Shown: positions 1-64,000 of the stretch, piece by piece
Position numbering within the stretch: the stretch's first letter is position 1
Layout of the letters: each line of letters opens with the position of its first letter
DNA from: Escherichia coli
Lineage (GTDB): Bacteria > Pseudomonadota > Gammaproteobacteria > Enterobacterales > Enterobacteriaceae
Assembly: GCF_050920415.1 (NCBI RefSeq)
Contig: NZ_CP169309.1
Length of the DNA stretch: 64,000 nt
Reading direction: 5' to 3' (one strand)
The notes under the pieces: model-generated
Databases searched by the model: none
What the model saw: the letters and a program-made list of their open reading frames with translations, nothing else
Told to the model about the DNA's origin: nothing
Made by a program: the position numbers and the translations under genes

Positions 1-2
1 TG

Positions 3-272
3 GTGCTGGCGAGAGCCACCCGCAGCGGCGATGAAGTGATTCTTGAAGCGCAACATTTTGCTTTTCCTGAGGTGACGTTGCCGCCGCCAGAAGCGGCGGC
101 GGTGCCCGTTGTTAAGCAAAACCTGCGTGAAGCGACAGAAGCGTTCCAGCGTGAAACTATTCGCCAGGCGCTGGCACAAAATCATCACAACTGGGCTGCC
201 AGCGCACGGATGCTGGAAACCGACGTCGCCAACCTGCATCGGCTGGCGAAACGTCTGGGGCTGAAGGATTAA
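3..272 (+). CDS. norR: C-terminal end of sigma54-dependent regulator NorR (5' end outside window)
   Basis: ORF open to window edge; C-terminal HTH-like tail; position upstream of gutQ as in K-12. Confidence 0.7.
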
Positions 273-1234
273 ATAATCCCGGCCTGATAGAAATCCTGCA
301 GGTTAATTGCGCCGGTAAGTTTGCCGTTTTCATCCACCACTGGTGCGGCGGTGATTTTGCGCTTCATCAGGATCTCTTTGGCGTCGATGGCGCGACTTTG
401 CGATAGCAACGTCGTGCCGCCTGCCGTCATCGCTTCATTAACTGGCGTGGTGAGTGCACCGCCGCCAACCAGCCAGCGACGTAAATCCCCGTCGGTAAAG
501 ACGCCTTTCACCAGTCGTTGATCGTCGCACACTGCTACCAGTCCCAGACCGGTGCGACTGAGTTCCAGCATCGCATCCATCACGCTGGCGGTTAACGCCA
601 CCTGCGGGATGGCGTCATCACGGCGCATCAGATGATGCACTTTGTTCAGCAAGCGAGCGCCCAGTGCCCCAGCTGGGTGGGAGCGGGCAAAATCTTCTTC
701 ATTAAATCCGCGCGCCTGCATGACCGCCATCGCCAGCGCGTCGCCCATCATCAGGGTATTGACGGTGCTGGAGGTCGGTGCAAGATGCATCGGGCAGGCT
801 TCGCGTTCTACAGAGATATCCAGCACCGCTTTCGCCGCCAGGCCCAGCGGTGATGTCGGTTTACCGGTCATCGCCAGCAGCGCGATAGATTTGTCTTCCA
901 GACGCGGAATAATCAGATCCAGTTCCTTTGCGCCACCGGAGTAAGAGATAAACAGCATCACATCGCGGCTTTCAATCATCCCCAGATCGCCGTGCAGTGC
1001 CTCTGCCGGATGGACAAAAAAAGCCGGTGTGCCGGTACTGGCAAGCGTTGCGGCGATTTTCTTACCAATGTGGCCCGATTTGCCAATTCCCGAAACCACC
1101 ACTTTGCCTTCGCAGTGCAGGATGATATTGGCGGCGCGAACAAAATCATCGCCCAGACGTTCTGGTAAACGGCTTGCTTCCTGCAACTCCAGCATTAACG
1201 TCTGACGTCCCGCGTTCAGTAGTGCTTCACTCAT
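269..1234 (-). CDS. gutQ: D-arabinose 5-phosphate isomerase (SIS + CBS domains)
   Basis: 321 aa ORF; GIGKSG SIS motif; synteny with srl operon. Confidence 0.9.
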
Positions 1235-2000
1235 TGCTCTCTCCGGTTATGATCACGTCGATCCCTTTTTCTTCCAGCGCCTGACGAAACGCTGGATCGA
1301 TACCTGCGTCGGTAATCAGTTTATCGACGCTTTCAAGACTACAAACCACGTTGGGGCTTTTACGGCCAAACTTCGATGAGTCAGCCATCAAAATAACTTC
1401 GCGCGCGGCATTACACATCGCTTTACTGACGGTATAGACCTCGTTGAAGGTGGTTACGCCTGCATTGAGATCGATGCCATCGGTGCCCATAAACAATTTA
1501 TCGAAGCTGAAATGTTCGAAGGCGTTCTCTGCCAGCTGCCCGTGAAATGAGGCCGATTTTTTACGAAATGTGCCGCCTGGCATCAGGATAGTTTGTTCGT
1601 TATCCAGTTCGGATAGCGCATTGACGATGTGCAGGCTGTTGGTCATTACTGTGATGTTATTAAAGCGCGAGAGCAGGGGGACCATCTGCAAAACGGTGCT
1701 GCCAGCATCAAGAATGATCGAATCGCCATCATGGATAAAACTAACGGCAGCTTCTGCAATCAGCTCTTTCTTGTGGGTGTTGATGAGTGTTTTATGATCG
1801 ATAGGCGGATCGGATTCCTCTTTATTCAACACCACTCCGCCATAAGTACGAATGACGGTTCCTGCATGTTCCAGAATGACCAGATCTTTGCGAATGGTTG
1901 TGCCTGTGGTGTCAAAGTATTGCGCCAATTCTTCAACCGAGCATTTACCCTGCTTTTGCAGATACTCCAGAATGGCGGCCTGACGCTGACGAGGTTTCAT
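1227..2000 (-). CDS. srlR: DeoR-family glucitol operon repressor
   Basis: 257 aa ORF; N-terminal HTH; synteny. Confidence 0.9.
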
Positions 2001-2066
2001 GGGCGTGATTACCTGATTTAGGTTTCAAAATGATAACTTCGCAAGCAAGTAACATTCACAACGAAA

Positions 2067-2426
2067 TTATCCACGTTTCAGTTTAAGCGCCAATGATAGA
2101 GCATTCTGTGATAGTGGATCATGGGGAAAGATCACATCGGGCTGTAAATCAGCAGAATGCATGCCCGTAATTGCGGGAATTTTTTGCGGTCGGGCGAAGA
2201 CAGTCAGTCCTTTCATAAACAAGGTGTCGACGATGCGCTGCTGATCGTCCAGGGCGATGGCGACCACGACCCGCGGTTTAAAGCGCCCGCTGGAACGGCC
2301 CACGCCAACCCGCCCTTGCTGGCATAGTGTGTCGAAGGCACGGTTAAAACGAGAAATTTGCCAGCCGCCTAAGGCCAGTTGCGCACACCAGGCGATAACG
2401 GCGACGGTGATGAGTGCGGATACCAT
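2067..2426 (-). CDS. gutM: glucitol operon activator
   Basis: 119 aa ORF; synteny. Confidence 0.85.
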   Translation of the reverse strand: MVSALITVAVIAWCAQLALGGWQISRFNRAFDTLCQQGRVGVGRSSGRFKPRVVVAIALDDQQRIVDTLFMKGLTVFARPQKIPAITGMHSADLQPDVIFPHDPLSQNALSLALKLKRG

Positions 2427-2457
2427 AACTTTTCCTTAATGTAGTGGCGGAAGTCCT

Positions 2458-2487
2458 GTAGGCCTGATAAGCGTAGCGCATCAGGCA
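2458..2487. repeat. REP (repetitive extragenic palindrome) unit
   Basis: gtaggcctgataagcgtagcgcatcaggca matches REP consensus; adjacent hairpin 2501-2525. Confidence 0.6.
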
Positions 2488-2531
2488 TTCTATTAGTCTC
2501 GCGGAGATCCTTAACGGATCTCCGCTGTTGA

Positions 2532-3686
<1,155 letters not shown>

Positions 3687-3696
3687 GTTTCAGCCT

Positions 3697-5234
<1,538 letters not shown>

Positions 5235-5471
5235 TTATTGTTTTATTACCAAATGGCAACCTAATCTAATCAGATTGAAAGATTTAAAAGTGTTATTTTG
5301 ATCTCAAAATGAAAGATAAATATTTTAATTTGAAAGTTTGTATAAAAGGATAGTGAGGCGGATGAGTTGAGTTATGTAAAGTCTGTATCGGGCAGTGACT
5401 ACCGCTTCCTTGTGCAGGGCGGGATGCTTTACCATACTTGCCCCTGGTTGAATTTGTTAAATGGACCCCTC

Positions 5472-6557
5472 ATGTTCAAGCGTCGTTATGTAACATTGCT
5501 TCCCCTTTTTGTGTTGCTTGCCGCCTGTAGCAGCAAGCCAAAACCTACTGAGACTGAAACGACCACCGGAACGCCGTCTGGCGGCTTCCTGCTTGAGCCG
5601 CAGCACAATGTGATGCAGATGGGCGGCGATTTCGCTAACAACCCGAATGCCCAGCAGTTCATCGACAAAATGGTGAGCAAACACGGTTTCAATCGTCAGC
5701 AGTTGCAGGAAATTCTCTCCCAGGCGAAACGTCTGGATTCGGTATTGCGGCTGATGGATAACCAGGCACCAACCACATCGGTGAAACCGCCATCAGGTCC
5801 GAACGGCGCATGGCTGCGTTATCGCAAAAAATTTATTACGCCGGACAACGTGCAAAACGGCGTGGTTTTCTGGAATCAGTATGAAGACGCGTTGAATCGT
5901 GCGTGGCAGGTGTATGGTGTACCGCCGGAAATTATCGTCGGGATTATCGGCGTCGAAACTCGCTGGGGACGCGTGATGGGGAAAACCCGTATCCTCGATG
6001 CGCTGGCAACGCTGTCATTTAACTACCCACGCCGCGCGGAGTATTTCTCTGGTGAGCTGGAAACCTTCTTGCTGATGGCGCGCGACGAGCAGGACGATCC
6101 GCTCAATCTGAAAGGCTCGTTTGCCGGTGCGATGGGCTACGGTCAGTTTATGCCATCGTCTTATAAACAATATGCGGTAGATTTCAGCGGCGACGGGCAT
6201 ATCAACCTGTGGGATCCGGTTGATGCCATCGGTAGTGTGGCGAACTATTTTAAAGCGCACGGCTGGGTGAAAGGTGATCAGGTTGCGGTGATGGCAAACG
6301 GTCAGGCTCCAGGCTTACCGAATGGCTTCAAAACCAAGTACAGCATTTCACAACTTGCTGCAGCTGGACTAACGCCACAGCAGCCGCTGGGCAATCATCA
6401 GCAGGCCAGCTTACTGCGCCTGGATGTTGGCACCGGTTACCAGTACTGGTACGGTTTGCCGAACTTCTACACTATCACCCGTTACAATCACAGCACCCAT
6501 TACGCAATGGCCGTCTGGCAGTTAGGACAAGCCGTGGCACTGGCGCGCGTTCAGTAA
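5472..6557 (+). CDS. mltB: membrane-bound lytic murein transglycosylase B (lipoprotein)
   Basis: Internal start MFKRRYVTLLPLFVLLAAC gives lipobox and 361 aa; the longer ORF from 5367 is rejected. Confidence 0.85.
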   Translation: MFKRRYVTLLPLFVLLAACSSKPKPTETETTTGTPSGGFLLEPQHNVMQMGGDFANNPNAQQFIDKMVSKHGFNRQQLQEILSQAKRLDSVLRLMDNQAPTTSVKPPSGPNGAWLRYRKKFITPDNVQNGVVFWNQYEDALNRAWQVYGVPPEIIVGIIGVETRWGRVMGKTRILDALATLSFNYPRRAEYFSGELETFLLMARDEQDDPLNLKGSFAGAMGYGQFMPSSYKQYAVDFSGDGHINLWDPVDAIGSVANYFKAHGWVKGDQVAVMANGQAPGLPNGFKTKYSISQLAAAGLTPQQPLGNHQQASLLRLDVGTGYQYWYGLPNFYTITRYNHSTHYAMAVWQLGQAVALARVQ

Positions 6558-6566
6558 CTCTTTGCA

Positions 6567-6597
6567 AGAGGGGGGTTAAACTTCCCTCTGTTTTCTT
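6567..6597 (+). terminator. putative rho-independent terminator after mltB
   Basis: agaggg...ccctct hairpin followed by gttttctt. Confidence 0.45.
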
Positions 6598-7017
6598 ACT
6601 GTTTATTCGAATGACGTAATTGCTTGATTTTTTTCGACAGCGATATCGCATATCCCAGGCAGACAACGCCTAACGCAGCCTGACCGAAGTCGAAAGGTTC
6701 AAGGTAGCCAGAAGATAAAATTTTACATATCACTGAAACCAGTGCACCGATGCCACCAATGATGACCCAAATACGCATTTGCGTGGTTTGTTTAAGCGCG
6801 TTTTGTGGCGTGTTATCCGTTTTCTTTGTTGCCATTGCTATTCTCTCCCTGTGAATACATATCAATGTGAACGCGGCATGGTAGCGCTTTTTCTTTACCG
6901 ACTGGTCGCAACAGTCTTTTTCCGGAACGCAACTCGTAAAATGAATCGCTCGTCCCCATCTTCTGCGGGAAAGTGCTATCTTGTCCGGCATATATTTTTT
7001 GACTGACTGAGGTTGTG

Positions 7018-7511
7018 ATGATTGACAGTGAACTGATGCAGTTAAGCGAACAGGTAGGGCAGACGCTGAAAGCCCGTGGCGCAACCGTAACAACTGCCGA
7101 GTCTTGTACCGGCGGTTGGGTAGCGAAAGTGATTACCGATATTGCCGGTAGTTCCGCCTGGTTTGAACGCGGATTTGTCACCTACAGTAACGAAGCCAAA
7201 GCGCAGATGATCGGCGTACGCGAAGAGACGCTGGCGCAGCATGGCGCGGTGAGCGAACCCGTCGTGGTGGAAATGGCGATAGGCGCACTGAAAGCGGCTC
7301 GTGCTGATTATGCTGTGTCTATCAGCGGTATCGCCGGGCCGGATGGCGGTAGTGAAGAGAAACCTGTCGGCACTGTCTGGTTTGCTTTTGCCACTGCCCG
7401 CGGCGAAGGCATTACCCGCCGGGAATGCTTCAGCGGTGATCGTGATGCGGTGCGTCGTCAGGCTACTGCGTATGCATTGCAAACCTTGTGGCAACAATTT
7501 CTACAAAACAC

Positions 7512-7515
<4 letters not shown>
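7018..7515 (+). CDS. pncC: NMN amidohydrolase (CinA-like)
   Basis: ORF MMIDSELMQ...; second ATG gives 165 aa; start ambiguous by one codon. Confidence 0.85.
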
Positions 7516-8656
<1,141 letters not shown>

Positions 8657-8723
8657 TCGTCTTGTTTGATACACAAGGGTCGCATCTGCGGCCCTTTTGC
8701 TTTTTAAGTTGTAAGGGTATGCC

Positions 8724-9224
8724 ATGACAGAATCAACATCCCGTCGCCCGGCATATGCTCGCCTGTTGGATCGTGCGGTACGCATTCTGGCGGTGCGCGA
8801 TCACAGTGAGCAAGAACTGCGGCGTAAACTCGCGGCACCGATTATGGGCAAAAATGGCCCGGAAGAGATTGATGCCACGGTAGAAGATTACGAGCGTGTT
8901 ATTGCCTGGTGCCATGAACATGGCTATCTCGATGACAGCCGATTTGTTGCGCGCTTTATCGCCAGCCGTAGCCGCAAAGGTTATGGACCTGCGCGTATTC
9001 GTCAGGAACTGAATCAGAAAGGTATTTCCCGCGAAGCGACAGAAAAAGCGATGCGTGAATGTGACATCGACTGGTGCGCACTGGCGCGCGATCAGGCGAC
9101 GCGAAAATATGGCGAACCTTTGCCAACTGTCTTTTCAGAAAAAGTTAAGATCCAGCGTTTTCTGCTCTATCGCGGCTATCTGATGGAGGATATCCAGGAT
9201 ATTTGGCGAAATTTTGCCGACTGA
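8724..9224 (+). CDS. recX: RecA regulator RecX
   Basis: 166 aa ORF immediately downstream of recA. Confidence 0.9.
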
Positions 9225-9351
9225 ACGCATACGGTATTTTACTTCCCAGTCAAGAAAACTTATCTTATTCCCACTTTTCAGTTACCAGCCCGGCGGTTAA
9301 GACACGCTGTAGCTGGTGGCGATATTTCGTTAGCTTGATTTCAGGATAATT

Positions 9352-11982
9352 ATGAGCAAGAGCACCGCTGAGATCCGTCAGGCGTTTCTCGACTTTTTCC
9401 ATAGTAAGGGACATCAGGTAGTTGCCAGCAGCTCCCTGGTACCCCATAACGACCCAACTTTGTTGTTTACCAACGCCGGGATGAACCAGTTCAAGGATGT
9501 GTTCCTTGGGCTCGACAAGCGTAATTATTCCCGCGCTACCACTTCCCAACGCTGCGTGCGTGCGGGTGGTAAACACAACGACCTGGAAAACGTCGGTTAC
9601 ACCGCGCGTCACCATACCTTCTTCGAAATGCTGGGCAACTTCAGCTTCGGCGACTATTTCAAACACGATGCCATTCAGTTTGCATGGGAACTGCTGACCA
9701 GTGAAAAATGGTTTGCCCTGCCGAAAGAGCGTCTGTGGGTTACCGTCTATGAAAGCGACGACGAAGCCTACGAAATCTGGGAAAAAGAAGTAGGGATCCC
9801 GCGCGAACGTATTATTCGCATCGGCGATAACAAAGGTGCGCCATACGCATCTGACAACTTCTGGCAGATGGGTGACACTGGTCCGTGTGGCCCGTGCACC
9901 GAAATCTTCTACGATCATGGCGACCACATTTGGGGTGGCCCTCCGGGAAGTCCGGAAGAAGACGGCGACCGTTACATTGAGATTTGGAACATCGTCTTCA
10001 TGCAGTTCAACCGCCAGGCAGATGGCACGATGGAACCGCTGCCGAAGCCGTCTGTAGATACCGGTATGGGTCTGGAGCGTATTGCTGCGGTGTTGCAACA
10101 CGTTAACTCTAACTATGACATTGACCTGTTCCGCACGCTGATCCAGGCAGTAGCGAAAGTCACTGGCGCGACCGATCTGAGCAATAAATCACTGCGCGTA
10201 ATCGCTGACCACATTCGTTCTTGTGCGTTCCTGATCGCGGATGGCGTAATGCCGTCCAACGAAAACCGTGGTTATGTACTGCGTCGTATCATTCGTCGCG
10301 CAGTGCGTCACGGCAATATGCTGGGCGCGAAAGAAACTTTCTTCTACAAACTGGTTGGTCCGCTGATCGACGTTATGGGCTCTGCGGGTGAAGACCTGAA
10401 ACGCCAGCAGGCACAGGTTGAGCAGGTGCTGAAGACTGAAGAAGAACAGTTTGCCCGCACTCTGGAGCGCGGTCTGGCGCTGCTGGACGAAGAGCTGGCG
10501 AAACTTTCTGGCGATACGCTGGATGGCGAAACTGCTTTCCGTCTGTACGACACCTACGGTTTCCCAGTTGACCTGACGGCTGATGTTTGTCGTGAACGCA
10601 ACATCAAAGTTGACGAAGCTGGTTTTGAAGCAGCAATGGAAGAGCAGCGTCGTCGTGCGCGCGAAGCCAGCGGCTTTGGTGCCGATTACAACGCAATGAT
10701 CCGTGTTGACAGTGCATCTGAATTTAAAGGCTATGACCATCTGGAACTGAACGGCAAAGTGACTGCGCTGTTTGTTGATGGTAAAGCGGTTGATGCCATC
10801 AATGCAGGCCAGGAAGCGGTAGTCGTGCTGGATCAAACGCCATTCTATGCGGAATCTGGCGGTCAGGTTGGCGATAAAGGCGAACTGAAAGGCGTTAACT
10901 TCTCCTTTGCGGTGGAAGATACGCAGAAATACGGCCAGGCGATTGGTCACATCGGTAAACTTGCTGCGGGTTCTCTGAAAGTGGGCGACGCGGTGCAGGC
11001 TGATGTTGATGAGGCTCGTCGCGCTCGTATTCGTCTGAATCACTCCGCAACGCACCTGATGCACGCTGCGCTGCGCCAGGTTTTGGGTACTCATGTATCG
11101 CAGAAAGGTTCACTGGTTAACGACAAAGTGCTGCGCTTCGACTTCTCACACAACGAAGCGATGAAACCAGAAGAGATTCGTGCGGTTGAAGACCTGGTGA
11201 ACGCGCAGATTCGCCGTAACTTGCCGATCGAAACCAACATCATGGATCTCGAAGCGGCGAAAGCGAAAGGTGCGATGGCTCTGTTTGGCGAGAAGTATGA
11301 TGAGCGCGTACGCGTGCTGAGCATGGGCGATTTCTCCACCGAGCTGTGTGGCGGTACTCACGCAAGCCGCACCGGTGATATTGGTCTGTTCCGCATCATC
11401 TCTGAATCGGGTACTGCTGCAGGTGTTCGTCGTATCGAAGCGGTAACCGGAGAAGGCGCTATCGCCACCGTTCATGCAGACAGCGATCGCTTAAGCGAAG
11501 TCGCACATCTGTTGAAAGGCGATAGCAATAATCTGGCTGATAAAGTGCGCTCAGTACTGGAACGTACGCGTCAGCTGGAAAAAGAGTTACAACAGCTTAA
11601 AGAACAAGCTGCCGCACAGGAGAGCGCAAATCTTTCCAGTAAGGCAATTGATGTTAATGGTGTTAAGCTGTTGGTTAGCGAGCTTAGCGGTGTTGAGCCG
11701 AAAATGTTGCGTACCATGGTTGACGATTTAAAAAATCAGCTGGGGTCGACAATTATCGTGCTGGCAACGGTAGCCGAAGGTAAGGTTTCTCTGATTGCAG
11801 GCGTATCTAAGGACGTCACAGATCGTGTGAAAGCAGGGGAACTGATTGGTATGGTCGCTCAGCAGGTGGGCGGCAAGGGTGGTGGACGTCCTGACATGGC
11901 GCAAGCCGGTGGTACGGATGCTGCGGCCTTACCTGCAGCGTTAGCCAGTGTGAAAGGCTGGGTCAGCGCGAAATTGCAATAA
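9352..11982 (+). CDS. alaS: alanyl-tRNA synthetase
   Basis: 876 aa ORF; class II aaRS; synteny. Confidence 0.95.
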
Positions 11983-12216
11983 TATAAGCGTCAGGCAATG
12001 CCGTGGACTCGCTTCACGGCATTCGCATTAACGCTATCGACAACGATAAAGTCAGGTTGAAGTTGTGTATATCGGCTAAACTTAGGTTTAACAGAATGTA
12101 ATGCCATGACTGCTTACATGTAATGTGTTTGTCATTGCTTACTTTTTGGCGTTATATGATGGATAATGCCGGGATACAGAGAGACCCGACTCTTTTAATC
12201 TTTCAAGGAGCAAAGA

Positions 12217-12402
12217 ATGCTGATTCTGACTCGTCGAGTTGGTGAGACCCTCATGATTGGGGATGAGGTCACCGTGACAGTTTTAGGGGTAAAGGGCAAC
12301 CAGGTACGTATTGGCGTAAATGCCCCGAAGGAAGTTTCTGTTCACCGTGAAGAGATCTACCAGCGTATCCAGGCTGAAAAATCCCAGCAGTCCAGTTACT
12401 AA
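12217..12402 (+). CDS. csrA: carbon storage regulator CsrA
   Basis: 61 aa [48 protein letters not shown]. Confidence 0.97.
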
Positions 12403-12409
12403 TCTTTCC

Positions 12410-12435
12410 GCGTCTCATCTTTATCGGTGAGACGC
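12410..12435 (+). terminator. hairpin downstream of csrA (possible terminator)
   Basis: gcgtctca / tgagacgc 8-bp stem; no strong U-run. Confidence 0.35.
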
Positions 12436-12626
12436 ACCCTCAAAATTCCTCCTTCACTCCATTGTTTTTTCGCTTTACTCCCGTTCATTCAACTTTAGTC
12501 TCCATTTTTTGCATTACTGCTATCTGTCAGACCTCCGTTTTTCTGTTGATAAAACACTCTTTTTGACGTTTTTACAGACTAATTGAGCGTGAAGTGTGCA
12601 AACGATAAAAGTGTGGGAAAAATTGT

Positions 12627-12654
12627 TTGACTTATAAGTCTCAGAAAGTAATAT
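12627..12654 (+). promoter_or_regulatory. candidate sigma70 promoter of serV-arg tRNA operon
   Basis: ttgact, 16-bp spacer, taatat, then GC-rich discriminator gcgccacgc. Confidence 0.5.
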
Positions 12655-12716
12655 GTGCGCCACGCAGCGACGATGAGCGATAAACAAGTTCTTCGAAGCA
12701 CTCGTAAGAGGCGTGT

Positions 12717-12809
12717 GGTGAGGTGGCCGAGAGGCTGAAGGCGCTCCCCTGCTAAGGGAGTATGCGGTCAAAAGCTGCATCCGGGGTTCGAATCCCCGCC
12801 TCACCGCCA
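12717..12809 (+). tRNA. serV: tRNA-Ser (anticodon GCU)
   Basis: 93-nt cloverleaf with long variable arm, anticodon GCT, 3' CCA encoded. Confidence 0.95.
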
Positions 12810-12812
12810 TTT

Positions 12813-12889
12813 GCATCCGTAGCTCAGCTGGATAGAGTACTCGGCTACGAACCGAGCGGTCGGAGGTTCGAATCCTCCCGGATGCACCA
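12813..12889 (+). tRNA. argV: tRNA-Arg (anticodon ACG), copy 1
   Basis: 77 nt gcatccgtagctcagctggatagagtactcggctacgaaccgagcggtcggaggttcgaatcctcccggatgcacca. Confidence 0.95.
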
Positions 12890-13088
12890 TATTCTACGAA
12901 ATCTTCAGCGATGAAGGTGTCGAAGAGGTGGCGGTACTAACTGCAAGCACCAGGGAGGATAACGTTGCTTTAGCAACGGCCCGAAGGGCGAGCCGTAAGG
13001 CGAGTAATCCTCCCGGATGCACCATCTCTTACTTGATACGGCTTTAGTAGCGGTATCAAAAAATCTGCAGTAAAGTAAGTTTCCCGAT

Positions 13089-13165
13089 GCATCCGTAGCT
13101 CAGCTGGATAGAGTACTCGGCTACGAACCGAGCGGTCGGAGGTTCGAATCCTCCCGGATGCACCA
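13089..13165 (+). tRNA. argY: tRNA-Arg (anticodon ACG), copy 2
   Basis: Identical 77-nt sequence. Confidence 0.95.
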
Positions 13166-13362
13166 TATTCTACGAAATCTTCAGCGATGAAGGTGTCGAA
13201 GAGGTGGCGGTACTAACCGCAAGCACCAGGGAGGATAACGTTGCTTTAGCAACGGCCCGAAGGGCGAGCCGTAAGGCGAGTAATCCTCCCGGATGCACCA
13301 TCTCTTACTTGATACGGCTTTAGTAGCGATATCGATATCAGCAGTAAAATAAATTTCCCGAT

Positions 13363-13439
13363 GCATCCGTAGCTCAGCTGGATAGAGTACTCGGCTACGA
13401 ACCGAGCGGTCGGAGGTTCGAATCCTCCCGGATGCACCA
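13363..13439 (+). tRNA. argZ: tRNA-Arg (anticodon ACG), copy 3
   Basis: Identical 77-nt sequence. Confidence 0.95.
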
Positions 13440-13637
13440 TATTCTCCGAAATCTTCAGCAATGAAGATATCGAAGAGGTAGCGGAATTAACCGCAGGCAC
13501 CAGGAGGGATAACGTTGCGCCAGCAACGGCCCGAAGGGCGAGCCGCAAGGCGAGTAATCCTCCCGGATGCACCATCTCTTACTTGATATGGCTTTAGTAG
13601 CGGTATCAATATCAGCAGTAAAGTAAGTTCTCCCGAT

Positions 13638-13714
13638 GCATCCGTAGCTCAGCTGGATAGAGTACTCGGCTACGAACCGAGCGGTCGGAGGTTCGAATCC
13701 TCCCGGATGCACCA
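13638..13714 (+). tRNA. argQ: tRNA-Arg (anticodon ACG), copy 4
   Basis: Identical 77-nt sequence. Confidence 0.95.
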
Positions 13715-13994
13715 TATTCTCCGTAATCTTCAGCGATGATGGTATGGAAGAGGCGATGGTAATCACCGTCTGCTCCAGGGAGGATAACGTTGCGGCAGCA
13801 ACGGCCCGAAGGGCGAACGCCAGTGAGTCATCCTCCCGGATGCACCATCTTCTCCAAAAAATCCCCTTCAAAAATATCTCATTTCTAAATAGCTACTTTA
13901 TCCATTTCCTGAATATTCTTCTCCTTCGCCATCAGCGACAAAATCAAGCAATTACGCTAAAGTAGCGTCATATTTTTCGACTTGCGAGAAGACC

Positions 13995-14561
13995 ATGTAC
14001 GAGCGTTATGCAGGTTTAATTTTTGATATGGATGGCACAATCCTGGATACGGAGCCTACGCACCGTAAAGCGTGGCGCGAAGTATTAGGACACTATGGTC
14101 TTCAGTACGATGTTCAGGCGATGATTGCGCTTAATGGCTCGCCCACGTGGCGCATTGCTCAGGCGATTATTGAACTGAATCAGGCCGATCTCGACCCGCA
14201 TGCGCTGGCGTGTGAAAAAACAGAAGCAGTCAGAAGCATGTTACTCGATAGCGTCGAACCACTCCCCCTTGTTGAAGTGGTGAAAAGCTGGCACGGACGT
14301 CGACCAATGGCTGTAGGAACGGGGAGTGAAAGCGCCATCGCTGAGGCACTGCTAACGCACCTGGGATTACGCTGTTATTTTGACGCCGTCGTTGCTGCCG
14401 ATCACGTCAAACATCATAAACCTGCGCCAGACACATTTTTGTTGTGCGCGCAGCGTATGGGCGTGCAACCAACGCAGTGTGTGGTCTTTGAAGATGCCGA
14501 TTTCGGTATTCAGGCGGCCCGTGCTGCAGGCATGGACGCTGTGGATGTTCGCTTGCTGTGA
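13995..14561 (+). CDS. yqaB: HAD-family sugar phosphatase (fructose-1-phosphate phosphatase)
   Basis: 188 aa; DMDGT HAD motif I. Confidence 0.9.
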   Translation: MYERYAGLIFDMDGTILDTEPTHRKAWREVLGHYGLQYDVQAMIALNGSPTWRIAQAIIELNQADLDPHALACEKTEAVRSMLLDSVEPLPLVEVVKSWHGRRPMAVGTGSESAIAEALLTHLGLRCYFDAVVAADHVKHHKPAPDTFLLCAQRMGVQPTQCVVFEDADFGIQAARAAGMDAVDVRLL

Positions 14562-14986
14562 GTGAAGTTTTATCGCTTTTCTCGTTGTTTGCCAGTAGTT
14601 TCCTCAGCGCTACACTATTACCCGGTAATTCCGAAGTCGTGCTGGTTGCAATGTTGCTTTCCGGGGTAAGTCATCCCTGGGTTTTAGTTTTAACAGCAAC
14701 AATGGGTAATAGCCTTGGAGGGTTAACTAACGTTATCCTTGGGCGTTTCTTTCCATTGCGTAAAACATCGCGCTGGCAAGAGAAAGCTACCGGCTGGCTG
14801 AAACGCTATGGTGCAGTCACGCTATTATTAAGCTGGATGCCCGTGGTTGGCGATTTACTGTGTCTGTTAGCGGGATGGATGCGCATCTCCTGGGGGCCAG
14901 TAATCTTTTTTTTGTGCCTTGGTAAAGCGTTACGTTATGTTGCAGTTGCAGCAGCGACCGTTCAGGGCATGATATGGTGGCACTAA
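14558..14986 (+). CDS. yqaA: DedA/SNARE-associated family inner membrane protein
   Basis: 142 aa hydrophobic ORF overlapping yqaB stop. Confidence 0.85.
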   Translation: MSEVLSLFSLFASSFLSATLLPGNSEVVLVAMLLSGVSHPWVLVLTATMGNSLGGLTNVILGRFFPLRKTSRWQEKATGWLKRYGAVTLLLSWMPVVGDLLCLLAGWMRISWGPVIFFLCLGKALRYVAVAAATVQGMIWWH

Positions 14987-15031
14987 TTGTAGGCCTGCAC
15001 ACATGGTCACCATTACAGTTATGCTAATTAA

Positions 15032-16615
<1,584 letters not shown>

Positions 16616-16621
16616 CAGAAA

Positions 16622-16696
16622 AGAAAAAGGCCACTCGTGAGTGGCCAAAATTTCATCTCTGAATTCAGGGATGATGATAACAAATGCGCGTCTTTC
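16622..16696 (-). ncRNA. micA: sRNA MicA (SraD), sigmaE-dependent regulator of ompA
   Basis: Reverse complement reads gaaagacgcgcatttgttatcatcatccctgaattcagagatgaaattttggccactcacgagtggcctttttc, with terminal hairpin and U-run. Confidence 0.9.
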
Positions 16697-16702
16697 ATAT
16701 AC

Positions 16703-16730
16703 TCAGACTCGCCAGGGAAGAAAGAGTTCA
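16703..16730 (-). promoter_or_regulatory. sigmaE-type promoter of micA (-35 gaactc, -10 tctga)
   Basis: Elements upstream of MicA 5' end on minus strand. Confidence 0.5.
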
Positions 16731-16764
16731 GAAAATTTTTAAAAAAATTACCGGAGGTGGCTAA

Positions 16765-17280
16765 ATGCCGTTGTTAGATAGCTTCACAGTCGATCATACC
16801 CGGATGGAAGCGCCTGCAGTTCGGGTGGCGAAAACAATGAACACCCCGCATGGCGACGCAATCACCGTGTTCGATCTGCGCTTCTGCGTGCCGAACAAAG
16901 AAGTGATGCCAGAAAGAGGGATCCATACCCTGGAGCACCTGTTTGCTGGTTTTATGCGTAACCATCTGAACGGTAATGGCGTTGAGATTATCGATATCTC
17001 GCCAATGGGCTGCCGCACCGGTTTTTATATGAGTCTGATTGGTACGCCAGATGAGCAGCGTGTTGCTGATGCCTGGAAAGCGGCAATGGAAGACGTGCTG
17101 AAAGTGCAGGATCAGAATCAGATCCCGGAACTGAACGTCTACCAGTGTGGTACTTATCAGATGCATTCGTTGCAGGAAGCGCAGGATATTGCGCGTAATA
17201 TCCTGGAACGTGACGTACGCATCAACAGCAACGAAGAGTTGGCGCTGCCGAAAGAAAAGTTGCAGGAATTGCACATCTAG
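16765..17280 (+). CDS. luxS: S-ribosylhomocysteine lyase (AI-2 synthase)
   Basis: 171 aa; HTLEH metal-binding motif. Confidence 0.97.
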
Positions 17281-17293
17281 TCAATTGAAGAGG

Positions 17294-17326
17294 CCGGGCA
17301 GGTGATATCACCGCCCGGTTTTTATT
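17294..17326 (+). terminator. rho-independent terminator after luxS
   Basis: ccgggc / gcccgg stem followed by tttttatt; sits between convergent luxS and the HD-kinase gene. Confidence 0.7.
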
Positions 17327-18437
17327 ACCTGTCAGTCACCCGATATTCCACGCTATGTGCTTCATCAGGTTGAGGAACTTCCAGCCTTGAGGCCATCCGC
17401 ATCACGACCGCTTCAGGAACGGCATACTCGCGCCTGGCATTTTGCTGCTTCCATTGCGCCCACGGTACTTCCAGATAAACGATTTTTACTCGTGCACCGT
17501 AAGCCGTAAACAGACTGATGAGCTGGCTACGCAACTGGCGGGTAATGTTCGTTGCATTCCAGATGAACGGCTTCTTCTGGCGTAAAAAAACGCGCGCTTC
17601 TTCTTTTGCCTGTTGCACAATACGCCCGGTGGCGGTTTTGTCGTCCGGACTGGCATTGATTCGCCGCCGCATATCATCAAGGCTGATAACGTTCACTCTC
17701 TGGCACTGTTCACTGATAAAGCGATCTTTGCCCATACCCGGTAAACCACACAGCAAAATAACCTCAAAAGATTCAGCCTCCCAGGGAACAAAATCAGGAG
17801 AACTTTGTTCATGGGTCAGGTAATGCCAGCGTGCGGAATCCGAAGCGAATGAACGCACTTTTCCCCAGCATTGTTGCTCCTGGCAAAATAGCTCGAACAG
17901 ATCGATGCGTTCCAGCATTGATTGCTGATCATGACAATGGCGACCAAGCAGATCGGCACGAGCAAGCAAAGCGAGCAGACGCGTGTCGATACGCATTGCA
18001 GCCGTGAGCAGCAAACGCTCCGGTTCCGGACGTTCCAGTAACCATAGCGGTAACCCATGCAGACGCACCAGTGCAACAATTTGCTCGCGTAGCACGAACG
18101 GCGTCGGGATATCGCGCCATAAAATTTGTCGGGCCGTCAATTCACCCCGACGAGCATGACCAGGAGACTGAATACGTCCGTTTTCCTGCACGGTAGTACT
18201 GCGCTTTTCAACGTCATGCAATAACGCCGCCGCCCATAAAATTTCCTGCTGCTGAGCGGGGAGTTGCTGAAACTCAGCCATCGCAACGAGTGCGTTCAGC
18301 ACCATTTCAGTATGCACACCAACGTCGCCTTCACCATGATGCTCCGGGTCTTGCGGCGTGTTATGCATATCCTCAACCCAGCTAAAACGCTGGCGTAGCG
18401 TCGACCAGCGTTTGTCGTCGGTAAGTTGCCAAATCAT
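17325..18437 (-). CDS. HD-domain phosphohydrolase fused to P-loop (polynucleotide-kinase-like) domain; putative RNA end-healing enzyme
   Basis: 370 aa; N-terminal [10 protein letters not shown]...LLHDVEK; C-terminal Walker A GLPGMGKD then LDDMRRR; start overlaps upstream ligase stop (ATGA). Confidence 0.6.
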
Positions 18438-19141
18438 GACTGTTCTCCATAAGCGAACTCATGGGCCATCCGCGCCCGTCGCCAGTGGCGTTTCCAGTGC
18501 TCGGTGGTTTTGACATGATTTTTGCGTACATACTTGAAGACGTTATGCGAAAAGTCAGCGACGGAAAACGCATCACTATTCCGGCTGACAATGCCTTCCA
18601 GCGTACAGGGTTGCCCGGTTTGCGTATCCCAGGGATCGAACGCGCCGCGCGCATTGGTCAGCGCCAGAAAATCACGTTGCCAGCTTTTTTCATCATTCCC
18701 CGGCTGCGGGCCGGAGATTTCGGGAACGCAGGGGAAATCAAACAGAGCGGCGTAAAACTGCACCTCTTCCCAGCTCAGCCACATATCCTGGCAGCGAACG
18801 GCAAACAGATAAAAATCCTGCTCCAGGGCGCGATATTCAATCGAATGAACGGCATAAAGATTTTCACCAAACAACTCCAGATCGCCGAGATCGTTTTTCA
18901 GCAGTTGCCAGCGTTGGCGAATTTTATAGGTCCATGCCGATTGTGTAGGCGCGGCATGGGAACGGGCAAACACGCCGTAGCGGTTAAGGCAGTTATTTTC
19001 ACCGTCGAGTTTTTCTGTGTGCACCAATTGCGTGATGGCCTGTAAATCCTGCCAGTAATCGGTGTTAATACGGTCATCGCTGGTGGTGCCAGGGGAGAAA
19101 GGATAATGCCAGGTTCTCCCGTATTTACGTTGGGTATTCAT
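18434..19141 (-). CDS. compact ATP-dependent RNA ligase domain protein (Rnl2/Rnl5-like nucleotidyltransferase)
   Basis: 235 aa; motif [10 protein letters not shown], motif [11 protein letters not shown], motif IV LEGIVSR, motif [12 protein letters not shown] in canonical order. Confidence 0.65.
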
Positions 19142-19361
19142 AATAATCCATTATTTTTTGTGTAATAAACGTACGCCCGCGAGGGTGCGAGTTATGGGGT
19201 TAAAAAAAATGTGAGTATCACCCGCGAAAGCGAGGGCGAAGAAAAAAGAGAGTTAACAACCTGAGCGAATGCTCAGAACCGGTTAATGGTGAATGGAAGA
19301 GTTTGGGGCGGCGAAAAGATACACCGTTTGAGATGATAAAACAACCGTTTACAGAATGAGC

Positions 19362-19389
19362 AAATAAAAAGGGAGCCGCAGCTCCCTTT
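19362..19389 (-). terminator. rho-independent terminator after emrB
   Basis: gggagc...gctccc hairpin followed by U-run on minus strand. Confidence 0.7.
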
Positions 19390-19396
19390 GACAACC

Positions 19397-20935
19397 TTAG
19401 TGCGCACCGCCTCCGCCGCCACCTGCGCCAAATGGCGGTTTAGCAAACCACACCAGCCCCAGCAGGACGAGGAATATCCCGGCTGACATCCAGAAGATCT
19501 CATTGGCGGAAATAATCAGCCCCTGATTGGTGATCTGCTGGGCAATCCAGCCTGATGCCTGTTGTTGCGTCATCCCCAGCCCTTCCAGTTGGCTGTACAT
19601 CGCCTGAGCGTTCGGGTTAAACGGGTTTACCGACTCGGTTAACTGTGCGTGGTGCATCGACTCGCGGTTAGTCCACATGGTGGTGGTGATGGATGTGCCG
19701 ATAGACCCCGCCAGCGTTCGCGTAAAGTTAGAGAGGCTCGATGCCGCCGCCAGTCGTTCCGGTGGCAAACCAGACAGCGTAATGGTGGTCAGCGGCATAA
19801 AGAAGCAGGCCACTGCGAAGCCCTGGATAAACTGCGGCCAGGCCGACGCACCAAAATCCATACCCGGTTCAAAGGTATAGGCACGCCAGTAGAAGCAGAC
19901 GGCATACATAATAAAGCTGAAGGTTACCAGCCGCCGCATATCCAGTTTATGCGCGAAGCGGCCGATAATCGGCGACAGGATCACCGGAATAATCCCTACC
20001 GGCGCAGAGGCCAAACCTGCCCAGGTCGCCGTGTAACCGTAGACCTCCTGCAACAACTGCGGCAGCAGAACAATCGCGCCGAAGTAGAGCATATACGCGA
20101 GGCTGATACACAAGCAGCCGATGGTGAAGTTGCGCGACTTAAACAACGACAGATCGACTATCGGGTTATCGTCGGTCAGCTCCCAGACAATCAGGAAGCA
20201 GATAGCCACCACCGCCACCACGGTGAGGATGATTATTTCCTGCGATGAGAACCAGTCCAGCTCTTTACCGCGGTCGAGCATAATCTGCAGGCTGCCGATA
20301 CCAATCACCAGCAGTGCCAGCCCCACGGCATCAATCCGCCGCCGTTCGGTGCGGGTTTCGCGTCCGCGCAGGGTTTGCAGTGTCATCAACACCACCGCCA
20401 CGCCAATCGGCACGTTGATGAAGAATATCCAGCCCCAGTGGTAATTATCGCTGATATAACCGCCGAGGATCGGGCCGCAAATTGGCGCGACAATCACCGT
20501 CATCGACCACAACGCCAGCGCGATCGAGCGTTTTGCTGGCGGGTAGTTATTCAGCAATAGACTTTGCGAAAGCGGGATCAACGGCCCGGCGACAATTCCC
20601 TGAATCACGCGGAAGAAGATCAGCATATTCAGGCTGCTGGAGACACCACACGCCCACGACGCAATAGCAAAGGCGATGGTCGACCAGAGGAACAGCTTCA
20701 CTTCCCCAACGCGCTTTGCCAGCCAGCCGGTAAGCGGGATCGAGATGGCATTCGCCACCCCGAAAGAAGTGATTACCCACGTTCCCTGGCTGAGCGATGA
20801 GCCCAGATTCCCGGCGATAGTGGGGATCGCCACGTTAGCAATGGTGGAGTCCAGCACCTGCATGAATGTCGCCAGTGACAGCGCAATCGTCATAATGACC
20901 AGTTGCGCGCCTTCCAGCGGTTTTTGCTGTTGCAT
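19397..20935 (-). CDS. emrB: multidrug efflux MFS permease EmrB
   Basis: Start chosen at MQQQKPLEG (512 aa); 14-TMS MFS profile; synteny. Confidence 0.92.
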   Translation of the reverse strand: MQQQKPLEGAQLVIMTIALSLATFMQVLDSTIANVAIPTIAGNLGSSLSQGTWVITSFGVANAISIPLTGWLAKRVGEVKLFLWSTIAFAIASWACGVSSSLNMLIFFRVIQGIVAGPLIPLSQSLLLNNYPPAKRSIALALWSMTVIVAPICGPILGGYISDNYHWGWIFFINVPIGVAVVLMTLQTLRGRETRTERRRIDAVGLALLVIGIGSLQIMLDRGKELDWFSSQEIIILTVVAVVAICFLIVWELTDDNPIVDLSLFKSRNFTIGCLCISLAYMLYFGAIVLLPQLLQEVYGYTATWAGLASAPVGIIPVILSPIIGRFAHKLDMRRLVTFSFIMYAVCFYWRAYTFEPGMDFGASAWPQFIQGFAVACFFMPLTTITLSGLPPERLAAASSLSNFTRTLAGSIGTSITTTMWTNRESMHHAQLTESVNPFNPNAQAMYSQLEGLGMTQQQASGWIAQQITNQGLIISANEIFWMSAGIFLVLLGLVWFAKPPFGAGGGGGGAH

Positions 20936-20951
20936 CACACGCACCTCTGGA

Positions 20952-22124
20952 TTAGCCAGCGTTAGCTTTTACGATATCGTCGATCAGTTTATTGACAGGT
21001 GCCAGGCTGATTTCACGCGCGGTGCTTACCGCGACCGGTGTGGAACGTACTTTATTTGCCAGTACCTGACCGTCACGGTTAGTGGTATTGACGCTCACCA
21101 GCGTGGATAAACCGATACGCAGCGGGTATTGTTCCAGCTGTTTCTGGTCCAGTTCAATACGAACAGGCAGACGCTGAACGACTTTGATCCAGTTACCGGT
21201 GGCGTTTTGCGCCGGAAGCAGCGAGAACGCGCTACCTGTGCCCATATCCAGACCAACCACTTTACCGGTGTATTTCACATCATCGCCGTAAATATCGGTG
21301 GTGATGGTGACCGGCTGACCGATACGCATATTGGCAATCTGCGTCTCTTTAAAGTTGGCATCCACCCACATATTGGTGGCTGGAACGACCGCCATCAGCG
21401 GCGTCGTTGGGCTAATTTGTGCCCCAGGCTGTACCGCGCGGCGGGAGACATAACCGGTCATCGGACTGACAATACGGGTACGCTCCAGCGCCAGCCAGGC
21501 GTTACGTACTTCGGTGGCAGCCTGTTGCACGGCAGGCTGATCTTCCAGTTTAGTCCCCAGAATCATCGCCTGATTGGCATTGTATTGTTGAATGGCGACA
21601 TCCAGTTGCGCCTGGGCACTGGTCACCGCGTCGCGGGCGTGTTGCAGCTCTTCGCGACCAATCAGGTTGGCATTGCCCAGCGGCACACGGCGGTTGTAGT
21701 CGCTTTGTGCTTTCGCGAGGGCGATTTTTTGCACCTCAATATTCGCCTGCAACTGTTTGCTGTTAATCATCAGCTGGTGGGTTTGGCGCACGCTGGAAGC
21801 CAGTGCCGTTTTGGCTTTTTCAAACGCCTGGCGAGCATCTGTCGGGTCGAGAGTGACCAGCACATCGCCTTCTTTTACAAAATCGGTGTTATCGGCCCAG
21901 ACTTTCGTCACGCTGCCAGACACCTGAGACATAATTTGAATCTGATTTCCTGCCACGTATGCGTCATCGGTTTCTTCGAAATGACGCAGTACCAAAAACC
22001 AATAAATCCCTATCGCTACGGCAATAATTATAAAGAGCAAGGTGAGAAGGAGGAGCAGACGCTTACGTTTGCCGCTCTTCTTTACCGGTTGCTGCGGGGT
22101 TTGAGTCTCCGCATTTGCGCTCAT
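20952..22124 (-). CDS. emrA: multidrug efflux membrane fusion protein EmrA
   Basis: Start chosen at MSANAETQ (390 aa); synteny. Confidence 0.92.
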   Translation of the reverse strand: MSANAETQTPQQPVKKSGKRKRLLLLLTLLFIIIAVAIGIYWFLVLRHFEETDDAYVAGNQIQIMSQVSGSVTKVWADNTDFVKEGDVLVTLDPTDARQAFEKAKTALASSVRQTHQLMINSKQLQANIEVQKIALAKAQSDYNRRVPLGNANLIGREELQHARDAVTSAQAQLDVAIQQYNANQAMILGTKLEDQPAVQQAATEVRNAWLALERTRIVSPMTGYVSRRAVQPGAQISPTTPLMAVVPATNMWVDANFKETQIANMRIGQPVTITTDIYGDDVKYTGKVVGLDMGTGSAFSLLPAQNATGNWIKVVQRLPVRIELDQKQLEQYPLRIGLSTLVSVNTTNRDGQVLANKVRSTPVAVSTAREISLAPVNKLIDDIVKANAG

Positions 22125-22250
22125 ATTGTTCTCCACGATCTTCTTAACTCATCGGCTGAGCCGACCTGCTTGCCAAAAAGGCCAGCATGTTGCGATGCTG
22201 GCCAGTCATTTTTTCTTTTATAAATCTGGATTTTTGAGCGAGATGACGCG

Positions 22251-22781
22251 TTAGCTCATCGCTTCGAGAACCACACCGTCTTGTTCCATCTGGTCGAGAC
22301 GGGAGAGCAATTTGCGGGTGATTTGCTCGAGTTGATCTTTTTCTGTTGTGCTGAGCGCGGACCAGAGTTGATGCAGGCAGTTATGCTGCGGTGGTAAAAC
22401 CTCGCGCAAAAACTCGTGACCTTTTTCCGTTAATTGCAGATGCAGGCAGCGGCGATCGTTATCGCTTTCACGACGTTCGATCCAACCGCGTTTTTCCAGT
22501 TCATCGGCAATACGCGTCGCGTTGGTACGGGATGATCCAAGAGCACAACTCAATTCAGAAGGCTGAATACTGTGGTTTTCCTGAGACTCCAGCGTAATCA
22601 ACGCCATAAACAACGTCTCGTTAATCCCCTGAGCCTTCAGCATTTTATTGCGGTTCTCCAGCAGCTTGCTTTGCATGTGCATGCAAAGACGAGTCAGAAG
22701 GATCTCCTGATAAGGAAAATCTTCGTGGCGGCTGGCGCGAAATTTTAGCATTTGTTCAATGGGCGTAAACGAACTATCCAT
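22251..22781 (-). CDS. mprA: MarR-family repressor of emrAB
   Basis: 176 aa; winged-helix MarR fold region; synteny. Confidence 0.92.
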
Positions 22782-22871
22782 TTGGGTATGACCTCATTAA
22801 TTTCAGCCGATATAGTAACGACAGTGACAAATAAAGTAAATGTATTGTTTTAGAAAAATGATTCTTGTGGG

Positions 22872-23207
22872 TTATATAATCGCCATCACTTTCCAGGCGA
22901 GCCCATAGGCCAGCGCACTAAGCAGTGTTGGGATGATAATGCTGCGTGTTTTATAGAAACTGGCACCCAGTACCGCGAAGCCGACCAGAGTGGGCACGAA
23001 ACGGCGTGTATCGTGCATCACTTCTGGTGCGGTAGAGACAACCAGCAGAGCGCATATCGAGGCGATGCCAATGGTGTCGAGCAAAATACCTACCGCGCCA
23101 CGTTTGGTTGGGCGGGCATTACCCACACGCAGGCGCAGCGGCAAATAGCGGAAGCAATAATTCGCCGCGCCAACCAGTAACCCAAGCAGCAGAACCTCAT
23201 AGCTCAT
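22872..23207 (-). CDS. ygaH: branched-chain amino acid exporter small subunit (AzlD-like)
   Basis: 111 aa hydrophobic ORF; synteny. Confidence 0.85.
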
Positions 23208-23934
23208 CGGGCGCTCCTTGCCAGAATGCCTGGATTAACGCAGTGAGGCAGCCACAGACAATGCCTGCCAGAATGGCGACGGGAATAGAAAATAGCGTTA
23301 CGCCTGCAAGGGCACCAACTAACGCTGCGGTAACGCAAAGAGATTGTTTGCGCTGGAAAGAGGCGAGCAGGAAACTCATAAAGAGTGCCGGAAGCATAAA
23401 ACCTAATGCTGCTTCAACGGCGGGATATCCTTGCAGCAAGCCGCTGCCGGAGAATGCCCCTATTACCGTACCAAATACCCACGATGACCATGAACTGAAG
23501 GCAATGCCGATCATCCAGTTCTCGCTCCAGCGGCGATTATTGCGTACCAGTTTTGCGGTTGCGGCGGCAAAAACCTCATCCGTCAGGCCAAACGCCCACA
23601 GGGCAGTTTTCGATTTTTGCAGACGCTGAATAATACGGCTACGCAGTGACGGGCCATACAAAACATGGCGAACATCCATTGCCATGACGGTCAGTGCAGC
23701 AACCCACAAACTACTCCCGGCTGCCAGCATCGCGGTAATGACGAACTGGCTCGCGCCTGCATAAATGATGCAGGAGAAAAAAACGCTTTCGAGAGGAGAG
23801 AATCCCAGACGGGTCGCATTCAGACCGAACGCAAAGGCCACCGGAATATAACTAATAACAATCGGTAAACTGTCTTTGCATCCTTCCATGAAGGTCGCCG
23901 AACCAGGAGCAGGCTGTGGAGTAGGGCTTTCCAT
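23197..23934 (-). CDS. ygaZ: branched-chain amino acid exporter large subunit (AzlC-like)
   Basis: 245 aa membrane ORF overlapping ygaH start. Confidence 0.85.
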
Positions 23935-24057
23935 AGAGTGTACGCTTAACGATTGTTAATATTATAAATAGACTGAATGAATATCTTAACCTTATCAGAC
24001 TGATGGGCTTCTTAACACCCTTATAAGTGTAAAGCCACGAAAACGGTTGCTGATTGC

Positions 24058-25242
24058 TTAATTTGCGGCTTCCTGACGATGAAAACCTCGCCACCAGACC
24101 AGTAAGTTAACCAGGGCAATCGTCGCGCCAGCCAGACAAACGCCAGCCCAACCGCCATGTTGCCAGGCTGAGGCTGAAATTAGCGAACCGGCGGCACCGC
24201 CAATGAAGTAGCTGGTCATGTAACCTGCGGTCAGGCGATTACGCGCATCAGGGTGTATTCGATAAATTACCGTCTGGTTAGTGATATGCACGCCCTGCAC
24301 GGTGAGATCCAGCACCAGGATGCCGATAATCAGCGCCAGTACGGAAGTGTGACCAAACCAGATCGCCAGCCATGAAAGTAACAGCAGCAGCAGACCGAAA
24401 GTTGTGGTGTGGTGCGATTTGCCCTTATCGGCAAATCCGCCCGCCGGACGAGCGCCCAACGCTCCGGCTGCTCCCGCAAGTCCAAACAGACCAATGACGC
24501 CATCGCTGTAATTAAAAGGCGGAGCGGCGAGCAAAAAGGCCATCGAGGTCCAGAGAATGCTGAAGTTGGCAAAGGTCAGGCAGCCCAGCAACGCGCGGGT
24601 GCGCAGAATTTTATCGCTGATAAACATGCTGAAAACGGAACCAAGCAACTGTGGGTAGTTGAGGTGGGTTTCTGATTTCATTTGTGGCAGACCACGCCAT
24701 AATGCCAGCGCCATCAGTGCCATTAACACCGAGGCAACCCAAAAGACGGTGCGCCAGCCGCCGAGGTTTGCCAGCAACCCGGCAACGGTTCGTGCCAGCA
24801 AGATCCCCAACAGCAGCCCGCTCATAATGGTGCCGACCACTTTGCCGCGTTTGTCCGGTGAAGCCAGCGTCGCTGCCAGCGGAACCAGAATTTGTGCCAC
24901 GACCGAGAATAAACCGGTTAATGCCGTACCGAGGATCATCATCGCCAGCGACTGACTGCTGGCGGTAATCAACATACCGCCCGCTGCCAGTAAGGTCATC
25001 GAGACAATCAGGCGGCGGCGTTCAAACATATCACCGAGGGGAACAAGAAACAGCAGACCTGCGGCATACCCCAACTGCGCGGCGGTAACAATAAAGCCCG
25101 CCGAACTGGCGGAAAGGGAAAAGTTACGCGCGATGGTGTCGAGCAATGGCTGGGCGTAATAGTTACTGGCTACCGCCAGACCGGTGGCGATAGACATCAG
25201 CACGATCAGCGCCGGGCTAAGCTCATGATTAGGTTTAGTCAT
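24058..25242 (-). CDS. ygaY: MFS transporter, apparently intact
   Basis: 394 aa uninterrupted ORF with 12-TMS pattern; this locus is recalled as a pseudogene in K-12. Confidence 0.75.
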   Translation of the reverse strand: MTKPNHELSPALIVLMSIATGLAVASNYYAQPLLDTIARNFSLSASSAGFIVTAAQLGYAAGLLFLVPLGDMFERRRLIVSMTLLAAGGMLITASSQSLAMMILGTALTGLFSVVAQILVPLAATLASPDKRGKVVGTIMSGLLLGILLARTVAGLLANLGGWRTVFWVASVLMALMALALWRGLPQMKSETHLNYPQLLGSVFSMFISDKILRTRALLGCLTFANFSILWTSMAFLLAAPPFNYSDGVIGLFGLAGAAGALGARPAGGFADKGKSHHTTTFGLLLLLLSWLAIWFGHTSVLALIIGILVLDLTVQGVHITNQTVIYRIHPDARNRLTAGYMTSYFIGGAAGSLISASAWQHGGWAGVCLAGATIALVNLLVWWRGFHRQEAAN

Positions 25243-25351
25243 TATTTTTGTTCATCAGGTGATGATTAAGCTGGAAATCAATAATAGCGGATGTTGATGA
25301 ATATGGGATGAAAGATAGATTGTTGAAATGTGCGGTGTGGTTTGTAGACAT

Positions 25352-25423
25352 GATAAGACGCGCCAGCGTCGCATCAGGCATTGTGTACAGAGCGGCGGAT
25401 GAGGCAAAAACGCCTTATCCGCC
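25352..25423. repeat. pair of REP-like palindromic units between ygaY and proX
   Basis: gataagacgcgccagcgtcgcatcaggca and gcggcggatgaggcaaaaacgccttatccgcc. Confidence 0.55.
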
Positions 25424-25433
25424 CGAGTAAAAA

Positions 25434-26426
25434 TTACTTCTGCGCTGCCAGCGCCTCATTCACCCAGCCATCGAACTGCTGCTGGTGGGCTTTGATCCAG
25501 CCATCAACGTGGCCCTGAATATCGCCTTCTGAGGCTTTGCCGTCATGCATAATGGCGTTCTGGGCGTTAATATCTGCCACTGGTAACTGCATAATGGCAA
25601 ACAGTTTCGCTGCTGCCGGGTTTTTCTCGGCCCAGGCTTTGTTGGCAACGATATGCATGGTACTGACCGGGAAGCCGTAATTCGCGCCATTCGGCAGTTT
25701 GGTATCGGCATTTTTATCGCCCGGCAGTGCGGAGAACGGCACCTGCAACCAGACCACATCTTTCCCCGGTTTCAGTTCGTTACTCACCCAGTACGGCGTC
25801 CAGGTGTAGTAAAACACCGGCTTACCCTCTTTGTAACGACTGATGGTGTCAGCCATCATCGCTGCGTAGTTCCCCTGATTATGCGTCACGGTATTGGTCA
25901 GTCCATACGCGGCAAGCTGGTGGTTGATCGCACCTTCGCAGCCCCAGCCTGGGTTACAGCCGGTTAAATCCGCTTTACCGTCGCCGTTGGTATCGAACAG
26001 TTTGGCGATCTTCGGATCTTTAAGTTGCGCGATGTTGGTAATTTTATACTGGTCGGCGGTTTTCTTATCGATCAGGTAACCCTGTGCCGCGCCGTTAACA
26101 AATACTCCTTCACGATAAAATTTCTTATCGCCACCGGCAGCTTCGTACATGTTGTCATGCAGTGGCGTCCAGTTCACTGCGGTGAAGGTTGCATCGCCGG
26201 AAGCAAGCGAGGTGTAGCCAACGTTGTAATCCACTTCGCTGGGTTTATTGACGGTATAACCTAATTTCTCCAGCGCGCGGCTGACCAGCAGCGTCTGGAA
26301 AGTTTCTTCGGTGATGGTGCTCTGAACCGGATTAACAGTAATGCCTTTGCCCGGCAGGTCGGCAGCAAAAGTTTGTGTAGAGATAAGCGTGGCAAACGCT
26401 GTCGCAAAAAGTACGCTATGTCGCAT
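25434..26426 (-). CDS. proX: glycine betaine/proline ABC transporter periplasmic binding protein
   Basis: Start chosen at [21 protein letters not shown] (signal peptide; 330 aa). Confidence 0.92.
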
Positions 26427-26483
26427 TGTTATTCCTTTTTTTGGCAGGGTGATAATGCCCGGCGTCACCGGGCAAGTGCAGAG

Positions 26484-27548
26484 TTACTTAATGAATGGGC
26501 GGGTCAGCAGACCGACAGGTCCAGTGGTGTACCAGCGACGGTTGCCGCGACTGCGTGAGTCGCGCCCAACGGCCTGCGTCAGGCGGTCGAGGATAATGGC
26601 GAGGATCACAATCCCGACGCCGCCAACGGTGGCAAGCCCCATATCCAGACGACCGATACCGCGAAGTACCATCTGACCCAGCCCGCCGACGGCAATCATC
26701 GAGGCGATGACCACCATAGAAAGGGCCAGCATCAGCGTCTGGTTAACGCCCGCCATTATGGTCGGCATCGCCAGCGGTAACTGAACTTTGAACAGCATTT
26801 GACGCGGGCTGGCACCGAATGAGCGCGAGGCTTCAATTAAATCCGCCGGAACCTGATTAATACCAAGAATCGTCAGACGGATAATCGGCGGCAGAGCAAA
26901 GATTATAGTCACCACTACGCCCGGCACGTTGCCGATACCAAACAGCATGACGATTGGCACCAGATAAACAAACGCTGGCGTGGTCTGCATGGCATCAAGC
27001 AGTGGACGAATAATTTTCGCCGCTCGCGGACTTCTCGCCAGCCAGATCCCCAACGGCAAACCTATGACGATACAGAACAGCAGGGCGGTTAACACCAGCG
27101 CCAGGGTAACCATGGCCTGCGACCAGGCACCGATTGCGCCGATGGCAATCAGCGAAACCAGAGTCGCCACGCCCATTCCGACCCCGGAAATCTGCCAGGC
27201 GATGAGAGCGAAAACGATAATCGCCACCGGCGCGGGCATACCCAGCAGCAATTGCTGGAAACCGTTGAGGATGTAATCAACCGGAACGCGCACGCCCTGA
27301 AAGACGGGACGAAAATGGGTAACGACCCAGTCGATCCCTTCAGTGACCCAACTGTCGAGCGGGATTAGCGTTTTATGGAACGGATCGAGAATATTAAAAT
27401 GCTCGACGTTTGGCGCAGGCGTACTGGTCAGCCAGTCAGCGCCACCGCCGTCAGTCGGTGCAGTCGCCGGTGTACCCCAGGCGTCTGCAGATTGTGCAGC
27501 ACTGTCCGCCGCTGGCGTGGTATCCCACGGATTATTTTGATCAGCCAT
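26484..27548 (-). CDS. proW: glycine betaine/proline ABC transporter permease
   Basis: 354 aa; synteny. Confidence 0.92.
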
Positions 27549-28743
27549 TATTTACCCCCTCACGATCTAAAGCGCGCAGCAGCATTCCTTTCGAAATGAT
27601 GCCGACATACTGTTGGTCCTCGTCGACCACGGGCACCGCACAGGGCGCTTGTCCGACATGAGAGAGCAACTCGCTAAGAGGCGTTTGCGCATCGACTGCT
27701 AATGGCGCATCAATCAGCGCCGCATCAAGACCTTGCTGCTGCGTTAACGCGGTTTTAAGCGAATCGATAGACACAGCGCCGACAAACTTATTACCGCGTT
27801 CGATAACGTAGCCATATTCGCGGTCTTCATCCTGCAATAATTTCAATGCCGAACGTGGGCCGAAGCCAGGGGTTTTACGAATTAAGCCATTCGGTGTCCG
27901 ACGGGCAATATCTTTCGCACTGAATACCTGACTAATATCAACGCCACGGAAGAAGGTACGGACATAATCATTCGCCGGATTATTGAGAATTTCATCCGGT
28001 GTGCCAACCTGCACCACTTCACCATTTTGCATAATGGCAATTCGGTCGCCAATACGCATAGCTTCGTCGAGATCGTGGGAAATAAAGACAATGGTACGTT
28101 GATGTTTCGCCTGTAATTTTACCAGCTCATCCTGCATCTCAGTGCGAATTAATGGATCAAGCGCCGAGAAGGCTTCGTCCATTAATAATATATCCGGATT
28201 AATTGCTAATGCGCGGGCTAATCCGACGCGTTGACGCATCCCACCAGAGAGTTCGTCCGGGTAGCTATGGGCATAATTTTCCAGCCCGACCTGACGCAGT
28301 GCATCAAGGGCTTTTTCCCGGCGTTCTTCGGCATTAATTCCGGCCAATTCCATACCGAATGCAGTATTGTCCAGCACGGTCATATGCGGCATTAAGGCAA
28401 AGGACTGGAAGACCATCGCAATCTTTTTTCTGCGCACCTCACGGAGTTCGGCGTCGGATATTTTGGCAATATCCACACCATCAATCAGCACTTGCCCGCG
28501 GGTGGGTTCAATCAGGCGATTGAGAAGGCGTACCATTGTGGATTTACCCGAACCGGATAATCCCATGATGACAAATATCTCGCCTTCTTCAATGGCCAGA
28601 CTGGCGTCTTTTACGCCAAGCGATAGCCCGGTTTTTTCCAGAATTTGTTCTTTTGAAAGTCCTTGTTCGATATATTTGAACGCTCGCTGAGGATGCTCGC
28701 CAAATATTTTATAGAGATTTTTAATTTCTAATTTAATTGCCAT
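27541..28743 (-). CDS. proV: glycine betaine/proline ABC transporter ATPase (tandem CBS C-terminus)
   Basis: 400 aa; Walker [13 protein letters not shown] signature LSGGMRQR. Confidence 0.95.
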
Positions 28744-29098
28744 GCAATAGAAAGATTCCTGTTATTTGTTTATGTCGATACATTACCCAATGGAAATAGT
28801 CACTTTTTTCTACCCTAACATACTGAGAATCTGAGGCAACCCCTGATGGCAAATGTGGCATGAATATTGATGCGAGCAAATCGCCGGAATTTCCCATGAT
28901 ATAAGGGCTGAGAGCAAATCGAGAAAGTTGATATTTTTTTGTCATAGATAGCGAAAAAACGCCTGAATATTGTGGTTTCAGGCGAATAATGCAACAGAGT
29001 ATCAGTGTAGATCACCACAAAATATTTGCGTGATAAAAAGCTATTTGGCGGGAATTATTTCCCCTGCTGAAGTTGGTGAAATTTTGAAAAATAACCGG

Positions 29099-30067
<969 letters not shown>

Positions 30068-32212
30068 TTAAAGCGCGCAGGAGACGCAGCCTTCAATTTC
30101 AGTACCTTCCAGCGCCATCTGACGCAGGCGGATGTAGTAGAGCGTTTTGATACCTTTGCGCCAGGCGTAAATCTGCGCTTTGTTGATATCGCGAGTGGTG
30201 GCGGTATCGGGGAAAAACAGTGTCAGCGACAGTCCTTGATCGACATGGCGAGTCGCTTCGGCGTAGGTGTCGATGATCTTTTCTGCGCCGATTTCGTAAG
30301 CGTCCTGATACAGCGCCAGATTCTCGTTAGTCATAAACGGGGCAGGGTAGTAAACGCGTCCTGTTTTGCCTTCTTTGCGTATCTCTACTTTCGCCACAAT
30401 CGGATGAATACTCGACGTGGCATGGTTGATATAAGAGATGGAACCGGTTGGCGGCACCGCCTGGAGATTTTGGTTGTATATGCCATAGCGCATCACGTCG
30501 TCGCGCAGTTGCGCCCACATTTCGCGGGTAGGTAACGTGATGCTGCTACGAGCAAACAACTCGCCAACTTTCGCCGTTTTCGGTTGCCAGTTACCTTGCA
30601 GATATTGGCTAAAATATTCACCGCTGGCATAGCGTGACTGTTTGAACCCGGCGAAGGTTTCACCGCGTTCGCGCGCCAGCAACATTGAGGTACGCAGCGC
30701 GTGCCAGGTGATGGTGTAGAAATAGAGATTGGTGAAATCCAGTGCTTCCGGCGAACCATAGGCGATGCCTTCTCGCGCCAGATAACCGTGTAAATTCATC
30801 TGCCCCAGACCGATAGCGTGTGAGGCGGCATTTCCGGCTTCGATGGACGGCACGCTGCGAATATGACTCATATCTGACACCGCAGTTAAACCGCGCACGG
30901 CAGTCTCTACCGTGCGGGCAAAGTCGGGGGAATCCATGGTGTGGGCAATATTCAACGAACCTAAATTGCAGGAAATATCATGGCCTGTGCGGGCATAGTC
31001 GAGATTCTCGTCATACTCTGAGGCGCTGTTAATCTGTAAAATTTCTGAGCAGAGATTGCTCATATTTATACGCCCGGCAATAGGGTTAGCACGGTTAACC
31101 GTGTCTTCATACATGATGTAGGGATAGCCGGATTCAAACTGGATCTCCGCCAGCCGCTGGAAGAAATCACGGGCGTTGATGTATTTTTTACGGATGCGTT
31201 CATCGGCTACCAGTTCGGCATAGTGTTCGCTGATGGCGATATCGGCAAACGGCTTGCCATAAACTCGCTCAACGTCATAGGGCGAAAACAGCGCCATCTG
31301 CGCATTCTCTTTTGCCAGATGGAAGGTGATATCCGGGATAACCACGCCCAGCGACAGTGTTTTAATGCGGATTTTCTCGTCGGCATTTTCCCGTTTCGTA
31401 TCGAGAAAACGCAGAATATCGGGATGATGGGCATGTAAATAGACTGCGCCAGCACCCTGACGCGCGCCGAGCTGGTTGGCATAAGAAAATGCGTCCTCCA
31501 GCATTTTCATCACCGGAATCACGCCAGAGGATTGATTTTCAATACGTTTAATTGGTGCGCCCGCTTCCCTCAGATTCGACAGCAAAAATGCCACGCCGCC
31601 GCCGCGTTTCGACAGTTGTAGTGCGGAATTTACTGCCCGGCCAATCGACTCCATATTGTCTTCAATACGCAGCAAAAAACAGGAAACCAGTTCGCCGCGC
31701 TGCCGCTTACCGCAGTTGAGGAATGTCGGTGTTGCAGGCTGAAAGCGTCCTGACAGCATCTCATCGGTCAGTTGCGTAGCCAGTGTTTTATCGCCTTGTG
31801 CCAGCGTCAGCGCCACCATCGTGACTCGATCGGCAAAATCTTCCAGATAACGCTTACCGTCGAATGTCTTCAACGTATAGCTGGTGTAAAACTTCCATGC
31901 TCCGAGGAATGTCTGAAAACGAAAACCGCTGGCGTGTGCGTGGGCAAACAGTGTAATGACAAAATCGCGAGAGTAGCGATTAAGGACGCTTTCATCATAG
32001 TAACCTTCGTTGACCAGCCAGTTCAGGCGCTGCTGCTGGCTACTGAAGGTCACACTGTTCGGACGCACATGTGTCGCCATAAAGGCGTCAACGGCCTGGC
32101 GATCTTTATCGAACTGAATGCGACCCGCGTTATCGTAAATATTAAGCATCGCATTCAGAGCGTGGTAATCCGTCGTTTCCTGCGTCAGGCGTTCTGCGGT
32201 TGTCGTTGCCAA
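30068..32212 (-). CDS. nrdE: class Ib ribonucleotide reductase alpha subunit
   Basis: 714 aa; synteny. Confidence 0.95.
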
Positions 32213-32595
32213 AATTCGGTTACTCCTTTACGAACGTTTTCGATATCGCTTTGCGTACCCATGAGTTCAAAGCGGTACAGCCACGGCACGCCGCATTTCC
32301 GGGCAATCACATCTCCGGCGCGGCCATACGCCTCACCAAAGTTGCGATTACCCGAAGCAATAACGCCGCGAAGCAACGCCCGGTTGTGCGCGTCGTTTAA
32401 AAAGCGAATTACCTGTCGTGGCACCGCGCCAGCTGTACCGCCGCCGCCGTAAGAGGGCACGATCAGGATGTAAGGCTCGTCTACCTGAATCCGTTCCCGC
32501 TCATTGAGCGGGATGCGCACCGCGGGCAGTCCTAAACGTTCGATAAAACGCTGCGTATTTTCGGAGCTGCTGGAAAAGTAGACGAGTTGGCTCAT
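32185..32595 (-). CDS. nrdI: flavodoxin-like NrdI
   Basis: 136 aa; 28-bp overlap with nrdE start. Confidence 0.9.
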
Positions 32596-32837
32596 GCACT
32601 GGCCGCGTGTGGCGCTGGATGCAGACGATTGATCATGTCCGGGCGGAAACCAGACCAGCTAAGATCGCCTGCAATCACTACCGGCAACTGACGAAAGCCC
32701 TGAGCACGTAACGCTTCCGCCGCTTCAGGAACGCGATCGACATTAATCATTTCAAAATCAAAGCCCCGGTTTTCCATCGCCCGTTTGGTGGCGTGGCACT
32801 GAACGCAATCGTTACGAGTGTAAATAGTAATGCGCAT
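32592..32837 (-). CDS. nrdH: glutaredoxin-like NrdH (CVQC redox motif)
   Basis: 81 aa; CVQC. Confidence 0.93.
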
Positions 32838-33020
32838 GATTCGTATTTCCGTTTAAAATGAAGATACGGCGCGATGATACGCGTCGGGTTGTCTCTCTGT
32901 TGATACAGAGATACTAGATGTAGTTGAAAAAAGATTCAACCACACAATATATAGCAAATGGTGGTCGAAATTACCCTGGGTATGAGCGTGACGGGGTAGG
33001 GGGATTTTTGTGATTCACCA

Positions 33021-33054
33021 GGCAAAAAGAAACCCCGAAGCCAGGCTTCGGGGT
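33021..33054 (-). terminator. rho-independent terminator after ygaM
   Basis: accccgaagcc / ggcttcggggt hairpin followed by U-run on minus strand. Confidence 0.7.
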
Positions 33055-33084
33055 CAAAGACGCGTATTTATTATCATTGTTGCA

Positions 33085-33414
33085 CTACGATTTGCGCATG
33101 CTTAACAGTGCGCCGATAAAAATACCAACCGCAGCTGCTGTACCCACGCTACACCAGGGTCTTTCACGAACAAAAGAATCCGCGCAGCCAACGGCATCGT
33201 GCGCGGCTTGCTGAACGCGAGTACGACCATGCATTCGCGCTCTGGTTTCTTTCAGTAGAGCCTGCGCTTTACTACGAGCGGCTTCGGCTTCCCCTTTGGC
33301 GTCGCTGCCCCAGGACTTCAATACAGATTCGAGGCTGTCAGCTAATTGATTGACATCATTCTGGATATCCTGCACGCCATCATCGACGTCGTTGCGGTTC
33401 GGTCGGTTAAACAT
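33085..33414 (-). CDS. ygaM: ElaB/YqjD-family ribosome- and membrane-associated protein
   Basis: Start chosen at MFNRPNRND (109 aa); C-terminal TM anchor. Confidence 0.85.
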   Translation of the reverse strand: MFNRPNRNDVDDGVQDIQNDVNQLADSLESVLKSWGSDAKGEAEAARSKAQALLKETRARMHGRTRVQQAAHDAVGCADSFVRERPWCSVGTAAAVGIFIGALLSMRKS

Positions 33415-33565
33415 ATGATCCCCCATTAGAATTCGATGTAATTTTCAGTGTAGACCATAATTTTCTTAACTGAGGTTCATCGCGGCTTTATGGACTTTTC
33501 TGAAAGCGTTGTGAATGCGCAATCAGGTAAGGTAGGCCCGCGGTTGATAATAACGAGGATCAAAT

Positions 33566-33910
33566 ATGTATTTACGACCAGACGAGGTGGCGCGCGTACT
33601 TGAAAAAGTCGGTTTTACTGTCGATGTGGTAACTCAGAAAGCGTATGGTTACCGCCGTGGGGAAAATTATGTCTATGTTAATCGCGAAGCACGCATGGGA
33701 CGTACCGCTCTGGTAATTCATCCAACATTAAAAGAACGCAGTTCAACACTGGCTGAACCCGCTTCCGATATTAAAACGTGCGATCATTACCAGCAATTTC
33801 CGCTCTATTTAGCGGGTGAATGTCATGAGCATTACGGTATCCCGCATGGCTTTAGTTCGCGTGTTGCGCTTGAACGTTATTTGAATGGTTTATTTGGCGA
33901 AGCCAGTTAA
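33566..33910 (+). CDS. ygaC: conserved protein YgaC
   Basis: 114 aa; synteny. Confidence 0.8.
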
Positions 33911-33913
33911 AGA

Positions 33914-33940
33914 CGCGACTGGCGATGCCAGTCGCGAAAA
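33914..33940. terminator. bidirectional hairpin between convergent ygaC and alaE
   Basis: cgcgactggc gat gccagtcgcg, perfect 10-bp stem. Confidence 0.55.
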
Positions 33941-33946
33941 GAAGGG

Positions 33947-34396
33947 TCAGGCTTTTACCTGCTGGTAACGGCTGACTTTAAACAGTCGGCGGCAATAATC
34001 GAGGAAGTAGCCATAAACCGCCCCCATCAACATCGAAACAACGATGTTTGAACTGACCGCCGCCATAATCTGATGCCAGTCTGCGCCCACCACTAACAAG
34101 ATCGCCACATACACCGGTGACTGGAACGTCACATACGCCAGGATATCCGCCAGATTTTTTACCCAGCCCGACGGACTAACTTTGCGTGCCGCACGCATAA
34201 ACAGATCGCGGTACATACCGTATGGCCATGCAATTAAGATGTTCACCGGAATCGCTACCAATCTGGAATAAAGAGACTGTTCGAAGCTCATTCCGGAGAG
34301 GAAAACTTCAATACACATGTTCACGACAGAACAGTAAACAACCATCGCGAACGTATCTGCAACTGCATGACGCAAGCGTGACTGCGGTGAGAACAT
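33947..34396 (-). CDS. alaE: L-alanine exporter
   Basis: 149 aa membrane ORF; synteny. Confidence 0.85.
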
Positions 34397-35062
34397 GCTA
34401 ATGCTCCTTAATAAAAGCGTAATGGGACGTTAATAGAGATGAAAGCAGTGGATCTCATTGCCATCTGCATTTTCGCATAGCGTATATCGCTGGCTATGAC
34501 TAATCAATTAGTGAAAAATTTTTATTTAATCTGTTTTTGTAGATAAAATATTCCGTAGCGGCGCGTTTTTTGTACATTGTGGATTTTTACATGCTGATAT
34601 GATTTATTTTTAATTAAATCAATTAGATATGCACGTATCTTTATTTTCACTAATGAAAGTTTGGGGGTGAGGTAACGCTATAAGCGTAGAGAGTTCGGTG
34701 TATGCAGTGACTGGGTCATTTTCAGCATTTTTTATGCCAGACAATGTACATTAACAGCAGAAAGCACCAGTGAGTGATGTTTATTTTTATTCGTATATAT
34801 TGCATTTTTATTCGATTTGGTTTTATCAGGCTTGCGGAATTAGCGAGCAGAGAGCGCCGCTCTGTTCACCAATAACCGAAATTACTCATCAAATTGGCTA
34901 ATATATAATCTTGAAATTATTCTGAGAGTTTCAGAAAATAACAGCTGAAATAATCTCGTGCAGGACTGTAAATAGATTAAATTTTGTGGAAATATAATAA
35001 GTGATCGCTTACACTACGCGACGAAATACTTTTTGTTTTGGCGTTAAAAGGTTTCCTTTATT

Positions 35063-35467
35063 ATGTCCGTAATGTTACAAAGTCTAAATAACATTCGCAC
35101 TCTCCGTGCGATGGCTCGCGAATTCTCCATTGACGTTCTTGAAGAAATGCTCGAAAAATTCAGGGTTGTCACTAAAGAAAGACGTGAAGAAGAAGAACAG
35201 CAGCAGCGTGAACTGGCAGAGCGCCAGGAAAAAATTAGTACCTGGCTGGAGCTGATGAAAGCTGACGGAATTAACCCGGAAGAGTTATTGGGTAATAGCT
35301 CTGCTGCTGCACCACGCGCTGGTAAAAAACGCCAGCCGCGTCCGGCAAAATATAAATTCACCGATGTTAACGGTGAAACTAAAACCTGGACCGGTCAGGG
35401 CCGTACACCGAAGCCAATCGCTCAGGCGCTGGCAGAAGGTAAATCTCTCGACGATTTCCTGATCTAA
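35063..35467 (+). CDS. stpA: H-NS paralog StpA
   Basis: 134 aa [33 protein letters not shown]... Confidence 0.95.
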
Positions 35468-35513
35468 TTACTGAGGCCGGATGTCGCTGCTATGGCGCGT
35501 CCGGCGTCGCTTC

Positions 35514-36038
35514 TCAAGCTTGTTGGTTCCACGGCATCTTATCTAACAACCTTGCCATCCCACAAAAACCGCTAATTCCTGCAAACAGTAACCCGGCACC
35601 AACAAAGCCACTTAATAAGAAGAAACCACTATTTACGGTATAACCCAGTACAACGCCGATTAATATTAAACCACCCGCGGCGATCTGCACCTGGCGCATT
35701 AACGGCAAGGGTTGAGACTTATTTACCGCAACTGGCAATCCTGCTTTTTTCCAGCCATCAATCCCATCTTCGAGTAAAAAGATTTCTGCGGGTGCGGCAA
35801 TCGCTGCTAATTTATCGGCGTTATTACTGGTGCGTTTACCTGCCTGGCAGTGGAAGATAATTTGCTCACGACGTAATTTAGCCGGAAGACCTGACTGTTC
35901 GAGCACAGATAATGGAGCCAAATCTGCTTCAGGAATATGTTCACGAAGATATTCATCAGCATCACGAATATCGATTAACTTTGCGCCGCGTGCGATTAAT
36001 TCTTGTGCATCATGCGGCGAAATGGTTGTCAAAGCCAT
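35514..36038 (-). CDS. ygaP: rhodanese-domain inner membrane protein
   Basis: 174 aa; CQAGKR rhodanese active-site loop. Confidence 0.85.
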
Positions 36039-36047
36039 AGTGACTCC

Positions 36048-36347
36048 TTACGGACAATAGACATTTTTCAGGGTGGCGATAATGGCATTTACCGCCTCAT
36101 TTTTAATGGAATATAGAATGCGTTGGGCATCCCGTTGGCTGTCGATAAGCCCTTCGTCCCGCATACGAGCGAGATGCTGTGATGTTGCAGAGGCACTTAG
36201 TCCGGTAATGCGCGTCAGCTCTCCCGCACTGGTACCGGGGGAACCGCTAAGCATGCACAGAATCAGCAACCGTTTAGGGTGGCTCATTGCTTTCAATAAG
36301 GCCGCTGCCTGTTCGGCACTGGCCTGTAATTGCGCGAGTTCAGTCAT
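36048..36347 (-). CDS. ygaV: ArsR/SmtB-family transcriptional regulator
   Basis: 99 aa HTH; upstream of ygaP. Confidence 0.85.
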   Translation of the reverse strand: MTELAQLQASAEQAAALLKAMSHPKRLLILCMLSGSPGTSAGELTRITGLSASATSQHLARMRDEGLIDSQRDAQRILYSIKNEAVNAIIATLKNVYCP

Positions 36348-36529
36348 AGTTATTTAAGTGTTTTCTAAATTAAGTAAACTCTAAACTAAAAATACAATAT
36401 ATGCCAGCATCAGCAGCGTAAATGAGAGTAAAAGCGTAAGCTGAAACTGGCAGGCTCCGCTAAAATTACTACGCTTAAGAGATAAAATCTCTTTTTAAAC
36501 AATGAGTAATTTTCTTATAGGGAGTACAT

Positions 36530-36688
36530 ATGGGTTTCTGGAGAATCGTCATCACCATCATTCTGCCGCCGCTCGGCGTGCTGCTCGGTAAAGGGTTCGG
36601 TTGGGCGTTCATTATTAATATTCTGCTGACACTGCTTGGGTATATCCCCGGTTTGATTCACGCGTTCTGGGTGCAAACCCGCGATTAA
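36530..36688 (+). CDS. yqaE: small Pmp3/UPF0057-family membrane protein (52 aa)
   Basis: MGFWRIVITIILPPLGVLLGKGFGWAFIINILLTLLGYIPGLIHAFWVQTRD, with SD ggag; absent from ORF track because under 60 aa. Confidence 0.8.
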   Translation: MGFWRIVITIILPPLGVLLGKGFGWAFIINILLTLLGYIPGLIHAFWVQTRD

Positions 36689-36771
36689 ACCTGTCCTCAC
36701 CCCCGCGGCGTTAACGCGCCGCGTTCCTCTGCTACACTTTCTGAGTGTTTCCGTTAACGAATGAGGTAGCT

Positions 36772-37221
36772 ATGGGTCTGTTCAATTTTGTGAAAGATGC
36801 CGGAGAAAAACTCTGGGACGCGGTTACAGGTCAGCACGATAAAGACGATCAGGCGAAGAAGGTGCAGGAGCATTTGAACAAAACCGGTATACCTGATGCC
36901 GATAAAGTGAATATTCAAATTGCCGACGGCAAAGCGACGGTCACTGGTGACGGCTTAAGTCAGGAGGCGAAGGAGAAAATCCTTGTTGCGGTGGGGAATA
37001 TTTCCGGTATTGCCAGTGTCGATGATCAGGTGAAAACGGCGACACCAGCCACTGCCAGCCAGTTTTATACCGTTAAGTCTGGCGACACTCTGAGTGCCAT
37101 TTCCAAACAGGTCTACGGTAATGCCAATCTGTACAATAAAATCTTCGAAGCGAATAAACCGATGCTAAAAAGCCCGGATAAAATTTACCCGGGGCAGGTG
37201 TTGCGTATTCCTGAAGAGTAG
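36772..37221 (+). CDS. kbp: BON + LysM domain potassium-binding protein
   Basis: Start chosen at [11 protein letters not shown] (149 aa); C-terminal Lys[14 protein letters not shown]. Confidence 0.88.
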
Positions 37222-37884
37222 TTAATTGCCAGCCATTGCCTGCTGGATAATGGGAATTGGCGTCAGTAAATGCTGGCGCATTAACTCACTGGCGCGCGCG
37301 GTATCTCGCGCCAGTACCGCCGCAGTCAGGGTCTGGTGCTGATCGCGTTTATCCTCCAGCATTTCCACCGAAAGCACTGTTCGCCGCAGCCAGATAAATC
37401 GATAGCGCGCCGCCAGATCAAACAACCGTTCACGCATTTGCAGCAAATAGTGAGAACCACAGCCCGCCACAATTGCAGTATGAAACGCCTGATGACGCAG
37501 ATCCCACTCATCAAGCATTTTCTCACTGGCGTCACAGGCCTCCAGCTTACTCAGCAGATGCGCTTTTGCGAGAACGTCTGCCTCCCATTCATCGCCACCG
37601 CGGGCAATCGCCAGACTGACCAGCATCGCTTCCATATTGGCGCGGGCGTCGAAAATATCGAGCAGCTCCTGCTCTGACATAGACGCCACCCGATACCCTT
37701 TTTGATTCACCACCGTGACCAGTCGTTCTGCTACCAGTTGCGAAAGCGCTTCCCGCAACGGCCCAACGCCAAGTGCATAACGCGATGTCAGCAAACTCAT
37801 CCGTAATTTTTCATCCGGTTGAAAATTACCGCGAATAATATCGTTCTTCAGCCAGCGATAGCCATCCAGAGACGTAATGGTCAT
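37222..37884 (-). CDS. csiR: GntR-family regulator CsiR
   Basis: Start chosen at MTITSLDGYRW (220 aa); synteny. Confidence 0.85.
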   Translation of the reverse strand: MTITSLDGYRWLKNDIIRGNFQPDEKLRMSLLTSRYALGVGPLREALSQLVAERLVTVVNQKGYRVASMSEQELLDIFDARANMEAMLVSLAIARGGDEWEADVLAKAHLLSKLEACDASEKMLDEWDLRHQAFHTAIVAGCGSHYLLQMRERLFDLAARYRFIWLRRTVLSVEMLEDKRDQHQTLTAAVLARDTARASELMRQHLLTPIPIIQQAMAGN

Positions 37885-37904
37885 GGTGTGACTCCTGATC
37901 ATTA

Positions 37905-39305
37905 TTAGCGCGTATTATGAACGGGTGTTTTTTGCCACAATACCAGTTTTTTCCAGCGCGCCATAATCGGCACGGTACAGATTATCCCTATCGCTAATAA
38001 GCCGGTGGAGATGACCTCGAGTTGCTGTGCCGGGCGGAATAGCATCACTACCAACACAAAGGTAATAAAGCCGATTACCAGCCAGGTGAGCCACGGATAA
38101 AGCCACATTCGCAGGCGAATTTCGCTTCCTTCTGCTCGCAGGATTTTGCGCATCCGTAACTGTGAAACGGCGATGACTAAATAAACCAGCAGGGCGATAG
38201 CGCCGGAGCTGTCGATCAAAAATTTAAACACTTTCGCCGGTGCGTAATAGTTAACCACCACCGTTAAAAACGCCGCACCGGTCGAGAGTAATACCGCCAC
38301 ATACGGGGTTTTACTGCGGTTAATTTTGCCCATTACCGCGGGTGCATCACCGCGACGGCTTAAGGAGTAGAGCATCCTTGACGCGGTATACAGCGCCGAG
38401 TTCAGGCAACTGGTTACGGAAAGTAATATCACGCAGTCCATGATTAATTTCGCATGAGGAATATTGAGCAATTCCAGAACCGAGCGATAAGAACCCACGG
38501 CTTTCAGCCCCGGCATATTCCACGGAATTAATGCCACGACGACAAAAATAGAACACAAATAGAAAATAGAGATACGCCAGATAACCGAGTTGGTGGCGCG
38601 GACAATGTGTTTTTCCGGGGTGTCGGATTCCGCTGCGGCGATGGTGACAATTTCTGCGCCCATAAATGAGAACATGGTGATCAGCATCGCGCTTAATACT
38701 GCGCCGAAGCCGTTGGGCATAAAGCCGCCGCTATCCCATAATCTTGAAATACCGCTTACGTCGGCATACGGGTAAAAACCGCTAATCGCTACAGCGCCAA
38801 GGAATATAAACGCCAGAATGGCAATGACTTTGCACAGCGCCAGCCAGAATTCAAATTCGCCGTAGTTTTTAACGCTTAATAAATTACTGCCGGTTAAGGC
38901 GAGGGTAATGACGAGGGAAAATAACCAGATGGGAATGCCTGGAACCCACGAGTGCAGGATCATGGCGGCGATATTGGCTTCCAGCGGGATAACCAGTACC
39001 CAAAACCACCAGTACAGCCAGCCGATGGTATAGCCCGCCCAGCGACCAATGGCTTTGTCGGCATAGGTGGAAAAGGAGCCGGTATCGGGCGTGGCAACCG
39101 CCATTTCTGCCAGCATCCGCATAATCATAACTACCAGTAATCCGGCGAACAGATAGGCCAGTAATACCGCCGGGCCCGCTTCGGCGATGGCGACGCTGGA
39201 ACCGACAAACAAACTTGCGCCGATAACACCGGCAATAGACAACATGGTGACGTGGCGTGATTTCAGCCCGCCGCCTAACTCATGTGGTTGCGATGATTGC
39301 CCCAT
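37905..39305 (-). CDS. gabP: GABA permease (APC family)
   Basis: Start chosen at MGQSSQPHELGGGLKSRHV (466 aa). Confidence 0.92.
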   Translation of the reverse strand: MGQSSQPHELGGGLKSRHVTMLSIAGVIGASLFVGSSVAIAEAGPAVLLAYLFAGLLVVMIMRMLAEMAVATPDTGSFSTYADKAIGRWAGYTIGWLYWWFWVLVIPLEANIAAMILHSWVPGIPIWLFSLVITLALTGSNLLSVKNYGEFEFWLALCKVIAILAFIFLGAVAISGFYPYADVSGISRLWDSGGFMPNGFGAVLSAMLITMFSFMGAEIVTIAAAESDTPEKHIVRATNSVIWRISIFYLCSIFVVVALIPWNMPGLKAVGSYRSVLELLNIPHAKLIMDCVILLSVTSCLNSALYTASRMLYSLSRRGDAPAVMGKINRSKTPYVAVLLSTGAAFLTVVVNYYAPAKVFKFLIDSSGAIALLVYLVIAVSQLRMRKILRAEGSEIRLRMWLYPWLTWLVIGFITFVLVVMLFRPAQQLEVISTGLLAIGIICTVPIMARWKKLVLWQKTPVHNTR

Positions 39306-39379
39306 CCTGAATCCTCTCGAAAGTGTGACACTTGGGAGAGCGGCCCGACATTTCCCGCGTCGGGTCACGCGTTTAATTG

Positions 39380-39535
39380 TTATTGGTTCTTTTTACCGGA
39401 GAGCGGCTCCGCCTTATCCGGCCGACATAGATTTATTCCTGTTCACGTACAGATTGTCGGATGCGGCGTAAACGCCTTATCCGACCTGGATTCTCGCAGG
39501 CCGGACAAGACGCAAAGCGTCGCCTCCGGCATGGG
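39380..39535. repeat. cluster of REP palindromic units in the gabT-gabP intergenic region
   Basis: Several units such as gtcggatgcggcgtaaacgccttatccgacc and ccggataaggcggagccgctctccgg. Confidence 0.65.
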
Positions 39536-39542
39536 AGCGGTG

Positions 39543-40823
39543 CTACTGCTTCGCCTCATCAAAACACTGGCTGATAATTTCCAGACCCTGACGGATCTGA
39601 GCATCTTCAATAGTGAGCGGGACAAGGATGCGCAGCACGTTGTAATACGGGCCGCAGGAGAGAAGAATCAGGCCTTTATCGCGGGCGCGCGCCACGATGT
39701 CGGCGGTGAGTTTGGCGTCCGGTTTACTGTGTTCGCCTCCTTCAAACAGCTCGATAGCAATCATCGCCCCCAGCCCGCGAACGTCGCCGATCTCGGTATG
39801 TTTTTCGGCGATCGCCAATAATCCGTCTTTCAGCTTTTGCCCCAGGTCGTTGGCTTTTTGCAGCAGATTTTCCTGTTCAAACACCTTCAACACTTCCAGC
39901 GCCGCGACGCAGGCAATCGGGTTACCCGCATAGGTACCGCCCAGACCGCCTGGAGCGACGGCATCCATCACTTCGGCGCGCCCGGTGACGCCCGCCAGCG
40001 GGAAGCCGCCTGCGATCGATTTCGCAAAGGTGGTGAGATCCGGCGCGACGCCCATTTGCTCCATCGCAAACAGCGTGCCGGTACGTCCCGCGCCGCTTTG
40101 CACTTCATCGGCAATCAACATGATCCCGTGCTCGTCACACAGCGCGCGTAAACGCTGCATAAACGCAGGTGTCGCGGCGTAGAAACCGCCTTCACCCTGA
40201 ACCGGCTCAATCACGATGGCGGCAATATCTTCCGGCGCCGCGTCATTTTTAAAAATTCGGTGAATACTTGCGATAGCGTCATCTTCACTGATCCCGTGGA
40301 GCGGGCAAGGATAAAGCGCGCGATAAACATGCCCTGGCATCAGGCCCATACCCGCAGAGTACGGATTCACCTTGCCGGTCAGCGCCAGCGTGTAGTGCGT
40401 ACGCCCGTGATACGCGCCGCTAAAGGCGATGGTGCCGCTACGTTTGGTGGCGGCGCGGGCGATTTTCACCGCGTTTTCCACCGCTTCGGAACCAGTCGTC
40501 ACCAGCAGCGTTTTTTTGGCGAAATCGCCCGGTACCTTCTGATTCATTATTTCGCACAGCGCCAGATATGGCTCATAAGCCAGCACCTGGAAGCAAGTGT
40601 GCGACAGTTTTTTCAACTGCGCTTCCACTGCCGCCACCACTTTCGGATGCAGGTGCCCGGTATTGAGCACCGCAATCCCGCCCGCGAAATCAAGATACTC
40701 ACGGCCTTCAACGTCCCACACCCGGCAGTTTTCTGCGCGATCAGCGAAAATGGGGTGAATTTGCCCAACGCCACGGGGAATCGCCTGACTGCGGCGCTGC
40801 ATTAACTCTTTATTGCTGCTCAT
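39543..40823 (-). CDS. gabT: 4-aminobutyrate aminotransferase
   Basis: 426 aa class-III PLP aminotransferase. Confidence 0.95.
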   Translation of the reverse strand: MSSNKELMQRRSQAIPRGVGQIHPIFADRAENCRVWDVEGREYLDFAGGIAVLNTGHLHPKVVAAVEAQLKKLSHTCFQVLAYEPYLALCEIMNQKVPGDFAKKTLLVTTGSEAVENAVKIARAATKRSGTIAFSGAYHGRTHYTLALTGKVNPYSAGMGLMPGHVYRALYPCPLHGISEDDAIASIHRIFKNDAAPEDIAAIVIEPVQGEGGFYAATPAFMQRLRALCDEHGIMLIADEVQSGAGRTGTLFAMEQMGVAPDLTTFAKSIAGGFPLAGVTGRAEVMDAVAPGGLGGTYAGNPIACVAALEVLKVFEQENLLQKANDLGQKLKDGLLAIAEKHTEIGDVRGLGAMIAIELFEGGEHSKPDAKLTADIVARARDKGLILLSCGPYYNVLRILVPLTIEDAQIRQGLEIISQCFDEAKQ

Positions 40824-40836
40824 TCGCGTTCTCCAG

Positions 40837-64000: not shown

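What the first reader, a model, noticed from the sequence alone, without database searches (positions are those of the whole stretch)
6596..6835. Possible unannotated small membrane protein gene between mltB and pncC
On the minus strand an ATG at 6835, preceded by a good Shine-Dalgarno (gggagag, 7 nt upstream), opens a 79-codon ORF (MATKKTDNTPQNALKQTT QMRIWVIIGGIGALVSVICKILSSGYLEPFDFGQAALGVVCLGYAISLSKKIKQLRHSNKQ) with two hydrophobic helices and a basic tail. The mltB-pncC gap here is 457 bp, which seems longer than I recall for K-12.
Basis: inference. Interest (0 to 1): 0.35.

Follow-up and report, generated by a model that had tools for sequence, protein, structure and literature searches.

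The report
Conserved small membrane gene missing from K-12
The ORF is a real, evolutionarily conserved gene for a 79-residue two-helix inner-membrane protein that databases already list as a "hypothetical protein"; it looked new only because most E. coli, including K-12, have lost it, and its function is still unknown.

Summary
A 79-codon ORF lies at 6596-6835 (-), with GGGAGAG 7 nt upstream of its ATG. The mltB-pncC gap is 460 bp here and 144 bp in K-12-type genomes.

The gene is not unannotated. RefSeq calls it "hypothetical protein" WP_000201677.1 in a genome 100% identical over window 6400-7200. All 60 sampled records among the 573 of 5,426 complete E. coli genomes that carry it, including ST131 strains, are annotated the same way.

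It is a real protein-coding gene:
- Intact orthologues occupy the same slot, divergent from pncC-recA-recX, in E. albertii, E. whittamii, cryptic Escherichia clades, Citrobacter and Salmonella enterica. E. fergusonii proteins fall in the same sequence cluster.
- dN/dS is about 0.05-0.45 (most pairs under 0.3).
- Variable sites by codon position are 9/4/23.
- The ATG and the GAGAG-type ribosome-binding site are conserved.

The predicted product is an N-in/C-in helical hairpin with a conserved periplasmic turn and a basic tail. It has no Pfam or NCBIfam family, no solved relative and no literature.

Weak holin hits did not survive testing. The profile-profile match covers one helix only, there are no phage relatives, and the gene sits in no lysis cassette.

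Most E. coli carry a roughly 316-bp deletion. Carriers hold short, divergent, recombination-like tracts. This is an ordinary accessory gene of unknown function.

The parts
6596..6835 (-). CDS for a 79-aa small membrane protein (ATG 6833-6835, stop TAA 6596-6598). It is identical to the RefSeq hypothetical protein WP_000201677.1.
   Evidence: define the ORF and its annotation. dN/dS is 0.05-0.45 (most pairs under 0.3). Variable sites by codon position are 9/4/23.
6843..6849 (-). Shine-Dalgarno sequence GGGAGAG, 7 nt upstream of the ATG.
   Evidence: Searches place it. A GAGAG/GGAGAG motif is kept at the same distance in 12 of the 13 orthologues compared (the L006 sequence has GAGAAGGA), while the length of the open frame upstream varies from 4 to 115 codons.
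6628..6634 (-). A7 homopolymer (ORF nt 202-208, codons K68-K69-I70). It is a slippage hot spot that produces alternative C-terminal tails.
   Evidence: One search shows A7 in all 7 Escherichia alleles but not in Citrobacter or Salmonella. Strain EC5931 has A8, giving a 77-aa product that ends KKNQAITPFE. Frameshifted tail variants appear, including the 74-aa E. marmotae form P0013, seen on 12 contigs.
6567..6589 (+). G+C-rich hairpin in the 38-bp spacer between the convergent mltB and ORF stop codons. On the + strand it looks like a terminator for mltB. It is weaker on the ORF strand.
   Evidence: One search finds a 10-pair stem followed by GTTTTCTT on the + strand. It is conserved in K-12-type genomes. 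On the - strand the fold is -8.5 kcal/mol, z = -1.0, with no U-tract.
6593..6908 (.). The roughly 316-bp segment present here and in 573 of 5,426 complete E. coli genomes but absent from K-12-type genomes. It contains the ORF, the SD and about 70 bp of upstream sequence.
6836..7017 (-). Divergent intergenic region shared with pncC, where the ORF's promoter must lie. No sigma-70 consensus match was found.
   Evidence: One search finds 0 promoter-like sites. In one search the half nearer the ORF is conserved only within Escherichia, while the half nearer pncC is conserved across genera.

Best explanation
The ORF is a genuine, translated accessory gene for a small inner-membrane protein. The protein has a roughly 20-residue basic cytoplasmic N-terminus carrying a conserved L-K-Q...R-x-W motif. 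This is followed by TM1 (about residues 21-41, with a conserved GG), a short acidic periplasmic turn with the family signature S-G-Y-x-E-P-Y/F-D-G/F-G-Q, a weaker TM2 (about residues 50-67, L-G-x-x-C-L-G-Y), and a basic cytoplasmic tail. The predicted topology is N-in/C-in. The gene is ancestral to the Escherichia-Citrobacter-Salmonella group and always lies immediately upstream of, and divergent from, pncC-recA-recX. A roughly 316-bp deletion removed it from the main E. coli lineage, including K-12. About 10% of complete E. coli genomes, among them ST131 strains, carry it on short tracts that are unusually divergent from K-12 and resemble other Escherichia species. Shown here: the gene structure, conservation, purifying selection, synteny, hairpin architecture, absence of any known family, and absence from phages. 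Inferred: the mode of action. Like the characterised enterobacterial small membrane proteins, it most likely works by helix-helix packing in the inner membrane, either with itself or with a larger membrane protein whose activity or stability it modulates. The conserved periplasmic turn would be the specific contact. The gene is dispensable for growth, because most E. coli live without it.
For: Existence and annotation:
- Searches confirm the ORF and its RefSeq annotation.
- It is single-copy and chromosomal in 573 of 5,426 genomes, and was annotated in all 60 sampled.

Synteny:
- Orthologues at 43-54% identity lie between SLT_2 (mltB) and CinA (pncC)-RecA-RecX in Citrobacter amalonaticus, Citrobacter spp., Salmonella enterica and an ENA contig.
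- In L006-L009 an ABC-transporter operon lies between mltB and the gene, yet the gene still abuts pncC.

Coding signal:
- Intact frames are found in 12 orthologues.
- Nei-Gojobori dN/dS is 0.05-0.45 within Escherichia (most pairs under 0.3) and about 0.15-0.25 across genera where dS is estimable.
- Variable sites by codon position are 9/4/23, and every other frame contains stop codons.
- The conserved ATG and SD contrast with a variable upstream open frame.

Structure and topology:
- AlphaFold2 predicts a helix hairpin, H9-42 and H47-78, at mean pLDDT 66.
- The charge distribution is +3 / -2 / +5.
- Conserved columns include L14, G28, L55, Y62, R21, W23, G27, P47, Q52, G56 and G61.

No known relatives:
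- Nothing significant in Pfam, NCBIfam or PADLOC, in PDB sequences or in fold searches.
- The exhaustive HMMER search found only 12 cluster representatives.
Against: - There is no direct evidence of transcription or translation. The tools offer no Ribo-seq, proteomics or transcription-start data, and no paper mentions the gene.
- No sigma-70 consensus promoter was found upstream.
- The 'partner-binding modulator' mechanism is an analogy, not a test.
- The AlphaFold2 confidence is only moderate.
- The gene has been lost from most E. coli. It was also not returned for the representative genomes of E. coli or S. enterica in the pattern-limited scan, so any function is conditional.
- The C-terminal tail is mutable at an A7 run.
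Confidence: 0.85

Rival explanations
1. It is a domesticated class II (pinholin-like) holin or another self-oligomerising pore former. It would permeabilise or depolarise the inner membrane under some stress, perhaps in functional connection with the adjacent lytic transglycosylase MltB.
For: - The architecture resembles that of class II holins: about 80 aa, two TM helices, N-in/C-in, and a highly charged C-terminal tail.
- There are weak hits to PHROG_1129 'holin' (E = 0.0011; 5 of 27 family members) and to PF04971, the phage 21 S holin (4 of 27 members, best E = 0.006).
- One UniProt entry for the E. whittamii orthologue is auto-named 'Holin'.
- The gene is convergent with mltB in most genomes.
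Against: - The profile-profile comparison with an S21 holin family alignment gives only 45% probability over 26 columns. It aligns this family's TM1 with S21's TMD2, so the similarity is one helix and out of register.
- All Pfam hits fall below the gathering threshold.
- No relative was found among 2.9 million viral contigs.
- The only 'phage' tblastn hits are low-coverage UNVERIFIED_ORG contigs that are 95-96% identical to the Salmonella chromosome.
- The only plasmid hit is a 728-kb Salmonella record.
- The gene is not in a lysis cassette.
- MltB is a Sec/Lol-exported lipoprotein that needs no holin (established knowledge).
- K-12 keeps mltB without this gene, and an operon separates the two genes in L006.
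Confidence: 0.08
2. It is the toxin of a type I toxin-antitoxin module, or an SOS-induced membrane peptide of the TisB/DinQ type, given that it lies next to recA.
For: It is a small hydrophobic protein close to recA. The + strand opposite the ORF carries a few terminator-like hairpins.
Against: - It has two TM helices and 79 aa rather than one helix and fewer than 60 aa.
- It is single-copy at a fixed locus.
- The only LexA box in the 64-kb window is recA's own, at 7516-7535.
- There is no Rfam match on either strand.
- No antisense promoter-like site was found.
- It has been stably inherited under purifying selection across genera.
Confidence: 0.03
3. It is a chance ORF in non-coding spacer DNA, or a decaying pseudogene, that gene callers have over-annotated.
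For: - ORFs of this size are common by chance.
- G+C is 43%, against 54-56% in the flanking genes.
- No consensus promoter was found.
- The gene is absent from most E. coli.
- Frameshift variants occur at the A7 run.
Against: - The frame stays intact across genera even though synonymous sites are saturated.
- dN/dS is well below 1, and third-position variation predominates.
- The start codon and SD are conserved.
- Conserved amino-acid motifs persist at 30-50% identity.
- The frameshifts affect only the last roughly 10 codons.
Confidence: 0.03

Closest known systems
RefSeq 'hypothetical protein' cluster WP_000201677.1 / WP_000985460.1 / WP_000201679.1 (Escherichia) and the 81-82-aa Salmonella/Citrobacter 'hypothetical/membrane protein' orthologues
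   Same: Identical or orthologous sequence, the same locus and the same length.
   Different: Nothing differs; this is the same gene. None of these entries has a function, family or publication.
Characterised enterobacterial small inner-membrane proteins that modulate larger membrane proteins (AcrZ, MgtS, MgrB, PmrR, CydX, KdpF; from general knowledge)
   Same: Under 100 aa, alpha-helical and membrane-embedded, chromosomally encoded, conserved among enteric bacteria, and missed or unnamed by annotation.
   Different: No sequence relationship exists. Most of those proteins have one TM helix, whereas this one has two joined by a conserved periplasmic turn. No partner is known, and the gene is absent from K-12.
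Class II holins of the phage 21 S (pinholin) family, PF04971
   Same: Similar size, two TM segments, predicted N-in/C-in topology and a charged C-terminal tail. Sub-threshold HMM hits were found.
   Different: The profile-profile match covers one helix only and is out of register. There is no phage or prophage context and there are no viral relatives. There is no adjacent endolysin or spanin. Here the weakly hydrophobic helix is TM2, not TM1.

Membership tests
RefSeq hypothetical-protein cluster WP_000201677.1 (Escherichia small membrane protein at mltB|pncC) | Sequence identity with the annotated CDS at the same locus | tested here: met
   NZ_CP169399.1 is 100% identical over window 6400-7200, and its CDS coordinates map exactly to 6596-6835. 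P0001 is 99% identical.
RefSeq hypothetical-protein cluster WP_000201677.1 (Escherichia small membrane protein at mltB|pncC) | Conserved position divergent from pncC-recA-recX | tested here: met
Class II holin, phage 21 S family (PF04971) | Significant sequence or profile similarity over both TM domains | tested here: not met
   The query itself has no PF04971 hit at E <= 1. Four of 27 family members hit it, with best E = 0.006. hhalign gives 45% probability over 26 columns, aligning TM1 with TMD2.
Class II holin, phage 21 S family (PF04971) | Two TM domains, N-in/C-in, with a charged C-terminal tail | tested here: met
   This rests on hydropathy, charge distribution and the AlphaFold2 model only. 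The topology has not been measured.
Class II holin, phage 21 S family (PF04971) | Encoded in a phage or prophage lysis cassette next to an endolysin and spanins | tested here: not met
   The gene sits at a fixed chromosomal locus between mltB and pncC in every genome examined. There are no relatives in viral contigs. The 'phage' hits are Salmonella chromosomal contaminants.
Class II holin, phage 21 S family (PF04971) | Dual-start motif giving holin and antiholin | tested here: not met
   The N-terminus is MATKKTDN, and the next Met is codon 20. No Met-Lys-Met type dual start is conserved.
Class II holin, phage 21 S family (PF04971) | Timed hole formation or membrane depolarisation | not testable with these tools
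   This needs expression and membrane-potential assays.
Type I toxins / SOS membrane peptides (Hok, Ldr, TisB, DinQ, Ibs, ShoB) | A single TM peptide under about 60 aa with a cis- or trans-encoded antisense RNA | tested here: not met
   The protein is 79 aa with two helices. There is no Rfam hit on either strand and no antisense promoter-like site.
Type I toxins / SOS membrane peptides (Hok, Ldr, TisB, DinQ, Ibs, ShoB) | A LexA box (for the SOS-induced members) | tested here: not met
   The only LexA-box match in the window is at 7516-7535, upstream of recA.
Small inner-membrane modulators (a functional kind, not a homologous family) | Under 100 aa, membrane-integral, and under purifying selection | tested here: met
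Small inner-membrane modulators (a functional kind, not a homologous family) | Physical and functional interaction with a larger membrane protein | not testable with these tools
   This needs co-purification, a bacterial two-hybrid screen, or a genetic screen.

The most novel reading that the evidence does not exclude
This is an enterobacterial small-membrane-protein family with no Pfam, NCBIfam or PDB relative, conserved for the whole Escherichia-Salmonella-Citrobacter divergence. It may have escaped all small-protein work because K-12, and apparently the S. enterica representative genome, lack it. It could have a specific envelope or stress function, either as a modulator of an inner-membrane complex or as a chromosomally fixed pinholin-like depolarising protein. 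If so, its re-import into the pandemic ST131 lineage on an E. albertii-like recombination tract would have phenotypic consequences.
Probability: 0.15. Interest if true: 0.5.

Novelty: already known. Interest (0 to 1): 0.22.

Why it matters
The practical consequence is small. The gene model is already in RefSeq, so nothing new is added to the annotation.

The analysis upgrades a "hypothetical protein" to a well-supported family under purifying selection, with a defined topology and signature motifs. It also explains why the family has never been studied: it is missing from K-12. It was also not returned for the S. enterica representative genome, although that scan was limited by its search patterns.

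The gene is present in ST131 strains, E. albertii, E. fergusonii and many Salmonella serovars. That makes it a reasonable low-cost candidate for small-protein functional screens in non-K-12 strains. The locus is also a tidy example of gene loss followed by re-acquisition through short homologous recombination tracts.

Tried and rejected
- **Family libraries.** Pfam, NCBIfam and PADLOC gave nothing above threshold. The IncE hit (E = 0.019) was dismissed as hydrophobic-segment noise.
- **Holin lead** (PHROG_1129, PF04971). This was followed up with an S21-family alignment and hhalign, a BFVD fold search, tblastn against phages and a scan of viral contigs. It was rejected as homology.
- **Phage tblastn hits.** These turned out to be Salmonella chromosomal contamination. 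The plasmid hit is a 728-kb Salmonella record.
- **Rfam.** No RNA family was found on either strand of 6300-7300.
- **Promoter and LexA scans.** No consensus sigma-70 promoter was found, and there is no LexA box near the ORF.
- **Solved structures.** The PDB sequence and fold searches gave nothing. The afdb50 library was unavailable.
- **Literature.** Searches by gene names, locus tags and accessions found nothing on this gene.
- **Longer gene models.** The 165-aa TTG-started extension of the ORF, and the 111-131-aa database versions, were rejected. The upstream frame is not conserved, and the longer C-terminal forms are frameshift read-throughs at the A7 run.

Full report
**1. The observation**

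The minus strand of 6300-7100 and the ORF list confirm an ATG at 6835 followed by 79 sense codons and a TAA at 6596-6598. GGGAGAG occupies 6843-6849, 7 nt before the ATG.

mltB ends at 6557. pncC is annotated from the ATG at 7018, so the gap is 460 bp. A K-12-type genome has a gap of 144 bp. A three-way alignment places the difference in one block of about 316 bp, roughly window 6593-6908. The block starts just after the shared mltB terminator hairpin (6567-6589) and ends about 70 bp upstream of the ORF start.

The ORF alone is not remarkable, because one search lists 50 ORFs of at least 30 aa in 4.5 kb.

**2. It is already annotated**

A megablast of 6400-7200 against 5,426 complete E. coli genomes finds a 100% identical record, NZ_CP169399.1. 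In that record exactly this CDS is annotated as "hypothetical protein" WP_000201677.1.

The 326-bp indel segment is present, single-copy and chromosomal, in 573 of the 5,426 genomes. All 60 records sampled evenly down the ranking carry a "hypothetical protein" feature there.

About 57 of those 60 share one allele that is 94.5% identical to the window. These include named ST131 strains (JJ2434, O25b:H4-ST131), where the protein is WP_000985460.1. A third allele, WP_000201679.1, occurs in CT01 and XJ5.2. The window's own allele is rare: 7 genomes reach at least 99% identity.

**3. It is a real protein-coding gene**

- **Close homologues.** Word-indexed and exhaustive protein searches find close homologues only in Escherichia: E. 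coli, E. fergusonii, E. albertii, E. marmotae, E. whittamii and unclassified clades.
- **Distant homologues.** Relatives at 30-55% identity occur in Citrobacter, Salmonella enterica (several subspecies and many serovars) and a few other Enterobacterales.
- **Synteny.** The distant homologues sit in the same place. In C. amalonaticus, two Citrobacter species, S. enterica and an ENA contig, the gene lies between SLT_2 (mltB) and CinA (pncC)-RecA-RecX, divergent from pncC. In contigs L006-L009 a ZnuA-type ABC operon lies between it and mltB, and the small gene still abuts pncC.
- **Intact frames.** All 12 orthologous frames examined are intact.
- **Selection.** Pairwise Nei-Gojobori dN/dS is 0.05-0.45 within Escherichia (most pairs under 0.3). 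It is about 0.15-0.25 between genera where dS can be estimated, and dS is otherwise saturated. Among seven Escherichia alleles, variable sites fall 9/4/23 on codon positions 1/2/3. Every alternative frame contains stop codons.
- **Start site.** The ATG and a GAGAG-type SD are conserved in nearly all orthologues. The in-frame open stretch upstream varies from 4 to 115 codons. This fixes the start at 6835 and rules out the longer database gene models.

**4. The predicted protein**

Hydropathy shows a strong TM1 at about residues 21-41 and a weaker TM2 at about 50-67. Net charges are +3 (N-terminus), -2 (loop) and +5 (tail), which by the positive-inside rule means N-in/C-in.

AlphaFold2, run on a 27-sequence alignment, gives a helical hairpin (H9-42, H47-78) at a moderate mean pLDDT of 66.

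The family signature is as follows:
- L-K-Q, then R-x-W, before TM1.
- G-G within TM1.
- A strongly conserved turn, S-G-Y-x-E-P-Y/F-D-G/F-G-Q.
- L-G-x-x-C-L-G-Y in TM2.
- S-K-K-I-x-Q-L at the start of the tail.

G+C is 43%, against 54-56% for the neighbouring genes.

**5. Comparison with known families**

No Pfam or NCBIfam model reaches threshold, and PADLOC finds nothing. There is no PDB sequence relative and no Foldseek match in the PDB or BFVD. Rfam finds nothing on either strand.

The only functional lead was a set of weak holin hits:
- PHROG_1129 at E = 0.0011, matched by 5 of 27 family members.
- PF04971, the phage 21 S holin, matched by 4 of 27 members with best E = 0.006.
- One UniProt auto-name, "Holin".

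I tested this lead in three ways.
- A 20-sequence S21-family alignment compared by hhalign gives only 45% probability over 26 columns. It aligns this family's TM1 with S21's second TM domain. That is one-helix similarity, not homology.
- A scan of 2.9 million viral contigs finds no relative.
- The two tblastn hits in the phage collection are "UNVERIFIED_ORG" contigs of about 2x coverage that are 95-96% identical, end to end, to the Salmonella chromosome at this very locus.

The gene is never in a lysis cassette. K-12 keeps mltB without it. Membership of the class II holins is therefore not supported, although a holin-like mode of action cannot be formally excluded.

An SOS or type I toxin reading is also unsupported. 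The only LexA box in the window is recA's own, at 7516-7535. There is no antisense RNA family or antisense promoter-like site. The protein is longer than such toxins and has two helices.

**6. Most likely mode of action (inference)**

Three things are consistent with helix-helix packing in the inner membrane, either with itself or with a larger partner:
- the small-residue motifs in both helices;
- the invariant periplasmic turn;
- the precedent of characterised enteric small membrane proteins (general knowledge).

The function must be conditional, because most E. coli lack the gene.

The ORF's promoter was not identified. No sigma-70 consensus was found, and the ORF-proximal upstream DNA is conserved only within Escherichia.

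**7. Population history**

Sliding identity shows three patterns.
- The ST131 allele is 97.5-100% identical to E. albertii NBRC 107761 across roughly window 5900-7090. It is 83-96% identical to K-12 over the same stretch.
- CT01 is 96-99.5% identical to K-12 across mltB (5135-6690). It resembles Escherichia sp. MOD1-EC7003 across the ORF (98%).
- The window allele is 90-95% identical to K-12 between about 5900 and 6690, and 82% at 6891-7090. It has no close donor among the species sampled (94-96% to Escherichia sp. E1V33).

The simplest reading is an old deletion in the main E. coli lineage, with short recombinational re-imports, or retained ancient haplotypes, in the carriers.

An Escherichia-specific A7 run (6628-6634) is a slippage site. 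EC5931 has A8 and a 77-aa product. E. marmotae carries a 74-aa form. Several assemblies show tails shifted by -1 or +1. Only the last roughly 10 residues are affected, and some of these variants may be sequencing errors.

**8. Verdict**

This is an ordinary, already catalogued accessory gene of unknown function. The mildly interesting points are that it defines a family with no known relatives, and that K-12 lacks it. It was also not returned for the representative genomes of E. coli or S. enterica, which is pattern-limited evidence.

Noticed in passing
window about 5900-7090, compared with L020 (ST131) and L014 (E. albertii): Across the 3' half of mltB, the small ORF and the pncC upstream region, the ST131 allele is 97.5-100% identical to E. 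albertii NBRC 107761. It is only 83-96% identical to K-12-type E. coli over the same stretch. This looks like a roughly 1.2-kb interspecies recombination tract. CT01 shows a shorter tract resembling Escherichia sp. MOD1-EC7003.
   Followed up: partly
window 6933-6961 (+), upstream of pncC: The block CTCGTAA-N14-CCCCATCT is conserved in all nine Escherichia, Salmonella and Citrobacter sequences aligned. From memory, it resembles the sigma-32 heat-shock promoter consensus (CTTGAAA-N13-14-CCCCATNT). In K-12 the -10-like part reads CACCATCT. This suggests a heat-shock promoter for pncC(-recA). No supporting paper was found.
   Followed up: partly
window 6628-6634: The A7 run in the last tenth of the ORF varies in length (A8, and shifts in the other direction) among Escherichia assemblies, giving three alternative C-terminal tails. 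The run is absent from the Salmonella and Citrobacter orthologues. Real slippage polymorphism and homopolymer sequencing error were not separated.
   Followed up: partly
L024 and L025 (OR845620.1, OR845594.1 in the phage collection): Two records deposited as 'Escherichia phage ECO95 1-6-1' (UNVERIFIED_ORG, about 2x coverage, about 1.9 kb) are Salmonella chromosomal DNA from the srlA-mltB-ORF-pncC-recA region. They are 95-96% identical to L021 over their full length, so they are contaminants in the phage database.
   Followed up: yes
window 6900-6916 (+): The short inverted repeat GACTGGTCGCAACAGTC, followed by TTTTTCC, lies between the ORF start and the pncC promoter block. It is terminator-like on the + strand and conserved only within Escherichia. 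Its function is unknown.
   Followed up: no
L011 6001-6575 (Affinibrenneria salicis): A distant family member (P0031, 84 aa, 31-36% identity) lies outside the mltB-pncC context. It is followed immediately by a second small ORF of 78 aa with no Pfam hit. This may be a paralogous pair.
   Followed up: no
L006-L009 (unidentified Enterobacterales contigs from Logan): A ZnuA/ABC-3/ABC_tran metal-uptake operon is inserted between mltB and the small gene. The small gene stays adjacent to pncC.
   Followed up: no

Follow-up and report, generated by a model that had tools for sequence, protein, structure and literature searches.

Spacer elements of the Escherichia coli serV-argVYZQ operon are tRNA-linked repeats, probably a shortened form of the RtT type

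How does the 3' end of a tRNA come to be repeated after every gene of a tRNA array, and what are the sequences that carry these repeated ends? The window analysed here, a 64-kb stretch of E. coli DNA that is 100% identical to E. coli MFDS1022581, raises this question at the tRNA operon between csrA and yqaB (gene order alaS-csrA-serV-argVYZQ-yqaB). RefSeq annotates nothing in the arg spacers, either in the record of the window strain or in K-12, and an Rfam scan of the whole window at the gathering threshold returns tRNAs, MicA and naRNA4 alone. Because they are unannotated in RefSeq, the spacer elements are easily mistaken for something new. They belong to a known and named family, the tRNA-linked repeats (TLRs), so that the finding as such is already known, and we consider them very probably to be shortened TLRs of the RtT type. 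Four folded and conserved elements are thus left out of the RefSeq annotation while scoring just under the Rfam threshold for RtT, which is mainly a point of annotation.

The array consists of four tRNA-Arg(ACG) genes that are 100% identical over 77 nt, with start-to-start distances of 276, 274 and 275 bp. The initial annotation had described four identical 77-nt genes recurring every 274-276 bp, and ARAGORN, Rfam and the spacing all bear this out. Each long spacer is composed of a module of 133-135 nt, which begins directly behind the tRNA CCA and runs as far as the pseudo-CCA, and of a part B of 62-64 nt that leads to the next tRNA. The features of the locus are as follows.

12627..12654, + strand, candidate sigma-70-like promoter (TTGACT-16-TAATAT) upstream of serV; consensus scan, single match, not above shuffled background
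12717..12809, + strand, serV, tRNA-Ser(GCU), first gene of the operon; ARAGORN, Rfam, RefSeq annotation of the identical record
12813..12889, + strand, argV, tRNA-Arg(ACG) copy 1; ARAGORN, Rfam, RefSeq annotation
12890..13024, + strand, TLR module 1, 135 nt, counterpart of K-12 raV; fold, RtT 31.5 bits, 19-mer, alignment with K-12 spacer 1
13025..13088, + strand, spacer part B1, 64 nt, leader of the next tRNA; spacer comparison
13089..13165, + strand, argY, tRNA-Arg(ACG) copy 2; ARAGORN, Rfam
13166..13300, + strand, TLR module 2, 135 nt, K-12 being without a module here; fold, 19-mer, RtT 30.6 bits
13301..13362, + strand, spacer part B2, 62 nt; spacer comparison
13363..13439, + strand, argZ, tRNA-Arg(ACG) copy 3; ARAGORN, Rfam
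13440..13574, + strand, TLR module 3, 135 nt, counterpart of K-12 raZ; fold, 19-mer, RtT 34.7-43.9 bits
13575..13637, + strand, spacer part B3, 63 nt; spacer comparison
13638..13714, + strand, argQ, tRNA-Arg(ACG) copy 4; ARAGORN, Rfam
13715..13847, + strand, TLR module 4 (trailing), 133 nt, counterpart of K-12 raQ; fold, 19-mer, RtT 27.9 bits
13954..13978, + strand, terminator-like candidate, a weak hairpin with a T-run in the interval between array and yqaB; consensus scan, not above shuffled background

Neither the promoter-like site at serV nor the terminator-like site before yqaB exceeds the shuffled background of the consensus scan, and the same scan found no terminator inside any of the four modules. 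Two minus-strand tRNA-Arg(TCG) calls of ARAGORN (12833-12904 and 13109-13180) overlap the real genes in antisense and were rejected as artefacts.

The repeated end is the 19-mer ATCCTCCCGGATGCACCAT, which has eight exact copies in the 64-kb window, with a chance expectation of 0. Four of these are the true 3' ends of the tRNA-Arg genes and the other four are the pseudo-ends, all exact and on the + strand.

13007-13025, + strand, pseudo-end of module 1 (13007-13024 plus the T at 13025)
13283-13301, + strand, pseudo-end of module 2
13557-13575, + strand, pseudo-end of module 3
13830-13848, + strand, pseudo-end of module 4

A hairpin, CGTTGC-N4-GCAACG, lies about 28 nt upstream of every pseudo-end (first copy at 12963-12978). 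A hairpin and a copy of the tRNA 3' end after each gene, the last one included, had been noticed before, and the four exact pseudo-ends agree with it. In detail, the motif 'taatcc' proposed for them applies to units 1-3, but the last unit has 'tcatcc' (gtCatcc, not gtAatcc); the bases directly 5' of the pseudo-end are gagtA in units 1-3 and gagtC in unit 4.

All four modules are predicted to fold far more stably than their shuffled controls, with z-scores of -5.4, -6.0, -4.8 and -2.3 for modules 1-4. In module 1, two 5' hairpins are followed by a closing helix, P1, in which GCACCAGGGAGGAT pairs with ATCCTCCCGGATGC. P1 is a helix of 13 bp between GCACCAGGGAGGAU and the pseudo-end AUCCUCCCGGAUGC, which leaves ACCA single-stranded, and it encloses three hairpins (CGTTGC-N4-GCAACG, GCCC-GAA-GGGC and GCC-GUAA-GGC). 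Read directly against the acceptor and T-stem 5' strands of the tRNA (GCATCCG+GGAGG), the 5' strand of P1 matches at 10 of 12 positions. Since its 5' strand corresponds to this extent to the two tRNA strands joined together, the module looks like an acceptor/T minihelix that ends in ACCA, with three hairpins in the place of the T-loop, as far as its sequence can tell. The pseudo-end forms one strand, the 3' one, of a folded and conserved module and is not a stray scar of duplication. The initial annotation had taken the units to be generated by repeated duplication; the array is indeed duplicated, modules 1 and 2 being identical at 134 of 135 positions, but the pseudo-end did not arise as a side effect of that duplication; it is the hallmark of a pre-existing named family that is also found after single tRNAs, 5S rRNA and tmRNA. 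Module 4 is the most diverged, with 110 of 135 positions identical to module 1.

A TLR is defined by its 3'-terminal 18-19 bp, in which the 3' end of the preceding tRNA or rRNA recurs unchanged (PMC8144298). TLRs were first described in 1978 by Egan & Landy, and the catalogue of Rudd 1999 has 22 of them, at 10 loci of K-12, both works as far as they are cited in PMC8144298. The sole TLRs that have been studied are the 5S-linked rrA, rrB and rrF (PMC8144298). The elements of the arg operon are already named, since the strain table of that paper lists a deletion of raQ/Z/V with argY/Z/Q; these are among the deletions of its 'delta-22 TLRs' strain (PMC8144298). In the window, the first base of every module directly follows the CCA of a tRNA-Arg gene; the modules lie on the + strand inside serV-argVYZQ, and none of the four deviates from ATCCTCCCGGATGCACCAT in its copy. 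Window modules 1, 3 and 4 can be aligned with the K-12 spacers that follow argV, argZ and argQ, and the likeness to raV, raZ and raQ comprises the same locus, the position after tRNA-Arg, the 18-19-bp hallmark and a base-for-base alignment. The differences are that K-12 has a 62-nt spacer after argY where the window strain has a module, and that the sequences diverge by a few per cent. Host-matched ends are therefore no new generalisation, as they are the published hallmark of the family for E. coli. As modest additions there remain the description of the arg copies as a 5'-shortened RtT variant below the Rfam threshold and the absence of the argY module from K-12.

The assignment to the RtT type follows from a comparison of sequence and structure. 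RtT RNA, the product of rttR in the tyrT-tyrV operon, reportedly goes back to Bosl & Kersten 1991. In a permissive scan with the Rfam RtT model (RF00391), the four arg modules score 43.9 (34.7 for the module alone), 31.5, 30.6 and 27.9 bits with E-values of 1e-6 to 1e-2, and all four miss the gathering threshold of 45 bits, so that the whole 64-kb window contains no RtT match at that threshold. The four K-12 tyrT-tyrV repeats score 133-137 bits. The arg modules and the four K-12 tyrT repeats have in common the block AACGTTGC-N4-GCAACGGCCCGAAGGGCGA...GAGTAATCC, and the complete 3' core of RtT is present in the arg modules, consisting of CGTTGC-loop-GCAACG, the CCCGAAGGG hairpin, a variable hairpin, GAGTAATCC and the host 3' end. 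They align to model positions ~63-130 with high posterior probability and with invariant core columns. The 5' half of RtT (TGAGAA, the GAACC..GGTTCGA hairpin and the GAGCG..GCGAGA hairpin) is absent from the arg modules, in which the P1 5' strand GGGAGGAT runs straight into AACGTTGC. It is this missing half of the model that places the arg modules below the Rfam threshold and leaves them unannotated. The arg version thus resembles RtT in the 3' core of ~65 nt, the closing helix with the host 3' end, the location downstream of a tRNA and the tandem arrangement, and differs from it in being without model positions ~27-62, in carrying an Arg instead of a Tyr 3' end and in having two unrelated 5' hairpins.

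The relationship extends to the 5S-linked TLRs. Most of the core, up to GCAACGGCCCGGAGGG, is common to the arg modules and the rrnB element rrB, in which, as a check of the sequence showed, the core AACGTTGCGAAGCAACGGCCCGGAGGG directly precedes a repetition of the 5S 3' end. RrA, RrB and RrF share the core and the copy of the host RNA 3' end and are located between the rrn terminators T1 and T2; their host is 5S rRNA, and no 5' complementary strand of the P1 type was seen on reading their sequences. These RNAs, which contain GGA motifs, are processed from a precursor, and mapping has placed the 3' end of RrB 3 nt beyond the repeat; in vitro, the three RNAs bind both Hfq and CsrA (PMC8144298). 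The tRNA-operon TLRs differ in that they are predicted not to bind CsrA.

Conservation of the fold was assessed at two distances. An Arg-type set was made up of 27 distinct modules from E. coli and from other enterobacterial assemblies (loci L027-L036), some of which are probably Salmonella, Klebsiella or Citrobacter to judge from sequence and gene order. Against the proposed structure this set is 93% paired, and in six pairs both partners have changed; P1 carries mismatches, with pair 66:123 broken in 9 of the 27 modules. A cross-host scan, with one genome per species and a core pattern plus a non-T base that excluded the E. coli Arg and Tyr copies, yielded 13 loci from several groups of Gammaproteobacteria. 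The genes upstream of these modules encode tRNA-Arg(CCG), tRNA-Lys, tRNA-Tyr, tRNA-Glu, tRNA-Ser and tmRNA, the copy linked to tRNA-Ser being degenerate, and nearly all of those cross-host modules that were scanned with the model score above the RtT threshold. Pseudo-ends match their own host at 18 of 18 positions in five hosts and at 17 of 18 in one, the match being partial for tmRNA and Arg(CCG); for the arg modules the match is 18/18 to their own host and at most 14 to other hosts.

An alignment of 13 modules linked to Tyr, Lys, Arg(CCG), Glu and tmRNA has a consensus fold that is 91% paired (80% in shuffles), with compensatory changes in 11 of 26 pairs. The covariation score is 0.276 versus 0.107 and is reached by none of 500 shuffles, a control that does not amount to a probability because the sequences are related, and controls with slid partners are also much lower. 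In P1, four pairs out of six change together with the host RNA. The arg modules are homologous to the tyrT RtT repeats and to rrB, the fold is conserved with compensatory changes, and the ends are matched to the host. That the closing helix changes along with the host RNA in distant Gammaproteobacteria, tmRNA-linked copies among them, is a further modest addition and extends the accessible literature to that degree.

Within E. coli, the array was surveyed by its length with a query of the flanks only, in 59 genomes spread down the ranking, a sample set against 5,426 complete E. coli genomes in all, and the patterns of spacers and tRNAs were read from representative loci fetched for each length class rather than from all 59 genomes. 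Array length among these genomes ranges from 495 to 1042 bp, and the fetched loci have 3-5 tRNA copies and 0-4 modules. In the following classes, L is a long spacer with a module and S a short one.

~1038-1042 bp, 9 genomes, all-long spacers as in the window
~903 bp, 19 genomes, K-12 type with L, S, L
809 bp, 1 genome (L011), L, S and a 102-nt spacer
764-775 bp, 13 genomes, three patterns: 768 bp (L010), four tRNAs with spacers L, S, S; 764 bp (ECOR29), three tRNAs with two long spacers; 775 bp (Esc10), five tRNAs with short spacers
737 bp, 1 genome (L009), L, S and a 102-nt spacer, trailing module partly deleted
~674 bp, 5 genomes, O157 type with a degenerate 102-nt spacer
~631-635 bp, 9 genomes, all-short spacers
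611 bp, 1 genome (L006), all-short spacers, trailing module partly deleted
495 bp, 1 genome (L005), three tRNAs with short spacers

The short spacers (61-64 nt) open with TCTCTTACTTGATA, the sequence that follows the pseudo-CCA in long spacers, and part B is the only spacer sequence that remains in strains of this kind. A short spacer is thus a long one minus the exact, repeat-bounded segment of ~135 nt that constitutes the module, so that the repeats are demonstrated substrates of deletion, as the initial annotation had supposed when it called the units possible recombination substrates. It had also anticipated variation of copy number between strains; three, four or five tRNA-Arg genes do occur together with 0-4 modules, but most of the variation of the array is presence or absence of modules rather than tRNA copy number. 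Some natural E. coli lack modules altogether (L028), others have the trailing one only (L007, L006) or are without the trailing one (L032). Orthologous modules at fixed positions are alike across strains, which argues that the long spacer is ancestral and that the short one probably derives from it by deletion. Modules 1 and 2, identical at 134 of 135 positions next to B parts that differ, point to a recent re-gain of module 2 or its conversion from position 1.

Several other origins and roles can be considered for these modules. They could be a neutral by-product, made by sloppy tandem duplication or from partial copies of tRNAs, with neither constraint nor role at the level of RNA. Their dispensability in nature and in the strain listed without all 22 TLRs is in line with this, as is the decay of copies in the 102-nt O157 spacer, in the internal deletions of L006 and L009 and in a degenerate Klebsiella-like spacer 1, and no function is on record for TLRs (PMC8144298). 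Against it stand the occurrence of the same core and fold across groups of Gammaproteobacteria and after tRNA-Tyr, Lys, Arg, Glu and Ser, tmRNA and 5S, the compensatory changes in P1 and the hairpins, and the orthology of modules at fixed positions in different strains. It is the covariation across hosts that disfavours a pure neutral relic, which we regard as unlikely. The opposite reading, a trans-acting regulatory RNA, would make the arg spacer RNAs sRNAs or sponges that titrate Hfq, CsrA, tRNA-processing enzymes or RelA-type sensors, or that pair with sRNAs like 3'ETS-leuZ. Lalaouna et al. 2015 are said to have described such sponges, 3'ETS-leuZ and the ITS metZ-metW, as derived from tRNA spacers and pairing with sRNAs; PMC8144298 mentions them as well. 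These are comparable in being stable fragments of polycistronic tRNA precursors released by the tRNA-processing machinery; unlike the arg modules, they have neither a copy of a tRNA 3' end nor the TLR core. The strong fold with its tRNA-like ACCA terminus and the processing and in vitro binding of Hfq and CsrA by the 5S-linked RrA, RrB and RrF (PMC8144298) would suit a regulator, and the array adjoins csrA, perhaps by coincidence. This reading nevertheless seems quite improbable: the 19 tRNA-operon TLRs score <0.01 in a predictor of CsrA binders and the claim of a stringent-response function for rtT was retracted (PMC8144298), and a number of modules that ranges from 0 to 4 between strains would be odd for a regulator.

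The repeated ends also recall site-specific integration. Tyrosine integrases that target the 3' ends of tRNA and tmRNA genes leave a displaced copy of that 3' end, and tmRNA as an integration target was reportedly treated by Williams 2002. The module would then be a scar or a miniature, a tiny integrated element between attL and attR. The 3' end is directly repeated from the T-loop onwards; the repeats flank a discrete insert downstream of an intact gene, as att sites do, and bound a precise indel, and modules also occur at tmRNA, a classic target. There is, however, no integrase gene nearby and no body of an element, since the insert between the repeats amounts to only ~116 bp; the hairpins of the conserved folded core show covariation of the RNA type, the same core is found at 5S rRNA, and the 5' strand complementary to the host end would be needless in an att site. 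Among 50,697 phage and 72,556 plasmid records searched by blastn with a module there was no genuine match, the matching records that were inspected being of chromosome size. The core-pattern scan of IMG/VR gave three matches, each close to the end of its locus or contig, one in a tRNA-Lys flank, one in a truncated tyrT repeat and one in a fragment of 335 bp. With neither a genuine phage or plasmid copy nor an integrase, origin from a mobile element was rejected as the main explanation, and we hold it to be very improbable. Least credible of all, to the point of being negligible, is that the modules are genes for small proteins by analogy with tpr, a protamine-like ORF within the tyrT repeats. 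It is true that tpr is annotated within K-12 rttR and that short ORFs exist in the arg spacers, but those of at least 20 aa occur on either strand, in mutual overlap and in overlap with the tRNA genes; the ATG frame within the module, of nine codons in unit 1 and six in unit 3, is not conserved, and substitutions follow the pattern of paired RNA. Coding potential was rejected on these grounds.

Under the preferred reading, shortened TLRs of the RtT type, the modules would be transcribed together with the tRNAs in the serV-argVYZQ precursor, as their position inside the operon suggests. The 3' strand of P1, which exactly reproduces the 3' strands of the T-stem and the acceptor of the tRNA together with ACCA, would pair with a 5' strand in which the acceptor 5' strand is fused to the T-stem 5' strand. 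The RNA would in this way present a stem like that of a tRNA minihelix with a tRNA 3' terminus and with three small hairpins at the place of the T-loop. The pseudo-end may direct 3' processing of the tRNA type, in which an endonuclease cuts just downstream and the product is trimmed to CCA, and a stable RNA of ~130 nt would be released. Processing of this kind at the arg pseudo-ends, alternative to that at the true ends, is proposed by analogy; the annotated 3' end of rttR coincides with the tyrT pseudo-CCA, and the mapped end of RrB is likewise close to its repeat (PMC8144298). The RNA of the arg modules presumably has no essential role: as natural genomes lack modules and a strain without all 22 TLRs is listed, any function is non-essential and could be nil. 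At the level of DNA, the direct repeat of 19-20 bp formed by true end and pseudo-end and the tRNA repeats of 77 bp act as substrates of deletion and duplication. Their recombination results in precise deletion, re-gain and unequal exchange, and hence in the range of 0-4 modules and of 3-5 tRNA genes among natural strains.

TLRs have been known in stable-RNA operons for 45 years and are still unexplained. The locus offers a natural series of strains with 0 to 4 modules and 3 to 5 tRNA-Arg(ACG) genes, which is usable for measuring the effect of modules on tRNA processing and dosage and the frequency of deletion between the 19-bp repeats. In a bolder and tentative interpretation, which we think has some chance of being correct but is on balance doubtful, TLR/RtT would be an old family throughout the Gammaproteobacteria whose closing helix is re-tailored on both strands to the preceding stable RNA. 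The module would be a deliberate mimic of a minihelix, with the core placed exactly at the T-loop (TTCGA|ATCC), and the arg 'mini' modules would be a natural deletion variant that retains the minimal functional core. If so, a function that has gone unrecognised would link the modules to the enzymes acting at tRNA 3' ends (RNase P, RNase E, RNase T, CCA-adding enzyme), or else the core would be actively copied from one stable-RNA gene to another. The hosts seen so far are tRNA-Tyr, Lys, Arg(ACG), Arg(CCG) and Glu and tmRNA, with a degenerate copy after tRNA-Ser and with the 3' strand only at 5S rRNA. At other hosts, tRNA and module are separated by an intrinsic terminator, and modules of this kind can be transcribed only by read-through.

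Modules of the tRNA-linked repeat type (TLR; RtT in Rfam, RF00391) also occur behind host RNAs other than tRNA-Arg, tmRNA among them. A metagenome-assembled genome of the Oceanospirillaceae (L019, like the other loci fetched for comparison numbered in its own coordinates) carries a tmRNA gene at 8832-9191, which is followed by two modules:

L019 9235-9377, RtT/TLR module directly downstream of tmRNA (58.7 bits)
L019 9421-9562, second of the two modules downstream of tmRNA (48.3 bits)

Both end in a 13-14 nt copy of the T-arm and acceptor 3' strand of the tmRNA, without the CCA. The hosts that PMC8144298 names for these repeats do not include tmRNA.

At the edge of an IMG/VR contig (L038 12230-12712, minus strand), three modules stand in tandem behind the 3' end of a tRNA-Lys, and ahead of each lies an intrinsic terminator, made up of GCGCCTAAGGCGC and a T-run. 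In being placed behind a terminator, these modules resemble the 5S-linked repeat of rrnB, which lies behind T1. In K-12 the T1-T2 segment of rrnB holds the conserved hairpin core of the family with the 3' end of 5S copied behind it (L040 365-428), and numerous cloning vectors contain this segment under the name 'rrnB terminator'. In a further IMG/VR contig, a short one (L039 4530-4610, minus strand), the last tyrT repeat of an E. coli-like sequence is cut mid-repeat and fused to unrelated DNA, a junction that may reflect insertion into the tyrT repeat.

Within the arg arrays, modules are also found in reduced form. In O157:H7 the third and fourth tRNA-Arg genes are separated by a spacer of 102 nt (L008 1860-1961), as is likewise found in L009 and L011, and since this spacer retains a diverged first hairpin while the core and the pseudo-end (the copy of the host 3' end) are gone, it is a decayed module. 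The trailing module, behind the last tRNA-Arg, is internally deleted in L009 (2173-2240) and in L006 (1999-2110). The L009 deletion falls between the GCACCA hexamer that begins the 5' strand of the closing helix P1 and a second GCACCA at the pseudo-end; repeats as small as 6 bp within a module serve as deletion sites.

In two Klebsiella-like loci (L033 and L034), spacer 1 is a degenerate module of 150 nt and a BON-domain gene separates the array from yqaB. In a Salmonella-like locus (L031), the last tRNA-Arg is followed by two modules in tandem.

In a comparison of window 11312-15350 with 5,425 E. coli genomes, the sequence on either side of the array reaches at least 99% identity in only 8 and 95-99% in every remaining genome, which places the strain in a divergent and rare E. 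coli lineage.

ARAGORN also reported antisense tRNAs, confined to units 1 and 2 of the array:

12833-12904, minus strand, 'tRNA-Arg(TCG)' overlapping argV and about 15 nt of the module behind it
13109-13180, minus strand, 'tRNA-Arg(TCG)' overlapping argY and about 15 nt of the module behind it

Both are probably artefact calls to which the palindromic cloverleaf gives rise. Elsewhere in the window, three further RNA features reach the Rfam threshold:

16625-16696, minus strand, MicA sRNA
25347-25424, minus strand, naRNA4 (nucleoid-associated RNA, REP-derived)
47721-47796, plus strand, tRNA-Met(CAT)

Follow-up and report, generated by a model that had tools for sequence, protein, structure and literature searches.

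A canonical micA small RNA gene between gshA and luxS in an Escherichia coli genome

The micA locus and its neighbours

The DNA analysed here is a stretch of 64,000 nucleotides from Escherichia coli (the window), and part of it is the E. coli csrA-gshA-luxS-emrAB region. In the interval that separates gshA from luxS, the minus strand carries micA, the gene for the small RNA MicA (SraD). The genes of the locus are as follows (window coordinates, strand, feature and basis).

15059-16615, plus strand: gshA (glutamate-cysteine ligase), convergent with micA, stop codon TGA at 16613-16615; open reading frame list and RefSeq annotation of a near-identical strain
16624-16696, minus strand: micA (MicA sRNA, 72-73 nt); Rfam RF00078 and identity to K-12 b4442
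16696, minus strand: micA +1, a G
16765-17280, plus strand: luxS (S-ribosylhomocysteine lyase), divergent from micA; open reading frame list and annotation

The Rfam model of MicA (RF00078), whose gathering score is 41, matches 16625-16696 on the minus strand with 83.9 bits; the match covers model positions 1-75 of 75 with no truncation (E = 1.4e-11 for the whole 64-kb window). All 73 annotated nucleotides of K-12 micA (b4442, NC_000913.3 2814802-2814874) are identical in the window copy, and a 195-base alignment with K-12 MG1655 around micA contains a single difference, which lies outside the RNA. The original prediction had named MicA at this place and proposed alignment with reference MicA as the check; the alignment leaves the terminal hairpin undisrupted, and both the Rfam score and the complete identity to K-12 bear out the assignment. 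The present analyses found no evidence that contradicts the MicA identification. The locus is almost certainly the canonical E. coli micA between gshA and luxS. The gene is thus already known and wholly canonical, and the published picture of it is unchanged. The RNA with its terminator, the flanking genes and their orientation and the geometry of the sigma-E-type promoter all agree with K-12 MicA, and the one base that differs is in the promoter spacer, at -18 (16714). From this likeness we infer that the strain would behave as K-12 does.

The 5' end that had been predicted for MicA, 16696, is exact. The predicted 3' end, 16622, runs 2-3 nt too far, and is better placed at 16624 (the equivalent of the K-12 annotation) or 16625 (the Rfam match); because 16622 lies inside the U5CU4 tail (16628-16619), the offset is within normal 3'-end heterogeneity. 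The distance of 7 bp from the gshA stop codon to the end of MicA that accompanied that coordinate is correct for it, and becomes 9 by the K-12 annotation. The order and orientation were also read correctly, since the open reading frame list and the K-12 gene order agree that gshA (plus) converges on micA (minus) and that micA diverges from luxS (plus). This arrangement was described as a known feature, and the literature on K-12 micA and luxS concurs. The chief use of the micA locus here is as an anchor, which confirms the csrA-gshA-luxS-emrAB region and fixes its orientation.

Conservation within the species is high. The 401 bases around micA match 5423 of 5426 complete E. coli genomes, with 100% identity in strain MFDS1022581. 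Relative to K-12, the 149-bp intergenic region (16616-16764) has 1 difference and the 2222-bp span from gshA to luxS (15059-17280) has 63, so conservation is higher in the non-coding spacer than in the genes on either side. RefSeq gene coordinates of the near-identical strain MFDS1022581 coincide exactly with the open reading frames of the window, and its RefSeq (PGAP) record (NZ_CP169399.1) has nothing annotated between gshA and luxS. The gene is therefore omitted from the public annotation of that strain though present and intact, and the present analysis shows micA where the annotation of a near-identical genome lacks it.

RybB and MicL are other enterobacterial sigma-E-dependent sRNAs, and they share the promoter type of MicA. 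Like MicA, they are Hfq-dependent and repress mRNAs of outer-membrane proteins or lipoproteins through a 5' seed. Their sequences and loci differ from those of MicA, and neither RybB nor MicL has an Rfam match within the 64-kb window. A documented cis-antisense overlap with the leader of a neighbouring gene distinguishes MicA from RybB and MicL (PMC2956633).

The sigma-E-type promoter and its conservation

The micA promoter of E. coli was described as having a 16-bp spacer, a 6-bp discriminator and an AT-rich upstream element, with an invariant "AA" in the -35 element and an invariant "C" in the -10 element, and MicA is absent from an rpoE deletion strain of K-12 (Udekwu and Wagner, 2007; PMC1851643). 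Upstream of the MicA start at 16696, the minus strand of the window reads TGAACTC-N16-TCTGA-N6-+1, and it has the AAC of a sigma-E -35 element, a TCNNA -10 element with its C, a spacer of about 16 nt, a discriminator of about 6 nt and AT-rich sequence upstream. The elements are as follows.

16703-16707, minus strand: micA promoter -10 element TCTGA (-11 to -7); pattern match and cross-species conservation
16724-16730, minus strand: micA promoter -35 element TGAACTC (-34 to -28); pattern match and cross-species conservation
16732-16749, minus strand: AT-rich UP-like element with a T-tract at -45 to -50 (16741-16746); conserved T-run
16714, minus strand: single-nucleotide difference from K-12 at -18 of the promoter spacer, where the micA strand carries T and that of K-12 carries A; sole difference in the 195-nt alignment

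Within the 64 kb, GAACTY-N15-17-TCTGA is matched at a single site (16703-16729, minus strand), compared with 0.13 matches expected by chance. A sigma-E-type promoter had been predicted within about 60 bp of the luxS start, and this holds: the luxS ATG at 16765 lies 58-62 bp from the -10 element and 35 bp from the edge of the -35 element (16730). The RpoE dependence of micA in this strain is taken from K-12 and would be expected to apply; the promoter differs only at the unconserved -18.

A scan with the exact 27-nt MicA seed, taking one genome per species, yielded 120 other Enterobacterales loci, including those of Escherichia, Citrobacter, Enterobacter, Klebsiella, Pantoea, Erwinia, Serratia, Yersinia, Pectobacterium, Dickeya and Rahnella; because the search pattern fixes nucleotides 1-27, their invariance is not independent evidence. 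At every locus with sufficient flanking sequence among these 120 species, gshA lies 3' and luxS 5' of micA, which is encoded on the strand opposite to the two genes. A distance of 68-93 bp separates the micA start from the luxS ATG in 107 of 117 species (69 bp in the window), and one of 74-99 bp separates the gshA stop from the micA start in 111 of 112 (81 bp in the window).

An initial strict sigma-E regular expression missed 64 of 119 species, which have GAAAC or TCTTA/TCTCA elements, and a per-column count was used instead. By this count the promoter core is strongly constrained: AAC at -32 to -30, T-11, C-10 and A-7 are invariant in all 110 distinct upstream sequences, T-9 is kept in 109 of them, and the T-run at -50 to -45 is nearly invariant (1.4-1.9 bits per column).

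Few columns of the promoter are as variable as -18 (A33/C37/G36/T4 in the 110 distinct sequences). In E. coli the variant is rare. The exact 85-mer around 16714 occurs in 2 of 5426 complete genomes, and the other 5421 that match do so with at least one mismatch each. Since -18 is not conserved between species, the change is most likely neutral. T at -18 also falls in the luxS 5' UTR, and there is a slim chance that it measurably changes MicA output together with a shift in pathway balance; such a change would mark a lineage with an altered balance between the envelope-stress and AI-2 pathways.

RNA structure, target pairing and the luxS leader

MicA consists of a 5' single-stranded region, two stem-loops, an A/U linker and a U-tail; the 5' region serves target pairing, Hfq contacts the 6-nt linker and the poly(U) tail, and repression of OmpA in vivo is Hfq-dependent (summarised in PMC4618604). 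The centroid fold of the minus-strand transcript from the window has the same order of elements, with nucleotides 1-22 unpaired, stem-loop 1, an AAUUUU linker, a terminator hairpin and a U-run, and its z-score against shuffles is -3.07. A terminator scan recovered the hairpin of the fold. The parts of the RNA are as follows.

16672-16689, minus strand: target-pairing seed in the single-stranded 5' region, MicA nt 8-25; fold and ompA pairing
16653-16674, minus strand: stem-loop 1, MicA nt 23-44; centroid fold, with pairs kept in 94 distinct species sequences
16647-16652, minus strand: A/U-rich linker AAUUUU, the published Hfq-binding site; unpaired in the fold, Hfq from PMC4618604
16619-16646, minus strand: Rho-independent terminator, with the GGCCACU/AGUGGCC hairpin at 16629-16646 and the U5CU4 tail at 16619-16628; terminator scan and fold

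Pairing with ompA was predicted from the first 26 nt of MicA and the K-12 ompA sequence, since ompA lies outside the window. Nucleotides 7-25 of MicA pair with positions -22 to -5 of the ompA mRNA at -23.1 kcal/mol, and the duplex covers the Shine-Dalgarno region; none of 1000 shuffled seeds reached this energy on ompA. Prediction with the whole molecule and the ompA leader gave an unrealistic 65-nt long-range pairing, and the seed-only prediction was preferred.

The two stems are almost invariant between species. Standard pairs occupy 95.2% of the stem cells in 94 distinct RNA sequences, compared with 32-56% in slid controls (maximum 55.8%). In the terminator stem 6 pairs are invariant, and the seventh, at the base of the terminator loop, changes from AU to UA or GC in 8 sequences; stem-loop 1 has one pair with a compensatory change from GC to AU in 5 sequences. 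Covariation support is thin, at two pairs only, because the stems vary so little.

Variation in the loops bears on whether the region instead encodes a small protein. The mechanical list of open reading frames does contain two candidates, a 48-aa minus-strand frame (16552-16698) and a 46-aa plus-strand frame (16637-16777). Across species, both hairpin loops commonly carry indels whose length is not divisible by three, and these are incompatible with a conserved frame. Moreover, the ATG of the 48-aa frame (16698-16696) has its first two bases upstream of the MicA 5' end, outside the transcript, and this frame runs antisense through the end of gshA. The 46-aa frame begins at a GTG within the terminator hairpin and, in a different reading frame, overlaps the start of luxS. 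We consider a protein-coding function extremely improbable, and the region is read here as an RNA gene.

The luxS gene of E. coli has three transcripts (Udekwu, 2010; PMC2956633). A sigma-S-like promoter within gshA drives the longest, P1, whose first nucleotide is a G at position -332 relative to the AUG. Leaders of luxS run antisense through micA, and their processing depends on MicA and RNase III. The short species R3, itself dependent on MicA and RNase III, has a 5' end that overlaps MicA by 14-15 nt (PMC2956633). Position -332 corresponds to 16433 of the window, which is a G, and a C followed by a TATGAT -10-like box stands at 16419-16425. The P1 start and the promoter sequence upstream of it are present and identical to K-12, and at the sequence level nothing differs from the published system of luxS leader, MicA and RNase III. 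With P1 starting at 16433, the long leader would be fully antisense to MicA and the micA promoter would lie inside the luxS 5' UTR. The transcript features are as follows.

16433-16764, plus strand: predicted long luxS leader, beginning at the P1 position of the literature and covering micA entirely in antisense; PMC2956633, G at 16433
16682-16696, plus strand: overlap of 14-15 nt between the short luxS transcript R3 and the MicA 5' end; coordinates inferred from PMC2956633

Given that luxS leaders do span the micA DNA (PMC2956633), the region might be only a luxS 5' UTR and promoter, its resemblance to MicA a by-product of conserved luxS regulation. A weak sigma-70-like match of the plus strand (ATGATA-18-TATACT, 9/12, at 16674-16703), inside micA and directed toward luxS, could be taken in the same sense. 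This match is probably due to chance (1 found against 0.4 expected), and it predicts a start at about 16710, whereas the mapped luxS 5' ends are at about 16682/3. The minus strand, on the other hand, holds a complete transcription unit, which runs from the invariant sigma-E core and a start through a structured RNA to a U-tailed terminator, and the K-12 MicA of identical sequence was detected experimentally (PMC1851643). A locus that serves luxS only is therefore very improbable, and micA stands as a gene in its own right.

The hairpin at 16629-16646 could be mainly a bidirectional terminator of gshA, with MicA secondary. It begins 14 nt past the gshA stop, its stem is palindromic enough to function on either strand, and no evidence of a polycistronic gshA-luxS message is cited by Udekwu (2010; PMC2956633). 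However, the plus strand continues after the hairpin as AAAAUUUCAUCUC, which has no U-run, and the terminator scan reports the hairpin on the minus strand only. In addition, P1 transcripts of luxS start inside gshA and read through the hairpin (PMC2956633). We regard a mainly gshA-terminating role as unlikely; such a role would in any case be compatible with MicA, which was identified independently.

Sequence identity, RNA structure, promoter motif, synteny and complementarity to ompA are features of this DNA itself, and they fit the following course of events. On envelope stress, sigma-E RNA polymerase would start at 16696 on the minus strand, from a promoter placed in the luxS upstream region, and transcription would end at the GGCCACU/AGUGGCC hairpin and U-tail just beyond the gshA stop. 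The product is expected to be an Hfq-binding RNA of about 72 nt, whose single-stranded 5' end would repress ompA and other envelope mRNAs in trans by pairing at their ribosome-binding regions. Towards the long luxS leaders MicA would in addition be a cis-antisense RNA of perfect complementarity, and RNase III would cut these leaders in a MicA-dependent manner. Here sigma-E dependence, Hfq binding, ompA repression and RNase III processing are carried over from the literature rather than from this strain, and presumably apply to it.

The original prediction held that the tight arrangement couples sRNA expression to the luxS upstream region. A link of this kind is published, which supports the claim; the published link is mainly post-transcriptional, through the cis-antisense overlap. 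MicA overexpression left the LuxS protein level unchanged (Udekwu, 2010; PMC2956633). Coupling is best understood as physical and at the level of transcripts only, because the effect on LuxS protein was left unclear by a 2015 review (PMC4618604).

Other features of the window

Accessory genes occur close to the micA locus. Between luxS and emrB, at 17325-19141 on the minus strand, are two overlapping genes that are absent from K-12. The first encodes a protein of 370 aa with a kinase-like AAA_33 domain and a weak N-terminal HD match, and the second a protein of 235 aa of the RNA-ligase family (PF09414); the pair looks like an RNA-repair-type accessory cassette. A PADLOC scan of these two genes gave no defence-system match. 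Of 5426 complete E. coli genomes, 999 have the cassette at the same place, and 970 of these 999 carry versions only 90-95% identical, so the allele of the window is uncommon.

Other RNA genes were found at some distance from micA. Downstream of csrA, at 12717-13714, a tRNA-Ser gene is followed by four identical tRNA-Arg genes about 275 bp apart, matching the serV-argVYZQ cluster. At 25347-25424 on the minus strand, between an MFS transporter gene and proX, is a match to the Rfam family naRNA4/CssrE (RF02564), with 63.5 bits against a gathering score of 59.5.

The distal part of the window has degraded and prophage-like elements. A tRNA-Ile gene (47721-47796) is followed by a degraded island with ypjCB, frameshifted AIDA-repeat autotransporter pseudogenes and a recombinase fragment. 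Alignment with strain MFDS1022581 has 4 SNPs in the first 51 kb, and an indel at 51028 then shifts the register. From about 55.9 kb to 64000 there is a prophage-like block with an integrase, an excisionase, XRE-type regulators, Lar and Ash.

Follow-up and report, generated by a model that had tools for sequence, protein, structure and literature searches.

A two-gene operon between luxS and emrB of Escherichia coli with a probable role in the repair of broken polynucleotide ends

In Escherichia coli K-12, luxS and emrB are annotated as neighbours with a gap of 63 bp. What, then, are the two genes that stand between them in another E. coli strain, and what can they do for the cell? The DNA analysed is a stretch of 64,000 nucleotides from contig NZ_CP169309.1, hereafter the window. 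A first-pass annotation had proposed that a gene pair is inserted here between two genes adjacent in K-12, and both the K-12 annotation and a BLAST comparison with the K-12 junction agree: homology to K-12 stops at window position 17283 and restarts at 19396, and a 2112-bp segment, the cassette not being in K-12, stands in place of the 59-bp spacer between the two genes. The two open reading frames were found exactly as they had been given, and the locus is composed of the following features.

17284..19395, no strand assigned: segment absent from K-12 (BLAST of the K-12 junction and K-12 annotation)
17292..17326, plus strand: hairpin and T-run ending luxS (by folding; hairpin part about 17292-17319)
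17325..18437, minus strand: HD-Pnk, bifunctional end-healing enzyme, 370 aa (Pfam AAA_33 and HD, NCBIfam, DR_B0098 homology)
17364..17768, minus strand: P-loop polynucleotide 5'-kinase domain, about residues 224-358 of HD-Pnk (AAA_33, 4gp6 alignment, Foldseek)
17868..18359, minus strand: HD phosphoesterase domain, about residues 27-190 of HD-Pnk (conserved columns in alignment A1)
18434..18437, minus strand: ATGA overlap of the LIG stop and the HD-Pnk start (read from the sequence)
18434..19141, minus strand: LIG, stand-alone ATP-dependent polynucleotide ligase-like nucleotidyltransferase, 235 aa (PF09414, motifs, predicted fold, LigB homology)
19142..19367, minus strand: conserved leader, putative promoter region (conservation across Enterobacteriaceae genera)
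19368..19389, minus strand: emrB intrinsic terminator (terminator scan), separating emrRAB from the cassette

The flanking terminators described earlier were recovered as well, that of emrB by the scan and the luxS hairpin by folding (-24.3 kcal/mol, z=-4.3 on the plus strand). Read on the minus strand, the latter hairpin lies 3' of the HD-Pnk stop without a T-run (-19.7 kcal/mol, z=-2.3), and the hairpin of the emrB terminator is kept in related Enterobacteriaceae. The four-base ATGA overlap, from which coupling had been deduced, is present in the sequence and supports the view that LIG and HD-Pnk are translationally coupled. Upstream of LIG, the leader contains two invariant elements: CTTCCATTCAC, which could base-pair with the ribosome-binding region AAUGGA, and a hairpin, CTGAGC-loop-GCTCAGG. 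Neither covariation nor an Rfam match was found for this leader, and a scan of the minus strand in the region did not match a sigma-70 consensus; the leader is a putative promoter region.

What kind of protein is LIG? Residues 38-205 match RNA_ligase PF09414 in a profile search (E=5e-28), motif I reads HTEKLDGEN with its lysine at K44 (codon 19010-19012), and an alignment of 20 homologues shows no variation in motifs I, III, IV and V, so that all the nucleotidyltransferase motifs quoted by the first-pass annotation and the RNA-ligase domain assigned by it are in place. The predicted fold also fits this assignment, being nearest in Foldseek to the nucleotidyltransferase domains of NgrRnl and T4 Rnl2 (E about 3e-6 to 3e-5 and TM about 0.5 against Rnl5/Rnl2 ligases), while sequence and profile searches found no relative of LIG in the PDB. 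Although the Rnl5 (Naegleria NgrRnl, DraRnl/DR_B0094) and Rnl2 (T4) families thus give the best structural matches, LIG has neither the N-terminal accessory domain of the former nor the C-terminal one of the latter; in the predicted structure it is a bare nucleotidyltransferase domain, without an OB or C-terminal module.

HD-Pnk has, as had been proposed, an N-terminal HD domain and a C-terminal P-loop kinase, with the motifs quoted for both present in its sequence, and profile and structure searches gave HD, AAA_33 and polynucleotide-kinase matches beside that of LIG to RNA_ligase. In NCBIfam it is matched best by the bacterial Pnkp kinase and by the HD/HDIG region of the CCA enzyme, and its predicted model has a pLDDT of 90.8. 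In the kinase, residues 226-355 match AAA_33 (E=2e-31, profile search), and Walker A (G231-D238, including K237) is followed by D254 and R257. These three catalytic residues, all invariant in alignment A1, align to the P-loop lysine, aspartate and arginine of C. thermocellum Pnk (4gp6), which we take to be Lys21, Asp38 and Arg41, and the top Foldseek matches of the domain are CthPnk, mammalian PNKP and T4 Pnk. The HD profile PF01966 scores E=1.6e-3 with the single sequence and is present in precomputed annotation of many homologues; H33/H34, H42, H74-D75, H94, H127 and D162 are invariant or nearly so in alignment A1. The HD doublet of DR_B0098, H81-D82 in the numbering of PMC1997131, falls opposite H74-D75 when the two proteins are aligned.

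Is this an undescribed system, as was first supposed? That part of the supposition has to be given up. The cassette belongs to the already described family of operons made of HD-Pnk and a LigB-like ligase, which the Shuman laboratory has studied in Runella slithyformis and Deinococcus radiodurans; the Runella operon is cited in PMC6097658, and that of D. radiodurans is described in PMC1997131 and PMC6300522. The Deinococcus pair DRB0098/DRB0094, to which the genes had been likened, is half correct: HD-Pnk and DR_B0098 share 28% identity along the full length (E=4e-30; DR_B0098 is about 45 residues longer), but LIG does not detectably resemble DR_B0094/DraRnl (E=2.3), its true counterpart being DR_B0100/LigB (36% identity, E=2e-28, motif I lysine aligned). 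In R. slithyformis, too, the ligase ORF lies directly upstream of HD-Pnk and overlaps its start, and HD-Pnk has an N-terminal HD and a C-terminal P-loop kinase domain; this likeness was judged through Bacteroidota homologues, including one from Dyadobacter of Runella's family, whose identity to the proteins of the window is 53-59% for HD-Pnk and 52-69% for the ligase. In D. radiodurans the ligase is likewise the first gene of its operon, ligB (DR_B0100/ddrP)-DR_B0099-DR_B0098 (DraHD-Pnk), although the macro-domain/PARG gene DR_B0099 separates it from HD-Pnk; other Deinococcus plasmids carry the overlapping two-gene form, as in the window.

In all 80 related loci, which come from two phyla, LIG is directly upstream of HD-Pnk. 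RtcB is found in 26 of them, PrfH in 14 and Tpt1 in two, and in Serratia, Bacteroides, Mucilaginibacter and Dysgonomonas RtcB2-PrfH and LIG-HD-Pnk form one same-strand cluster. Tpt1 adjoins the pair in some relatives, as in Runella, whereas the window has neither Tpt1 nor methyltransferase-HIT genes near the pair, and none of RtcB, PrfH and Tpt1 adjoins it in the 64 kb. The pair is also carried by megaplasmids, including those of Deinococcus, and by one jumbo phage of 462 kb. It does not match the PADLOC defence models.

What, then, does the pair do? It is probably a self-contained operon that repairs broken polynucleotide ends, with RNA a more likely substrate than DNA in Enterobacteriaceae. 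End-healing by HD-Pnk is well supported by homology: the HD domain would take off 2',3'-cyclic, 3'- or 2'-phosphates to leave 3'-OH, and the P-loop domain would add phosphate to 5'-OH ends. LIG would then adenylylate itself at Lys44 and join the healed 3'-OH and 5'-PO4 ends. Lacking an accessory domain, LIG probably acts together with HD-Pnk in a complex, or else on a particular structured substrate. The target may be tRNA or rRNA cleaved by ribotoxins or under stress. The kinase, phosphoesterase and adenylylation activities presumed here are taken from the literature on homologues. For Runella, HD-Pnk is 2',3'-phosphoesterase and 5'-OH kinase (Munir & Shuman 2017, J Bacteriol 199:e00739-16, as cited in PMC6097658), and PMC6097658 describes enzyme-AMP formation by the upstream overlapping ligase. 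The general heal-and-seal logic put forward earlier agrees with the domain set and with homology to studied enzymes.

The same order, 3'-end phosphoesterase, 5'-OH kinase and ATP-dependent ligase, is known from T4 Pnkp plus Rnl1 and C. thermocellum Pnkp-Hen1; the kinase domain of HD-Pnk shares homology with both CthPnk and T4 Pnk. The phosphoesterase of T4 Pnkp is a DxDxT acid phosphatase and that of C. thermocellum a binuclear metallophosphoesterase, while the window has an HD domain; furthermore, its domains are arranged in the opposite order to those of T4, its ligase is a separate, minimal protein, and it lacks the Hen1 methyltransferase of C. thermocellum. RtcB seals a 5'-OH end to one with 3'-P or 2',3'-cyclic-P, a ligation chemistry unlike that proposed for LIG. 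The RtcB2-PrfH module for ribosome rescue and 16S rRNA repair, linked to LIG-HD-Pnk in some genera and absent from the window, repairs colicin-E3-damaged ribosomes (PMC9223846).

Could the cassette instead repair DNA broken by oxidation or radiation, with HD-Pnk healing the 3'-phosphate and 5'-OH ends and the ligase closing the nicks? We regard this as rather unlikely, though such a role was proposed for the D. radiodurans ligB operon, which encodes the homologues of both window proteins and differs from the cassette in being plasmid-borne and radiation-induced (PMC6300522). Mutation of HD-Pnk makes D. radiodurans sensitive to both ionizing radiation and mitomycin C (PMC6300522); these are the sole in vivo phenotypes in the family, and they point to DNA damage. 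In addition, the DRB0098 5'-kinase acted on a DNA oligonucleotide (PMC1997131), and the Runella paper calls its protein a "DNA/RNA end-healing enzyme" in the title, as given in the reference list of PMC6097658. However, the same study that assayed this kinase obtained no DNA ligation with DRB0100 (PMC1997131). The ligase fold is closest to RNA ligases, no LexA-box-like sequence was seen by eye in the conserved leader, and outside Deinococcus the conserved neighbours are the RNA enzymes RtcB, PrfH and Tpt1, without DNA-repair genes, a context that points to RNA.

Another idea is that the ligase-like protein does not join strands at all, its lysyl-AMP serving to adenylylate, cap or mark an RNA end, so that the pair remodels or tags ends. 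The nucleotidyltransferase domain of T4 Rnl2 alone is defective in the complete nick-sealing reaction, and LIG is just such a domain. The failure of DRB0100 to ligate DNA may be counted here too, and the Runella enzyme, in spite of forming enzyme-AMP, joined no 3'-OH/5'-PO4 substrate that was tried, whether DNA or RNA (PMC6097658). Nevertheless this idea seems quite improbable: all four ligase motifs are invariant, strict pairing with a maker of 3'-OH and 5'-PO4 ends most simply means sealing, and failure in vitro may just reflect a missing partner or specific substrate. Indeed, DR_B0100/LigB was reported to be active in ligation only when DR_B0098 and PprA were present (PMC6300522).

Does E. 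coli really need the cassette? Among the 5426 complete genomes of the species, 999 carry it at the luxS-emrB locus and 4427 (about 82%) lack it; the cassette is dispensable. The ligase of CFT073 has become a pseudogene by a frameshift, and HD-Pnk of O145 RM9873 by an internal stop. That the pair is a mere decaying remnant without current function is, in spite of these absences and lesions, hardly credible, as a comparison of divergent alleles from E. coli gives a dN/dS of 0.06-0.14 and the same dS as in the core genes on either side, ST131 and the window strain keep both genes intact, and several genera of Enterobacteriaceae share both the leader sequence and the place downstream of emrB. The cassette is under purifying selection, with occasional pseudogenes. 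As a break-repair operon, the function that we consider probable, it offers a tractable E. coli model for the HD-Pnk and ligase family.

In the K-12 annotation, emrB and luxS are separated by a gap of 63 bp. In the window, homology to K-12 stops at 17283 and restarts at 19396, and because of this break 2112 bp stand in place of the short K-12 spacer. The first-pass annotation had taken the two genes to be neighbors in K-12 and the cassette between them to be extra, and this is indeed the case. Its two minus-strand ORFs were found at exactly the positions claimed, with the stop of the ligase-like gene (LIG) and the start of the HD-kinase gene (HD-Pnk) sharing ATGA, and the terminators which it had placed on both sides of the pair were recovered as well.

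Features of the cassette and its borders
17325-18437, minus strand: HD-Pnk, 370-aa ORF read from the window
18434-19141, minus strand: LIG, 235-aa ORF read from the window
19142-19367, minus strand: leader, 226 bp from the emrB terminator to the LIG start
19368-19389, minus strand: emrB terminator, one bracket of the cassette (terminator scan)
after luxS: hairpin, the other bracket of the cassette, folding at -24.3 kcal/mol (z=-4.3)

No Rfam-type RNA family was detected in or near the cassette, even at a permissive threshold. As to small RNAs of the surroundings, MicA has the same position as in K-12, between gshA and luxS, and a match to naRNA4 (CssrE) is barely over its gathering score (sites 16625-16696 and 25347-25424, both on the minus strand). 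At the far end, 47721-64000, the window carries tRNA-Ile and then ypjC-type and AIDA autotransporter pseudogenes (about 48548-55610), and a prophage-like block with integrase, excisionase, XRE regulators, an ORF6N protein and Lar begins at about 55930.

PGAP labels the two products 'RNA ligase family protein' (LIG) and 'AAA family ATPase' (HD-Pnk). Profile and structure searches, which the first-pass annotation had proposed, returned RNA_ligase, HD and AAA_33 or polynucleotide kinase matches for the pair. The 370-aa protein had been read as an HD domain joined to a P-loop kinase, and Pfam, NCBIfam, the predicted model and an alignment with the Clostridium thermocellum kinase CthPnk all agree with this reading. 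Its C-terminal half matches AAA_33 (residues 226-355, E=2e-31) and its N-terminal half weakly matches Pfam HD (residues 41-139, E=1.6e-3), while the nearest NCBIfam models are the kinase module of bacterial Pnkp for the former and HDIG, or the HD region of CCA-adding enzymes, for the latter. The model consists of two domains (pLDDT 90.8), and its best PDB matches, CthPnk, mammalian PNKP and T4 Pnk, are all obtained via the kinase half. H34, H42, H74, D75, H94, H127, D162, K237, D254 and R257 are invariant among 15 homologues from two phyla. In a residue-level alignment, K237, D254 and R257 lie opposite the P-loop lysine, the aspartate and the arginine of the CthPnk structure, which we take to be Lys21, Asp38 (the general base) and Arg41. 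Against DR_B0098 of Deinococcus radiodurans R1, similarity extends over the full length (28% identity, about 394 columns, E=4e-30), with H74-D75 aligned to the HD doublet of the Deinococcus protein. Thus the window protein has an N-terminal HD domain and a C-terminal P-loop kinase in one chain, keeps the catalytic residues and is homologous over its full length to a characterized member of the HD-Pnk family. This layout differs from T4 Pnkp, in which the kinase is joined to a DxDxT acid phosphatase instead of an HD phosphoesterase, and from bacterial Pnkp(-Hen1), which combines the kinase with a binuclear metallophosphoesterase and a ligase domain; against TIGR04075, the kinase part alone matches (profile positions 8-137 of 851; 36 bits versus a cutoff of 750). 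An end-healing function of HD-Pnk is well supported by homology, by the catalytic residues and by the published activities of two homologues, and the E. coli protein is predicted to be, like other family members, a 5'-OH kinase and a transition-metal-dependent 2',3'-cyclic/3'/2'-phosphoesterase. The labels 'AAA family ATPase' and 'ATP-binding protein' would better be replaced by HD-Pnk-type polynucleotide kinase/phosphoesterase.

What kind of ligase, then, is encoded upstream? The ligase motifs noticed at first are well borne out: RNA_ligase (PF09414) covers residues 38-205 of the 235 (E=5e-28), and motifs I (K44), III (E89/F91/E93), IV (E182/G183/R187) and V (K203/K207) are invariant or nearly so among 20 homologues. 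The likeness to Rnl2 and Rnl5 holds for the fold only. LIG is modeled as a single nucleotidyltransferase domain (pLDDT 77), and the nearest solved folds are indeed Naegleria Rnl, an Rnl5 enzyme, and the adenylyltransferase domain of T4 Rnl2 (TM about 0.5, 18-20% identity), but the accessory domains of these classes are missing. Rnl5 enzymes (DraRnl and NgrRnl) have an N-terminal domain before the nucleotidyltransferase, whereas LIG has 37 residues ahead of motif I and a model without an extra domain; likeness to Rnl5 is limited to the common nucleotidyltransferase fold. Rnl2 enzymes (T4 Rnl2 and the trypanosome RNA-editing ligases) have a C-terminal domain for nick recognition, whereas LIG stops 28 residues past motif V, and the structure that it matches, 1s68, is that of the Rnl2 nucleotidyltransferase domain by itself. 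Sequence and profile searches gave no PDB relatives of LIG; matches to hemocyanin and to Tako8, a designed protein, were rejected as chance, repeat-driven artefacts. A sequence relative is found in D. radiodurans. The first-pass annotation had likened the cassette to the pair DR_B0098/DR_B0094, and it named the right organism and the wrong partner gene, since LIG shows no significant similarity to DR_B0094, or DraRnl (E=2.3), and resembles DR_B0100, or LigB (36% identity over 214 columns, E=2e-28), with which it has in common an N-terminal KY.(R/S).H.P.SPG..(S/N)DD motif. Motif order, a length of about 210-240 aa without accessory domain, homology to DR_B0100 and the place upstream of HD-Pnk are all those of the LigB/LIG type. 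As a bare nucleotidyltransferase domain, LIG is probably inactive without HD-Pnk or a specific substrate.

The cassette is therefore not the undescribed system for which it was taken at first: the same operon type has been published for Runella (as described in PMC6097658) and for D. radiodurans (PMC1997131; PMC6300522), and the E. coli pair is a new member of the HD-Pnk plus ligase family. In the work of the Shuman laboratory, Runella slithyformis HD-Pnk was characterized as a bifunctional enzyme that heals ends by means of its HD domain, a 2',3'-phosphoesterase at the N-terminus, and of a 5'-OH kinase at the C-terminus; its gene lies directly downstream of a putative ATP-dependent ligase with overlapping ORFs, and the ligase-like protein formed a covalent enzyme-AMP, yet joined none of the tested substrates (PMC6097658). 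In D. radiodurans, the order is ligB (DR_B0100, ddrP), DR_B0099 and DR_B0098, and joining by LigB is disputed between studies (PMC1997131; PMC6300522). In this work on Runella and D. radiodurans, sealing by this ligase type has given no clean in vitro result (PMC6097658; PMC1997131; PMC6300522). It is to be noted that likeness to Runella was judged through Bacteroidota relatives, Runella sequences being outside the 80 loci kept for comparison and no Runella-named protein being listed by a homology search seeded with the Dyadobacter protein; identity of such relatives, among them Dyadobacter from the family to which Runella belongs, to the E. coli pair is 53-59% for HD-Pnk and 52-69% for the ligase, and the HD-Pnk of Dyadobacter endophyticus, 55% identical to the window copy, is the nearest proxy for the R. 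slithyformis protein.

Relatives of the pair were found in 342 species in a scan of about 100,000 species genomes, one genome per species, from which 80 loci were kept for context. Without exception in these 80, the ligase gene immediately precedes HD-Pnk and shares its strand. RtcB is adjacent in 26 of the 80 (Serratia, Bacteroides, Phocaeicola, Parabacteroides, Mucilaginibacter, Dysgonomonas and Flammeovirgaceae), release factor H (PrfH) in 14 (TIGR03072, E=1.5e-91) and the RNA 2'-phosphotransferase Tpt1 in two (E=4e-79). In Serratia, rtcB2-prfH-LIG-HD-Pnk form one cluster on one strand. The loci in which rtcB(2)-prfH stand directly upstream of the pair on the same strand, at about 2300-5300 of each fetched locus, come from Serratia (L012-L016), Bacteroides (L038/L045/L053/L060/L061/L063/L080), Mucilaginibacter (L064) and Dysgonomonas (L070); in the last, Tpt1 is placed between prfH and LIG in a six-gene cluster. 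A neighbor family of 245-686 aa (f52), with no match in Pfam or NCBIfam, recurs beside RtcB and the pair in Bacteroidota (L066:4398-5135, L070:1769-2503, L077:3126-3914 and L079:2934-4994). The literature searched did not contain the linkage of rtcB2-prfH to LIG-HD-Pnk. After cleavage by colicin E3, ribosomes are rescued and religated by RtcB2-PrfH (PMC9223846), and Burroughs and Aravind read this module as a counter-ribotoxin repair system which gathers accessory genes (PMC6514570). Whereas that ribosome-repair operon has rtcB2 and prfH side by side, the window cassette has neither, and the link is limited to other taxa; tblastn gave no hit for RtcB, PrfH or Tpt1 in the whole window. In K-12 (L086:2468-3203), rtcB2 (ykfJ) and prfH are pseudogene remnants beside the yafNO toxin-antitoxin pair. 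The pair is also found on megaplasmids or secondary replicons of many phyla, in its overlapping two-gene form on Deinococcus plasmids, and, in the order LIG then HD-Pnk, on the 462-kb uncultured jumbo phage LR756500.1 (L091:3273-5041), whose proteins are 39% and 34% identical to those of the window. None of the PADLOC defense-system models fits LIG, and HD-Pnk gave a marginal Cas3-HD match (E=0.01).

Taken together, the cassette probably serves heal-and-seal repair in which RNA is a likelier target than DNA, an RNA substrate being favored because of the gene context of RtcB, PrfH and Tpt1. HD-Pnk would heal broken ends and LIG would then seal them, probably needing HD-Pnk or a specific substrate for this step. 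A role in DNA repair, to which the sensitivity to ionizing radiation and mitomycin C described in D. radiodurans would point (PMC6300522), is unlikely beside that gene context. It is more difficult still to regard LIG as an end-modifying enzyme which is not a ligase: for Runella LIG, a lysyl-AMP adduct and no joining are described (PMC6097658), while the motifs and the strict pairing with HD-Pnk suggest strand joining by LIG.

How has the pair been kept in E. coli? It is present in 999 of 5426 complete E. coli genomes (about 18%), every time on the chromosome and in single copy, and the majority of copies, including those of ST131 and CFT073, are 90-95% identical to that of the window. Our literature search found no E. 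coli-specific report of an RNA ligase gene at emrB/luxS. In Escherichia, Kosakonia, Klebsiella spallanzanii, Phytobacter, Enterobacter and Superficieibacter, emrR-emrA-emrB are always upstream of the pair. Between strains, the cassette has the same dS (0.14-0.28) as emrB, emrA and luxS compared in the same pairs, and its dN/dS is 0.06-0.14. These values fit a cassette that has long been inherited vertically at this locus under purifying selection and was lost from other lineages, and not a recent insertion. The same purifying selection makes it very improbable that the pair is a functionless remnant in E. coli. Both genes are intact in ST131 (L089), while LIG of CFT073 is frameshifted (L003:2646-3343) and HD-Pnk of O145 RM9873-C1 has an internal stop (L090:237-1349); because such natural pseudogenes occur, the cassette is dispensable.

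The 226-bp leader is conserved across Enterobacteriaceae genera far above what is expected of a spacer. An invariant CTTCCATTCAC in it has the capacity to base-pair with the ribosome-binding region AAUGGA, and, judged from such pairing potential, the segment CTTCCATT is a candidate for masking the ribosome-binding site. There is also an invariant CTGAGC-loop-GCTCAGG hairpin with a variable loop. A structured-RNA test of the leader gave zero compensatory pairs and no covariation (z=-1.9), which was graded a hint, and Rfam gave no match there. A minus-strand scan detected no sigma-70 promoter for the operon and no strong consensus; TTGTTT-N17-TATCTT in the leader is a weak candidate, for which conservation is the sole basis. 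The leader may regulate the operon.

A more specific proposal, which we regard as doubtful, is that the pair of E. coli (phylogroup B2 and relatives) is a dedicated repair arm for RNA of the translation machinery in the same pathway as RtcB2-PrfH, which would heal and seal, for example, breaks in rRNA or tRNA with ends unsuitable for RtcB. LIG would work solely when bound to HD-Pnk and given a specific structured substrate, and this would account for the failure of generic substrates in vitro. The leader would mask the ribosome-binding site and so hold the operon silent until damage to translation occurs. The recurrent joining of the pair to RtcB/PrfH/Tpt1 clusters in other taxa turns this into a concrete, testable hypothesis. 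What does the ligase join, and is its target RNA or DNA? This is the central question of the whole family, and E. coli offers a genetically tractable host for it, with a fixed locus, natural pseudogene controls in CFT073 and O145, and an intact pair in the pandemic ST131.

What the first reader, a model, noticed from the sequence alone, without database searches (positions are those of the whole stretch)
24058..25242. ygaY MFS transporter is intact here
A continuous 394-aa MFS-type ORF occupies the ygaY position between ygaZ and proX, which I recall as a pseudogene in K-12. Two REP-like units follow it. This implies a functional transporter in this strain.
Basis: partly seen in the sequence, partly recalled or inferred. 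Interest (0 to 1): 0.3.

Follow-up and report, generated by a model that had tools for sequence, protein, structure and literature searches.

The report
Intact ygaY transporter gene, ordinary
This strain carries an unbroken copy of ygaY, a membrane-transporter gene that is broken in laboratory E. coli K-12, but the unbroken form is the normal state in over 90% of E. coli genomes, so the finding is correct and ordinary.

Summary
Window 24058-25242 (minus strand) is a 394-aa MFS transporter ORF between ygaZ and proX. K-12 MG1655 annotates the same locus as pseudogene ygaY (b2681, 1178 bp). The only structural difference is 7 bp (window ~24981-24988) missing in K-12, which stops translation after 88 residues. 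The other 35 differences are all synonymous.

Intactness is the species norm:
- All 10 named non-K-12 genomes inspected carry an intact 1185-bp CDS.
- 55 of 60 evenly sampled complete genomes have a full-length 1185-bp match.
- The exact K-12 junction occurs in 353 of 5426 genomes, apparently K-12 lab derivatives.

K-12's nearest alleles (ML35, E. coli C; 789 genomes) carry a perfect tandem (GCGGCAT)x2 at the site, and K-12 has one unit. Restoring it makes K-12 identical to ML35 over 1185 bp.

The window protein is identical to WP_000165699.1 (EcN, BL21(DE3)). dN/dS is 0.01-0.04, synteny holds in Citrobacter, and the model is a confident 12-helix MFS fold (pLDDT 94).

The substrate is unknown. 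The protein belongs to the YnfM family (TC 2.A.1.36; 26% identity to YnfM) and is probably a proton-coupled exporter. The two REP units are real (Rfam naRNA4) but lie upstream of ygaY, at the proX 3' end.

Already known; low interest.

The parts
24058..25242 (-). ygaY coding sequence, intact: 394 aa + stop, an MFS transporter of the YnfM family (TC 2.A.1.36)
   Evidence: ORF. Pfam MFS_1 E 2.6e-41. Same CDS boundaries annotated by PGAP in the near-identical genome MFDS1022581. Protein identical to that of EcN/BL21(DE3)/ETEC-2265, annotated WP_000165699.1. AlphaFold model pLDDT 94.1, pTM 0.92.
24981..24988 (-). Site of the K-12 lesion: the 7 bp (GGCAGCG in gene orientation; placement ambiguous by 1-3 bases) that K-12 lacks. 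Falls in codons 85-88, inside predicted helix 75-94 (TM3).
   Evidence: Pairwise and 4-way alignments. The K-12 product stops after 88 aa. Allele series at the site.
25243..25333 (-). ygaY-proximal upstream region (promoter and/or 5' leader). AT-rich (33% GC) and nearly invariant within E. coli. No consensus sigma-70 promoter or Shine-Dalgarno sequence recognised.
   Evidence: 1 segregating site in 91 nt versus 62/241 four-fold sites in the CDS, Fisher p 8e-9. Alignment. Promoter scan negative. Sequence.
25347..25424 (-). Pair of inverted REP units (BIME-like) directly after the proX stop codon. Matches Rfam naRNA4. Probably acts as the proVWX 3'-end stabiliser and partial terminator.
   Evidence: Rfam RF02564 63.5 bits, above gathering 59.5. 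Two hairpins, z = -5.5. Inverted repeats. The unit recurs elsewhere in E. coli genomes and on a plasmid. Duplicated as a 100-bp block in ETEC-2265.
23935..24057 (-). ygaY-ygaZ spacer carrying the ygaZH promoter (TTAAGA-17-TATAAT, hexamers at 23989..23961). Nearly invariant within E. coli.
   Evidence: Promoter scan 10/12 match. The same hexamers are listed as a constitutive RpoD promoter between ygaY and ygaZ in K-12 (PMC3946193). 1/123 segregating sites.
23197..23934 (-). ygaZ (L-valine exporter subunit), the downstream neighbour (context)
   Evidence: ORF. Annotation of the near-identical genome.
25434..26426 (-). proX (glycine betaine/proline ABC transporter binding protein), the upstream neighbour (context)
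   Evidence: ORF. The 993-bp CDS annotated in MFDS1022581 and K-12. 100% identity to MFDS1022581.

Best explanation
Window 24058-25242 (minus strand) is the intact, ancestral form of ygaY, a core gene of Escherichia and Citrobacter. It encodes a 12-helix major-facilitator transporter of the YnfM family (TC 2.A.1.36) and sits between proVWX and ygaZH. Shown: the ORF is complete. Its protein is identical to the most widespread E. coli allele and is under strong purifying selection. The K-12 pseudogene differs by loss of one 7-bp unit at codons ~86-88, which truncates the product to 88 aa. K-12's closest alleles carry a perfect (GCGGCAT)x2 tandem repeat at that site. K-12 is therefore most simply explained as a recent slipped-strand collapse of that repeat, confined to the K-12 lineage. 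Inferred: the protein works by rocker-switch alternating access driven by the proton gradient, probably exporting a small, possibly anionic, metabolite (about 50% exporter rather than importer). Membrane-embedded R151 (TM5, shared with YnfM) and D312 (TM10) are candidate substrate- and proton-binding residues. Expression probably comes from a weak own promoter, plus osmotically induced read-through from proVWX across the REP pair. The substrate is unknown.
For: - Intact ORF and family.
- K-12 pseudogene annotation.
- Window versus K-12: a 7-bp gap plus 35 differences, all synonymous. K-12 with the window's 7 bp restored encodes the identical protein.
- Allele series at the site: window/O157 GCAGCGGGCGGT; EcN GCAGCAGGCGGC; BL21/ETEC GCGGCAGGCGGC; E. 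coli C/ML35 GCGGCATGCGGC (G88C, perfect repeat); K-12 a single unit.
- K-12 plus one unit is identical to ML35 over 1185/1185 bp.
- The exact K-12 junction occurs in 353/5426 genomes. The 19 sampled rows are 4.58-4.70 Mb genomes, several explicitly named MG1655, K-12, O16:H48 or laboratory strains. A further 789 genomes carry the perfect-repeat allele.
- Intact 1185-bp CDS annotated in E. coli C, MFDS1022581, EcN, O157:H7, BL21(DE3), ETEC-2265, Ecol_867, GPEC403, MSB1_4I and ML35.
- 55/60 evenly sampled genomes match over exactly 1185 bp, 4/60 are K-12-type (1178 bp), and 1/60 has a larger deletion.
- dN/dS 0.008-0.043; 92 of 105 segregating sites are at third codon positions.
- An identical protein occurs on >=1000 contigs. 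E. fergusonii 98%, E. albertii 96%, Citrobacter 93%. Synteny nrdEF-proVWX-ygaY-ygaZH-emrR-emrAB is kept in Citrobacter.
- 1144 clusters (at 50% identity) match at E<=1e-30.
- Model pLDDT 94.1. Best solved folds are SotB (TM 0.85), MdfA (0.83) and NorA (0.80), all 12-TM exporters.
- Full-length 26% identity to YnfM, E 2e-20. TCDB lists YgaY as 2.A.1.36.3 (PMC5417439). YnfM is a CCCP-sensitive glutarate exporter (PMC12622518).
- Conserved R151, D312, Q316, N322 and Q323 lie in helices.
- In K-12, ygaY transcripts are detectable and rise after salt shock; the authors attribute this to read-through from proVWX.
Against: - There is no experimental evidence here or in the searched literature that the intact protein is made or what it transports.
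- No consensus sigma-70 promoter was found upstream of ygaY, and no Shine-Dalgarno sequence.
- An H-NS ChIP signal at ygaY in K-12 suggests possible silencing.
- BL21(DE3) has an intact ygaY, yet deleting ynfM alone abolished glutarate export. YgaY therefore does not back up YnfM under those conditions.
- No NCBIfam equivalog reaches its cut-off.
- Distant homologs share no conserved neighbourhood.
- The DHA1 antiporter motif C is absent from TM5.
- The direction of the 7-bp event (collapse in K-12, or duplication restoring a K-12-like frameshift in relatives) is not proven.
Confidence: 0.85

Rival explanations
1. The ORF is intact but cryptic. It is H-NS-silenced and poorly translated, contributes nothing under ordinary conditions, and its intactness carries no physiological meaning for this strain.
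For: No consensus promoter. No Shine-Dalgarno sequence, and an AT-rich (33% GC) upstream region. An H-NS ChIP peak and a DRE-ygaY bridge in K-12. K-12 lost the gene, and its deletion is used as a neutral control or integration site. The intact BL21 copy does not compensate for loss of ynfM.
Against: dN/dS of 0.01-0.04, with 35-45 synonymous and 0-5 amino-acid differences between alleles. Conservation with synteny across genera. These patterns require selection on the protein, so it must be expressed somewhere in nature. The near-invariant upstream region argues for a functional regulatory region. Transcripts are detectable in K-12.
Confidence: 0.2
2. The K-12 state is the older one in its clade. 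A 7-bp deletion in an EcN-like allele (GCAGCAG lost) produced the K-12 frameshift, and a later 7-bp tandem duplication (GCGGCAT) restored the frame in relatives. This created the G88C perfect-repeat allele now found in 789 genomes.
For: K-12/ML35 differ from the EcN allele at only two positions in 1185 bp. Both lie inside the 7-bp unit (258 and 262), exactly as a delete-then-duplicate path predicts. The K-12 sequence is the exact intermediate.
Against: The frameshift allele is seen only in K-12-type genomes, while the perfect-repeat allele sits in many diverse genomes. BL21/ETEC alleles already carry G at 258, so a single G-to-T change at 262 suffices to make the repeat. Collapse of a perfect tandem repeat is a common mutation. 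K-12 and ML35 are otherwise identical, which fits a very recent event in one lineage.
Confidence: 0.12
3. YgaY is an importer (proton symporter) for a nutrient or osmoprotectant rather than an exporter.
For: The MFS fold does not determine direction. Good structural matches also include symporters such as DgoT, GlpT and NupG. The top NCBIfam similarity is to an aromatic acid/H+ symport subfamily, far below its cut-off. The gene is adjacent to, and possibly co-transcribed with, the osmoprotectant importer proVWX. A YnfM homologue has been proposed as a copper importer (PMC13101709).
Against: The best structural neighbours are exporters: SotB, MdfA, NorA. The only family member with direct transport data in E. 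coli and Corynebacterium, YnfM, is an exporter. The neighbours ygaZH and emrAB are exporters.
Confidence: 0.35

Closest known systems
E. coli K-12 ygaY (b2681; formerly ygaX + ygaY; UniProt P76628 reconstruction), pseudogene
   Same: Orthologous locus with the same neighbours. 1178 of 1185 positions align, with 35 differences, all synonymous. The repaired K-12 sequence encodes the identical protein.
   Different: K-12 lacks 7 bp at codons ~86-88 and terminates after 88 aa. A 305-aa downstream frame restarts at Met90. The window sequence has no tandem repeat at the site (GCAGCGG GCGGTAT), unlike K-12's close relatives.
WP_000165699.1 'MFS transporter' of E. coli Nissle 1917, BL21(DE3) and ETEC-2265
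   Same: 100% identical 394-aa protein, with the same position and CDS length. A protein 100% identical to the query occurs on >=1000 contigs (P0003).
   Different: 35-42 synonymous nucleotide differences (dS 0.12-0.15). The window's DNA allele is rare: >=99% identity in only 1 of 5426 genomes, MFDS1022581.
YnfM (TC 2.A.1.36.1), glutarate/dicarboxylate exporter of E. coli and Corynebacterium glutamicum
   Same: Same TCDB family (PMC5417439). Alignable end to end, 26% identity, E 2e-20. Shares Q31, D71, R75, R151 and R164.
   Different: Only 26% identical. The YgaY-subfamily residues D312, Q316, N322, Q323 and R336 are not present in YnfM. Intact YgaY in BL21(DE3) does not replace YnfM for glutarate export.
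DHA1-type 12-TM MFS exporters with solved structures (SotB 6kkk/6kkl, MdfA 4zow/6euq, NorA 8ttf)
   Same: Same fold: TM-score 0.80-0.85, rmsd 2.4-3.9 A over ~380-390 columns. YgaY has an acidic residue in TM10 (D312), and NorA has one too (D307, named in the PDB entry titles).
   Different: 15-18% sequence identity. No NCBIfam DHA1 model reaches its cut-off. TM5 lacks the G-x-x-x-G-P-x-x-G-G antiporter motif (sequence).
REP/BIME elements; Rfam RF02564 naRNA4 (REP325-derived, nucleoid-associated RNA)
   Same: Full-length match (model positions 1-77) above the gathering score. Two inverted hairpin units. A multi-copy genomic element.
   Different: This copy sits at the proX 3' end. Nothing here shows that it yields a stable HU-binding RNA. 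It is more simply a 3'-end stabiliser or partial terminator of proVWX.

Membership tests
Major facilitator superfamily (Pfam PF07690 MFS_1) | Profile match above the curated threshold | tested here: met
   142.2 bits against a 33.4 cut-off, E 2.6e-41.
Major facilitator superfamily (Pfam PF07690 MFS_1) | Twelve transmembrane helices in two six-helix bundles | tested here: met
   The AlphaFold model (pLDDT 94.1, pTM 0.92) is all-helical. It superposes on SotB, MdfA and NorA at TM 0.80-0.85 over ~380-390 columns.
Major facilitator superfamily (Pfam PF07690 MFS_1) | Motif A (G-x-L-x-D-R/K-x-G-R-R/K) in the TM2-TM3 loop | tested here: met
   Residues 67-79 read VPLGDMFERRRLI, a recognisable variant. 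G70 and D71 are >=90% conserved and R75 80% conserved in a 54-sequence alignment.
YnfM family, TC 2.A.1.36 | Full-length homology to YnfM and listing in the family by TCDB | tested here: met
   BLASTP against K-12 YnfM gives 26% identity over 409 columns, E 2e-20. YgaY P76628 is cited as 2.A.1.36.3 (PMC5417439).
YnfM family, TC 2.A.1.36 | Shared transport activity (dicarboxylate/glutarate export, acriflavine phenotype) | not testable with these tools
   Indirect evidence only. In BL21(DE3), which has an intact ygaY, deleting ynfM alone abolished glutarate export (PMC12622518). This argues against redundancy.
DHA1 drug:H+ antiporters (TC 2.A.1.2) | Antiporter motif C (G-x-x-x-G-P-x-x-G-G) in TM5 | tested here: not met
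   TM5 (residues 132-161) reads RGKVVGTIMSGLLLGILLARTVAGLLANLG and contains no G-P (sequence; helix limits).
DHA1 drug:H+ antiporters (TC 2.A.1.2) | Match to a curated subfamily model at its cut-off | tested here: not met
   The best hits are far below threshold: sugar transporter NF002921 63.8 against 401, and Bcr/CflA 50.4 against 200.9.
ygaY orthologue (E. coli core gene between proX and ygaZ) | Conserved position and near-identical sequence | tested here: met
   5413 of 5426 genomes match >=80% of the gene at 95-99.9% identity. The neighbours are the same.
REP/BIME (Rfam RF02564 naRNA4) | Covariance-model score at or above the gathering threshold | tested here: met
   63.5 bits against 59.5, E 1.9e-10, model positions 1-77 of 77, minus strand, window 25347-25424.

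The most novel reading that the evidence does not exclude
YgaY is a near-universal E. coli exporter that is switched on with proVWX by osmotically induced read-through across the REP pair. It has a role in osmoadaptation or metabolite overflow, possibly alongside the adjacent ygaZH valine exporter. On this reading, the K-12 model strain has lacked a physiologically relevant transporter throughout its laboratory history, through a 7-bp repeat collapse. The near-invariant intergenic flanks would then be its regulatory elements.
Probability: 0.12. Interest if true: 0.4.

Novelty: already known. Interest (0 to 1): 0.1.

Why it matters
It matters little beyond bookkeeping. The gene is annotated as an intact MFS transporter in thousands of genomes, and its pseudogene status in K-12 is long established. 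There are three modest points of use. First, K-12 is the exception, so work on YgaY function must use other strains (EcN, BL21(DE3), O157:H7) or a repaired K-12. Second, the K-12 lesion can be described precisely as loss of one unit of a 7-bp tandem repeat present in its nearest relatives. Third, ygaY is widely used as a 'neutral' integration or control locus in K-12, and that assumption does not carry over to strains where the gene is intact and under strong purifying selection.

Tried and rejected
1. Counting intact alleles with a junction-specific 47-mer. It seeded in only 2143 genomes, because SNPs near the site break the 28-base word. I replaced it with an evenly spread sample of full-CDS matches.
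2. Initial idea that the E. coli C allele must have arisen by a 7-bp deletion plus a 7-bp duplication, because it shows 4 clustered differences from the window. This was weakened once the BL21/ETEC and EcN alleles showed intermediate states one or two point changes away. I kept it as a low-probability rival.
3. Substrate inference from genomic context of distant homologs at 46-57% identity. The neighbours differed in every case: a chemoreceptor with Rdx, an AraC-type regulator with an FMN-binding protein, an old-yellow-enzyme-type reductase, and flagellar genes. No conserved partner emerged.
4. NCBIfam equivalogs and PDB sequence search. Only generic, sub-threshold MFS similarity.
5. A search for a known RNA element, promoter or terminator in the constrained upstream region. 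Nothing was found except the REP pair.
6. My recalled Y-type REP consensus with 3 mismatches found nothing in the window. The Z2-like pattern match is partly circular, because I had read the sequence first. The REP claim therefore rests on Rfam and the multi-copy BLAST hits.
7. Literature on intact YgaY function. None found. Papers treat ygaY as a K-12 pseudogene, a neutral locus or an H-NS contact site.

Full report
OBSERVATION

The ORF listing finds an ATG-initiated ORF of 394 aa at exactly 24058..25242, on the minus strand. It matches Pfam MFS_1 at E 2.6e-41 (142 bits against a 33.4-bit cut-off), with weaker Sugar_tr and MFS_4 hits. The surrounding minus-strand ORFs are emrA, emrR/mprA, ygaH, ygaZ (23197-23934), then this ORF, then proX (25434-26426), proW and proV. 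That is the K-12 order proVWX-ygaY-ygaZH-mprA-emrA. K-12 MG1655 (NC_000913.3) annotates ygaY b2681 as a pseudogene of 1178 bp, and PGAP flags it 'frameshifted' in a K-12-like genome.

THE K-12 LESION

A global alignment of the window gene with K-12 ygaY shows one 7-bp gap and 35 mismatches. The gap lies at gene positions 255-261, window 24982-24988, with the placement ambiguous by a few bases. All 35 mismatches are synonymous. K-12 with the window's 7 bp put back encodes a protein identical to the window's. In K-12 the frame runs into a stop after 88 residues, and a 305-codon frame resumes at Met90. This explains the old split annotation ygaX/ygaY.

Alleles from other strains explain how the lesion arose:
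- window, O157:H7: CTG GCA GCG GGC GGT ATG
- EcN: GCA GCA GGC GGC
- BL21(DE3), ETEC-2265: GCG GCA GGC GGC
- E. coli C, ML35: GCG GCA TGC GGC, which is a perfect tandem repeat GCGGCAT-GCGGCAT and gives G88C
- K-12: a single GCGGCAT unit

Adding one unit back makes K-12 identical to ML35 at all 1185 positions. The simplest reading is a very recent slipped-strand collapse of a 7-bp tandem repeat in the K-12 lineage. The reverse order, in which a K-12-like frameshift was later repaired by duplication in relatives, is not excluded. K-12/ML35 differ from the EcN allele only at two positions, and both lie inside the unit. I rate the reverse order at about 12%, for two reasons. The frameshift is confined to K-12-type genomes, and G at position 258 is a polymorphism shared with other haplotypes.

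HOW COMMON IS INTACTNESS

The gene is present in 5413 of 5426 complete E. coli genomes at >=80% coverage. A 40-mer that can only seed across the K-12 junction matches in full in 353 genomes. The 19 sampled rows are 4.58-4.70 Mb genomes, several explicitly named MG1655, K-12, O16:H48, MFDpir, ER1709 or transconjugant/laboratory strains. A further 789 genomes match bases 1-29 only, which is the signature of the perfect-repeat allele.

In an evenly spaced sample of 60 genomes, 55 match over exactly 1185 bp. Four are K-12-type at 1178 bp (ER3413, MC1061 and others), and one has a larger deletion. PGAP annotates an intact 1185-bp CDS in all ten non-K-12 genomes I opened. Intact ygaY is therefore the rule and K-12 the exception. 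Sporadic truncated variants do exist in the protein databases (short 98-100%-identical clusters), so occasional independent losses or assembly errors occur.

IS IT FUNCTIONAL

- The window protein equals the protein of EcN, BL21(DE3) and ETEC-2265, annotated WP_000165699.1. A protein 100% identical to the query is seen on >=1000 contigs.
- Against ten other alleles, dS is 0.05-0.16 and dN/dS 0.008-0.043. Of 105 segregating sites, 92 are at third codon positions.
- Orthologues are 98% identical in E. fergusonii, 96% in E. albertii and 93% in Citrobacter. Citrobacter keeps the whole nrdEF-proVWX-ygaY-ygaZH-emrR-emrAB arrangement.
- The wider family is large: 1144 clusters at 50% identity with E <= 1e-30.
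- An AlphaFold model from a 54-sequence alignment is confident (pLDDT 94.1, pTM 0.92) and all-helical. Its best solved matches are the 12-TM exporters SotB (TM 0.85), MdfA (0.83) and NorA (0.80), at 15-18% identity.

These results show a complete protein maintained by selection. They do not show expression or activity.

WHAT IT PROBABLY DOES

TCDB places YgaY in family 2.A.1.36 (YnfM family) as 2.A.1.36.3 (PMC5417439). I tested this directly: YgaY aligns end to end with K-12 YnfM at 26% identity, E 2e-20. YnfM is a CCCP-sensitive glutarate exporter in E. coli BL21(DE3) and a dicarboxylate exporter in Corynebacterium (PMC12622518). A Salmonella/Pseudomonas homologue has been proposed as a copper importer (PMC13101709).

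Conserved polar residues inside helices are Q31, Q56, R151 (TM5, shared with YnfM) and D312, Q316, N322, Q323 (TM10, specific to the YgaY subfamily). A variant motif A (LGDMFERRRL) is present. The DHA1 antiporter motif C is absent from TM5 (sequence). No NCBIfam equivalog reaches its cut-off.

My best inference is a proton-coupled alternating-access transporter, more likely an exporter of a small, possibly anionic, metabolite. R151 and D312 are candidate substrate and proton sites. This is inference. I put exporter versus importer at roughly even odds, leaning exporter. Glutarate is unlikely to be the shared substrate, because BL21(DE3) has an intact ygaY yet deleting ynfM alone abolished glutarate export. 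Distant homologs have no conserved neighbours.

REGULATION AND THE REP UNITS

The 191-bp proX-ygaY spacer begins, directly after the proX stop codon, with two inverted hairpin units. They fold at -36.5 kcal/mol, z = -5.5. They match Rfam naRNA4 (RF02564), a REP-derived family, over the full model above its gathering score. The unit recurs several times per genome. ETEC-2265-type strains carry a 100-bp duplication of the pair. So the 'two REP-like units' are real, but they are upstream of ygaY and belong to the proVWX 3' end.

The simple scans found no consensus sigma-70 promoter, and I saw no Shine-Dalgarno sequence before ygaY. In K-12, ygaY RNA is detectable and rises moderately after salt shock; the authors attribute this to read-through from proVWX. 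H-NS contacts the ygaY region (PMC10656529; bioRxiv 10.64898/2026.02.10.705075). The ygaZH promoter TTAAGA-17-TATAAT lies in the 123-bp ygaY-ygaZ spacer. It is the constitutive promoter reported for K-12 (PMC3946193), so ygaZH does not depend on ygaY transcription.

COMPARISON AND VERDICT

The literature I could search treats ygaY only as a K-12 pseudogene, a neutral locus or an H-NS contact point, and no study of the intact protein turned up. Nothing here departs from known kinds of system. Novelty: already known. Interest: about 0.1.

The most novel reading not excluded is that YgaY is a near-universal exporter co-induced with proVWX, which K-12 has lacked all along. I give that about 12% probability and moderate interest if true.

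Noticed in passing
window 25243-25333 and 23935-24057: Both intergenic flanks of ygaY are almost invariant among nine E. coli alleles (1/91 and 1/123 segregating sites). Four-fold degenerate sites inside the CDS vary at 62/241 (Fisher p 8e-9 and 1e-11). The AT-richness of the spacers (33-36% GC against GC3 of 62%) cannot account for a roughly 25-fold contrast. In Citrobacter the upstream spacer is only loosely conserved. This suggests strong species-level constraint on regulatory DNA, such as H-NS contact sites or promoters. No control intergenic regions were tested.
   Followed up: partly
window 24975-24991 (equivalent site in other strains: L004, L012, L001): 789 of 5426 complete genomes carry a perfect 7-bp tandem repeat (GCGGCAT)x2, giving G88C, at the K-12 lesion site. 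This allele is prone to the same frameshift. The window allele lacks the repeat. The direction of the K-12 event (collapse or re-duplication) is not formally resolved.
   Followed up: partly
window 20952-28743: The window is essentially identical to strain MFDS1022581 (NZ_CP169399.1, food isolate, South Korea). The flanks are 100% identical, with one SNP in ygaY (R265S in that strain). The ygaY-proVWX segment is a rare DNA allele, >=99% identical in only 1-2 of 5426 genomes. The adjacent emrA-ygaZ segment is >=99% identical in 396 genomes. This suggests a recombination mosaic with a boundary near ygaZ/ygaY.
   Followed up: partly
L008:1409-1699 (ETEC-2265) versus window 25334-25433: Some strains (ETEC-2265, and the 2-piece hits H16, H17, H26, H27, H29) carry a 100-bp insertion that is a second copy of the REP pair after proX. 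Other strains diverge at the proX-proximal end of the spacer: matches stop at query position 1489 or 1401.
   Followed up: partly
window 25236-25256 (minus strand): A 6-codon mini-ORF, ATG AAC AAA AAT AAT GAC TAA (MNKNND), starts 14 nt upstream of the ygaY ATG and overlaps it out of frame. Neither start has a Shine-Dalgarno sequence. The stretch is invariant across E. coli alleles. This could be chance, or a translational coupling or leader feature.
   Followed up: no
protein P0001 (ENA metagenome contig, 5428 bp): A 596-aa protein scores higher than the self-hit (1092 against 834 bits) at 73% identity. It probably contains about one and a half YgaY copies, either a tandem duplication or fusion, or a misassembly.
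   Followed up: no
NZ_CM129877.1 (strain PCP06021), hit H214: One sampled genome keeps only 158 bp of ygaY, with the match annotated as adjoining ygaH. This implies a deletion removing most of ygaY and ygaZ.
   Followed up: no

Follow-up and report, generated by a model that had tools for sequence, protein, structure and literature searches.

The 666-bp gap between the divergently transcribed genes alaE and stpA is, in all likelihood, a shared transcriptional control region for both genes, without a gene of its own. At either end lies a conserved regulatory module, and the spacer that separates the two drifts freely. The gap in the window (the whole stretch of E. coli DNA analyzed here, 64 kb in length) is the orthologue of an already described regulatory region of K-12, and it presents nothing new in kind. 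Lrp control at this K-12 stpA-alaE (ygaW) region was studied by Ziegler/Freddolino in 2023 (PMC10127797) and reportedly also by Kroner in 2019 and Ihara in 2017, and the regulation of stpA in K-12 is said to have been treated by Free and Dorman in 1997 and by Sonden and Uhlin in 1996.

The list of open reading frames places the gap at 34397-35062, exactly as in the original prediction, with alaE on its left and stpA on its right (Table 1). The StpA protein encoded in the window is 100% identical to K-12 StpA. The G+C content of the gap is 34.2% (66% A+T) versus 49.4% for the window, and falls within the lowest 4.3% of all 666-bp segments of the 64-kb stretch. Runs of at least four A or T number 20 in the gap, compared with 10.6 +/- 3.0 in composition-matched shuffles, none of which reached 20 in 1000 trials, and with a window-wide mean of 7.6 per 666 bp. 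The strong AT-richness with A/T tracts described in the original prediction is confirmed. By the annotation of a strain that is identical over the gap and the compared genes, the alaE-stpA gap is the longest among the gaps between core genes in the surrounding 40 kb.

Of 5426 complete E. coli genomes, 5419 have the gap once, in each case on the chromosome, and none of the genomes listed carries an annotated feature under the match. The gene order ygaM-ygaC-alaE / stpA-ygaP-ygaV is the same in strain 2020CK-00188, which is identical to the window over the gap and the compared genes. The orthologous stpA-alaE gap of K-12 MG1655 has the same flanking genes in the same orientation and measures 668 bp as against 666 bp; RefSeq shows no feature inside it. 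The two gaps are collinear throughout with a single 2-nt indel and 90-99% identity per 100 bp. Their promoter-proximal parts are 97-99% identical, whereas the central 270 bp are only 91% identical. A search with AlaE in one genome per species returned 80 loci, and stpA lies divergently upstream of alaE in 58 of them (58 species of Enterobacteriaceae), with a gap of 475-789 bp and 31-43% G+C. Because the divergent arrangement recurs in 58 species, the long AT-rich gap is an ancient feature that the alaE/stpA pair has conserved.

Table 1. Features of the alaE-stpA gap and its flanking genes, in window coordinates.
Feature	Position	Strand	Remarks
alaE CDS (L-alanine exporter), left flank	33947-34396	-	149 aa; ORF list and RefSeq name in the gap-identical strain and K-12
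alaE side of gap	34397-34630		many columns at least 90% conserved across genera, no indels; pi 0.030; ~96-97% identity to window, ~5400 genomes
Predicted alaE 5' leader	34397-34472	-	start near 34472 predicted from the putative -10
Predicted alaE core promoter	34479-34507	-	-35 TTGATT 34507-34502; 17-nt spacer; -10 TACGCT 34484-34479
Conserved Lrp-consensus-like sites (three)	34478-34492; 34509/34512-34526; 34541-34555	.	~31 bp apart
Upstream part of alaE control module	34556-34630	.	includes second conserved TTGAT at 34622-34618
Centre, fast-evolving, indel-rich, AT-rich	34631-34900	.	~270 bp; 0.12-0.43 identity to window base per 20-bp block, 14-64% gaps; pi 0.081; ~90-93% identity, ~5400 genomes; rare allele in window
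stpA side of gap	34901-35062		moderate cross-genus conservation from 34977 on; pi 0.0064; ~98% identity, ~5400 genomes
stpA upstream region	34901-34986	.	strong E. coli constraint; phased A/T tracts; Lrp-like site; promoter-like site
Lrp-like site	34910-34924	.	3 mismatches to consensus
Promoter-like site	34911-34939	.	TTGAAA/17/GAAAAT; promoter scan
Candidate stpA core promoter	34987-35015	+	-35 TGGAAA 34987-34992; 17-nt spacer; -10 TACACT 35010-35015
stpA 5' UTR, proximal part	35016-35062	+	includes conserved GCGTTAAAAG at 35041-35050
stpA CDS (H-NS paralogue), right flank	35063-35467	+	134 aa; ORF list and RefSeq

Three zones emerged from an alignment of 59 gap sequences, which gave the cross-genus conservation, and from the within-species diversity (pi) of eight E. 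coli, for which the four-fold degenerate sites of ygaC, alaE, stpA and ygaP served as the neutral reference. The pi at these four-fold sites is 0.056. The centre reaches 0.081, and the 95% confidence interval of the difference, centre minus four-fold, is -0.001 to 0.053; the centre therefore drifts at an approximately neutral rate. By the same reference, the pi of 0.0064 on the stpA side means that the stpA-proximal 162 bp are about nine-fold more constrained than neutral sites. The constraint on the alaE-proximal part within E. coli is intermediate between the two. The coding sequences of alaE and stpA are ~98-99% identical over the E. coli population. This anatomy defines mutagenesis targets at a model locus for Lrp bridging, namely the alaE module, the neutral centre and the constrained stpA module.

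The alaE module is a block of ~230 bp that is conserved in the 59 species with stpA at this place and in 19 species that have alaE but lack an adjacent stpA. Since it is kept in the latter 19 species as well, the module belongs to alaE and not to stpA. The 19 loci (L042, L045-L048, L051, L053, L056-L058, L060-L063, L065, L066, L070, L077 and L082) include Kosakonia, Silvania and Superficieibacter, and most of them keep a long non-coding stretch upstream of alaE.

The predicted core promoter of alaE, a weak one of the sigma-70 type, lies within this module. The TTG of its -35 and the TA...CT of its -10 fall in columns that are at least 90% conserved across genera, and their spacing is fixed. 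The hexamers match the consensus at 7 of 12 positions, which is under the threshold of the promoter scan, and for this reason the scan did not list the promoter. Promoter prediction had been proposed originally as a check on the gap; it listed three promoter-like sites over 34200-35300 versus 3.4 expected from shuffles, with only one of the three in the gap. Hexamers as weak as these would fit an activator-dependent promoter. Beyond the -35, the conserved columns in the alaE direction continue through an invariant AAATAAAAAT block, then a CAGAGTATTTTATC-type block, and further blocks up to the second TTGAT. On the leader side, the Shine-Dalgarno sequence AAGGAG at 34404-34409 is kept in almost every one of the 59 aligned sequences, and a G-rich variant of it occurs in most of the 19 species without stpA. 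Citrobacter amalonaticus (locus L011) carries a GC-rich insertion of ~125 bp in the alaE leader, before the Shine-Dalgarno sequence, that is absent from all other aligned species. This insertion may be a small repeat or a MITE-like element.

Every alignment column of the 59 sequences was scored against the Lrp consensus YAGHAWATTWTDCTR. Three sites in the alaE module showed mean mismatches of 3.2, 4.2-4.6 and 3.6, respectively, against a background of 8.4 +/- 1.1. Their starts, at 34478, 34509/34512 and 34541, are spaced by about three helical turns, and the first site overlaps the predicted alaE -10. The window sequence by itself is not enriched in such sites, with two matches to YAGHAWATTWTDCTR at three or fewer mismatches versus 3.75 +/- 2.2 in shuffles, and at the three sites it has 3-4 mismatches, no better than chance for AT-rich DNA. 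Because the matches in the window alone are at chance level, the assignment of the three sites to Lrp rests on their conservation, their spacing and the published Lrp ChIP and regulation data. We infer from this pattern that the conserved blocks contacted by Lrp may be these three candidate sites.

The published data come from K-12. ChIP-seq in minimal medium showed a double Lrp peak, one in the stpA-alaE promoter region and the other more than 1 kb away in the ygaP ORF (PMC10127797), which in the window occupies 35514-36038. When leucine, isoleucine and valine are supplied only one Lrp peak persists, and alaE is then strongly activated (PMC10127797). Removal of the ygaP peak lowered the Lrp-dependent activation of stpA more than 5-fold (PMC10127797). 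Since this ygaP-internal peak is needed for full stpA activation, the control region functionally extends past the gap. Atomic force microscopy (AFM) showed that Lrp bridges the DNA of the stpA-alaE region and that leucine abolishes the bridging (PMC10127797). The induction of alaE by L-alanine and L-leucine goes through Lrp, according to the passage of PMC6801825 that cites Ihara 2017.

The stpA module has a different conservation profile. Over 34901-35062 the sampled E. coli genomes show 97.6-98.2% identity, and none of the 5418 falls below 95%, yet 34901-34975 is poorly conserved between genera. It is conceivable, though rather unlikely, that the E. coli-specific constrained stretch 34901-34980 holds a lineage-specific distal stpA promoter or regulator site, as yet undescribed. 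In addition to the promoter-like site and the Lrp-like site of this stretch (Table 1), a perfect TATAAT is present at 34904-34909.

The hexamers of the candidate stpA core promoter match 8 of 12 consensus positions, and cross-genus conservation in the TGGA.AT and TA...T columns is 75-90% or higher. The spacer of this promoter contains a perfect TATAAT (34993-34998), which is an alternative -10. In a Salmonella reporter built from mapped start sites the stpA 5' UTR was taken to start at -83 (PMC5137417). This start maps to ~34982 in the window, upstream of both candidate -10 hexamers and of the favoured hexamer pair. The stpA promoter hexamers and the start site are thus candidates only. Further downstream, the small RNA SdsR pairs with and protects positions -22 to -13 of the Salmonella stpA mRNA (PMC5137417). 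These positions correspond to GCGTTAAAAG at 35041-35050, which is conserved in Escherichia, Salmonella and Citrobacter.

Some details of the window sequence differ from other E. coli in this module. Only 5 of 5418 genomes are at least 99% identical to the window over 34901-35062. The stpA 5' UTR of the window has a run of five T at 35030-35034 and a C at 35056; in a comparison set of seven further E. coli strains, the run is six or seven T long and position 35056 is a T. Both differences are located just upstream of the stpA start codon.

The A/T tracts over 34880-35062 (183 bp) are phased at ~11 bp, with a resultant of 0.77 and P ~0.002 when the number of tracts is fixed. In the centre the phasing is marginal (P 0.046), and neither the alaE side (P 0.42) nor the full 666 bp (P 0.54) reaches significance. 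The signal for the whole gap, borderline against sequence shuffles, was discarded, as it was not significant under the null that fixes tract number. The phased tracts predict curved DNA at the stpA end only, not over the whole gap. A scan of the gap for the high-affinity H-NS motif (TCGATAAATT-like) gave one match at two or fewer mismatches versus 1.7 expected, and none at a stricter setting. Activity of the stpA promoter changes with osmotic shock and temperature, requires Lrp in minimal medium and is subject to silencing by H-NS (PMC4668568). According to PMC2814080, H-NS silences stpA, and each of H-NS and StpA represses both its own gene and that of the other.

The gap might then be seen chiefly as a nucleation platform for H-NS and StpA, that is, curved AT-rich DNA for the silencing and autoregulation of stpA with Lrp in a secondary role. 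The A+T content of 66% over 666 bp, the A/T runs at twice the expected number, the phasing of the tracts beside stpA and the published silencing, auto- and cross-regulation (PMC4668568, PMC2814080) are all consistent with this reading. However, the strongest conservation in the gap falls on a segment that belongs to alaE and is retained in species missing stpA, the phasing is not significant for the alaE side or for the gap as a unit, the H-NS motif is at chance level, and the direct occupancy and bridging data retrieved are for Lrp. As an account of the whole gap it is somewhat unlikely. It is compatible with a shared control region for alaE and stpA, of which it would then be only a part. 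The original prediction, which had called the gap typical of H-NS/StpA-bound curved DNA, was half right and is partly supported. Its AT-rich regulatory DNA is real, and H-NS is plausible at the stpA end; extension of the curvature to the rest of the gap was not supported, and Lrp was missed. Lrp is the best-documented binder of the region, through its ChIP-seq peaks, the bridging seen by AFM and its control of alaE as well as stpA.

A working scheme for the shared control region can be proposed. In the alaE module, Lrp would assemble on the phased sites and switch alaE on in the presence of alanine or leucine. The oligomeric state of Lrp, controlled by amino acids, would lead to either mild repression or strong activation of alaE, and the site that overlaps the alaE promoter could explain the mild repression in minimal medium. 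The centre would be at most an AT-rich spacer or scaffold, its exact sequence unconstrained. The stpA end would provide the curved AT-rich DNA on which H-NS and StpA silence stpA. Lrp, aided by the bridge of more than 1 kb from the gap to ygaP, would counter this silencing, and leucine would dissolve the bridge. SdsR at the stpA 5' UTR would add a post-transcriptional layer of control. Lrp occupancy, bridging, Lrp-dependent regulation and H-NS repression are documented in the literature for the K-12 orthologue. We infer which of the conserved blocks may carry each of these K-12 activities.

The gap can be compared with other regulatory systems. The ilvIH, pap and dadAX regions are multi-site, helically phased Lrp control regions. 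The gap resembles them in having degenerate Lrp-like sites at intervals of ~30 bp that lie upstream of a weak promoter and overlap it, and in an outcome that is modulated by amino acids. For dadAX, control by Lrp is described in the same study that reported the bridging (PMC10127797). The gap is unlike these systems in that its sites are predicted and are weak matches to a 15-bp consensus (3-4 mismatches), and in that the stpA-alaE locus has a secondary Lrp peak in the downstream ORF ygaP, outside the gap. The proU and hns regulatory regions are H-NS-silenced, curved, AT-rich promoter regions. They share with the gap the AT-rich A-tracts phased at ~11 bp upstream of a promoter reported to be H-NS-repressed. 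In contrast to them, the gap has no high-affinity H-NS motif by the scan used, its phasing is confined to the stpA-proximal 183 bp, and half of it serves another gene, alaE, through another regulator.

The centre of the gap evolves quickly. It is only ~52% identical to other Escherichia species, versus 91-93% for the flanking genes, and within E. coli it falls into at least three deep haplotype groups. The allele in the window is rare and ~9% divergent from most E. coli. Among 5418 complete E. coli genomes, just 6 are at least 99% identical to it and 5382 are at 90-95%. This rare allele is the one modest, population-genetic oddity of an otherwise ordinary, known locus. Introgression was considered as its source and rejected, as the allele is no closer to the sampled Escherichia species than is that of K-12 (0.858 for both to Escherichia sp. 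MOD1-EC7003). The centre has two islands of higher G+C, at ~34655-34715 and ~34826-34875. Short direct and inverted repeats in the gap were also dismissed as real structure, since they occur at about the chance level for 666 bp of AT-rich DNA (the best ones have 0.15-0.55 expected, by our own estimate).

One could suppose that the centre is a decayed mobile element or pseudogene remnant, outside any regulatory design. Its neutral or faster rate, its many indels and the two islands of higher G+C would all agree with such decay. But it is single-copy in every E. coli genome, its repeats do not go beyond short chance-level matches, it has no intact or conserved reading frame, and a gap of at least 475 bp has been kept in 58 of 58 species. 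A remnant of this kind is very improbable. Alternatively, the centre may be selected for length and A+T content rather than for sequence, and form a scaffold that lets the Lrp and H-NS/StpA complexes at the two promoters communicate or stay insulated. This proposal is speculative and rather unlikely to be correct. If the centre is such a scaffold, its deeply divergent E. coli alleles, including the rare one, would tune the expression of stpA and alaE differently. The rare allele, at ~9% divergence, is a natural variant for asking whether the sequence of the spacer matters.

The original prediction had also pointed out that the gap is large enough to hide a small RNA or a small ORF, though it saw no convincing terminator or ORF. 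The latter observation stood. No terminator-like site turned up in a consensus scan of the gap. Stops, frameshifts or a missing start codon in relatives disrupt all nine gap ORFs of 20-43 aa, and for most of these the break is seen inside the genus Escherichia. The 43-aa ORF at 34770-34901 has in-frame stops in E. albertii and two further Escherichia representatives, and the 20-aa ORF at 34408-34470, in the alaE leader, is broken in other Escherichia species. A 25-aa frame at 34500-34577 was evaluated as a leader peptide and rejected. It lacks a start codon in Salmonella, Citrobacter and Enterobacter and has an in-frame stop in S. arizonae, and its invariant stretches of 10 or more bases are the pattern of a DNA site, not of codons. 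The rows listed in the small-ORF ribosome-profiling tables of Stringer 2021 contain no entry for the gap.

RNA was searched for in several ways. A permissive Rfam scan of 33500-36000 (E <= 10) found nothing in the gap; its sole match lies outside the gap at a chance-level E of 7.2. Consensus folding in sliding windows of 120 nt, on both strands and with 8-14 genera, returned values of 0 for both the consensus energy and the structure conservation index in every window. The window sequence itself folds no better than shuffles (z -1.2 to +0.6). The tables of a Term-seq study of K-12, covering LB at two densities and minimal glucose, list no 3' end or Rho-termination region at K-12 2,798,400-2,799,299, the span of the whole gap, in these three conditions (PMC7815308). 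The 3' ends near stpA in the same tables are a terminator at K-12 2798048 and an ORF-internal end at K-12 2798243 (PMC7815308), which correspond to window ~35510 and, inside the stpA ORF, ~35315, respectively. The end inside the ORF could derive from a stpA fragment that was processed or terminated early.

An unannotated gene for a small RNA or small protein, perhaps Escherichia-specific, would have to lie in the centre or at 34901-34980. The length of the gap, the presence of ORFs of 20-43 aa, the promoter-like site at 34911-34939 with the perfect TATAAT beside it, and the conservation of 34901-35062, far above neutral within E. coli yet poor between genera over 34901-34975, give some room for it. 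Against it, no ORF is free of interruptions or frameshifts in close relatives, the scans described found no conserved fold, no Rfam match at E <= 10 and no terminator-like site, the K-12 gap is empty in RefSeq and lacks a Term-seq 3' end in three conditions, and the centre evolves neutrally. A hidden gene is extremely unlikely, and this part of the original prediction was not supported. The practical outcome of the shared-control-region reading is that there is no gene to add at the alaE-stpA gap.

Other parts of the window showed features of their own. Between luxS and emrB, at 15456-17272, the annotation of the gap-identical strain has genes for an 'ATP-binding protein' and an 'RNA ligase family protein'. 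K-12 presumably has no genes between luxS and emrB, and the pair may be an accessory or defence-like insertion. Genes of the carboxymuconolactone decarboxylase family and the PLP-dependent aminotransferase family are located at 31176-33029, between nrdH and ygaM, and K-12 is without both there. Further stretches of low G+C, where 666-bp segments have 38% G+C or less, are found at 44561-50400 and 56931-59050, with a minimum of 28.7% near 46921. The first of these, at 44561-50400, looks like an island beside a tRNA gene; within it are a gene of the alpha-amylase family, tRNA-Ile, a DUF5507 gene and, just before the ypjA AIDA-repeat gene, a recombinase fragment.
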